This document shows positions 1-58,513 of a stretch of 58,513 nucleotides of DNA, in pieces; within the stretch, counting starts at the first letter, position 1; every line of letters starts with the position of its first letter. The notes below the pieces were generated by a model, which saw only the letters and a program-made list of their open reading frames with translations, searched no databases and was not told where the DNA came from. The stretch comes from Girardia tigrina. Lineage: Eukaryota. A program made the translations under genes and the position numbers. The stretch spans positions 30,119 through 88,631 of the forward strand of contig MQRK01216208.1 in assembly GCA_001938485.1 (NCBI GenBank), in the 5' to 3' direction.

Positions 1-25
1 TATATATATATATATATATATATAT
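1..25. repeat. (TA)n microsatellite
   Basis: Direct reading. Other (TA)n tracts lie at about 1220-1241, 8705-8752, 15153-15185, 20609-20750, 27243-27282 and 41684-41712. Confidence 0.95.
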
Positions 26-677
26 GATTCTTCAGACTTTTATAAATTGAAATTTTCAATAATTTTATTGAATTCATTTTAATGTTATTTAAAAAAAGAC
101 AGTCATTTTGTATTATTCGATTTTGTTTTGCTCTAATGAAGTGAATTGACTGAAGAGCATTTATTCAGCAAAAGCATCATGATCAAAAAATTTTTTAATA
201 TCAATTAATATTAAAACCTAATTTTTCATAGAAAATTAAAACTTTTTCATCAAAATTAAATATTAAAATTTTGTATCATTTTCTAATTAAAAATTGCATC
301 AAAAATCATTTTGACAAACAAAAAGTTCATTTATAATAATAAAGAATGTAAATATAATTAACCGAAAAATTTTCATTTTAATATGAAATGTCAATTTAAA
401 ATGAAATAAAAGTAAAAAATAAAGAAAAATTTTTTATTGATTTTAAATCATTGACAGATTTTATTTCTTTTTAATCAAATTATTTTCAGATTTTTTAAAC
501 AACTATTTTGATTAATAATAATCATAAAAGCTGCTATTACGGTGTTTATATTGGTCATATATGTCGCCTTTTCCATTCCTTGCTTGGGGTCTTACTTTAA
601 GTGACCATTGTCAGCGAGATGGGACCATAATATTATATTTAGTTAATAAGTATTGTTAATGTCCAATAATAAATTTT

Positions 678-693
678 GGCCCTTAAGAGGGCC
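678..693 (-). promoter_or_regulatory. Replication-dependent histone mRNA 3' stem-loop
   Basis: Minus strand AAATAC-GGCCCT-CTTA-AGGGCC-AAAA: a 6-bp stem with a 4-nt loop matching the SLBP-binding consensus, just downstream of the H2B remnant. Confidence 0.85.
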
Positions 694-699
694 GTATTT

Positions 700-1014
700 C
701 TTTCAAAGCTTGTGGAATTCTTAGCCAACTCTCCCGACAGCAGCAGTTTCACTCCCCCCCTGGATCTCTCTGCTCGTGATCGTTGACTTCTAGTTGAATT
801 GCGCCAGTCGACTGGCCTCACTTGCAATTCGCTCTAACACATCGTTCACGAGACTTTTCATGATCGAAATGGCTTTCTCGGAGATGCCAGTGTCTGGGTG
901 CACCTGCCGCAGCCATAATTTTATCATTTGTCTTTCTTCTTCCATTTTCGATTCCTCATTGTCGACAATTTCGATTTTGCTTTTCTTGGATTTTCTTTCT
1001 TCTTTTACGGACAT
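700..1014 (-). pseudogene. H2B: Histone H2B pseudogene
   Basis: Reads [50 protein letters not shown], then a frameshift in a G-run, then VKLLLSGELAK. This is the H2B histone fold. Lesions: in-frame TAG at 790-792, the frameshift, and apparent deletion of the IYIYKV and HAVSEGTKAV segments. Confidence 0.9.
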
Positions 1015-1207
1015 TTTACGATTGTCTAAACAATTTTTTCTTTATTTTTTGTTTGATTGTTTGTTTTACAACAATTTCATTATCGTTATAGATATATAAT
1101 TCGCAAATCGATTTTCATTAACTTTTTATTCCATAACAATTACAATCATTAATCATTAATTCGTTTAAACAAACGAATGAATCAAAACGATTTAAAATTA
1201 TTAATAT

Positions 1208-1240
<33 letters not shown>

Positions 1241-2549
1241 CAATGTTTATTTTAACCTTTTTTTTAATAAATAATTTTTTACTTTTTCGATTTGAATGAA
1301 AATTTTAATTCATTCCGAAACAAGTATAATTATTAAAATAAATATTAAATAAACAATAAATATATCACATGGTAATATCAAAATAATTAAAGAATTATAA
1401 ATTTTTTTAAAAAGTATAATTTTTTGTCTCATCGGACAATAAAACGTATTTATTCTCCGAAGATAGTTCAATATAGCGAGATGTGTTATTAAACATACGG
1501 AAAATCAAAGAAACTCTTCTTTCTTTTCAATAAGAGAAAAGTCAAAGTACTCTCGATTTTCATTCCCTACAACACCGCAGTCATATTTTCGTCGCTATCT
1601 ACCAATCGATTTTGTCCGGAGTCCAGTTACAGGCATTAGTACAGATATCGATCCCTGAAAGGAAGTTCCCTGTCATGTAAACTGTAAGTAGCGTTTATGC
1701 TACTTTAGTTATTACCACAATGAAGATTCATAATTTAACACCAAAATTTTATTAATGATAATAATTCACATAATTAAACAAATTAACTTTTATTGATTAG
1801 GTCCCTCAAACAATAATAACAATAATTATTATTATTATTAAGAACACCAATATAATTTTTCACATTTTTAATTTAATCATATTTTAATTGTCTTTGGGAC
1901 AATTCTCAGTTAAGCTTTCGTAATTCGATACCAGCTAAATTGATACGATTTTTAATTATGAATTGTTTTAAACAATTATTTGAGCAATTTTTTATTATAT
2001 ATTTAAATTATTTTTTAGATTTGAGTTTTTAAATTTTACTTTAATAATTTCTTCAATAATTTTATCAAAAATTATTTTAATTAAAAAATGATTTTATTTA
2101 AAACATCTATTGAATTGATTTAACTGTTTAAACTTATTTATTTTATCAAAATTTTTAATATTCAAATATTTAAAGATAAGTTATTTTAGTAGTTTTAATT
2201 TTTAAATCTTAGGGTGTAAGGTAAAAAAGTAAATCCTCACGGAAATCAAAAATACCAATTTTTTAGTTTGTGGGGAGAAGCACATTTTCAAATACTAAAC
2301 TTAACATACAAAATTCAATATACTAAATTTAAAAGGTTTTTTTATCCAAAATACATTACAAAATCCAAAATTTATTACCATATCCTAAATTTGTTTACAA
2401 AATCCAAAATTAAAAAAAATATTTAAAATATAACAAATTTTTAAAATTTGTTTATTTAAAAGAAATTAGTAAAATTTTAAAGTATAGAAAATATTATCCT
2501 TTGTGATAATGTTCTTGTAATAATGTTATTTTAAAATTTGTTTTTTAGA

Positions 2550-3800
2550 TCCAGACATGATAGAACCAAAACGATATCATGCTAAAATTTGGAAAATGTT
2601 GGATCATATTTTTAATGTTCATGATTGGAGAAAATCGGACTACGTATACCTCACAGGAAATATTTACTGCTTATTATTATTAGAAAAACAAAAATGTTAA
2701 AAACTATCAGGCCGATTTGCGAGTGGATTTCATAATGAACAGAGAGAATATTACATCCATTAGCTACAATGATCATATAATGGGATGTTCAAATGACTAA
2801 CACGATGAATCGAACAACCGGATCAATAAAGAATTAAAAGATAGGGATGGCGCATTATTTGACTCAGGTATTATGAGATCACAGCTGATACAAAGGGTTT
2901 TTATAGCCGAACACATTACTATGCTTATAAGAATAATATCAAGTATCATATGTAGGTATAAGAAAAGGTTTGTGACTGACAATAATGATTTTTCAAAAGA
3001 CGACATCATGGAAATGTGTTTGAATAATAAGTTTACTAATGATAATAAACCATTTATACTGGCCCATTCTATAGAACACACATTAGAGTATTTATATCAA
3101 TTAAAAAGAATATTGAATTACCGAGTTAAGCAACAAATTTACACTTTGATGGAACTTATAGATCAAAGTTTAATGAATTGTAATTGGATTTTCAGACTTA
3201 AACAGAAAGTCAATTTGCTCCGGAATATGTTTTGCTCAGTACGAGGATAAAACAACAATTTTATGGATTTTAGAGGAAATTAAAGAATATTTATCAAAAT
3301 ATTCGCTAATATATTCATTTAAGAATGTTATTGGTGATAATGCTGAAGCTATATCATGCGCCGCTAAAGATTTCGATCACAGTCTTTTGTGAACTAACTG
3401 TTGGGCGCACATAAAAAGATTAATTGATGCGAAGGTTAAATGTTTAGATTCATCATTAATGAATGAATTTATCTATGATATTATTTTTATTCAAAAGTTA
3501 ACTGATAAAAGAGTATAAAACCACCTAAAAGATCTTTAAAATATAAAATATGGTTTCTTTAATCATACCAGAGAATTCATTGAAATGTTTTTAATAACTA
3601 CATTTCTAACAATGGAAACTGGTATGAATCGTGTGATGTGTTTTCTCCTTCTACAAAAAATGCGATTGAAAGGTTTAATTTGCTAATTAAAGAGAAATTT
3701 ACTAATTAGAAAAGTTTAAATTTTAATGAATTTGTCATTATTTGTTTTGAGATAATGATCGATTTTGCTAGTAAGTCTGTTACTTTAGAAAAATCGTATA
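2550..3800 (+). mobile_element. Degenerate MULE/Mutator-family DDE transposase remnant
   Basis: Scattered motifs LHFDGTY (~3139), IGFSDLNRK, GDNAEAI, CWAHIKR (CxxH, ~3399) and PSTKNAIERFN (~3647). Many stops and frameshifts. Confidence 0.75.
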
Positions 3801-4577
3801 TAATAAATCGGAGTTAAACCTAGATTCAATGCTCAAGTTTAAATTGATTAGGTGTTATGAAAGAGAAGAAGTTATTCTATGTTAAATATCATAGGAAGAA
3901 AATAGCGAAGATGTTTATTTACAGTTTCATGGATGTTATGTGTCACCACATTCTCGGTTTTTTTGTGTGGAGTAATTTTGGCGATTTTTATAGTTTGGGA
4001 TTTTTCACATATTTTGATTTTTTGCATGTGAATTTTTCTCAATGAGAATTTGTGTAAATGGTTGAGAAAACTTTTTTTTAATATTTTTTGTGTGTGCTGA
4101 GCAATTTGAATCGTAAATGTTTGGAACTAACTTTGAGAAATTATTTTAGTTAATGTAAAAATTTTAATAATTATTATTTAAAAAAACATTCGTTTGTAAA
4201 TTTGCAGTGTATTTTCTTTACAAATTTTCTTGGACAAATTTTCCATTTCAAATGTCGAATATTTTTTCTGACTTGTTTAAATAATCATTTAGTGTACGAA
4301 GTCAACATTTCTTAAATAAAGCTTTCAAATTATCGTTTTAAATATTTGAAATAATTATTGATTATTTGTTTGCCACAGAATATTATTGTCGTGACAAACT
4401 GCTTTTTCGTTGCTTTTGCAAAAACTGATTGTCGTTTTCGGTTCTTTCATCGAATCGATCGCATCGAGTAAACAGACAAATAAAAATTGACACGATTTAA
4501 ATTTGATACGTGTATCCTTCTTTCATTATCATTCACCATAATACGATCTAATTTTCGCGGTTTTCTCCAACACAAAA

Positions 4578-4925
4578 ATGAACAAAATTCTTCTATTAAT
4601 CGCAATCGGCATAGCGATCTGCAACGCCAACGAGAACTCGGCCAAATTATTGGTGTCAAAATCGATAATCAATCCGTATTTGGTGAAAAAGAAAGACATA
4701 ATGATTCTCTATGAAACTTACGACATCGGATCGAGTACCGCATCAGATATCGAATTGAAGGATGAGAACTTCCCTCCGCAATATCTCGGATTCGTGATGG
4801 ACAGGCTGTCAAGGCGGTGGCCCCATCTGGCCCCGAGCAACAACCTGACCAGCGCCGCCGTCATCCGGCCGAACAGTGCCGGTTATTTCAACTTCACAGC
4901 GGCTTACGTGAGCTACAAGACGAAT
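4578..4925 (+). pseudogene. SSR2: Translocon-associated protein beta (TRAP-beta), intronless, 3'-truncated copy
   Basis: Signal peptide followed by AKLLVSKSIINPYLV...YDIGSSTASDIEL.D.NFP...W..LAPSNN....VIRP..AGYFNFTAAYVSY. Homology stops before the C-terminal TM segment, where hAT sequence begins. Confidence 0.85.
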
Positions 4926-4929
4926 ACTA

Positions 4930-6062
4930 CAATGGAGAATTTGGGTATTTGTGTTTCTTACTACAAATCTCTAGAGTACATCTCAAGGAAAAATTAACCC
5001 ACTGTCCTTCCCCTTCGGTTTGCAATCCACGTGATGAGCTTATTTATCCGCGATGCTCTCCACAATGTTAACTTCCTGAAAACATCCTTCCATATTTAGA
5101 AGGGTGTTGTATATCGTTACTGCGAGACTCAGTGGATTAGTGTATTCGATCGACTTACTGACTTGAAGAAGCATTTGTGCAAGCTCGATGGCTCAGATAA
5201 TCCTTCCGTGTTAAACAGCGTGGGCAATGTTATTGTGGCTCTATCTCCATTCATGGAAGACCTGAACCTGGCAAAAAAGCAGTAATTGGTCCTCTGTATA
5301 CAAAGCATTCTCCAATGTTGTAGCTATATGAGAAACGTCTTTTTTAAATAGATAGAACTTTTTTCCCGATTTCAAGCAATTCGTTGCCGACCGCAAATTC
5401 TATTCCGTTATTTCAATTCCGCGACGACTGTTACTATTTTTGGAACACAAAGTGAAGACCATCCCTGTGGATGAGGATGCAGTTAAAAGGTAATTAGTGT
5501 GCAGAAACTAATTCACTAATCATTGAGATCATCCCTATCTGATGATATTCTCTTTATTCGTTATAATCACGTGTATAAATATAATTTTTTCGGTTAACAG
5601 ACCTGTATGAATTATTGTATCAATCCTGATACAGTTATCACAAAACTGAATCACTAGTGACAGTCTTTCTTCCATGGCTTTTAAAACTGATTCATGAGTG
5701 AATGTTAAATGTGTTAAGTATGATTAAAAATAAATTTAAAATTAAATTTTAGTATATTTTTTGTTTACTTCATGTAAAATTTGAGGGCATAAACAGAAAC
5801 TGCTTCTGTTTTTATTATATATTCGCGTACCTTATTTAACAAATTATAAATAACATGTTCGTTTCTTAATAATTTGATTTTAACTTTGTTTGAGTCTCTA
5901 TTTTCATTGTATGTAAGTGTCATGTTCCTTATTTGTATGAATTTATAATGTTATATGAGTAGTTAATGAAATAGCCCGTAGCCAGTTGATCTGTGACCCG
6001 TGGCTCGTAAAGAAATGCCGTCGCCCGAGAAGAGCGCCCCGTCAGGTACGGGCCCCACCCTA
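4930..6062 (+). mobile_element. Degenerate hAT transposase remnant with right terminus
   Basis: Motifs FAIHVMSLFIRD (CxxH-like), YCETQWISVFD (TRWNS-like), IPVDEDAVKR (SEAAVER-like) and LRSSLSDDILFIRYN (dimerisation-domain end). A GC-rich subterminus ends ...CCCCACCCTA (TAGGG-type hAT end). Confidence 0.65.
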
Positions 6063-7168
6063 GCTCATAACTCATCAATGGATTATTATTACAGATCAAT
6101 TAGCTGTTGATGTGCTGGTTATTTTTTAAATCTTTTTTTTGCATTTTTTGGATGACGGGATTTCTAAAATTTTAATTGTACGAAAATTTAGGATTATCGA
6201 ATTTTCTCTGATAAATTAGTATGCGAAATCGGTTATTTGCATCCCAGTTATATATAGTGGATGTACTCTGCGCGCCATCTACACACATTATCTAAAAACG
6301 TGTCAGTTACAAGTTTGCTTTTTTTAATTTGAATAAAAATAGTTCGGTAGTCATTACTCGTGACTGAAACTTTGAATTTGATTATTTAAACAGAATTCTT
6401 TTGTTCCAATAATGAATAGAACAAAAACAAAAATAAATTTCAATAACAATCTAGTAATAAATTTAAAATGGGCCTAGCATGATCACGATATTTTTGAGCT
6501 TCACTGCGCCTCTGTTACTACTGGTCAGGCTCTGGGGAAACCTGGGGACTGCATAGAACAAATGATAATAATAATAAAGAACTACATTATAATATACTTT
6601 TAAATATTACAAATGTTTTTAGAATCAAAAAAATTAACATTAAATTAATTTTCTTTTGCCTTAAGTGATAATTATTCTGATTTATGAAAAAAAAGAAAAT
6701 TAGTAAATAAATGTTTTAATATTTTTCATAATATTCAACTGATAGTTGAAACTGAATATTCTTTTCATAATAATTAATTTTTTTTCTAATGCATCATTTA
6801 CAACTGAAAGATTTCCCAGACGAATCGACTTTGCATCACTGAATCCGGGCCGTACGCAAATTATTTTTTTCTTTTTTAACACTTCTTCAAATATCTCTTT
6901 TTACCGTGAACGATTTCCTGAAAATTATTTTCTTTTTGAACAATTTTCAGTTTATTTGAAGCATTAAATTTATTATATTATATTTCCTAAATCAATCGTT
7001 GACTTTTAATTACATATTATCTATATCATCAAAATTATCTTAAATAAAATTTAGAAGACTAAATTAAATATTAAACAATATTACAAAATAGTGAAACATA
7101 CAGGGGAAATTTTTCTAACGAAATGTTACTAACTTGGCCAAAAATAATTATTGGAATAAGAATATAAC

Positions 7169-8410
7169 TAGGGTGCACAATTCACCACGGCATGTTATGT
7201 GTCGCCCGGGATACTTATACAACCAAATAATAATAAAAGTAAAATAAATTTATATTGTTTCTTTTCTTATTTCTATTCATTGGTCAATTGCATTTAATAT
7301 TCAAAGAAATATATTAAAACATTCACATTTCATTTATTGTTAAAATAACCGCACTGTAAATTCGAAGATTTGTGATATCGCAATAGTCACAACACCAATC
7401 CATAAGGTTACCGAACTCTTATTCAGGTGCTTAATAGTGCTATTGGCCAAACTCAAAGATGAATTTTACTAAGTCAAATTTAAATAATCAACTTAAAAGC
7501 TTAAAATTTACCTTTCCAAAAAACAAATTCAATATATAAAAATGTTTTAATTAAAAACATTTGGAAAAGACATTATTTAAACAGATAAAAATGAGGAATA
7601 AAGATTTTTAATTTTCCTCCGCTTTTTTAACTGTTCATTTAAAATTTCCTAAAATTTTCATTTGTTTTCCGAACCCTTAATTCGAATGTTAAGAATCTTT
7701 GACAAATTTGGCTTAGTTTGTCCAATTCTTCCAACAGCGGTACTTTCTTTATAAATGTTTTCTTGAACCAATTTTTGGATTCCACATCTGACTTTGGTTT
7801 CTTACCATCTTCTATCGCATTTCACCAAAGAATTTTCGCTTCGTCTATCAACAAATAATAACACATTTACGAGAATGTTAACCTAAAAAATTCTGAGCAT
7901 TGGCATATATCTGTATATCACATTGGAACTTCTTCAGAATCTACTCCATTGTACTCCTTCATTTTCTTCTTGAGGATTTTTTTAAAGATTGATTGGAATA
8001 CTTTGAAATAACTTTGATTGGAATACTACCGTGGTCGCCAATCTCCAGGTTTCAATTCAGAATTCATAATATCGACAAGTAGAATATATTTAATAATTAT
8101 AATTTTTTTAGAATACTTAATCAAATAAATAATCACAACTTTTACTAAAATGGTTTGTGATATAATTTTAATAAAAAATATTACATAAAACTATATTATT
8201 ACATAAACTAAATATTATTTAAATTATATGATTTAATCCTAATAATAATATTTTAATAATTTCTATATCGGAAATTTAAAAGTATTTATGAATTACTTGG
8301 ATTTAACCACAGTAGGCTAATTCCGCAGCAGTTTGGAGGAATCCGCGGTGTGGCGCTTCATTCTATTAAAACCATAAATTCCGCGGCGCTACGAAATATT
8401 GTGCGCCTTG
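7169..8410. mobile_element. Non-autonomous hAT element
   Basis: Imperfect TIR TAGGGTGCACAAT / ATTGTGCGCCTTG flanked by the 8-bp TSD AATATAAC (7161-7168 and 8411-8418). CCGCGG subterminal repeats. Confidence 0.8.
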
Positions 8411-8707
8411 AATATAACTAATTTATGAAACGGATACTGATTAATTTATCCTGTTCAAACTATAGTATGTAAAGACGCGCTTTCTGTGTACCTTCCAATA
8501 TTTTATATTCGTGGGTAAGTGTATAAAATTTAAGACTTACAATCATTACCTAAATTGTGTATGAAGTTTCATATCATTGATCGACTATTTTGTGGTGGTT
8601 ATCGATTGCTATTATTTTTGTAACATTAATCTCTATCGTAAAAGCAATAGAAAAACAATCCTTTTTGTTATGGTTTGGCAACTTATAGCAGTTAAAGATT
8701 ACTCATA

Positions 8708-8756
<49 letters not shown>

Positions 8757-10701
8757 ATATCTCACATACTCATATATCTGAAGTTGATCCCTATTGTTGC
8801 ATTTTCACTTAATTTTAAAATTAAATTAATTTTTATCCAATGATTATTTGTTCGTAAGACATTTATAATGAATATCAGGAGATTCAAAAATTGTTTTTTC
8901 AGAAAATAAATTATTAAGGAGTTCTAAATCACTCCCAACTGACAGACATATCCAAATCAGTAGTTTTAAAAATTAAAAGTGTTAGAAATATTTCGAATGT
9001 TTGATGTTTTATATTGATTTGTAATTGCTTCTCTCCTATCCAGATGACTGATTTATATTTTAATTCTGAAAATATGTAATGTTACAATTCATTTCTAATT
9101 TAAAATGATTGTAAAATTTTAAATTAGTTGATAAATTTTATTTACATTTTTTAAATAAATAAATTAAGTATATTATTGCTTAAATAATTAATATTCATTT
9201 TAATTTTTAACAAATTAAATTTGTAGTAAATATTTTAATTGATTATTCAATCTCTATTTACTTAGAATCTGTCTGAGATAATAGAATCAAAGTCATTAGA
9301 CGATTAGAAGGATGCAAATGTACGAAAGCTTTGATAGAGATTAGTCAATCTTACAATAGTAATAAAATGTGGAAAACCACATTGGTGTTCTTAATAAATA
9401 AACTTACAAATTGCGAAAGTTTTAAAGGCCATGTTATGGTAATTAACGTAAGAAAATCTGAAAGTTATAAGATTATTACAGGATTTCACATCTTTTCTCA
9501 GATGATGTAGTTTGTCTGTTCCGAAATTGTTTGAGAAACTGTAGAAGCATTTTTCCTTCAGCGATATCATGTTTCAATTATCAATTTATTTTAAACAATA
9601 TAAAAAATATTTCATGATATTATACAACATGGTAAAGCAAAGTAAATGAAAAGGAAAATATTTTAGACATTACTTATCATGCTTTCTAAAAACATTTAAT
9701 GTTTTGAAGTTTTGTAACGGTTGAATATCAGTATGTTTCACCCATTACAATGGTTCTTCCAGTGTCACACGGAATTATTCCATTTTCTTTCTTAATCATT
9801 CCATTTTCCTATAGGAAAAATGACTTTTTTCATAATACGGGTGGATTATATCCATCTCGGTGAAAGTTGCATTTCAGTATTTCATTGAAATTGAACATTT
9901 TGATAACATAAGCGTTAGATTCGATATCTGGAAAGGGGTTTCAAGAGCTCACTCAATAATTAAAAATGTCGGTTCTAACAGTAACCTCAGTAAATGCGCA
10001 TTGAAAGCATAAAAGAGGATGATTTGAAACCTTCCAGAAGGAATACTTATACGTGACGGTATTGCGTCGGAAAAATATTTAAAGCAAATAACAATCATTT
10101 TTCTTGATATATCTTTCAACGATTATTTGATTTTGTTAACCGTTGAAAACTCATTATACAATGGAACCGGACTTATGTCCTCGTATTGCTCGCTTACTTT
10201 CCGTTCAATCGCAAACGACATCAGGTCGGCGCACGCATAAGACGCATTTTGAAAATAAATGAGGACAAAAATTATTTTAACAACACTTGTTTAAAATTAA
10301 TACTTCAATAACACAACTATTAACTAGAAATTTCCAGAAATAACTGGAAATAAGTTCAACGTTGCTTAAGAGACATTATTTTAATCATTTTAATTCACTT
10401 TTTGTCAAAGAAATTCCAAATTTTTTTTAAATTTTAACACTATTCTCTTAATCAAGTTCTATATAAAATGCTCATAACATTTTTCTTAACATAAGTATTT
10501 TAATTGATATATTATTTGACTGATACCCCTGAAATCCATAAAAATAAGAAATAAGACCTTGGTCATGATGTATTGACAATGCATTTTTTAATAACACTTT
10601 AACAGTAATTTTACTTTGAATCAATAAATAGGTTACTCCATCATTTCATGAAACATTACAAAAGAGCTTTTTATTCATTTATTTGACAATTTATCTTTTA
10701 G

Positions 10702-11718
10702 AGCAACAGAAGACTTTCGAATTTGAGTTGTAACAGTTTTGAGACTTTGGCTGGATTGCAATTCGAAAATCTGAGGAACCATCAAATGTTCACCAAAACT
10801 GGACTCTACAAAAATGGTGTAGTGGCCATAAAACCCATTCGGCATGGTAAAAGAATCGAAATTAACAACGCTCTTCTAATTCAAGTGAAAAAAGTAACAT
10901 TTAATTGATATTTTAAAGCTTTTAAATGTTTCCTTACATTAGATTAAGGATCTAAATAATGATCATATCTGCAGATTTATTGGAGTATGTTTGGATGTTC
11001 ACCACAGATGTATCCTGACTGAATACTGCCCTAAAGGTAGTCTTCAAGATGTATTAGAAAACGATCAGATCAAATTAGATTGGATATTTAAATTCTCTTT
11101 AATTCAAGACATTTGTAGAGTAACTTATCCATTCTTTAAAGTAATATTAATTTATTAAGAGATTTTTAGGGAATGATATACTTACATGCCAATCTTGGAC
11201 CCCATGGAAATTTAAAGAGTTCAAATTGCCTGATTGATTCGAGATTTGTTGTGAAAGTTACAGATTTTGGTTTGCAAAAATTGAGAGGAACAAAAGATTA
11301 TTTATTAGAAGAAAATCCTTATTCATATTATAGAAGTAGAATAAGAAGATTGTCAAAACAATATTTTCATAATTTTGCTTTTAGATTTATTATGGACTGC
11401 TCCTGAAGTACTGCGCAACCCAACTGCTTTTTCTGGTGGAACATTGAAAGGAGATGTTTATAGTTTTTCTATTATTTGCCAAGAAATTATTTACAGAAAT
11501 GGTGTTTTCTATCTTGGTGAGTTCGAGCCGACAATGGAGCCACATGATATTGTAGAAAATGTTAGAATGGTTCGATCAATTCCATTTAGACCACATATCG
11601 GAAATGAAATCGAAAATTATGAAGAAATAGATTCCTTGGTCAGACATATGTGGAGTGAAGATCCCAACCAAAGACCTGAAATGAGGAATATCAAAATGAT
11701 GTTAAGAAAATTTAACAA
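10702..11718 (+). CDS. Receptor-type guanylate cyclase: kinase-homology domain exons
   Basis: Exons 10702-10893, 10943-11119, 11170-11335 and 11385-11718, joined by GT-AG introns of 49, 50 and 49 nt. Motifs VAIK, TEYCPKGSLQD, HGNLKSSNCLIDSRFVVKVTDFG, LLWTAPE, KGDVYSF. Upstream TM and extracellular exons were not found in the window. Confidence 0.93.
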
Positions 11719-11844
11719 GTAACACCTATAGTTTTTTTTAATGAAAGCAATTATAGAAATTAATTTTTTTGCAGTTAAACTTAGAATTGATCAAACGTTG
11801 ACTCATTCAAATGCCTTAATAAAAATAACCAATAGAGTTTCCTT

Positions 11845-12323
11845 CCTGGTATTACGTCTATTAAGAACACTAATATGATTTCCAATACTTATAAAGACAT
11901 CACAACTCGAATTGCCTTCTCCACAAAACCTTCGTAGTTATAAATCGTTCCTCATTGATGATTTAAAAATTTATTTCTAAATCTCGAATTATTCGAAGAA
12001 ATTTAAATTACAATCTCTTTATAAAATAATTTTTAATTATTTTCAAAAATATTTTTTTAATTCATTTCAAATATATTATATATGATTAAATAAATCTTTA
12101 CGTTATAATATACTATTAAAATATTATTATATATTTATTGATTAAAATATAATTATTTAATTTTACATTTGTTATTTACATTTCAAAATTGGCCGAATAA
12201 TCTGACGGTTCAAAATAATATATCAATAAAAAATTAATCTTCCATCTGAATGAGAGAAACACAATCATAAAAACATATCAAACACAACCTACGATAAACG
12301 TCATTCTAAAGGTTTTCCTCACA
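11845..12323 (-). mobile_element. Solo LTR (TGTGAG-start Gypsy family)
   Basis: Begins TGTGAGG on the minus strand, carries the shared GTGTTTCTC..CAGATGG motif and the TTAGTGTTCTTAAT 3' motif. 3' boundary approximate. Confidence 0.55.
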
Positions 12324-12365
12324 ACGACATTCCAATCATTATTAAAGTTTTACACATTTCCAAGT

Positions 12366-12605
12366 GGGCCTCCTATCTCTGTCGAATGGTATTGAGCCAC
12401 TAGGCTCTTTAGAGGGTCCACTCAAATTAAAGAATCACTAGCAGTACCCCGATAGACCTCCTACGGGGTTGGATAGTTTCGGTCGCCGAGATCTTTTCGG
12501 CTGCACTGTGAGAAACGACCACCCATGGGTTATATATCCATGGTTCTGCCTATCTTTGGCTGTATTCGAGGACTTTGTACAGCCGCGAAAGGGACATCTG
12601 AATTG
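12366..12605 (-). mobile_element. 5'-truncated copy of the zinc-finger-tailed LINE
   Basis: Translates QFRCPFRGCTKSSNTAKDRQNHGYITHGWSFLT, homologous to the last finger of the 17302-20169 LINE. The 3' UTR aligns with 20070-20169. Confidence 0.85.
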
Positions 12606-13097
12606 TAGTTAGAAATGTAGGAAGAAAGGTCATAGAATGTTATTTTGCGTTTAGTCAAACTTTTTTCCATTGATGTATAAACAGAAAAATATACGATCAT
12701 CTTTATATGTAAGATTAATATTTGAATAATTGAACAACTTCATAAATTTATCATGAAAAAGAATTTTGAAAGAACTTTCAAAAAACTAAACTTTAAAAAA
12801 AATTAGAAACATTCGGAATATCGTTTTCTAGAGATGCATTGAAAAATAGTATATACAATTATTTATTGAATTTAGTTGTCCTTTTTGAATTTTTAATATT
12901 TTCGAAGATTTTATCAAAAATTTCATTCATGAAAGATTTCAGAAGAGATAGGAGATTCTTCATAGAAAAGTGATCTTAATTCTTGAAATTATTCATTACA
13001 ATACGTCTTTTAAAAAAGAATCTATTTTTCCTTTTATTATTTTGTTGATCAAATCGTTTTGATAAAAGTACTTGTTTTCTATACGAATTTCTATTTC

Positions 13098-13719
13098 GGA
13101 ACGACTGTTATACTGCCCCCACATATTATGTAATCTTTTTAATTTAATTAATTTATTCTTTACTTTATTTACTTTTAATTCATTTATGTAATAATTGATT
13201 TATTGATTCACTAATTCATTTATTCAATGATTGAATAAATGAATTAGGGGAATAACTGGCGGAATGGATTAATAAAATTGTTAATTAATTAATAAAAAAT
13301 GAAATAATTAATTATTAATTGATTGAAGTTCAATCAAATCAAATTTAATCATTTATTTGTTAAATAATTTATTTAATAATTCATTTAATAATTAATTTAT
13401 TCTTTACTTTAATTAATTATTTAATGAATAAATGAACTAATTTAACAATGGATAAATCATTGAATAAATAAATTAGTGAATCAATTCTTACATAAATGAA
13501 TAAAAAGTAAAGAAAGTAATGAATAAATTAATTATTAAATAAATTATTTAACAAATAAATGATTAAATTTGATTTGATTGAATAATTAATTATTTCATTT
13601 TTTATTAATTAATTAACAATTTTATTCATCCATTCCGCCAGTTATTCCCCTAATTCGAAACGAAATTATATAATCTACATAGATTACATAATTTGTGGGG
13701 GCAGTATAACACTCGTTCC
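13098..13719. mobile_element. MITE/foldback element, Merlin-like
   Basis: ~40-bp TIRs GGAACGACTGTTATACTGCCCCCACA / TGTGGGGGCAGTATAACACTCGTTCC with 8-bp TSD TCTATTTC (13090-13097 and 13720-13727). A GG-start TIR with an 8-bp TSD fits Merlin/IS1016. Extensive internal inverted repeats. Confidence 0.8.
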
Positions 13720-13962
13720 TCTATTTCAAATCGTCCACGTTTTGTATTGACTGACATTAAAAAAATAGTTTTTACTTTTAAATTAAAAATTCTCGAATTT
13801 TTAAACTGGAATTGATGCAGTTAAACAATCACAAAAAAATGGTACAAATAAATTTTTTTACCTGAAATGTATTTTAGCTTTCTAAATTTTGAATATTTTT
13901 TTTCAAATTTAAAATAATTTTTTTATTATTTTATTCAGAAAATTAGTAATTTATCTATTTAG

Positions 13963-14566
13963 GTCTGGTGATTCAGGAAATATTCTGGATAATCTCTTGT
14001 CAAGAATGGAACAATATGCAAATAATCTCGAGGGCCTGGTGAACCAGAGAACTGAACAATATCTTGAAGAGAAACGCAAAGCTGAAGATTTACTCTATTC
14101 CATGTTACCTAAGTAACTTTTGCTTTTGAATGTATTGTTAAATACTTTTCTCAGATCTGTTGCAAGGCAACTCATTAGAAATGAACCAGTCACTGCAGAA
14201 AGTTTTGAAAATGTTACAATTTATTTCAGTGACATTGTTGGATTCACAAGCTTATCTGCTGAATCGACTCCCATACAAGTCTGTATCCTTCAAAAAGGTT
14301 TTGTTTCACAATTTTCCCTTAGGTTATCGAGTTACTTAATCATTTATACACAACATTTGATTCAATTCTTGAAAATTATGATGTTTACAAGGTTGAAACG
14401 ATTGGGGATGCTTATGTTGTTGTATCAGGTCTACCTCAAAGAAATGGCAATCTTCATGCTAGAGAAATTTCTCGAATGAGTTTGGCATTTCTAAAAGCAT
14501 TATTTACATTCGAAATACCTCATAGAAAAGATAGACGATTGCAAGTTCGAATAGGAATGCATTCAG
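13963..14566 (+). CDS. Receptor-type guanylate cyclase: dimerisation helix and N-terminal cyclase exons
   Basis: Exons 13963-14112, 14155-14278 and 14323-14566 (introns 42 and 44 nt). Motifs [54 protein letters not shown]. Phases are consistent with the flanking exons. Confidence 0.95.
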
Positions 14567-15150
14567 GTATTGGTAGAATTAACTTTTTTTATTTTGTATA
14601 AATTAATTATCAGAACTTTTATTGGTTGAAATCAATTCTAAACATTAAAAAAAGTACCAATCAAATTTATTTTTTTAAAATGTTAAATTACAAAAAAATA
14701 AGAATTACATTTGAAAATTTTAATATTACATTTGAAACATATTTTAAAGATTTGTCATATAAAATTGAATTATATTATTTTCCAATATTATGAATCAAAG
14801 AAAATACCAATCAGCCATCTGGGTAGGAGAGACACAATCCATTTTCCTCACAATATGCATTATTTTGTAAAAAGTAAATTAATTTAAATAAAAAATTGAA
14901 AATTATTAAAAAAAAATTATAAAATAAATAACAATATTTTTAATCAAAAATAGATTCTCTTGAAAAAGATTATAACAATGAATGTTCAAAATTAGATATG
15001 ATATATAATCAATATAACAACATAAATAATTTTATAAATACAATGTATAATTCCAAGAATAAATATTAAATATTATGATAATATACACATGATGAGTTAA
15101 TTAATTTTCATTTCGTTGATTGAAATTAAATTAATTTTGTTAGGATAAGA

Positions 15151-15188
<38 letters not shown>

Positions 15189-15220
15189 GAATAACAAACG
15201 CCATTTAAAAAGTTTTTTAT

Positions 15221-15262
15221 TTGTCAAAACATGTTTCGCAATTACGGCATCATCAGTTGTGA
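15221..15262 (-). ncRNA. Minimal type I hammerhead ribozyme (inverted pLTR copy)
   Basis: Reverse complement of 20499-20540: CAA-CTGATGA-TGCCGTAATTGC-GAAA-CATGTT-TTG. Confidence 0.8.
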
Positions 15263-15516
15263 AGTAAATTTCAGATTACAAGTCATTTATATGGCACATT
15301 GACTATTACGCAATTAATCTTTTTTTAATTAATATTAAAAGATTTTAATATGATTGGATAATTCACTTTGAACATTTAAGCATGGTTTTAAATGCTTTAT
15401 TAATAATGCCTCAGTGACTATCCTGTCATAATATGTGTCAAAATTTTTCTTCAAAACTGTAAATTCAGTTTCATAGTTAACTTTAATAATTTTAATTTTT
15501 TAATAATGAATGGTAC

Positions 15517-16094
15517 ATGCAAGTTGATGAAGTGGCAATGGGATCTCCATTAGCACTTTTATTGGCTTCAAAATTTCATCAAAGTTTGGAGAAAAAATTC
15601 AATTTTTTTGAAGGAAACTTGCCTTTATTTTACACTAGATATGTCGATGATATCTTCTTGATTTTTGAAAATAAAAACCATATAGATAATTTTTTACAAT
15701 TTATGAATCAACTTCATCCAAATATGAGATTTACCAGTGAAGTCGAATCAGGGGGCAAGATTTCATTTCTGGATGTATTAATTGAAAGAAAATCGAAGGG
15801 CTATGAAACTGAAGTATTTCGAAAGAGTACTGACACGGGTTTATACAATAATCCTATGAGTTTCTGTGATCCCAAGTACAATAAAAATANNNNNNNNNNN
15901 NNNNNNNNNNNNNNNNNNAATTTATCTTCTACGTATTGTGGTGTGGATAAGGGTATTGTTGATCTTAAAAGCAGGTTAGAAAATAATGGGTACAATAAAA
16001 ATTATTTAAATAATTTGATAAAAAATACAATTGACTCAGTTCTTGAAAAATCTAATAATAAAAATGAAAACATTATAAATAATGATAGTAGTAA
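15517..16094 (+). pseudogene. Penelope-type reverse transcriptase fragment
   Basis: QVDEVAMGSPL, YTRYVDDIFLIF, LHPNMRFTSEVE, ISFLDVLI, VFRKSTDTG. Confidence 0.9.
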
Positions 16095-17076
16095 TGTAAT
16101 TGTCGGGGTTATTTTTGGTGAACTTTAAATTTTTGATATATTTTAAAAATCATATTTATATTTTGGATGGATTAAAAATAATGTTCGACTAAATAAAATG
16201 AAATAATCTTTAAATAAAAAATTTAAGTTTATAGATAATATTTTTTACTAATTAAAATAAATAAGATTTTATAAAATATATTTTATAGGTAACATTTCTA
16301 CCAATTAAATTGNNNNNNNNNNNNNNNNNNNNNNNNNNNNNNNNNNNNNNNNNNNNNNNNNNTGAAATAATCTTTAAATAAAAAATTTAAGTTTATAGAT
16401 AATATTTTTTACTAATTAAAATAAATAAGATTTTATAAAATATATTTTATAGGTAACATTTCTACCAATTAAATTGAAATACTTTTTGTAAAAATTATAT
16501 TTCACAGATAGTATATTACTAATTAAAATGAAATAAGTTTTGTAAAAATTTTAGAGTAATGATAATATTTTAATTAAATTGAGACAAATTTTTATAAAAA
16601 TNNNNNNNNNNNNNNNNNNAATTAAAATATCATTTTCGAAGTTAAAGAATATTGTAAAGAAGATTTTGATATATTTTGTAACACTATTTAAAATAAAATT
16701 AGAATATTTATTGTACACGGAAAGTTTTATTAAAAACAAATAAATTTATAATTAATGAATCTCTATTAAATAATAATAAATTTAAATATTGCTAAATATT
16801 TTGTATTTTAAATTTCTAAGTTATTTTTGCAATTTTATTAAAAAACAAATTAAAAAAGAAATAATTTATATTCGAATGATTTAAAATAAAAAGAAATCAA
16901 AATTGAATAAAATAACATATTTATATTTATCGATATTATTATTTGTATTTAAAATTTTGAGATCTGGATTATGTAAATAAAATATTGTTTCTCCAAAATT
17001 TGTTTCAAAAATGAAAATTGTAATAGAAATAAAGTTTACAAAATTATGAATTCCAATTTTAATCACGAACCTTATA
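16095..17076 (-). mobile_element. AT-rich solo-LTR-like insertion inside Penelope
   Basis: TGTAA...TTATA ends with a 4-bp GTAA duplication; interrupts the Penelope ORF. Related copies at ~27095-27480 and ~57895-58270. Contains N gaps. Confidence 0.55.
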
Positions 17077-17301
17077 GTAATAAAAACAATAAATTTAAAA
17101 TTACCATTTTCTGAAGGCGCGTCTGATTTGAGGAAAGGTCTAATGAAAAAGGTTCCTTCGGGTTTTAATTTGCGGGTGATATTTATAACTAATAAACTAT
17201 CGTGATATTTCTCAAATAAATCAAAAACTCCATCGGGTGTCCAAGCTAATCTAGTATATCAATTTAAATGTCACAAGTGTGAATCCTTGTACATTAGAGA
17301 A

Positions 17302-20169
17302 TTTTGACTGCGACTCTGACCACGACTTAGTCCTGTTAACGATATGGATCACCAACAACAATAAGGTACTCAAGTTGGCGAATGATAGAAGAAAGAAAAG
17401 AAAAGGAATAATTGACAGATTCTCCTTGCAGAACAACAAAGTGGCCATCAGTTGTGACATAGGACAGGCTTGTCCGAATGTCGAGAGCTGGGATGATGTG
17501 GAGAAGGTCATTTTGAAGACCACAGAAAGATTCAGAAAGAAAAAAGTCAGAGGTGGCTACACGGACATCTAGAAGAGTTGAAACCACTACTGTAGGAGAA
17601 ATGGAAGTGAAGGAAAGAATACATTCAGAATAGAGGTGAAAGAACATATTCGACGTGGAAGACTGCAAGACTGAACACCTTGCGGCATCTCAGGAAATGG
17701 AAAAGAGAGAGGATTGAGGGAATTGGACAAGAAATAGAAGGAATTCTCAACAGAGAATGTATGGGCAAGACTTCTGAGTTATACACGGAGCTCAGAGTCC
17801 TTTGCAATAGTGAAACGAAATAATCTTCTCTCTATACTGTACAAAGCAGTGTGAAGGACGAAGTGTTAGCATAGCATTTCTCACATCTATTCAGGAAAAG
17901 CGAAAGAGAAAACAGAAAAATCGAACAGAGCCAAGCACTCGAAATAGACCACTCACAGGACGTAGAAGAAGTAGGTATTGCTATTGGACAACTAAAGAAC
18001 GGTATAGCTGCTGGAAGCAACGGTATCATTCCAGAGCTATATTAATGGGGCGGTCTCCAGTTGACTGAGAAGATATAGTAATGTTTCGTGGACAGAATTC
18101 GAGGAAAGAGCAGAATTCCCGGAGGCTTGGAAAATGGCGAAAGTCGTGATCCTATACAAAGGAAAGGGTTCCAAGAAGGAATTGAATAATTATAGAGACA
18201 TATTCCTACTTGATGTAGGAGGAAAGATCATGGCCCGAATCATTGCAAATAGATTACTGCCACATCTCGAAAGGATACTGGACGACTGGCAATTTGGTTT
18301 CAGACCAAACAGAAGCACAGCGCACGCGATTGGTATCTTACGAAAGATACAAGAAGAGGCCAGATATCGGAACATAAACGTATTTGCTATTTTTATCGAC
18401 TTTGAAAAGGCATTTGACAGTGTACCCAGCAAAGTTCTCTGGGATTGCCTTCAAGGAATTGGAATACAGGATCGGATGCTAAGTATCATCATGAAATTTC
18501 ATGAAGGTTTCACGGAAAGCATTGGAAAGGATAAATTCAGTATGGACAAAGGAGTCCGTCAGGGTTGCGTATTGGGTCCTCTACTATTCAACCTTGTCTT
18601 TGATCATGCAATTAAGACTGCGATCAAAGAAGGACTATCAGGTAGTGTGAAACTAAAATACAATTGGGAAGAGCTGACCGTGAACAGACTTGCTTATGCA
18701 GATGACCTGTGCTTGCTGGACGAGGACTATGGAAATGTCGAACGGAATCTCACGTGTCTCAACACTGTGTTCTTGAATATGGGGCTCAAAATCAACATTG
18801 GGAAAACAAAGATCCTGAATCTCAATGGAGCAAAGTACATTACGGCAAGAGACGAGCTGAATGCCGGAATAGAATGGGTGGACGAATTCTGCTACCTGGG
18901 ATCGATAATTGACAGTGGAGGAAGCTCAGGTACGGACATCAATGCCAGAATTCACAAAGGAGCAGCGAAATTACGGACGATCAGACCAGTGTTGAAGAAC
19001 AACAAATTGTATCTCCGGAATAAGAAGAACATAATTAACAGCTGTGTATTCCCTGTTGTTTACTACAGCTGTGAAAATTGGAGGACAAATGAAGTACACG
19101 TGAAAAAGCTGAAAGCATTTCACAATCTATGTACTCGGCAAACTTTGGGGATTTCGAAAGATATGGATGAGATATCAATTGGACTGCAAAGCCCAATGGA
19201 TATCATCGCGCGGAGAAAAATCGTACACAATACTGAGGTCGATTTAGGAGAATGCCCGGAGAACGTCAAGCAGATCAGTGGATGCGAACTCATCGGAGGA
19301 AAGAAGATCAGCGGTCGGAGAAAGCAACATCTGTTAGAATGTCTCAGACTAAATGCTCACTGACTCTTTGGAGCCGAGTACAGTTTCGGTGAATTTAAAA
19401 GAGACGTTATGCAGGAAAACTTACTGAACATGGATGGAAAGATCGAGAAAGTATTCCGACTGAAGAGAATCCAAAGAAACGGGGACGAGCAAACACTAAG
19501 ACTGGTGCTACCTCGTCTGATAGAACACAGCTGCCCGATGGATGCCTGTTACAAACAATATGCGGAAGTGAAAGAGTTAAACAGGCATCTCAGAAGAGAT
19601 CACGAAGGAGCAGAGCAAAACCCGCGGAAGAAGAGAGAGAAGAAAGCCCAGCCACGTCAGAAGAAAAGAAAATATCAATGTCAACATTGTCCGAGGGAAT
19701 ACAAGGCCGCTGGTTTCCTAAGGATTCATATTCAGAAGAATCATCAAGAAACGCCAACATCCAACACCCAGAGAGAAAACTTGGAAGAAGAGAACGAGGA
19801 AGAGCCGACATCAAACCAATCCAATCCTCAGTTGCCGGACGCAACGGTGAGTATGCCGAGGATACAGCCGAACGACGACGCCGAAGAGACGCACCTACAA
19901 TACCGATTGCAAGCCGATTACAAGACTGCAAAAGGACAATTTAAAGTGCCCATCTCGCGGTTGTTACGCGTCCACCGTAACAGCCAACGGCATGTACGGC
20001 CATGGTACCAAGTTCCATGGTTGGTCGTTCGTTACTGGCAAGCCGACTGCTCAGAGGCGAAAGGCCACTGACCCCGTAGGAGGCCTATCGGGGGGCCATT
20101 AAGAACTTTAGTTTGGGTGGACCCTCTAAAGAGCCTTAGGCTCAATACCATTACAGAGATTGGAGGCCC
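17302..20169 (+). mobile_element. 5'-truncated non-LTR retrotransposon (APE-RT, RTE-like) with C-terminal C2H2 zinc fingers
   Basis: Starts at the APE C-terminal DSDH motif. RT motifs QFGFR, FIDFEKAFDSV, GVRQGCVLGPLLF, LAYADDL, FCYLGS. 11-bp TSD ACATT(A/G)GAGAA at 17291-17301 and 20170-20180. Confidence 0.92.
18134..20137 (+). pseudogene. LINE ORF2: RT domain plus three C2H2 fingers
   Basis: ORF 18134-19363 continues in frame past a single TGA into 19409-. Fingers CPMDAC-x12-HLRRDH and CQHC-x12-HIQKNH, then after a 1-nt frameshift at ~19945, CPSRGC-x12-HGTKFH. Confidence 0.85.
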
Positions 20170-20498
20170 ACATTGGAGAAACAAATCGTCATCTCCGCAC
20201 TAGAATAGCTCCACACACCCAATTGAGTTGGAATAGCTCGATTCTAGATCACATTAAAAAATGCAGAAATAGAGATAAAGTTAACTATGAAACTGAATTT
20301 ACAGTTTTGAAGAAAAATTTTGACACTTATCATGAGAGGATAATCACTGAGGCATTATTAATAAAGCATTTAAAACCATGCTTAAATGTTCAAAGTGAAT
20401 TATCCAATCATATTAAAATCTTTTAATATTAATTTAAAAAATATTAATTGCGTAATAGTCAATGTGCCATATAAATGACTTGTAATCTGAAATTTACT

Positions 20499-20540
20499 TC
20501 ACAACTGATGATGCCGTAATTGCGAAACATGTTTTGACAA
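20499..20540 (+). ncRNA. Minimal type I hammerhead ribozyme in Penelope pLTR
   Basis: Core CTGATGA (20505-20511) ... GAAA (20524-20527). Palindromic stem III AAACATGTTT, cleavage triplet GUU, short stem I CAA/TTG. This architecture is known from Penelope-like elements. Confidence 0.82.
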
Positions 20541-20607
20541 ATAAAAACTTTTTAAATAGCGTTTGTTATTCATTTTTTTACAAATAAATTGCCATTAAAT
20601 CTTAATG

Positions 20608-20647
<40 letters not shown>

Positions 20648-23600
20648 NNNNNNNNNNNNNNNNNNNNNNNNNNNNNNNNNNNNNNNNNNNNNNNNNNTAT
20701 ATATATATATATATCCATATATATATATATATATATATATCCATATATATATTTATGCACATAAATGATCGTAAATATCATTACAAATGCTCCAGATGTA
20801 TCAATAGAAATACTGGGACGTTGTTTAAATATTCAAATTGTTTGTTTTAGTTTTTAAATAAATAAATTAATTGTTGTTATGTGTGATTCTACTTACAAAT
20901 AACTAAATTTGATTAAAAAAAGATCTAAAATTAAATATATAAGCAATTAAATATTATAATAGATGTACTACAATTATGTATTCACGTTGCTTTTTCCTTT
21001 GAAAGGATTGTAGTTCTAACTAATTATATTTATAAAGTTAAAAATTTAATAATTTAAAATGAGGATTTACATAATATTTTTTTATTGTAAAATTATTATA
21101 ATATTTTAGGATAATTAAAAGATTATTTAAATAATAGAAATTGGGGAAATGATCACTTGTTTAAGAAAAAACCGAATTTTTGTAATTTTTTGAATTAAAA
21201 AGATATTTATTGTGGTATTGATGAGTTCAAATATTGATATAACTAACAATAAATAAACGAAAAGATGAATTAAAAAATAATGATCGGGACTAATTCGGAT
21301 TATATTTTTAATTTATATAAAGTGAATATTTTATTATTAGTTTTAAAAACACTTAAAATGAATTTTCCTAATTACAAATTTGATAAATAGGTTAAAAATA
21401 TTTTTAAATTCCAATAAAATTTGATTTATTATAAAAATAAAAAAAATTTATAATTTTTTATTTTTTAAACAAACAAATTAGTGTAATTTATTAAAAATAT
21501 ACATTTTTAAAAAAAACAATGTTTAATTTTGTAAAATTATTTAAGTTTATTTTTTTGAAATTTAATTCTTATATTTTTCTAAAAATGAGAATAAATGAAA
21601 TTACTGAAATATAATGTTATAATAATAATTTAATATAAAATAACTTGATTTAATAATGGGTTAAAATTAATGAGTTAAAAACCAATTGACCTGATTGACT
21701 TTCGAAAATTGGATGTAAATATTCAGCATATTTTGGCAATGAACAATTCACTCAAAATTTTGTACGAATGAACTGTTCTTTGAGGCTTTTATAGAGAATA
21801 AATTTTTCTAAAATAAATATAAGGAAATTAACAGATCACTTTTTTATTTATTAACAATATGTGAATTTTCTTTGATCCAAGTATTTTTTTATGATGAACT
21901 CAAAGTTCTTTCAAATTTTTAAAAATAATTTTGAAACCACTAAAAATCAAATTAAGACTTTAAGTAAAAACCGTTTGAATCAATCTCTTCAATCCATCAA
22001 TTTACAAATTAGTAAAGTGCGGTAAGCATCCCCTGTTGTACTATTCTTTATTTTAGTCGGCAAATAACCCCTGATACCCCTTTTCGAGCTCACCTAGTTT
22101 CTTGAATTTCAAAGATAGTGAAACAGAAATGTAATAGTAGGAATCTAGCAAGGTCTGTACTATTAACTAGGTTTAGAAGAAGTTCGATGTCGTAAAGATT
22201 TTTTGTCTTGTTTTGAAAATAAAGTTATTGCGAGAGGGTTTGTTGTGTGTAACCGCGTCCGAAATACTGTTGACTTGATCGAATTTGACGCGTTCGTTAG
22301 CGACCAGATGACCGGCACCTAAATCGTACAACCAATTACACGATAAACGCTGATGTTCAACCTGATTTGTCCCGGATGTAATTTTAATCGACGTAACAGT
22401 CGATTTATTCGATGGCTCCATCCTTTGTAAGTGGTATTTAATGAGAACCAGAATTTTCGATAAACGTTTATTTATAAACGATGTAGTATCGAATTGATCC
22501 TCCATATTCCACCACTAAAAAATTGGTTTTGAAATTCGAATTTGTGCGTTTTGTTTATTTTTTTTAATTTATATAATAAAAAAAATTCTTTATGTTTGAA
22601 TTTTATGAGTTTTAATTTAATTTTGAATTTTTATTTTATTAATTTGTTAATTTAGTTTTTGAATTTTAAATAATTTTTAAATGTTGTGGAGTTGGCGTAT
22701 ATAACAGGCGTATATTTTAATAGTTGTTAACACGAATATGCCAACTACCAGAAGTCAGGATGGGGCGCGCCTCGAAATTGTTTAATCAGCACCGAATTAC
22801 CTTGGAGAGTGGTTTGATTGAGAACAAATATTTTGCAAACAGCAGAACTCGAAACATTTATTAATGCAGGAGTCAAAATAACATGACATATGTTTTCAGA
22901 AGAAATCCAGCGCTTTGCAGATGACTGTGCTAACCAATGATCAATAAATGCTTTACCATAATTGAAGTTGAAATACTTCCTACAGCGCTACAGTGGCGTA
23001 CTTTTGAAACTCATATCGTCTTCGGTAACACTCCTTCCTCCCAGCATGCCTCCTGAGAGGCTTGTTTTTTTATACAACTTGAGCGTTTCAGTCCATCGCA
23101 CGAGCACCTCATCTTAGATGGCCAACTCTGACATGATGATGGCAATGAATTGAAAGGGGACCTGCAAGTTGAATCCTCCTAATTTTAAGGTGGAATTCTT
23201 GTAGGTGAAAGAAAGACGAGAAATAAATCCAACCTTGATATTTATTCACAAAGTGACTTCGTTTCCAATTCTTTTTTTAAAAGTAACATGTGTTAAAGTG
23301 TTATGTAATATAAAACGTGTTGGACTGTTCGTAAAATGTTATGTGTCTGAAGATTTGTGTATTTTTTTCTTTTATATCTGAGAACACATGATAAAAAAAT
23401 GTTTGGAATAGGAAAATTCATTAAAAAACAAGGAAAAATAACTATTTTCATCCGAAATTAAAAGTTACCGAATTTCGGCACATGACCATTTCAGATTGCT
23501 TGTGCCCCACAGTGAAAATTTCTTAAAAAAGGCCTTGATGTGTGAGCCAAAACATGATTGATAAGAGAAAATTTATTAACTCGCTCTAATTGGCTGGTCC

Positions 23601-24455
23601 AATCAGAGCGACTTGTTGGCTCGATCGGTTTCCTCATTATAACAGTTTTTGAATTAGTAAAAGGACGTATTCTCAAAAATTTTTGGATATGCATGAAAAG
23701 GAAATTATTAGACCTAAGATTAAAAAGGATGAGATATGTTTATTTCATTATGATGAAATTTTGAAGTCTAAATGAGTCCGGCACACTAATTTTGAATCAT
23801 CATTACTGCAAATCTCAGCTACTGTCACCTGATCTACGAGGTAACCTGAGGATCTTGCGGAACAACCATCACATCCGCAAAATACAATAATTGGTCAATT
23901 CAAATATTCGATTTTTGTTCGCACATTTTCACAATAATACAAAATCTATTTAGAACCCCAAGATTTATATTCACACTCAACAACTTCCTCATTCATTTTC
24001 GCCAATTTATTCAATGATTGTTTATCTCTCAAATTTATTTCAATTATTTAAATTATTCAATTATTCACTTCCCTTTTTTATTTAACTATTATTTTTTAAG
24101 TTACCTTTAATTGCTTAATTTAAATATATAATTTTATATAATTTAATTACGAGCATGTTATTTCGGCAAATGTTTACTCAATCCTTTACTTTCCACTACA
24201 TTATATGTCATAAATATGTTTTTCACCTACTTTCCATGATCTGATTGAATTAAAATTTTGCCTAAACGTGAAATTTCAAAAACATTACATAAATCAATTA
24301 AAGACTTTATAATGATTAATTAATTCAAATGACTAATTAGTCCTTTTTTGAAAAAAAAACAAATTTGCGATAGTCATCCTATTATTGATATTTATAAATA
24401 AAATAGAAAACAAAATAAATTCAAGTTTTTGTTTTTTTATAGTTGTAAACGCTAT

Positions 24456-24650
24456 TGTAGTGACCTTCCTTATATTATATAAATATGAAAATTAAATATA
24501 AAAAATTTAAAAAATCGATTTAAATATAGATTGTTTTTATAATTGTAATTACAGTTTATTTGGAATAAATATTTATTATTGTTCTGTTGAATTTTTACTA
24601 AAAGGGGAGATATCCAAAGAAAAAAGAATCCTCCACAATTGGTGTCAGAA
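24456..24650 (+). mobile_element. Putative short LTR with tRNA-Leu primer-binding site
   Basis: TGTAG (24456) ... TCCACA (24637), with an internal TATATAAA and AATAAA. After a 2-nt spacer comes TGGTGTCAGAA, complementary to the 3' end of tRNA-Leu(CAA), ...UUCUGACACCA. LTR 5' boundary uncertain. Confidence 0.65.
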
Positions 24651-24661
24651 CAAAAGGGATT

Positions 24662-25380
24662 ATGTCTCCATCTAAAAAGAAAAAATCTTCGAAAATAAAT
24701 TTCCACCAGCAATTCCAGGAATTATTATTTATATATCAAGATCAACAAGAAAATATATCACGGCTAAATGAAAAATATAATTTTCTATCAAATACATAGG
24801 AAAAAATATTGTTCGATGTACAAAACAATGTTGATTACTCTTTATTAGCATTAAGAATTTCCAAAGCTAGAAATAAAGCGAAACATAATCAAATAAATCA
24901 GCTCAATTCCTTTTCTCACGTATCAATACCGAAAATTGGTACACTAATCCCAAACGGAATTTTTGTGGGCGGACTCACATCAAATACAACTGAGGACGAA
25001 TTAAAAATTTTCTTTTCGAGTTATGGTCCAATTAAATACGCAAATATAATAAATGATCGTACGGGAATATCAAAAAGAAGCTATGGATTTGTGACTTTTG
25101 AAAATCAAGAAATTGCTGAAAAACTCACAAGAATGAATCTGAAATATTGATCTTTAAAGAGAGAAAATTGAACATTAAATAAGCTGTAAGAAAGAAAAAA
25201 TTATATCCATATGCTTTGCAAAATGGATCAACTTTATGTCAGGTTCCTGTGCAACATTATTCAGCTTTAACATCGTTGTCTCCACAATATGCAACTATGA
25301 TGCTACCTCAACCGACTACAACCTCAGTATTAACCTCGCTCTGCTCTAGTATTCTCTCTTATCTTTTATATACTTTCGTT
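24662..25380 (+). pseudogene. boule: Intronless boule/DAZ-family RRM, in frame with an ~87-codon leader starting just after the PBS
   Basis: PKIGTLIPNGIFVGGL (RNP2) and RSYGFVTF (RNP1), then after a frameshift LIFKERKLNIK*AVRKK and a P/Q/Y-rich tail. ATG at 24662 is in frame with the RRM, with one TAG at 24797. Confidence 0.85.
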
Positions 25381-25407
25381 ATCAAATAATAATTATGTAG
25401 CAAATAA

Positions 25408-25884
<477 letters not shown>

Positions 25885-27222
25885 TTCTCAACATGTGTCA
25901 TGTTAATCTTTGTAAATCTGTAGAATAATAATATTTACTAAAGTAACGTATAATAAAAAATCCTATTTTTCCTCATTTTAAAAAATATTTTCAAATCTGA
26001 AATATTTCTGCTTATGTCAATGTTGAATTATAAAATTATAATAAATTTATTTTTTTAAATACACTTATAAAATTTATTCATGTTGGTATTCTTTAGAGTT
26101 AATTTTAACAATTTTAAGATATGTTTCCATTTGAATTTGAGTGGTAAATAGAGATAAAACCGATTGAGGTGCTGGCCACCGGATCGAACTGTAAAGACCA
26201 GCTCTCTTCAATGTGTGGGAAATTGTCGCTCTGCGGGGCGGATCAGACGGTATAGTGCCAACCAGAATTTGATTGGACCCGGCAGATGCCGGTCAGAGTA
26301 CCAATAAGTAACGGTCTCACGTCCCCAACTTCCTGGACCGCGTTTTCGTCTCAGTGAACGCCAATGTCACTCGAAAATGTGGACGGTTCGCTCGGTTTGT
26401 CGATACGCGGCCTGAATGCTTGGTTGGTGAGGTTTTGTTGATGGATTTTAGAGCACCTCACCGATTTAAATATTTTTTTTACAAAATTCTGCAATCTAGA
26501 TTTGGTATGGTACCTGTTTGCACTAGTATTCATATTTTTGGCTCAATTTTTATATTTTTAAAATTCTAATTTGAAAGTTTTTTTAAGTAGGTGTCGGAAG
26601 TATTGTTACTGGGATATATATTAGTTTAAAAAGATTTTGGAGTTTTTATTACATTATTTATGTGATTTTCGTAACTTTTCAGTCAAAGTTGTCATAAATT
26701 TTATATTAACAGCTTTGGTCAGTTCATACAAATGTGATTGATTTTACAATTGTGTTAATTGCAAATAGCAATTTGAAAAAACAAGAAATCAAAATGTCCT
26801 TAAAATTGATTAAGAAATTTATATAAGATTATTAGTACCATTATTGCATTATTATTTTAAAATATATTATTAAGAACACCAATTTGACTTTTCATATTTT
26901 TATTTAAACAACAATTTTTATTGTCCTTAAGACAATCTTTGTCAAAGCTTTCGTACGATTGCATTCTAAACTAAATTTATTAATACATTAATTCTTATTA
27001 TTTTTTTAGCAAATGGAAAAATAAATATTTTATTAAAATTATTTAAAAAAATATTAATTTGATTTATTTATTAAAAATTGTAAAGATTAATTAACTTTAT
27101 TGGGTTCTTGATCAAAAGACGTCATTAACACAGAACTTTATGTCTAATACAACTTTCATTATTCAAAAAAAATTATGAGGAACAATATTTCAGTTACATA
27201 AACCAGATTTTGAAATTCTAAA

Positions 27223-27238
27223 TATAAATATTAATATC

Positions 27239-27286
<48 letters not shown>

Positions 27287-27302
27287 GATATTATTATTTA
27301 TA
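27223..27302. repeat. 80-bp near-perfect palindrome centred on (TA)n
   Basis: TATAAATATTAATATCGATG-(TA)20-CATCGATATTATTATTTATA; one mismatch between the arms. Confidence 0.9.
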
Positions 27303-28057
27303 TATGTTATTTTATTCAATTTTGCATAAATCATATCTTGCTTTTGTTTTATTAATTTTTTACAATGTTTATTAATTGAAATATAAATTTAGATCTTTAA
27401 AAATATTTTAATGGACATTTCATTTTTGAGATAAAATTTTATAATAATGTTTAGTTATAATTTAAAAATTAATTTTATCAATTTAAAGTTTCAAAATTTA
27501 TTACATTTCACAAATTGAAGGGGAAGAAAAACTTATAAATTGATTTTGGTGAAATAATTGAATTAACAAGAAATTTGTTTATACATGTGTAATTTTGTCA
27601 TTAATAAAGTTTGCAATAAATATGACTTCAGAAATCTCTGATAATGAAAATAGCACAAACGCTACTTACAGGCTCTAAAATTTATCCTCTCCTTTTTTAC
27701 GCAGAATGAATCTCTAATAATGTATTCGCATCTGCTAACGCATAATTGCCTGTTTCTATCGATTTTAAAGCTTTCCGTAATCGATCGTAGTCCTAACTCA
27801 GTTCTTTTAACAAATTTAAGAACATGGTCGAAAATAAGGAAAATTAATGTTGAATAAAATAAAAAAATTAAATGTAATAATAAAATTGATAATTTCAAGA
27901 TATTATGTAATCGTTTCGATTGTTGTTGTGAGAGATTATGCTCATATTTAATGTTCAATTTACCTACCAGCGTTTTGAGAATGTTTTACGTTTACATTTA
28001 TGAACAGGTGAATCAGATAATTAGTAAGGGATCCGGCGATGAAGAATGATACGTCGA

Positions 28058-28455
28058 TGTAGTGGGTTCGATCACGCTTTTCGTGATCGGGAAACCAAAA
28101 AGGAGAACAAGCCGACTACAACATTTAATTACATAAAAATATTCATTTACGATTGAAATCCCTTGTTGATCTTCAGTTCTTCTATTCGACATTTTTCGTA
28201 ATTCTGATTATTAAAACAAAAAAAACGTTTTCGTTTTTTTAAATTAAATGTTGATTTAATTTTTCTGAAAGAATTTTTTTGTTCAACTAATTTAGACATT
28301 TCTGCTTGATTTTTTATAGGAAAATGTGCTTCGAATAAATTAGTTGCTTAATATTTTTTTAGTAAAATAGTAAAAAAAATTGAATGTTATTTACATAAGT
28401 GAAATTTGTAAAAATTTATATGATTTGATTATTCAAGGAAAATCAAAGCGCCACA
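28058..28455 (-). repeat. 3' LTR of the Gypsy element
   Basis: TG...CA termini (TGTAG/CCACA on the + strand) adjacent to the GGGGG polypurine tract. Confidence 0.75.
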
Positions 28456-31400
28456 AAAGCCCCCCGTGAAGAAGTCGGAGACGGTGAGATGATTGTTATG
28501 GTTTTGTTGGACTGAGGCGGGTGGTATTGGATGATTGTATCCATAGAGAAAACCGAGCTGTTTTGTGTTTTTGGGTAAGAACGTGGGCTGTGTGTGTCTC
28601 GACTGGGTCGTCCTCAATGTGAATGCATGACTTCAGTTTGCATATATTAACTACGCGGTGTGTGCCGTTGTAGTTTATGGTCGCGGTGTTGTTCTGCATG
28701 TCCAGGTGAAGAATGTGGTATGAACCGGTGTATCGGGTTTGCAGAGAGCTGGGGTGTTCTCGAATTAGCTAGACGAATTTCGCGTTAATCAGGTCCTTGG
28801 TAACGTAAACCTTGTAGGTGTCTTGCGACGATGAGGAAGTATCTAAATTTTTGAAATAACTTCGTGCCTGTTCCAGGTGTTCATCGTTACTGGGGCTGTC
28901 ACTGAAGAATAATTCGTTCACAAGTGAAGTGTTTGAACCGAACAGCATTTGAGCCGGTGAGGAGCCGTGGCGGCTGCTGGGAATGTTGCTCCACCCGAGT
29001 AGAATGAGAGAAAGTTATTTGACCCAGTCCTTAGTTGCGGTCAAAGTCCTTAAGGAATTCTTGAGTGTATGATGAAACCTTTCAACGATGCCATTAGACT
29101 GCGGATGGAGCGCTGTTGTTTTTATTCGTTGTGTACCTAGTCTATTGAGAAGGTCGTTGAATATGTTGGATTCGAATTGACGTCCCTGGTCGGTTATGAG
29201 TCGTTTGGTAACGCCAAATCGTGCTATCCAGTTGTTAACGAAAATGTTGACGACTGACTCCGTAGTGATAGTTCACATCGGAAACGCTTCTGGCCAGCGT
29301 GTGTTCCTGTCAATGATAGTGAGAAGATAGGAGTATCCGTTGCATGTTGGTAAGGGACCGACAATGTCCATGTTTATGGTGTCAAAATGACTGACGGTTG
29401 AAAATTGAGTATTGGCGGTTTNNNNNNNNNGTTGCTTGGCATTGTAGGCAGCTTTTGCACCATAACTTGACATCTCGGTGCATGTATGGCCAGATGACCT
29501 TAGTGAGCAAGAGTTCGAAGGTCGCCTTGGAACCTGGATGTGCTAAGTTGTGAACTGCTTTGAATGCAACATAACTGAGGGCGGGGCCCAAACGGGATGT
29601 ATACATCCTGCGATGGGAGTGTCAAAGTAGATGTGATAACGTGCAGTTGGTCGTTTCCTGAAGATGGCCAGGTCCTTGTCCGAAAAGGGATTCTGTTCTA
29701 GTATCTCATGTGTGAATAGGGGTTCGAAATCCAACAACGCAAGTTCTATTCTCGAGAAACAATCGGCCAAAATATTGTCTGAGCCGGTGATAAATTTGAT
29801 GTCAGTATCAAATAGCGAGATGGAGCGAATCTGCCGCTGTTGACGTGGTGAAGGGCTCTTCATCTGGAAGATCTGTAGAAGCGGTTTGTGGTCGGTGAGT
29901 ATTGTCGAAGATCTGCCGATGAGTAGATGTTCGAAGTGTTTCACCGACAGAAATAGTCCCAAGAGCTCTCTATCGAAGGTTGAATATCTGGTCTGGGCAG
30001 GTGACAGCTTCTGGGAGTAGAATTCCAGTGACTCTGGTGTGTTTCCGTGTATTTGTGTCAAGACCGCTCCAATCGCGATGTTCGATGCATCAGTCGTCAA
30101 GGTTATTGGCAGTGCTCCTCTGGATATCTGAGTGTCGTGGAGTGTGCGATATCGTATTTAATCTGTTGAAATGCTTTGATGGCCTCATAAGACCAGGAAA
30201 GAGATTGTTTCTTTTGTCCAGAGGACATGTTGGTGAGTGAAGCAACTGTTGCGGATATATGTGGGATGAATCTGCGGCAATAATTGACCAGGCCAAGATA
30301 ACTGCGCATGGATGTGACTGTTTCCATTCGGGGAAACTCGGCTATGGCTTTGATTTGATCCGCTAAAGGACGGATGCCGTCGGCTGACAAAATGTGTCCT
30401 AGGAATGTGACCTGTGTCTGGAAGAATTTGCATTTCGGAAGTTTAGATTGAGCTGGTGCTCGTTGAGTCTGGTCAGTGTTTCAGACAGGTGCTGCTGGTG
30501 TGTGTCTTCGTCTGGTGTAGTTACGACGAAGTCGTCGACGTATGCTACTGTGTAGGACAGACCATGGAGCACGCTGTCGATGTGGCGCTGGAACGTCTGC
30601 GAGTCGTTGCGCAGGCTAAATGGCATTCTAAGATATTCGAAAAGGACAAATGGTGTGACAACGGCTGTTTTTGGAATTGATGCTTCGTTGACTGGTATTT
30701 GGTGATAAGTCTTGGCCAAATCGAGTGACGAGAAGATTTTGCATCCCGCAAAACGTTGCAAAATGTCGATGATTAATGGCAGGCGTCGTGACCTGGTTCA
30801 ACCCTCTGCAGTCCCCGCATATTTGGATGGAACCATCCTTCTTGGGCACGATCTGGAGCGGTGCTGCCCAGGGTGAACTGGAGCGTCGTACAATGCCCGA
30901 AGTTTCGAATTCAGAGAATTCTTTCTCGGCAAGAATTTGCCGTTCTTGACAAAGTTCCCGGCGATGTTGTCATATGGGTGCGCATGGCATGGTGATGATC
31001 ACGTAATTTGATATGCAACTACCCGAGAATGAGCTCACGGTGGGGTTACCAACGATGTTGGGAAAGTTAAGTAACTGATTGAGGTTAGACAACGACGTAC
31101 ACACTGGAGTGTTGGTTGGTGTGTGACGCGCCGTTGTTGATTGTGGAAGTGAAAGAAGTCTCCGGTTCCTGCAGTCTACTAGCAAACCGAAGTGGACGAA
31201 GAAATCTTCCCCGAGAATTGGTTGAGTGACATCGGCAACCGTGAACGTCTATTGGAAAAGGTTATCCAGTGGGGCAAGGTGAAATGACATGTTGACTGAA
31301 CCATAGGTATGAACGATTGAACCGTTGGCGGCCGTGAGACGTGAGACTGTGCGTCGAGTCTGTGGTTGCACAATTTTGGCAGGACCAAAATGGCGGAGCC

Positions 31401-32710
31401 CGTATCGATTAAAAATGTTAATCTGGTGGTGCGTGGAGCGGTGACAATTGCATCGCACACAAAAATTCCGCAGCATATGTCATCGTCTTCTGTGTCGGCT
31501 GCGAAGACCGAAAATGATCCTAGTTTTTTGACGGTTTATAAGTACAGCCAGGCGCGCATCGTTTCGCCTGATCCCCTAGGCGGGAGTGATAAACACAGAC
31601 TGTGTCCATTTCCAATCCGTTTGTTTGGTCCTTCCAGGTGCATTCTGGCAGGCATCTCTTTGCCTCGCGGCCGAACTTCGAATGAACCAACACACGTTTG
31701 CACTTAGTGATCGATTTCGGCTTGTTGCTGAACGTCTCTGATGGGATTCTCATGACCTCATTGTACTGAGTGCTGTTATTTGTGTTGTGATTGTTTGCAT
31801 TTGTGTCTGTAATGCCTCAATTTGTGTAGATAGTGTATCTGGTGCTGTGGTTGAGGTTGTTTGTGTCTGTTGTGTGTTCACAGCAAAGCATGTGTTTGAT
31901 TCGGTTGGTTGTGTGGCCATGATGTTGTCTGCAATTTTGACAAGTTCAGTTACATCGGTGACATTAGTGGCAGCAAGAACGGCTTGAGCCAGTGGTGTAA
32001 GTGACCGCAGAAAAAAACGCTTAAGTAGATCGGAATGAGATCCATTAGTGATTTCTGGGTGTATAGTTTCTAAGTCTGTCACGATCTTGTTTAAAAAGAA
32101 AGATGGTTTCTAGTGACCAATGTGTGTGATTTGAAGTATGTGGCGAAAATGTCATCGTGTGTGTGTTTCTCGTGTGTGCCGATCGTCGCTATGGGTGATG
32201 AAACAGATTGCAGAAGTTCGGGTGGAATAACACATAATGAATGATGGAACATGACGACTTGGCTCGTGTTTCGCTGAATGTGGAACCTCATTTCCAGAAT
32301 TCTTAACCAACTTTGTGGTGTTCCATCTTTGTCTAAAAAGTACGGTGGCGGTGTTGGTGGTAGTGAAATGGCGTTGATGTCTTGTAGCTGTGTCGTTGAG
32401 TTATTCATCACCCCGGTATAGAATCGTTAACGGTTATGTAGGACTGGTTCTCTATACCGTGGTCAAGCCATGTGAGCTGTAGACGCAGTGGTTTTATGTG
32501 CCAACAACCAGATTTGACAACCACGGATGTGTGATAATAAGATGGTGGTGTCGTGGATCGATGCTGTGACCGCCACAGATAATTCACATGTTCCCGATTT
32601 CATGCGTAAGAAAATATTTATGTGATCACTAACAGTTGGGAACGTGACGCCATGTGTGTTGTACGCAGAGACAAAGGTGTGGTAACATCTTTAGTCACTC
32701 AATCCCCCCC
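28058..32710 (-). mobile_element. Ty3/Gypsy LTR retrotransposon (decayed; gag-PR-RT-RH-IN, 3' LTR present)
   Basis: gag 32411-31520 with CxxHxxxGxxAxxC-type motifs; protease FLIDTGS (~31410); [22 protein letters not shown]; RNase H TTDASN..IGAVL, TDHKPL; integrase HPG, C..CQ, DIVGPLP, TDQGRQFES, GIVERFH. G-rich PPT, then LTR 28455-28058 (TGTGG...CTACA). Confidence 0.92.
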
Positions 32711-32839
32711 GAAAAATCAAAACATTCCATCATCTATAAAGATTTTTTAATATTAATATAATTATTAAAGGAATTATTATTGAAACAATTAGTAAAATAT
32801 TCATATAAAATATCGAAGACACAAATTCCGGATAATTTA

Positions 32840-33130
32840 TTCTTCAATGAAGAAATGCCAAAATCAATCGGACAAACCTGAAGAGCCATTGTGTCGGTAA
32901 TCGTCGCAAGTTTAGCGGTGGCTGTCGGTATCCGGAATCTCGGTAAATAGAGTTGAGGGTTGATTTGGTGGACCAGAATGCAGTTTCCAGATCGAAGGAA
33001 TTTATTTTGGCAACCTGGTTGTGTATCGGTGACGATTGTTGGCTCATATCGAGTCGTCGACATTGCTGAGGCGAAACAGATGAGTGTTGCGGTCGCCGGA
33101 ATCGGGTTCTTGATAACTTCTGACACCAAT
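32840..33130 (-). mobile_element. 5' fragment of another Gypsy element (PBS-Leu + gag start)
   Basis: TGGTGTCAGAAGT at 33128-33116, followed by gag-like VAKINSFDLETAFWST. Confidence 0.6.
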
Positions 33131-33739
33131 AAAAGTGCCACAGTCGAAATAAATTGTTATGAAAAAATATACTTCGAAATGGATAAATTTCGTTTTTAAT
33201 ATTAGTAATATATTAAAAAATTAAAATAAATAGATTTTTCGTTTCAAAATATTAAAAGAGAATTCAAATTATATTTGTAAATCTTTATTTTAGTCACTTA
33301 TAAATTGAAGTAGTAAAGATATCATAAATGAATGATAATTTGTGTTAAATATTTTAAAAGATACAAATATGTATTATCTCTATATTCGTTTATATTTGGA
33401 GAAACTTTAATATTTTGGAAAAAAATGTCACATTATTTAACAATTTTAATTTTTGGCTCTTTGACCACAAAGAGTAAAATATAGATTAATTTGTTTTACA
33501 AAATCTAAATATCAATTTTAAAAAAACGTCAAATTTATTTGAATTTTAAATGCAAGAAAATAATAATACAGAAGATAAAAGAAGATTGAAGAAAAATAAA
33601 ATTGGTGTTTTACAGAAACAAAATACTTTGTTAAGCTTTTATACAATTCTTGTTTAATCTTCAAATAGGATTTAAATGGTCTCTCATATACATTCCATAT
33701 AGAAACATATGGATATTAAGAACACTAATATGATTTTCG

Positions 33740-34562
33740 ACACTAATGACTATCACAAATATTATAAAACATCGCAATAATGTGAACAATATTGCAAAAA
33801 GATTCGAAAAATAAACCATATTTTTGACATGGAATGATGAAAAAATATTGCCCTTGGATGAGTTGGATGTTAGTTGTAACATACGACAAAAATATGGCCG
33901 CAGTGTTCATGGGTCAACACCACGAAAAAATGTAACGACGACTAGATCTAAAAATATTGGTTTAAATTAAGTGAGAAACCCTGTAAAATCAGTACTATGA
34001 TTAATCGCCACAAAAAGTTCTTTTCTATTTGTGCTATCCACATTTTTAATAGAATTCTTCCATTTCGAAAAGACTTCTTCCATATAGTTCCGTTGTAGAC
34101 AATAGGGTGGCAAATATGCTACATCATGACCACAAAAATTCATAAAATCATTTATTTCTATTCTTTTGTGTATACTACTGTTACCAATTATAAGTTGCAA
34201 TCCATTGGTGTTATTTTCATGCATCATTTACATTAATTCATGCAAATATAACATAAATCCATCAAGATTATATGATAATTCTTTGATCTTAAAATATACG
34301 ACTTTTTTTTAGATTTTTGGCCACGTTTTGTCGTGTGCTGCAACTAACTCCAAAATCATCTAAAAACAATATTTTTCGTCATCTCATGTCAAAAAATCGA
34401 TGCAATATTAAAATTATTTTCAATATTGTTCTTATTATTGCGACGTATTGACACTAATTATTTTTTTTAATGTAAGAATAAAGATAATGCCTTGGCTTAA
34501 ATTACTTGCGCATCGGCTTCAATCATTTGCGTATTGGCTTACATTAAGTGGGAAACCCTGTA
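33740..34562. mobile_element. Two nested, oppositely oriented Tc1/IS630-like transposon remnants
   Basis: Plus strand: LPLDELDVSCNIRQKYGRSVHGSTP. Minus strand: LIIGNSSIHK...YLPPYCLQRNYMEEVFSKWK. The TIR-like TACAGGGTTTC(C/T)CACTTAAT occurs at ~33966-33986 and ~34543-34562. Confidence 0.75.
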
Positions 34563-34909
34563 ATTAATTTAAAATATTAATTCATTTAATTTTTTTAAAA
34601 ATTTATAAAAAATTTATCAAATTATTTAAAATTTTGCAATGATAATAAATAAAAATAAACTTCTATATTATAAACTTATAAACTTATAAGTTAAATTAAA
34701 TTAATTTAAGATTATAAAATTAAACTATTAATCATCCATCTGAGTTGGAAGAGACACAATCCAAACATTCACACACAGGTTCTGATCTATTTGCAGCTGT
34801 TGAAACAAGGGGAAGTTGTTAAAACTGAATTATTAATATTAATAAAAAGTCGAATTGAAAATACGTCTGTCACTGTAATTGTTTTTTAAATTTAATAAAT
34901 TTTAGGTCA

Positions 34910-37900
34910 TGTGAGATATTTGGAATGTTGATGTTTTGTGCATTGTTTGCTCGTTTAAAGGTTGAGTGTTAATTTGCGTTCGTGTCTCTCTTAATCAGAT
35001 GGACGATTAATATTTTAATTCTTATAATATGAAACTACTTCTTTTAAATTTTGATTTAATATTAAAATTTTTAATTTATTATTATTGTAAATTTTTAAAA
35101 AATTAAATCAAATTTATGTTTTAAATGATTATAAAAAGTCATTTTACTTTAACCAATAACATTTAAATTATTTTATTTTAAATAAAATAATGCTTTTCCA
35201 GTTAGTTTAGATTTGGGATGAGAAGTATTAAACATTGAATTATGGCTTCAAGTGAGAGCAATACTATTGATTGTCATAGAGGTGATCAAAATTGTGAATG
35301 TAATTGTAATCGACTTTCGTTTTTTTAATTAACCAATTAATTTGAATTAAAATATATTTATTTAGTATATATCACTTTTTTTTTCATTTTTTTAATAATC
35401 AATATTTATATTTTTTCTTTTAATTTAATATAAATAATTAAATGTTGATAATGAATGGTTGTCAACAAAATTGAAAATTAAAATTGCAATCGATAAATGG
35501 ATTTACAATTTTAACAATATACGAAAGTATTATTTCGTTTTTGATTCTTTCTCCTTCCTTGGTAGGAGAAGAAGTAGGACAGAAGAAGTTTAAAAACTAA
35601 ACTTATAGTTCCTCGTCCGAAACAATTATCACTTAATCCAAAAGTGCCGAACATCCGATCTAATAGTCAGTCATAATTCATTTTTTCCAACAATTGACGA
35701 AATTATATATTAGAACCAACTAATTCAAAGAATAACCGGAAGCCTCAACTACCAGTTAGAAAATTAAAGAATCCCGGTGTTTTTTAAAAAAAAGAACTGA
35801 CACAAATAACAAGAAGCCAATCCGAATTATATTTCATTATTTGGCCACATAAGAGTCTCGAATTTATATTACAATGCAGGGAGCAAAGAAGGGAGTGACC
35901 GGAACATTAAGTAATATTTCCTTCGTGATTATATATTTTCTCTCCCTCTATATATACTGATTATTATTGTGATTAATACCTTATTTTTTTTCTTTCTGTT
36001 GAATTATTTAACCGTTTAATATATAATTGTTAAATTAATTATAAATATTATTGAATTTGTTTCTCGATCAATATTTGCAGAAGTAAATTCACTGATCAAT
36101 ACGCTCCATCAGTTAGTTTAATTCTGCAATAGTAATAAATTTTCTACCCAATGTGTGAGTTCTCTTAACATGGCGACTTCACACCACGTGACTCCGAACA
36201 TCAAAGATCCAGAAACATTTGATGGATTCAAGTACAAATTAGAGGAATTCTTGATAAGTGTAATAGGTATTCAACAATTATGGGTTAATTAGAAGAAAGG
36301 AAAATCCTACTGCTAACACCCTACTTGACTCCAGATGTGATTTTGAGATACGAGAAAGCACCAGGAAGTACTTGCGAAGAGAAACTGCGATCGGCATTTT
36401 CAAAAGAAAAATCTATTTTGGACTTGATAAAAGATCTTATAGAGTTAAGAATAAGTTTTGGGGACCCGTCTAATGCTTTCCGTAAAGCAGATGAGATAAT
36501 TGAAAGACTAGTGGAGAAAAAGTTTGGTAAGAAAGAACTATCAAACTTTTTCTATGCTAATATGATTGATGATGATAACGCCGATCAAGAGATAGCGATT
36601 CGAGCTGCAACAAAGACAGAGAAGATTAAAAACATACAAATGAGGATATATGAATACGGTAAAAAGAAAAAAATCACCAATAGAAGCAAAGATCACAAGG
36701 AAAGTAAACGATTGGAAAACTGTGGAGAATAAAAGAAGAATACCAAAACCATGGAACGAAGAAGTAAAGAAAGAAAGTGCAAGTCAAAATTTTAAAATCA
36801 GAAATTTTTTTTATAGGCTATGTCATGAGGAAGGTCCTGTTCGAATCGTTGGAATGACAGGAGGGATTATTCTAATCAATAATGTAGAGAAAGATTGGCA
36901 TACATGAATAAGAAACAACATTTGGCGGAGTTAGAAAACAGGGATGATGAAATGGACAGGAGATCATAAATATCTTATAGAAGAAAAGAGAATACAGCAA
37001 GAGATTATTCTAGAGGTAAAAGAAGATTTGGAGACGAACCGGGAAATGAGGATGCTTTATCACAAAGAGAGGTGCTCAGTGTGCTTCATTAGGAAATCAA
37101 TTTAAATGTATATTTGATTGTAAATATGAATGTATGTGTGATTGTATGTTTGATTCATATGAAAATATTCCTCGAGAGATTTGCGAACCTGAATGTGAAC
37201 ATATTGGAAATCGTGAAAAGTGTAATAGTATGAAAATTCAAGATGATAAGAAATTAAATGGTAAAACGGAAATATTGAAGATATCAAAGTTTAAGATAAA
37301 TTATAAAGAATTAAAAGGATGCCCATGTGTGGATTTTTATGTTGAAGAAAAGTTCATTACCTTTTAAATACCGGAGCCAGAGTAAATGTAATTAAAGTGG
37401 AGATAATTAAAAATATGAAAGATATTTAAATTAGAGAAACGAAAAAACGTATCCTTTGCGCAAATGATTCAGAACTGATCAATTATGGAATCATACAATT
37501 GAATGTGACTTTAGTTTGTATTAGAGTTTTATGTGGTCAAAGAACCAGACCCCGAAATGATCGCAGCTATAGATCTCTTCGATAAATTCGGAATGAAACC
37601 GAAAAGAAAAATAGATCGAAGTGGGGAAATATTGGTGATTAGAGAAAAACCATCAGATGAGGACAAACTAAAACGAATAATGAAAATATTTAACAAGCAA
37701 ATTGACGAGCAATTAATGAAGAATTGAATAGATTATAAATCAGTATTCATGGCCGATAAGTTGGAAATCGAGGAAACATCATTGACAAAATACAGAATAG
37801 ACACACACATGGATTCAATACTATTAAAGCCTTATCGGCAACCAAAACATTTTGAGGACAAATTGGATGATGTTATAAAAATTTCGATGAAAATGACAAT

Positions 37901-38010
37901 CGAAAAGTGTAGCTTACCATAGAATTTTCCATTAGTATGTGTGTGGAAGAAGGACAAACAATATATTCGAGTGTATGTAGATTTCCGCCAGTTGAATAAA
38001 ATAACCGCGT
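34910..38010 (+). mobile_element. Ty3/Gypsy element, 5' half (long 5' LTR, PBS, gag, protease, RT start)
   Basis: LTR TGTGAG (34910) ... TTAACA (36170); PBS TGGCGAC; gag PNIKDPETFDG...; protease NTGARVNVI (~37366); RT PYRQP, FPLVCVWKKDK, RVYVDFRQLNKIT. Many lesions. Confidence 0.8.
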
Positions 38011-38069
38011 AGAAAACCGCCAATCAAGATTGTCCTCGTTATTGCGCGGGGGCTAGATGGCGACACACA

Positions 38070-40510
38070 TGTTACATCTCGAGAGCCATCGAGAACCGGT
38101 ATTTTACCTGAGATATTTTCATGATGATATTTGCATATTCGTATTGCATGATCCGTCCTCTGTGATCACTCGGATACTCAGTTCCGGGTCACGGCCAACC
38201 ATTAGGCCAACATAACAATGTTGTAAGAAGTAAAAAATCCACTGCAACGGAATCTGCTCATCGATATGCCAATCCCAGCGAAGGCCACTGTCACATCGAC
38301 GAAAACTGAACGGTAGCGGAGAATGTAGTAGCCGGATATGGATCAAAAACAAAAAAAAATGACCGGATACGGAAAATCAAGACATTTACAATGATTGATC
38401 ATTTAAGTTCTCCAGTTGTCGGCTAATGTTTCCAACTGAGCAATAATAATAAAAGACATGATAACTGTTTCACTGTTTCTTTTTTTCTCATTATTTTAAT
38501 TGACCTAACTGATAATAACCATAATAATTTCGATAACAATATTAAATATTTCAATTGATTATGCTAAATACATGGATCAACTTAAATATAAATGGGAATG
38601 TAACAATTTGGAGGAACGTCCTACACACGCATACCACTAAAATCACACGCAAAATCAACACAGCAGTACACACAAAACAGCACACACGCATGTTTCACAA
38701 AAAATCACACTTCATCACACATCAAAGTCATAACAACTGTACACACGAAACAATACACAAAACTACTGACCACAGATAAAGCAATAATACACCAGCTCCG
38801 AAAGACTCACCATCATCACATACCCCAGACGCAAGGGAACCACCGATGAACAAACCGCACAATTTAAAGACAAACGCCAAAACATCAGCACTTTCATCAC
38901 CCTCCCATCACGTATCGATCACTGTTAGGGTGTCCCTTTCTTCCGAAAATGGCATACATTGCATCCACGGTTGGACATTTAAGTGAGAGCCTATGGACCA
39001 TAACTGGTACACAATTCTTCCTTACACACGGCTCCAAGACATTGTACGAAACTTTATCAAGGTCTTAATACGGTTTTACTGACGATATCACGCTGGACTA
39101 CACCATACTCTGCCTGGAGGCAGTGAGAACAAACCAGATTACGATCAAATCGGCACGAAAGATGCGAACGCACTGATTATCGCACCACCTAACTTTTTTG
39201 TTGACCAAGGGGGTTCTTTAAAAGTCTGGTTAGACCTGGTGGATTTCCGAGTCAAGGAAATGCTTCTTAACTCGCAGAGCAGCTTGTTCCAAAAACTTCT
39301 TTGCACCATTCCTGCAGAACAACTCGAGATGCTAGTACCACATCTGCGGCAATCATACAATACTTCGAACCGAATGATCAAGTTAGGCGACAAATTATGA
39401 TGGCTCATAAACCCAAATTTGATGTCGTCTCCAAAAACTTTTTTAAGACACAACAAATCGGCATACTGAAGTCCTCGATGAGTCATCGGTGACCTGTAGT
39501 TGATCCAGCCGGGGATCTCTCAGGACAAAAAACAGCGATTTTGAAGAAATTCTTCATCAAATCGTTGCCACTGATGCACAAGGCAATTCTTGCAGACACC
39601 AGTATCACCGTTCTGCAAGAGTTAGCAGCAATCGCCGACTGAATAGCTGAAATAATGCCTTCTAACGCATACTGGTACTTCAATCTTTCCACATTCGCCA
39701 TGGAATACTCAAATTCGGGATCAACCGGACAACAAAATATGGAAATCGAGGCACTCACAGCTCGCATAGCTCAGATGGCCACCATAATGTCTAATCTTAC
39801 ATTCACTATTGCATCGTTGAAAACGGGACGGGACAACCGACAGCGCGGCAGATCCAACAGTCGACACGAACATCGGAGGAACTCAATGAACCAGCAGACC
39901 TCACTCTGCCATTATCACTGCAAATTTGGCACCAAGGCTTTGAAAAGCCTACCCAGCTGAGAGTGGAAAGGCGACTATATGACACTCGAAATTATCGAGA
40001 CGTGCATTTGGCGCTTCAAATTCGACGAACTGACCAGATCATGCGCCCCTGGGTGCAAACATGCACCGTCAAATAATTAGTTTCACCTTCCATTAAAGTA
40101 GCTAATGGCAAGGACGAGGACAGTTGCTGTGGTCTATTTACTTATGGTACCCACATAAGAAATAGCACCATTTCACTGACGTCTTTCTCGGTAGACACTG
40201 AATCTGCCTTACCACGCCGATTCCAACCACAATGCACTTGACATACTTAGCAACTCACAGCTGCGAATGGCTCTAAAGTTTAAACATTTGGTAGATTCCA
40301 ACTATCCTTCTCCTTGAAATAATTCAACAGAACTTTCAACTGCACATTTTTAGTTGCTGAAGTCACTCCACCCATTCTAGGTTCCGACTTTTTCGATCAT
40401 ATCAACATCCTCTTCGATTGCAGAAACGGCAGACTGATCATTAACGATCGTATCTCTGACAGCCAACGTGCGACACAATCTCTCACCGGCATCTACGCAA
40501 TCTAGGAAAC
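38070..40510 (+). mobile_element. Ty3/Gypsy element, 5' part (sister of the 28058-32710 family)
   Basis: LTR TGTTAC (38070) ... GTAACA (38605); degenerate tRNA-Pro-like PBS TGGAGGAACGTCC; CA-rich leader; gag LKKFFIKSLP, LCHYHCKFGTKA; protease VDTESA, LTAANGS, PILGSDFF. Confidence 0.82.
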
Positions 40511-41565
40511 ACCATTTGACATCACCATTTTTGTTTCTACTTTTCTTTCAACTACTATGGAATCCACTTATCCAACTGTTTCACTTTACAAATTTCAGCC
40601 AAGTGAATGAATATCTTATGCTTTATAACATCAAACGTTAGCAATAAATCATAAGCACTTTGTGTTAGATCTGACATCACTGTTACCTTCAGTTCATCAT
40701 TGCCTACCTGCATTCAGGGGCGACCCGGGGACTCATTATTGAGGTTAAAATTACCTTACACGAATTTCTTGAACCATTTTGAGACTGTCAGCTATGTAGT
40801 ACCATTGTATTCTTGTAAAATTTTGATGTTTAGCTTGGATTCTGATGTTGAGGTTCCATGTAGGAATTTGTACTTTATAATATTTCGAATTTCTGACTTT
40901 CCATTATTTAAAATACTGATTATTAAAACAAGTTTTCGATAATTTTAATTAATTTTTATTGATGTGTTTAATAGCCAAGATATGTAGCAATAAAAAAAGT
41001 AACTGAGCAACAACATGTTAAGTCATTATCAAATTGTAACTATTTGAATTTATTACAATCATGCCTACAAAGTTCATACTTGACAATCTAATAAAATTTT
41101 AAGTTAAGGTTTACTTGATTTTTATTCATTTTAAGAAAATTAAATTGTAATAAATTAACACATTAATATATTATATCAGCATAATAAAATGATTTTGTAA
41201 AAAAATCAGTAAAATGTATTTCCTTTTCAACCAAATTCGTTAATGATAACATCTGTAATTTGAAATGGAAATTAATTATTTTTATTTATTTATTTATTTG
41301 ATTGTTTTTTAAACAAATACACATTGTAAATACGTTTAAAAATGAACAATTAAATTTTTATTTAATCTGAATATGAGGCTTACTAAGCATAACATCCAAC
41401 AAATTGTCTTTTTGTCCAGAGGTAAATTGTACATTCCATCAACTGTCTGTAAGTTTGGAAACATCTTTTATGAAACAAACTTCGGAAAAGCATTGAGATT
41501 TATTCACCCAATTCTATTCTTCACAATTTATCATTCTTCAATATCAGTAATCCAAACATTATATA

Positions 41566-41680
41566 CAGGGGTGGTCATAAGTCGCTTTACCCAGTAAACG
41601 TGTGCGTGGTATATGCAACTGCAAACTTGCACGAACTGCAGATGTTGATGGCGAATTATGGTAAAGCGACTTATGGTCAC

Positions 41681-41685
<5 letters not shown>
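41566..41685. mobile_element. Tc1/mariner-type MITE (120 bp)
   Basis: TIR CAGGGGTGGTCATAAGTCGCTTTACC / GGTAAAGCGACTTATGGTCACCCCT, with TA flanks running into (TA)n. Confidence 0.85.
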
Positions 41686-41715
<30 letters not shown>

Positions 41716-43649
41716 ATCATATTTAAATTTTGGAGATCTCTGTTACGGGAATAGTTTGTTTTGTGCATATGTTCCACAAGTTATTGAATCCCTCTTTTCA
41801 TCTGGATTTTTTTATGTAAATGACCAGAGATTGTTATAAAATGATTTTAACAATTTCATTGTCCCTTCTCAAAATGAGATACAACACTAAGTTAGAAATT
41901 TTTGTGCAACTGACTATAGTATCAAGATAGAATTCCATGGAAGACGGTGAACAGTTCGTAACCGCAATAATATCGAAAGAGTTGCACAAGTTATCCTAAT
42001 TTAGTCTTTTGAAATCAACAGATAATTTGAATCAACCTTCGATTGCCAATGAACTTCCTCCAGCAACAGCTTAGTTTTATAGGTGTATAATTATGTTGTA
42101 AAAAGAGATTCCCAAGATAACTAACTAAACATCTAAATCGCCATCTACTTCACAATTAATTATAAAAAATCAATAGTATAATTATAAAAATTATGATAAT
42201 TTAATAGATATTTAATTTTTAATACAACGATTAACAAAATGCATAAAAAGAAGGATAACATTTATATCACATACATACTTGCTGAAAAAAAACTAAATTA
42301 AGGATAAATAAAGAATGGGCCAATCACCACGAACACCTCGACTCTGCTACCACCGGTAAGTCTCTGGGGCGACCTCTAGACAGCCGGAACACTTACTTTT
42401 AATAAGAAAGTTAAAGTTTTCCTAAATTTTATTTTTGTTGACTAAATATAGATGTTATTCGTAATTTTATTCCTCTTATTCTACATCATTAGCATAAATA
42501 GAATTGCATTTCTCTAAATCACAACTTTGTTAAAAGGAACTAAATTTGTAATTTATGCAGCATCCCGTAGCAAAAGAGATATGGCGAGTCACCGTATCAT
42601 GACCGCAACCAAAGGGACCATATTTGAGTACGAGGCGGTCCACGAGGAAGTTTTACATGTATATCCCACTATTATATTACAATTACACCCAGTCATTTTG
42701 TCATCCCAACCACATCGAACAGAAAACACAATGGGAACCGAAATCTCGAGTATTAATCGATCATATTGTTGAAAATTATGATCAATTCAGAATGCAAATC
42801 TAGAAGTCAGCACAGTCTAACCGAATGTTGAACTTCATTTCAAACTGAACTTTGAAATACAAAAAAACAGAGAATTCCGTCCTGGCGAAATTTCAGTCGA
42901 TATTTCTTGTCTCGGCGGGTTTAGACTTCAAAATCAATGACAATAAAAGAGTGGTTTTAAAAAGTATTTTTTACATTTTACTTCTTTTTCTTTTTGCTTC
43001 TGTTTTAATTTGTGATCTAAATAAAATTTATGTAAAATGACTTTGAAAACTGATAATTGTAATAAAACAAATGTTTTGCGAATGAAGTTGTGGTTGTTCG
43101 TAATACATCACAATTTGGTAAGTTCATATCCTCTTCAACCTATGAATATTTTAGATGTTTTTAAGAATAGGTGTGGTCGTCAATTTTGTCTGATTGCTTG
43201 CTACGGGAGCGATAATATTTTTATCTGATTTAATTGATTTTCCATTGTCTTCTAATGAATCATTTAGTGAAAGTACATTATTTTTTATTTATAATTAATA
43301 ATGAATTATAAAACAAGCTATTGGGCGTATAAAAATAATGATGTCTTTAGGTGGAGATATTATTATATACATTTATTTGATACTAATTTTGAAAACACTA
43401 AATTCATATATCAATTATCTGTTGAGACGATTTACGGAGTAAACAAATAATAAAATTTAACTTTTAGATTAAATTATTCATTTTTATTTTATTAAAATGC
43501 TGTAGATTATCTAAATTCTTTCCAGACCCTCGATTTGAGTTTTTCTAGCGTTAGGGTTAAGGATTACGTTGAATTGCTCGCAAAATCGTCTTTGTATCTC
43601 CGTTTAGCCTAGGGACAGAAATTTACCCAGCCTAGTTTACCAATATTGC

Positions 43650-44153
43650 TTCATAGAGAGGCAAGAGACATTAAAATCGCAAAGGGTCGATCATCAGACA
43701 TCTCAGTACAGCGCAAAAATTGAAGAAGAATAATTAGTCCAAATATTTCCGAGCAGAACCCATAAGTCCAGGCAATGAATAGAAAGGAATCAATCACTGA
43801 ACATTATACCAGAAGACAATTAACTCAAGTACCAATTGTCGATCCGAATGCTGCTTCGGCATGAGAGTCAGAAACCACACTAAACTACCTTACAGATCTA
43901 ACTGCGAGAGGAACCTTCAGATGTTCGTTTTGCAAATGTGTGAAGTCCACGTACATAGTCAAAGGGATGCAGAATCATGGGACTTCTATATATGACTAGT
44001 CATTTCTGACTGGATTGCCAAACCGTGCTTTGAAGTGAAAGGCTAAGGTCTTCTCTATGAGGCCTATCAGAGGGCTTAAAGACTTATTGGGTTAGGGTGA
44101 ACCACTTAAAGAACCTATTAGCTCAAAATCATTCTTGAAAGAGATGGGAAGCC
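43650..44153 (+). mobile_element. Older, diverged 3' fragment of the zinc-finger-tailed LINE
   Basis: TFRCSFCKCVKSTYIVKGMQNHGTSIYD*SFLTGLP aligns with the third finger; 44055-44153 aligns with the 3' UTR. Confidence 0.75.
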
Positions 44154-44859
44154 AAATTCTTTCATGATTGACAAATCATTTATGTAAAAGAGTTTTTTGT
44201 AAATAAATATATTTTTGATTATGTTAAGCATAATTTTAAAGTTAATATAAAGAGATTGTGTGCTGGTGTTTTGAGTGTTTTCTTGTGGTACTACACATTT
44301 TAAGTCTTATAATCTGAAACTAATTTGATTTAAAATAACATTTTATATTTACATTTATGTAATTTGTTATCAATCTAGTGATCATGTTAAAGAATTGTTC
44401 TTAAGAGACTCGTTTGATGTTAAATATTTTGAACAATATTTTGATGTATAGGAACACCTCTTCTGCAATATGAATTATAAGCCGCTATAAAGATAATTAT
44501 TTTGTGAGAGCAAAAGTACAAATATTTTGAGCTAAAATTGTGTTGTTCAAATTTAAGGACAGTGAAAACATACCACTGACTTTGTCTTTCATTACATTGG
44601 ATGTCAACAACGGTAACCAGACAATTCGACACAAATTTATATCGACAAACAAATGTATTACATATAAAAATGTATTTATGTACAAACCATTATTGCAGCA
44701 AAAGGTGGTAATACCAAATTTTGACTTTAATATATTATTTATTAAATGGATATTCATTGTGTAAATTTCTTTTAAATCTTGGAAATAAAAATTATTAAAT
44801 AGTTTTTACTGTTGTTTAATATCTCTTTCCTTGAAAGAAAGTAATAAATTTTATATGAA

Positions 44860-45450
44860 ACATTTAAGCAAAAGTTTCTGTAAAAAACTTAAAATTTAAT
44901 GGGGTGAATCTTAATTTGTACCCTACTGTAGACCAAATCAAGGAAAAGTAACAAAAAGGGTGTTCCCAGGTAAGAGACAAAGTTGTGAAAAGGATCAAGG
45001 AAACGAGGAGACATGATCGCAAGGAGAGGTGATCAATGTGCTTCATTAAGTGATGAAATTAAGTATGATTGTCTGTGTGATGGTGTGTGTGATTGTTTAT
45101 GTAATTGTATGACTGGAAATAACCCCCTCGAAGTTTGTAAATTAGATTGTTGGAAAGAAGAATGTGAATAAAACTGTTTTAGTTTTAAAATGGAACAAAG
45201 GAGAAACAAAGCGAAGAATGAAGAAATTTTAAAAATAACAAAGCTTAATATTAAATATGACAAACTGTATGGTAGACCAAGTATAGATTTTTTAATCAAT
45301 GATAGAGAAGTACACTGTCTTTTAGACACCGGTGCTAGAGTAAATGTGATTGAAGGAAGTTTAATTAAAAACATACCAAATATTAAGATTAGAGAATTGC
45401 GAAGACGTTAAGCATGTGCAAATGCTTCGGCATTAATAAAATATGGAACA
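44860..45450 (+). mobile_element. Gypsy gag-end/protease fragment related to 36900-37500
   Basis: EVINVLH* gag end, a Cys-rich segment, then GRPSIDFLINDREVHCLLDTGARVNVI. Confidence 0.8.
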
Positions 45451-46987
45451 TTTTGTAAAATATTTGTAGAACATTTGTAAAAGCTTCCCTACTTTAGGTT
45501 ATGCTAATCGAATATATACTTATCGGAGTTTTGGTATTCATAATATCCCCTACAGGATCGAAATAAACAACAAGCTTCAACAGTAACGATCAAAAAGTAC
45601 TGAATATTTAAACTTATTTTGTGCATTTTAAACTGAAAAAATGTTTAATCATTAAAAGAATTTGAATGAAATTGAAATTTTATCATAAAAAGTGTTTAGT
45701 TTTCTTTCAATCTATTTCATTTGAGATAAACTCTTTCAACTGCCGGAGAAAATTTCTAAATTATTTATATTATTGAAGAGATTAAACGGAATTTGGAATT
45801 CACTGAACGAGGTATAAACAGAATTATTACAACTGAAAAATAATTAAAAAGCTACATTTGAAAAAATATTCATATTTACTGTTTTTACAATGGTAAAGAC
45901 TGATGACAATTTTATTTATATATTGCGATAAATGTACAAAGTAACAAAACTAAAGATATAAATTTCTACGGCTTATATTTTTAGGAATGTTAAGAACTTT
46001 GAGAAAATTTTCATTAGCATTTTTATTATTATCACATTTGGAGTCATTACAACTCTCGCAAGATTTTCACCGTTTGACATCGCTCTAAACGGTTTTTATA
46101 TTTTCTATTTTTAATCATAATTGTAGTAGTCTTACCACAGTGCATTTCATTCAAGAACATAAAATACACATTTACAACAGCAAAAGCAATCATAATTTTG
46201 CTTTATGATTATTTTAACGTACTGTTGCATCATATAACAACAGCATAAAATAATCTTATGCAATAAAATTGAATGTTATTCAATTTTATGATGCATTTTT
46301 ATGAAGTCTCGTTATTTTTGCAATTTCATTTTTGCAAATTCATTTTTACAATTTTATTTTAGTTTCAACCGATTGTTATATCGACATCGGTGACGGTGGT
46401 CTTCGAGACGAGCTACATTGGAGAAAGTGAACCGGTACTCATTAGGGCTACAATCGTTAATTGTAACCTTCATTTATCTGCGCGCGAGATGATTGAGTTA
46501 ATTTTTTTAAGTCAGTTTAATATATATTTTTTTAAGGCAAGTCAATAATAAACATTTTTTATTTTAGAACATAACAAATCAATCAACAATTGTCAATCAA
46601 TCTTCGAAGATGTCATGTTTTAGGAGACATTTTGCCAAGAATTTACGACAATGTCGACAATAGTTGGATAAATCTTTATAATCATCCTTTTGAACTTCTT
46701 CTTTAATTGTTGTCTCCAGAGTTCTCATCCTTTCAGCATGCGTTAAATTTAAGAGTTCTCTATTCATCGACCTTTGACTTCTCATGTTTCCCTTCAGTTT
46801 GGCAAAAACGGTAAAAAATTTAAAAAGTCAAGCAAATTTTAGAAAAATTATTAAATTTAAATAAATTTTACAAAATATTAAATTTGAGTAAAATTTAGAA
46901 CAATTATTAAAAAATAAGTGAAATTTAGCAAAAATTTACTCTAATTTTCTAATTTTTCTAAAATTTACATGAATTTTCCAATTTTAT

Positions 46988-47087
46988 GTGGTCTTTTTTA
47001 TCTGTGGTCTCATTTTACGTGGTCTCTTTTTTCCTTGGTTTCTTTTTTCTGGTCTCTTTTATCCTGGTCTCTTTTTTCCGGGAATCC
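46988..47087. repeat. Tandem ~14-15-bp TGGTCTCTTTT units ending GGGAATCC; probable Mutator/Phantom-type TIR
   Basis: About six degenerate units, then a sharp GGGAATCC end. The partner TIR was not seen. Confidence 0.55.
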
Positions 47088-47249
47088 ACAAAATTCATAC
47101 AAATTACAATTAACAACTTATTTAATTTATGCAATTAAACAAACACAAAAAGAATGTATGTTAAAAATATGACTTAAAACGTATTTTATGTACCTAAATT
47201 AATTTTTTAAAAATATCTCTTTTTTTAAATTCCGAAACCGGAACACATA

Positions 47250-48526
47250 TTAGGTTGATGCAAAAGAAATGTCATTTTTAATGTATTTAATATTCATTGT
47301 TTGAAATATTTAGAAAATCAATAATAAATAGATTCATATTTAAATTTACTTTAAAGCTTAAACTTTACTGTATATTTTGATACCAAGTATGACATTATGG
47401 TTTTGTTAATTTAAGGTGTATTTATTTTATTTTAGAAATGTTAGAAAAAAAGGAAATGAGAACAATTTTATTCGAACTAGGTCGAAAAGCGACAGAAACG
47501 GCTCAGAATATTAACAACTTATTTGGAAAACATACCACTAAGTTACGAACAGTACGACGTTGGTTTTTTAAGTTTCGTAGTGAGAACTAGAGCCTTGAAA
47601 ATGAAAAACACGGTAGTCGACCATCACAAGTTGACGATGACCATTTGAAGAAGTTAATCAATGCTGACCCGCATACAAATTCAAGGGAAGTCACTCAAGA
47701 ACTGAACGTTCACCAATCAACAGTTGTTCGCCATCTGAAAAAAATCTGAAAAATAAAAAAAGCGGAACAAGTGGGTGACGCACGAATTAAACGAAAATCA
47801 AAAAAATCGTCGTTTTAACGTGTGTTCTTCTCTGCTTTTGCGTAATCAAAGCGACCCGTTTCTGGATCGAATTGTAACGTGCGATGAAAAATGGATACTA
47901 TACGACATTCGCCAAAGTTCAGCTCAGGGGTTGGATTTCAATGAGGCTCCAAAGCCTTTCCCGAAGAAAAAATTATACCAAAAAAGGTATGGTAACTGTT
48001 TGGTGGTCCTCACACGGTTTAATCCAATCCAGCTTCATAAAACAAAGCGAAACAATTACAGCGAAAAAGTATTGTGAGCAAATTGACAAAATGCACCAAG
48101 AACTACAAAAAAACGGCCAGCATTACTCAATAGAAAGGGGCCAATTCTTCTGCAAGACAACGCTCGTCCACATATTGCAAGAAAGACCATGCTGAAGTTC
48201 AACAAACTGGAATATGAAACTTTACCTCATCCACCGTACTCACCAGACCTTTCTCCTACAGACTATTACCTTTTCAAACATTTTAGCCAGTTCCTTTGCG
48301 AAAAATGCTTCACAAACCAAGGAGATGCTGAAAGAGCTTTGGACGATTTCATTGCCTCCAGAAGTCCAGAATTTTATGAATCTGAAATAACAAAACTTGT
48401 TACCCGTTGGCAACAGTGTGTTCAATGTAATGGTTTTTATTTTTACTAATAAAGTTAATTCTAAAGAAAGTGATGTTCATTTAAAGTTGACGGTTAAAAA
48501 ACGACATTTCTTTTGCATCAACCTAA
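47250..48526 (+). mobile_element. Full-length mariner (DD34D, cecropia/Hsmar1-like), inactivated
   Basis: TIRs TTAGGTTGATGCAAAAGAAATGTC / GACATTTCTTTTGCATCAACCTAA with TA TSD. Transposase 47438-48449 has WVTHEL, IVTCDEKWILYD, LQDNARPH and HPPYSPDLSPTDY, with several frameshifts. Confidence 0.96.
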
Positions 48527-49290
48527 TACTTAATAATAATAATTGTTATTATTATTTTTGTTTAAAAATCAAACACATTTTTGTTAAAGAGATCATTGAA
48601 AGTGATCATTAAATGTGAATAATGATTTCAGATACATGACAGAATTTCTTTTCGAAAAAATTGTTAAACATTATATAAATATAAATTTAAAAAGTTAATA
48701 ATTTCATTTTTTCAATGTCAATTTGCAGCTGTATCAAAAAGGACAGGAATGTTATTTGCCCCTGGGTACAATGTGATGGTGACACTGGGCAATTAGCCCT
48801 CAATTTGGGCAGCTCAAATAAAACCGGATATATGATTAATAATTAATGGTTAAATCATCAAAAATTTCCATCCTTAAGATTTTTTTAAAAATATTTTTTT
48901 ATTTTATAGAAAATTTATCCATGGAAAAAAATCAAGAAAAAATATTTGAAAATTTTGGATAGGAAAAAAAACAATAAAAAAATATTTTTAATAATTTTGT
49001 TCAATTAAAACAAGTTTTAATCATTTAAAGTATTTCTTGTCACAAAGGTTTTTAAATTAATAGATATTTACTAATGTGAAAAGTTTTCTTTTGTTTTAAT
49101 AATTTATTTGTTAGGCATAATTTATTAAAAATGTTACATTTTGCTCACATTTGGTTAGTAAAATTGATTAAATATAGATGAATAATTAAAGTATTTAAAT
49201 AACAAAATATATTTGAATTCAATATTTTTTGTAACACTTATATAATTTTTGACATTTTTATTATTATTACAAGTATATTTTTCCTCAGGA

Positions 49291-49730
49291 AAGGCGCGTA
49301 CGCAGTGCGAACATTAGGGGGATAAATCCCTTCCCCGAATAGTTTGATTTAGGATCTTAATTGCGTAAGAATACGTTAAAATGTTTAAAATGTTAACTAT
49401 CAAAAATAATTAATATTTTGCAAAATAAAAAAAATCCCCCCCCCCCGAAAAAAAATTTAATTGTAATCTTAATTGCATTTAAGTTTTTTAACTGAATATT
49501 TTAGACACTATGTCAAAGAACCCCAGAAGATTTATGCTTCTATAATTATTTTATAAATGTATGTAATTTTATTTCTAATAAAAGATTTTTACTGTGATAT
49601 TTCGATGGTAATATAAATTTCAACATTTTAATAATAAATAATTTTAATTTTTCTAAATTTGAAAATCAAAATAACATACTGTGTTACGAAATAGTTTATC
49701 CCATGAAATATTTTTCTGTGTACGAGCCTA
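49291..49730. mobile_element. hAT-type MITE
   Basis: TIR AAGGCGCGTACGCAG / CTGTGTACGAGCCTA, 8-bp TSD CCTCAGGA (49283-49290 and 49731-49738). Confidence 0.85.
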
Positions 49731-50590
49731 CCTCAGGACAATTATTAATATTAAGAACTCTAATTGGATTTTCAATACATTTATTGATATCACAATTAGA
49801 ATTGTCACTTGGAAAATATTCCACAAAACTCCTGTAACTAGGCATCATTCTTGATTGATAAGTTTTTAATTCTATTTTGAAACGTCTTAAATTGAAATGA
49901 CAATTTTATTTTAATTATTTTAAAAAATATTTTAAATATATTATTTATGATATATTAATTTAATTTTGAAGTTGGTGATTTAAATTTTTAAATTGATTAA
50001 ATAATCCGATGTTTTAAAATATTTAAAATATCAATCTTTCATCTGTTTGGGAGAAACATAATCCTAAAACAACATACCAAACAATATACAATAAACGCCA
50101 TTCAAAAATATTCCTCACAATTAACAATCCTTAAGGGGATTCAGTTTCGAGAAGCCTTTTCAATCATAAATGTTCATCAAATCGTTTTTAATTCTCAAAA
50201 TGAATGTTAAAATTTTAGGCATGTTACAGAGTTGAATCTGTCGATATTATATTTCAAAGAACGTTACGTTTTTTAATATTTTTAATATTTGTTGATGCTG
50301 TATATCCTTTTATACTGTTTCTTTTTTCTTGTATATTATAATTTTAGTGTGAAATGGCTTGTTGCTTGTATTGTAAATAAAGAAGCTTCAAAGAAATATA
50401 AATTAAAATTATTGTTTCTGGAGTTGTGGATTAGACTACTGAAGCTGGTCAATCAGAGTTATCAAGTGATTGATTGTCGATTATTTCTTTTGGGTCGAGA
50501 ATGACAAACTCTGATTAGTTGGCCAATCAGAAACTTCGTATGATTAAAAAATAAAGATATTAAAATTAAAATTCGAAAGTCAATTGAAAA

Positions 50591-50634
50591 TATTTATTAA
50601 TTTCGACGGTTTAACCGTCATCGTCAAAACAAAT
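50591..50634 (-). ncRNA. Degenerate minimal hammerhead ribozyme (Penelope terminus)
   Basis: Minus strand TGTT-TTGACGA-T-GACGG-TTAAA-CCGTC-GAAA-TTAATA-AATA. C3 is replaced by U; 5-bp stem II; palindromic stem III. Confidence 0.6.
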
Positions 50635-51039
50635 GATTTTTCAAACGAGATTTACTTATATGGTGCAGTTAATGATTATGTAATCAATACGTAATCAGTA
50701 CATTGAATCATTCTACAAAAGGTTACAAAAAATTCTATTGGCCAAGTAGAGTTCTGTCCACATAAAGAATGGATTAAAAAATTTGTTTGTTTACAATTTT
50801 TATCTATTATAATTCTTTCTCAATTTCTGTGAAATTAAATAAATAATTCTGAAATAGGATATTCCATGTTTAGATGCTATTTTTATTAAATGGTCTTCCT
50901 GCTGATCAAGTTTATACACCGGATAAAAAGTTAATGGATTAAAAATTACTCTCTAATGCTTTCAATTCAATATGATATCTTGAGAAACGTAATCACTGAG
51001 TTTAACCCATAGGAGAAATAGAGGTGAGAGAGGCGTACA

Positions 51040-52975
51040 TCATAAAATATGAAAATTAAGACCACCAACATGGGTTTTCGAACTTTTATTTTCAATACAA
51101 TTTGAATTGTCCTTTGGATAACTCTTAGCCCTGTTTTTGTAATTCGACATCGTTCTAAATTGATAAATTTTAGTTAATGTTTTTTTAATAAACAATTATT
51201 CGAACAAATTTTTCATTATTTTTAGATTTTATTTTTAAAGTTCAAATTTTTAAATTTTAGTAATAATTCTATCTACATCTTAATTTTATTTTAAAAATGA
51301 TTTTATTTAAAGAAAGAACATTTATTTAATTTAAAACTTAGTTAAAAGTCATTTACTTAATTTAAATTTTTAATATTAAAATTTGAAACAATTTGATATT
51401 TTTAAAGTTTTTTTAAATATCGTATGCTCTCTTTTAAAATGCAAATTATACTCGAATAATTATTTATCGCGAACATCTGAAATATCAATTTTCTATCAGG
51501 GAGGGAGAAACACATTTCCAAATATTAAACTCAACAAACAAAATTCAACATACCAATTTCAACATACCAAATTTAAAATATTCCTCACATCCCCTCGATT
51601 TAAATGGCTTTAGCCATTCCACATTTATGATCAATATTCTGCCATCATCTAATTGTATCTCGTAACTTCTTTCATGTCGTCGGATCTTTATTGTGGCTGG
51701 ACTCATATATTGATCCTCATCCTTCGTTACGTTTTCTTTCCTTATAAGCATTTTATCTCCGATTCGGAATACTCGTTTCGTTTGTGTCGTGTTTTTATTC
51801 ATTTCCTTCTCGACATGTCTTTTTCCCCCGGTGTTTTTCCACCAATGTCTTCGTTTCCTACCAAAAATTATTTCTGCTGGAGATATTGCTGTGGCTGCCT
51901 GAATTGTGCTATTTAAAATAAATTCTATTTCTTGCAGGATTTCCGTCCAATCTTTGTGGACCTCGACTTTCATCCGTATATTCATGGTATCCCTAATTGT
52001 TCTGAATTGTCTCTCAACAATCCCATTGGTATTGTGGTGGTAAGGACTGGAATATACTATCTCAGCTTTAAATCTATTCGCTGTTTCTTTAAAATGACCT
52101 GATTCGAATGTTTTTCCTCTATCTCTCGATCTCTTTTGGTGGTCCGTATTTCCAAATCCATTTGTCTAGTAATACCTTTCGTTCTGTTTTCTCGTCTTGA
52201 GGAGCTACTGCGTTCAAACTGATGTATCTGCTAAATTGATCGATTATCGCTAGTATGTATTGACATCCATTAATATTTCTTTTAATAGGTCCGCAGAAAT
52301 CCATATATATTTTTTGAATGGTTCATCAGCAGATTGTTTAATATGTTTCTCTTTTGTTTTTGTTGTTAGGGTCTTTCTTTTCTGACATTAATACAACTTT
52401 GCACAATTTCCTTTACCGTTTTTCTCATATCTTTCATATTGAAATGATCTTTCAAATAATTATAAACTTTCTTACTACCAGGGTGACACAGCATCTTGTG
52501 TATTTCTTCCACGAATTCAGTCCTTTTACCTTTCGGAATCCAGTATTTGTTATCCATTGTCGTTACGATATCATCTTTCAGTACCCATTTCTTTGTTTTC
52601 CCAGTTCTGATATCTGATCTAATCTGTTTTATCTCTTCATTATCTTTCTGCCATTTGAATCTTTTGGATTCATCGTCTAACGCTAGGATTCTTGTTTTAA
52701 CTTTACCCTTCTTAGCTTCCTCATGCATAGTTTGACATTGTACACACATTTCACAGGACTTTCTTGACATTGCATCGGCGTTAGAGTGTTTTTCCCCTTT
52801 CCGTCATTCCATTGTCATATCCAACCCCAATTATACTCGAATAATTATTCATCGTGAACATCTAAAATATCAATTTTCCATCTGGGTGGGAGAAACACAT
52901 TTCCAAATATTAAACTCAACATTATAAAATTCAACATACCAATTTCAACATACCAAATTTAAAATATTCCTCACA
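51040..52975 (-). mobile_element. Internally deleted Gypsy element: partial 5' LTR, RNase H end, integrase, PPT, 3' LTR
   Basis: 52975-52828 matches the LTR starting at 51589. Motifs KHSNADAMSR, HKMLCHPG, MDFCGP, LAIIDQFSRY, SPYHHNTNGIVERQF, ISPAEIIFG. PPT GAGGGGA before TGTGAGG. Confidence 0.88.
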
Positions 52976-54329
52976 GAAAAAAAATACCATTTAAATAAGG
53001 GCGAAGTAACAAGGTCTTCTAATGTGTCACGTCTGCTGTTAATAATAACAACTTTATACAAAATGACGATTTCAGTTATCTCGAATTATTAAAATTTTAG
53101 TTAATTAATTTTGATATTTTAATAAAATAGAAGTTTTAATTTAATTATCAAATATTATGAACTGTTAAGAATTAAAAAATTTCTTTAATAGATTTTAATA
53201 AATATTTGTTGTGAATATTTTTAATGTTGTTAAAAATGTCAAAAATAAAATCAAAATTTTAAATTAAACAGAAAAAATATACTTTTGATTAATAATAATA
53301 ATAATTTCTAATAATACTATTATAATAAAAGTTTTAATTATAACTGAAAATATAATGATAATTATTTATTTTATATTTTTGTCTTATATTTTTTATTAAA
53401 TGCATTATTCATTTTAATTGCTGAAAATTAAAATAATTAAATAATAAAAATATTTTTCAATTTATTAAAATATTTTTTCAATAAAAGTGAATTTTTTATT
53501 TTTTATTTTATAATTGCTTTTGATAGAAAAATTAATTTTGATTTAAAAAATTATTCATAAAAACTACGTTTCTTAAATATTTTTTCTTTTTCTAAATTTT
53601 GTTTAAAATAAACAAAAATACAATAAATTTATTGTTTAAATTGTTTTTTAACAAAAACAAAAACTATTGTAAATTAAAATAATTTTTTCTTAACCTAAAA
53701 TTCCATTCCATCTTTTGATCAACACAAAATTTTCTTTCGTTTTTTTTCTTTTAGTTTCTTTTTTTTGTTCAACGGGTCAGAAAAAATAATCAGTTGTTTT
53801 TCCATTCAGAATAAATTGATTTTAGAAAAATATTTTTTTAAAAAAATCAAAAATTTATTTTTACATTAAGAATTTAAATTAGTTATTAAAATATAAAATT
53901 GAATTAAAGCTAAGTAATTTTTAAAAAATTATATTAATTTTAGATTTATTTGGAATTTATATTACATTATAGACAAATATTAATTTGTTTACTTGAATCT
54001 ATGCAATGTAGAATAATTGAAAAATAATATTTTGACATTATAAATAATTTATACATTAATATGTATATTTAATATAAAAAATTAATAAGGATTAAAAAAA
54101 TAATAATGTATGTAAGTCTTGTTTTCTGATTTTGTCACTACACTTTATTTATTCAAATTGATTGAAACCTTTAGGGAAAGTCTTTATGGGTGATTTGTTT
54201 ATAATTCTATTTAAATTCTTAACATGAAAATGTGAATCTATATTTTTTAACACAATTATAGTTTATAGCTTTTGCCAAAAAGAATATTTTCTTTTCAATT
54301 TCAAAATGTGTAAATAATGCCTTTAATTT

Positions 54330-54800
54330 AAAAATAATATCACAAACATATAAAATTGAAAATGTATTTTGTAATAAATCTACAATTTCATTTGGATTAT
54401 GTTCGCACCTCGTATAAAAATTTACATGTAATGGGTGTAATGCCACATACATTGGAGAGACGTCCCGTCATCTTTATAAGAGAATCCAAGAACATGGTCG
54501 ATATGTAGGAGGGAGTAATATTGGAGAACACAGAAAAGGTTTTAATTCGAACGAAAATATAAACATAAATGATTTTAAAATTCTGTGTACTCGTTTTAAA
54601 AACTATTTGAAGAAGGTGGCTTGTGAAGCATTTTATATCAGATCTTTAGATACTAATATTAAAGTGCTAACGCGTCTCTCGAAAACGATATTGAGCGTGT
54701 TTAAATGACATAATCAAAGCTTGCCTATATAAGCAGATTTAAAACTCATTTTTTTCTTGAGACCTGACGATGACGGTTATACCGTTGAAATTAATTTTAA
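54330..54800 (+). mobile_element. Penelope-like element 3' fragment (GIY-YIG + terminus)
   Basis: HLV*KFTCNGCNATYIGETSRHLYKRIQEH...DFKIL...EAFYIR, followed by TATAAG and a hammerhead core. Confidence 0.85.
54758..54800 (+). ncRNA. Minimal hammerhead ribozyme core
   Basis: CTGACGA-T-GACGG-TTATA-CCGTT-GAAA-TTAATTT. The 3' strand of stem I is not evident, so it may be truncated. Confidence 0.6.
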
Positions 54801-55099
54801 ATTTAAATATTTTATTTTAAATATTAAATTTAACATATTAAATTTAACATATGAAAATAAGAATTATAAAAAAAGAAATTATAATAAATCTCCGATACAT
54901 TAGGAAATTATCAAAAACCAGTTTACAGTTTGTATAGGCATACCTATATTTTTTGGATAACCTATTTCTATTTTTCTAAAGGAATTATTTAGAGATAAAT
55001 ACAATAAATAAGGGTATTTTGATTCAGACGAATTCCTCTGTCATTTATCCATACGTATCGTGCCAGGGACTGCAAGTACAGTTTGCCGATAAACAAATT

Positions 55100-56180
55100 G
55101 TAATAAGAAACATGAGCCGAAAATTTATTTTGTATCCAAAAAACGATTATTCAAACAAGATTAATTTTTTAATTGAATAATTACTGATTGAAAATTAATT
55201 ATTCAATTTTTGTGCTTGAATAATTTCAATTTAAAGATTTTGATGATGACCGAAAAAATAAAATAAGATTAACTGTAAAAAATAAAATTTAAAAATGAGT
55301 AAATTTACAAAAATTAACGTTTTATTAATTATTTTTAGTTTACACAATTTTAATTTGAAAATTGTGTTCACTACATCAGCCCCCCTGGGAAGTGCGGAGC
55401 ACACGTTGTGGACTGCTGGATTACTGGTATGTTGAGGAGTGGGATTGTGTCATTGTCCTTGAGAGATATGCAGGGTTTTAATTTGCATAATTTAACTGTG
55501 CAAGAAGTGCTGTTGAATTTTATTGTGGCCGTGTTGTTGGCGGCGTTGAGTTGTAGTATATACGATGAGGACCTGAGAATCTAGGTTGAAGAGATGTGGG
55601 TTGCTCCCGTATAAGCCAAACAAATTTAGCTGTTATAAGATCCCTCGGTAGATGTACCTGGAAAGTTCCTTTATCGGTTGGTGCGGTATCAAGAGTGCTA
55701 AAATGTTGCCGGGCCAGTTGTAAATGTAGATCGTCACTGGGGCAATCGTTGAAGAAGAGTTCGTTGACTAGGGATGTGTTAAATTTGAAAAGTAACTGGG
55801 CAGGTGATGTCCCGTGGTGACTGCTGGGAATTTATCGCAAACCTAAGAGAATGAACGGCAATTGTTTGCACCAATCTTTGTTGATGGACATGGTACGAAG
55901 CGAGTTCTTCAATGTTCGATGGAATCTTTCAACAAGGCCATTTGACTGAGGCTAAAACGCCGCCGTCCAAAGCCGCTGAGTACCCAATTGTTTCAGGAGG
56001 TTTGTGAAGACACCAGATTCGAATTGACGACCTTGATCCGTGATGATGCGTTTAGGTACACCAAATCTGACTATCCAGTTGTTGACAAATAAATCGACGA
56101 TTGTCTTGGTGTTAATTTTTCTCAAGGGAAATGCCTCCGGTCAGCGCGTGTTGCGATCAATAATTGTAAGAAGATACGAA
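55100..56180 (-). mobile_element. Gypsy integrase C-terminal fragment with PPT and 3' LTR start
   Basis: Homologous to 28460-29330 (TDQGRQFES, GLVERFHRTLK). GGGGG PPT, then TGTAGTG at 55376. LTR far boundary approximate. Confidence 0.8.
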
Positions 56181-58274
56181 TATCAAAATGCCATTGTACA
56201 AAATGCAGCAAAACATTTAGGTTGGAAATTAGCGGAATATGTGCCGTTCGTTTACACATAGAAGAAAAAACCCACCAGAAAAAATGCACGGATAAGGCAA
56301 GCTTCGCCTCTCTGCTGAAATATGTTAGAAATAGCACCTATGACTTCACTAAACCTAAGCACGTTAAAGGAATTACTACAATGAAGGCACAATTGAGGTG
56401 CTGCATTAACTTCGTGGATCATGCCTACATTTTCCTGGCTGCTTATCACTCAGAGGTCTACCAACATTTGTTAACACTTCTGAAAAGCGGAAATTACCGT
56501 TGACGATTGGACAACTGTTAATGGATTTTTGGAGGCCACCAAACAGGCTTGTAGTATATTTCCGATTAGCAAGGAACTTTTAACAAAAGGATTTAACGTG
56601 TACGCGGCATATAAAGAGCCCATAAAAAGGAACATCATGCAGCTACCATAAAAGCCTCTGCAATTGAACGCAAGCGAAAATTAGAAGAACAAGCGAGAAC
56701 TTTATACGACATTAGAGTAGTATGCTAAATAAATATTATTATTGCATCCTTTTCGATTGAAGAGGAAATAGAACTTAGAAAAAACGTCGATAACTGCTTT
56801 GAACATAGAAGGAGGAAATTGACAAGAAAATTAGTCTGGAAAAGGACGAGAAGTGATGATTGAAGAATATAAAAATATTTGGTTTTGATTGCGGCTAGAA
56901 GAAAGGAGGTGGGTCATGAAGAAAAGAAAATACTGATTTCTAAAGCAGTGGCATTCGTGCCATAACTCTACTATAAGAACCACTGTACATCTATCCTTTT
57001 TTTATAACATAATTGCACCTCAGCGTAATTTCCAAAATAATATAATGATAATAAGGTTGCCGAATTCTTTAGGGAATATAGTTTAAATTTTTAACAACGT
57101 TTTCTGTATCTATGTGAACATATGTTTTTATTTCTATTGAAGGGAGGTATTATATGATTGCGATAGGAGTGCAACATTCCGTACAGAGTGGCATTGTGTC
57201 ATGCGGGAAAATAATGCAAGACGTGAAATTTTAAAAATTGACCGCTGGAATCACTGAATATAATAGAGTGAATTATGACTTTTACAATCTTATATAACAC
57301 ATGCATGAAAAATATCTTTATTTAGTAAAAAAACAATTAGATAAAAAGATATAAAAAATTGAAAAGAGCTTTAGGTTTACCCAAATATTTTCCGTCTCTT
57401 CATTATTATGATTTATGAGTCACACTTTATGACATTACCGACATTTGAGACCATTATCTAATAACACTCATTAATAATTAAACTAAGAGAGAAAAAATAG
57501 CAACATAAACATCACAAATAACTAAAAATGATATCAGAAAAATTCAAACAATCCTACAAATTATATAATTTCATAAAAATGATTGTAAAATTATATTCGT
57601 TATCCTAAACGAAAGAGACAAAATATTATGTCGGTGGTGGTTCCGTGATTGAAAGGTCACAGTAATAAATTGGTAAGTAATAATATCAACTAAAAGTATA
57701 AAATATTTGCTAATTTTAATTTTATTTCAAGTAATAATTAATTGATTTTTTATATTTGATAGAACAGCTTCAGTGTTATAGGTCAATGAACAAACAGGAG
57801 ATACATGCTCTGTAACTTGAATAGAACTGTTTACATTTTACCACTAAGTAAAATGTAAGAGAATCAACTAATTTCGAATTTACTAAATTCGTATTATTGA
57901 GGTCGAGATTAAAATCAAGATCCACTAATTCGCAAACTTTATTTCTACTATTAAAGATTAATACAACTTTCATTATACAAACAAATTTATGGGGAACAAT
58001 ATTTCAGTTTACATAAACCAGATTTTTAAATTCAAAGTATAAATATAAATATCGATAAACGTAAATATTATTTTATTAAGTTTTGTATAAATTATATTTT
58101 GTTTTTTTTTGTTTTTAAACTTAAATATGATTTTAGATCTTTAAAATATTTTAATTAATGAAACATTATCTATAAATTATTGTTTAATATAATTTCAGAA
58201 AATTAATTTTTATAAGAGAGTTATTTAATTTTGATTTTTTTCAAACTTAATTTTTATAAAAGTTTATTCATTTT

Positions 58275-58513
58275 TGTGAGGAATATTTTAAATTTGGTAT
58301 GTTGAAATTGGTTTGTTGAATTTTGTATGTTGAGTTTAGTATTTGGAAATGTGTTTCTTCCACCCAGATGGAAAATTGATATTTTGAATTTCACGATAAA
58401 TAATTATTCGAGTATAATTTGCATTTTAAAGTACAACATAAGATATTTAAAAACATTAAAAATATTAAATCTTTTCAAATCTTCATATTAAAATTTAAAT
58501 AAAATAAATAGTT
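58275..58513 (+). mobile_element. LTR copy of the 51040-52975 family (runs off the window)
   Basis: TGTGAGGAATATTTTTAAATTTGGTATGTTGAAATTGG... closely matches the reverse complement of 51350-51589. Confidence 0.88.

Follow-up and report, generated by a model that had tools for sequence, protein, structure and literature searches.

Does the Boule RRM that follows an LTR-like end in this stretch of Girardia tigrina DNA belong to a retrotransposon, or is it a retrocopy that lies beside an LTR? An earlier note, made from the 58,513 nucleotides of the stretch (the window), had proposed the former, and its LTR end, 2-nt spacer, PBS and ATG were all located where it had put them when the sequence was checked. 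The 5' LTR is of lineage Ia type, is 182 bp long (24456..24637, + strand) with the ends TGTAG..CCACA, and is 97% identical to the 3' LTR of the full copy L004. Its ends are of the TG..CA form, and other copies have paired LTRs. After the spacer, 11 of the 18 nt of a tRNA-Leu(CAG) PBS are left in the window copy (24640..24650, +), and the fusion ORF opens with an ATG at 24662 (+). The element-derived leader (24662..24928, +) is absent from host boule and is predicted to form a long helix. It was expected to be an in-frame leader of 87 codons with one TAG; the frame and the TAG (24797-24799, +, in the window copy) are as expected, and the measured length is 89 codons. Without a change of frame, again as the note had claimed, the leader enters a spliced boule cDNA containing the RRM and the P/Q/Y region (24929..25335, +), which corresponds to nt 106-557 of the host CDS and is 84.7% identical to the donor. 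A profile search matched this intronless RRM to Pfam RRM_1 with an E value of 2.6e-17. The best protein matches of the Boule part are trematode boule proteins (56-59% at the amino acid level), and the top fold matches of the RRM are to the mouse Dazl RRM.

The copy in the window is decayed. Two stops, one frameshift and the lack of a 3' LTR had been listed and are all present, ie besides the leader TAG there is a one-base loss near 25127 and a TAA at 25180-25182, the copy is truncated at its 3' end near 25335, and neither a 3' LTR nor a TSD was found within the window. The list had omitted a 45-nt deletion after 25205. The window is AT-rich. The copy is located in a 10.9-kb intron of a receptor guanylyl cyclase gene (14567..25426, +, GT/AG ends); positions 31-109 of the Guanylate_cyc profile precede the intron and positions 110-142 come after it. 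It is on the same strand as the cyclase gene and near the 3' end of the intron, about 90 bp short of the splice acceptor. The same intron contains a pair of 281-bp inverted arms (97%) at 15205-20556. Between the arms are frames that resemble RT (15496-16128) and GIY-YIG (20130-20426), Penelope-like by eye, as well as a LINE RT at 18065-19363 (Pfam E 8e-33). The second PBS that the note had seen ahead of a gag is an exact match on the minus strand (33118..33128), upstream of a gypsy gag, and it heads a decayed autonomous-type gypsy element with a CHCC knuckle (about 28496-33128, -) which is separate from the present finding. Between them, 28496-33128 (-), 39083-39960 (+), 47757-48449 (+) and 51545-52803 (-) hold decayed gypsy elements of CHCC type, a mariner-like transposase and a further gypsy integrase fragment. 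An intronless TRAP-beta frame at 4542-4997 (Pfam E 2.6e-28) and, by eye, a histone H2B-like fragment on the minus strand at 790-1041 are possible further retrocopies.

The window copy is one decayed member of a high-copy, non-autonomous family of Ty3/gypsy elements. The genome searched comprises 1.43 Gb. A DNA search with a 1051-bp query gave 771 candidates, and scoring of the best 40 yielded at least 46 matches; the RRM as query gave 601 candidates, and the best 150 yielded at least 151 matches. A further search returned 394 candidates, and all of the best 40, which were scored, matched. These candidates should not be equated with copy numbers, as some contigs duplicate others. The matches are above chance and the family is multi-copy, with well over a hundred copies. 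By a motif rule, both LTRs and the PBS are present in 31 of 87 distinct loci. The TSD is perfect (5/5 bp) in 21 of the 31, 4/5 in five and three or fewer in the other five, some of the poor scores being due to mis-called boundaries. The two LTRs of a copy are nearly identical (median 98.2%). The elements are 1.7-2.05 kb in length, with TG..CA LTRs of approximately 165-185 bp, a PPT and a 5-bp TSD. A single ORF contains, in order, a helical leader of about 90 aa, boule codons 36-336 and an integrase C-terminal module (assigned in the atlas to MLVIN_C, 0.92). The intact ORF that the note had hoped to see among the copies is found in L087, at 541 aa, and in L074, at about 460 aa. The frame in these two stays open from its ATG up to a point shortly ahead of the PPT; one of the 20 gap-free copies in the census is unbroken, and L074 is additional to these.

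tRNA-Leu(CAG) genes in the same genome have a 3' end to which the PBS is complementary. All 18 nt are retained in lineage II, and in several derivatives the match extends further into the tRNA sequence, as expected if the primer was copied. Trees of the leader, the RRM and the downstream parts disagree, which indicates that the lineages recombine. In a set of tiny derivatives (L172, L177, L181, L184, L189 and L197) a fresh primer site of 18 nt or longer is joined to internal, tail or foreign integrase sequence, and some of these are terminated by an inverted LTR.

The intron-containing parental gene that the note had called for was found in the genome. The donor boule gene (G000:C226319) has 11 exons, encodes 430 aa, and all its introns are of the GT..AG type; it was located by a splice-donor pattern, an earlier acceptor pattern having given no gene. 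A second, intron-containing boule paralogue (G000:C218924:40700-58500; L101, L103-L105) has introns at the same positions and was rejected as the donor, being too diverged from the element. The captured span is host codons 36-336, and the copies are 80-85% identical to the donor. The host N- and C-termini are missing, and the first 35 host codons are unrelated to the leader. At the eight exon junctions covered, the exons abut cleanly in 87/92, 90/97, 96/98, 96/99, 97/102, 93/98, 72/97 and 22/28 copies, respectively. The 5' junction falls at host nt 103-110 in 91 of the 94 copies that reach it. The old lineages have their 3' junction at host nt 1007; lineage II contains deletions, and in lineage I the 3' part is different from about codon 297. 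Motif tallies indicate that RNP1, RNP2 and the conserved extension, all features of a Boule-type RRM, are kept; most copies have a change at G119. Divergence from the host at four-fold sites is 0.25-0.32, which, compared with the near-identical LTR pairs, implies an old capture, recent insertions and long continuous replication.

The same data address the second half of the opening question, ie whether a one-off LINE retrocopy has landed beside a solo LTR or, alternatively, whether the leader and PBS-like tract are simply the native 5' end of boule. Taken alone, the window copy would fit a one-off event, as it has no 3' LTR or TSD of its own. More than 150 RRM matches and the two-LTR copies with different TSDs do not fit it. 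Nor does the junction, which is common to nearly all copies reaching it, many of them with two LTRs and TSDs. The donor gene begins with another N-terminus and lacks the PBS-leader, no poly(A) was found in the element copies, and the boule segment is fused in frame at both ends. Virtually no weight can be given to either version of this explanation, and the note was right that the locus is not a plain LINE-made retrocopy.

The note had further proposed that Boule occupies the Gag position. This is borne out in a narrower sense: the ORF is Gag-like but has no capsid, and Boule is found where the zinc knuckle (nucleocapsid) would be. The leader itself matches no Gag. The profile comparison suggested for it was made with sister N-termini, the window Gag and the Gags of two helpers, and gave no match (Probab 3% or less). 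There was no match to the leader in the atlas, and no Gag Pfam domain or capsid was detected in the Boule-family ORF; the first codons alone of the leader resemble a cargo-less sister. A 41-residue helix is predicted at residues 14-54 (sister copy, pLDDT about 80) with a heptad moment at p 0.006-0.008, and prediction of a three-copy complex of the leader gave 0.20 and 0.04.

The slot was identified by comparison with related elements. A search with the tail found cargo-less sisters that have the same PBS and tail, and encode MPPxK, a helix, a CX2HX9CX3C knuckle, a low-complexity region and the tail. A 1.84-kb family, reached via the database protein P0089 (at least 137 matches, 30 loci read), has the same leader (93-97% nt), and its in-frame join to the knuckle is situated 9 nt ahead of the boule junction. 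The leaders of this family cluster with the young leaders of lineage II, and in one copy the knuckle body is behind another N-terminus. The leader-plus-knuckle family may be a later recombinant rather than the pre-capture state; an old-type leader on a pre-capture element was not found among the sister loci examined. Whichever origin this family had, the RRM and the knuckle occupy one slot. Several cargo-less families (L119-L122, L132, L143, L151, L157, L158, L162; L267-L296) have one ORF of approximately 450-505 aa, consisting of a helix, a CHCC knuckle, low complexity and an integrase tail with no capsid, an architecture that looks undescribed.

The tail corresponds to the second of two tandem GPY-type integrase modules at the C-terminus of Pol in an autonomous gypsy family (L249-L251, L235, P0093; hhalign 99.1%, E 4.8e-19), and it was this second module that seeded the tails of the non-autonomous families. 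That family is 5.8-6.4 kb long, has LTRs that are 98.8-99.8% identical, and uses the same PBS. A second autonomous family, of CHCC type and also with the same PBS, is the source of an integrase fragment inside a family-type LTR, and both are candidate helpers. Apparent open frames of 1200-1600 aa among the tail matches were rejected as autonomous elements; they were runs of N.

The note had also suggested a test of selection among copies. Singleton variants were used as the baseline, since dead copies mutate neutrally and variants found in many copies have passed through replication. The main test covered 111 of 123 loci, 12 being left out as duplicates or too short; the loci were picked by similarity and not randomly. 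In a first test, with 76 copies in four groups, the differences between lineages in the RRM were 15N/26S against 182/70 (omega 0.22, p 2e-5), and those in the rest of the ORF were 58.5/19.5 against 307/74, which is not significant. When RRM variants in at least 5 copies were compared with singletons the values were 33N/34S against 185.5/55.5 (omega 0.29, p 2.9e-5). At the same threshold, omega was 0.31 for the leader (p 1.4e-4, 84 copies) and 0.43 for the P/Q/Y region (p 0.014), and the lineage I linker and tail were under no significant constraint. The S/T-rich region drifts freely, with omega about 1, yet it contains no shared stops. Over all variants in at least 5 copies no stops were seen, against 24.6 expected. 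The four boule indels found in at least 4 copies are all multiples of three, compared with 31 of 159 private ones, and in-frame deletions of 72, 21, 18 and 6 nt occur outside the RRM only. Each of two A7 runs has slipped by one base in 10-11 scattered copies.

A polarised test, restricted to changes unique to one of four lineages and polarised by the host, guards against counting changes from time spent as a host gene. It gave 5N/10S for the RRM (omega 0.15, p 7e-4). Dropping one lineage each time gave p values of 0.003, 0.061, 0.002 and 0.0003, the 0.061 being obtained without lineage II (3N/4S); the polarised P/Q/Y region was not significant (p 0.11). The aromatic residues of RNP1 and RNP2 are kept (F47 in 86/89, Y87 in 90/94 and F89 in 94/99 copies). 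At host G119, K or R is present in 87 of about 96 copies, and lineage I has R at G85. The net charge of the RRM, +3 in the host, is +3.0 to +8.7 in the lineages, an uneven rise and a weak one. With an RRM omega of about 0.15-0.3 over the tests, purifying selection has acted on the leader and RRM in the lineages that amplified; the RRM signal is good, if not beyond doubt.

Boule kept under purifying selection in the knuckle slot suggests that the element uses it on its own RNA. We therefore favour an element-serving role, in which the Boule RRM probably does for the encoded protein the RNA binding otherwise done by the zinc knuckle of Gag. On the template-switch model (PMC5131818), boule mRNA would have been co-packaged in a helper particle in a germ cell, and a double template switch would have replaced the knuckle region with a boule segment. 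Copying in trans would be carried out by a gypsy element with a CHCC Gag and the same primer. The protein would bind the RNA of its own element in cis, and aid its entry to helper particles or ribosomes in germ cells. Copies which kept the frame and a working RRM would replicate better, provided that the protein acts on its own RNA or particle. LINE-1 ORF1p has a basic start, a long helix, an RRM and a C-terminal domain in that order; the layout of the Boule ORF is alike, here with a Boule RRM and an integrase-derived tail, and no homology is implied. More tentatively, and more likely wrong than right, a translational regulator of the host germline might have taken the place of the nucleocapsid knuckle, and the helix-RRM-integrase-tail protein might have reached an ORF1p-like layout by convergence, combining RNA binding in cis, helper loading and possibly a germline translation switch. 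The RRM and the knuckle would then be cassettes exchanged among parasites of one gypsy clade that recombine as a network.

Two other explanations of the constraint have to be weighed. Boule could be a passive, foldable filler, selection being for one open frame from PBS to PPT, by which the RNA avoids decay or the leader and tail are delivered, and the low omega of the RRM could reflect folding stability or occasional re-copying from host mRNA. The S/T-rich region, free to drift but without shared stops, fits such a filler, and the knuckle-bearing sisters amplify well without Boule. This explanation would also be consistent with the mosaic lineages, in which template switching is frequent, and with the divergence between lineages I and II (20-23%), which are as distant from each other as from the host (17-20% each); the worst-case polarised test of the RRM also leaves room for it. 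However, one 5' junction is used across lineages and one 3' junction by the old ones, deletions are tolerated outside the RRM only, and the RNP1 and RNP2 aromatics are kept, so we consider this explanation unlikely. The protein or RNA could instead act on the host germline, either as a Boule mimic or dominant negative that shifts translation in germ cells to the benefit of the element, or as a source of piRNA against host boule. Planarian boule is described as germline-restricted and needed for germ cells (PMC4858218), and apoptosis-regulator domains are reported in planarian Burro elements (PMC6431247). Both the RRM and the P/Q/Y region have been retained, and the copies are still close to host boule in sequence. 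Against this, the RRM and the knuckle are exchanged at one point downstream of a common leader, which fits a role internal to the element, the changes at G119 and G85 are a drift away from the host motif, and the host termini are missing. An effect on the host is accordingly improbable as the reason for retention.

The capture of mRNA by LTR elements is known. LTR-mediated retrocopies are described by a template-switch model in which partial spliced mRNA is inserted between LTRs (Tan et al. 2016, PMC5131818). By its intron-containing parent, its LTRs, PBS, PPT and TSD, and its secondary retroposition, the Boule family can be classed with them; as in the cases presented there, spliced partial mRNA replaces an internal ORF, in sense and in frame, and is re-retroposed non-autonomously. 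The retrocopies in that account are mostly young (<1% diverged) or decaying, whereas several lineages, with candidate copies in the hundreds, go back to the Boule chimera, which differs in its divergence of 25-32% from the donor at four-fold sites, its in-frame element sequence at both ends and its purifying selection. The CX2HX9CX3C knuckle is given as a Gag signature of CsRn1-like elements such as PwRn1 and AgCR (PMC2582038). The sisters and helpers have this CHCC knuckle, and a GPY/F integrase tail is present in the Boule family too. The same source gives a tRNA-Trp primer and a 4-bp TSD for the CsRn1 clade, in contrast to tRNA-Leu(CAG) and 5 bp here, and the Boule family, unlike that clade, is without knuckle, capsid, protease, RT and integrase core. 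It is thus best termed CsRn1-like, its primer, TSD and lack of a knuckle placing it apart from CsRn1 members. Two LTRs, one ORF of about 500 aa and, probably, mobilisation in trans are shared with TR-GAG elements (PMC8704663). These are described as plant elements that encode Gag; the Boule ORF has no detected capsid, ends in an integrase module and includes a host-derived RNA-binding part, and in lacking a capsid it is not a TR-GAG. Planarian Burro (PMC6431247) and maize Bs1 (in PMC5131818) are likewise LTR elements with host-like regulatory domains in an ORF. Burro is presented as giant and autonomous, with domains added; the Boule element is 2 kb, its host domain replaces a core Gag module, and the donor is known.

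Searches of the open-access literature, covering listings and the openings of abstracts, brought up no boule-carrying LTR family; repeat libraries and supplements to genome papers may list one unnamed. Nor did they bring up a family that has persisted for long under selection and at high copy number with a host-derived RRM in place of the nucleocapsid knuckle, and it is copy number, age, selection and the position of the RRM that set this family apart from described cases. Gene capture by animal LTR elements is usually viewed as giving young, rare chimeras or sequence from which host genes may be built. The present case runs the other way, in that the element has retained a domain of a host germline protein under selection through long amplification, and the donor, the knuckle-bearing sisters and the candidate helpers are all within one genome. 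It can therefore be tested whether the cargo serves the transposon, whether an RRM can do the job of a nucleocapsid, and whether hundreds of boule-like copies disturb, via protein or piRNA, the boule gene on which planarian germ cells depend. On the practical side, the copies will confound annotation, read mapping and RNAi of boule in Girardia tigrina.

Expression of the element is no more than suggested. It is covered by contigs from four runs, with shares of 0.15-0.46, and those of two runs bridge the junction of leader and RRM, in runs that were guessed to be RNA. GUU-type motifs, which Boule/DAZ proteins bind in 3' UTRs to regulate translation, showed no enrichment in 5 of 5 LTRs (p 0.07-0.81). 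At L087:1269, within the RRM, contigs from two different studies pass from the element into foreign sequence; the base at which they do so and the foreign sequence are identical, and this join is possibly a host-element chimeric transcript.
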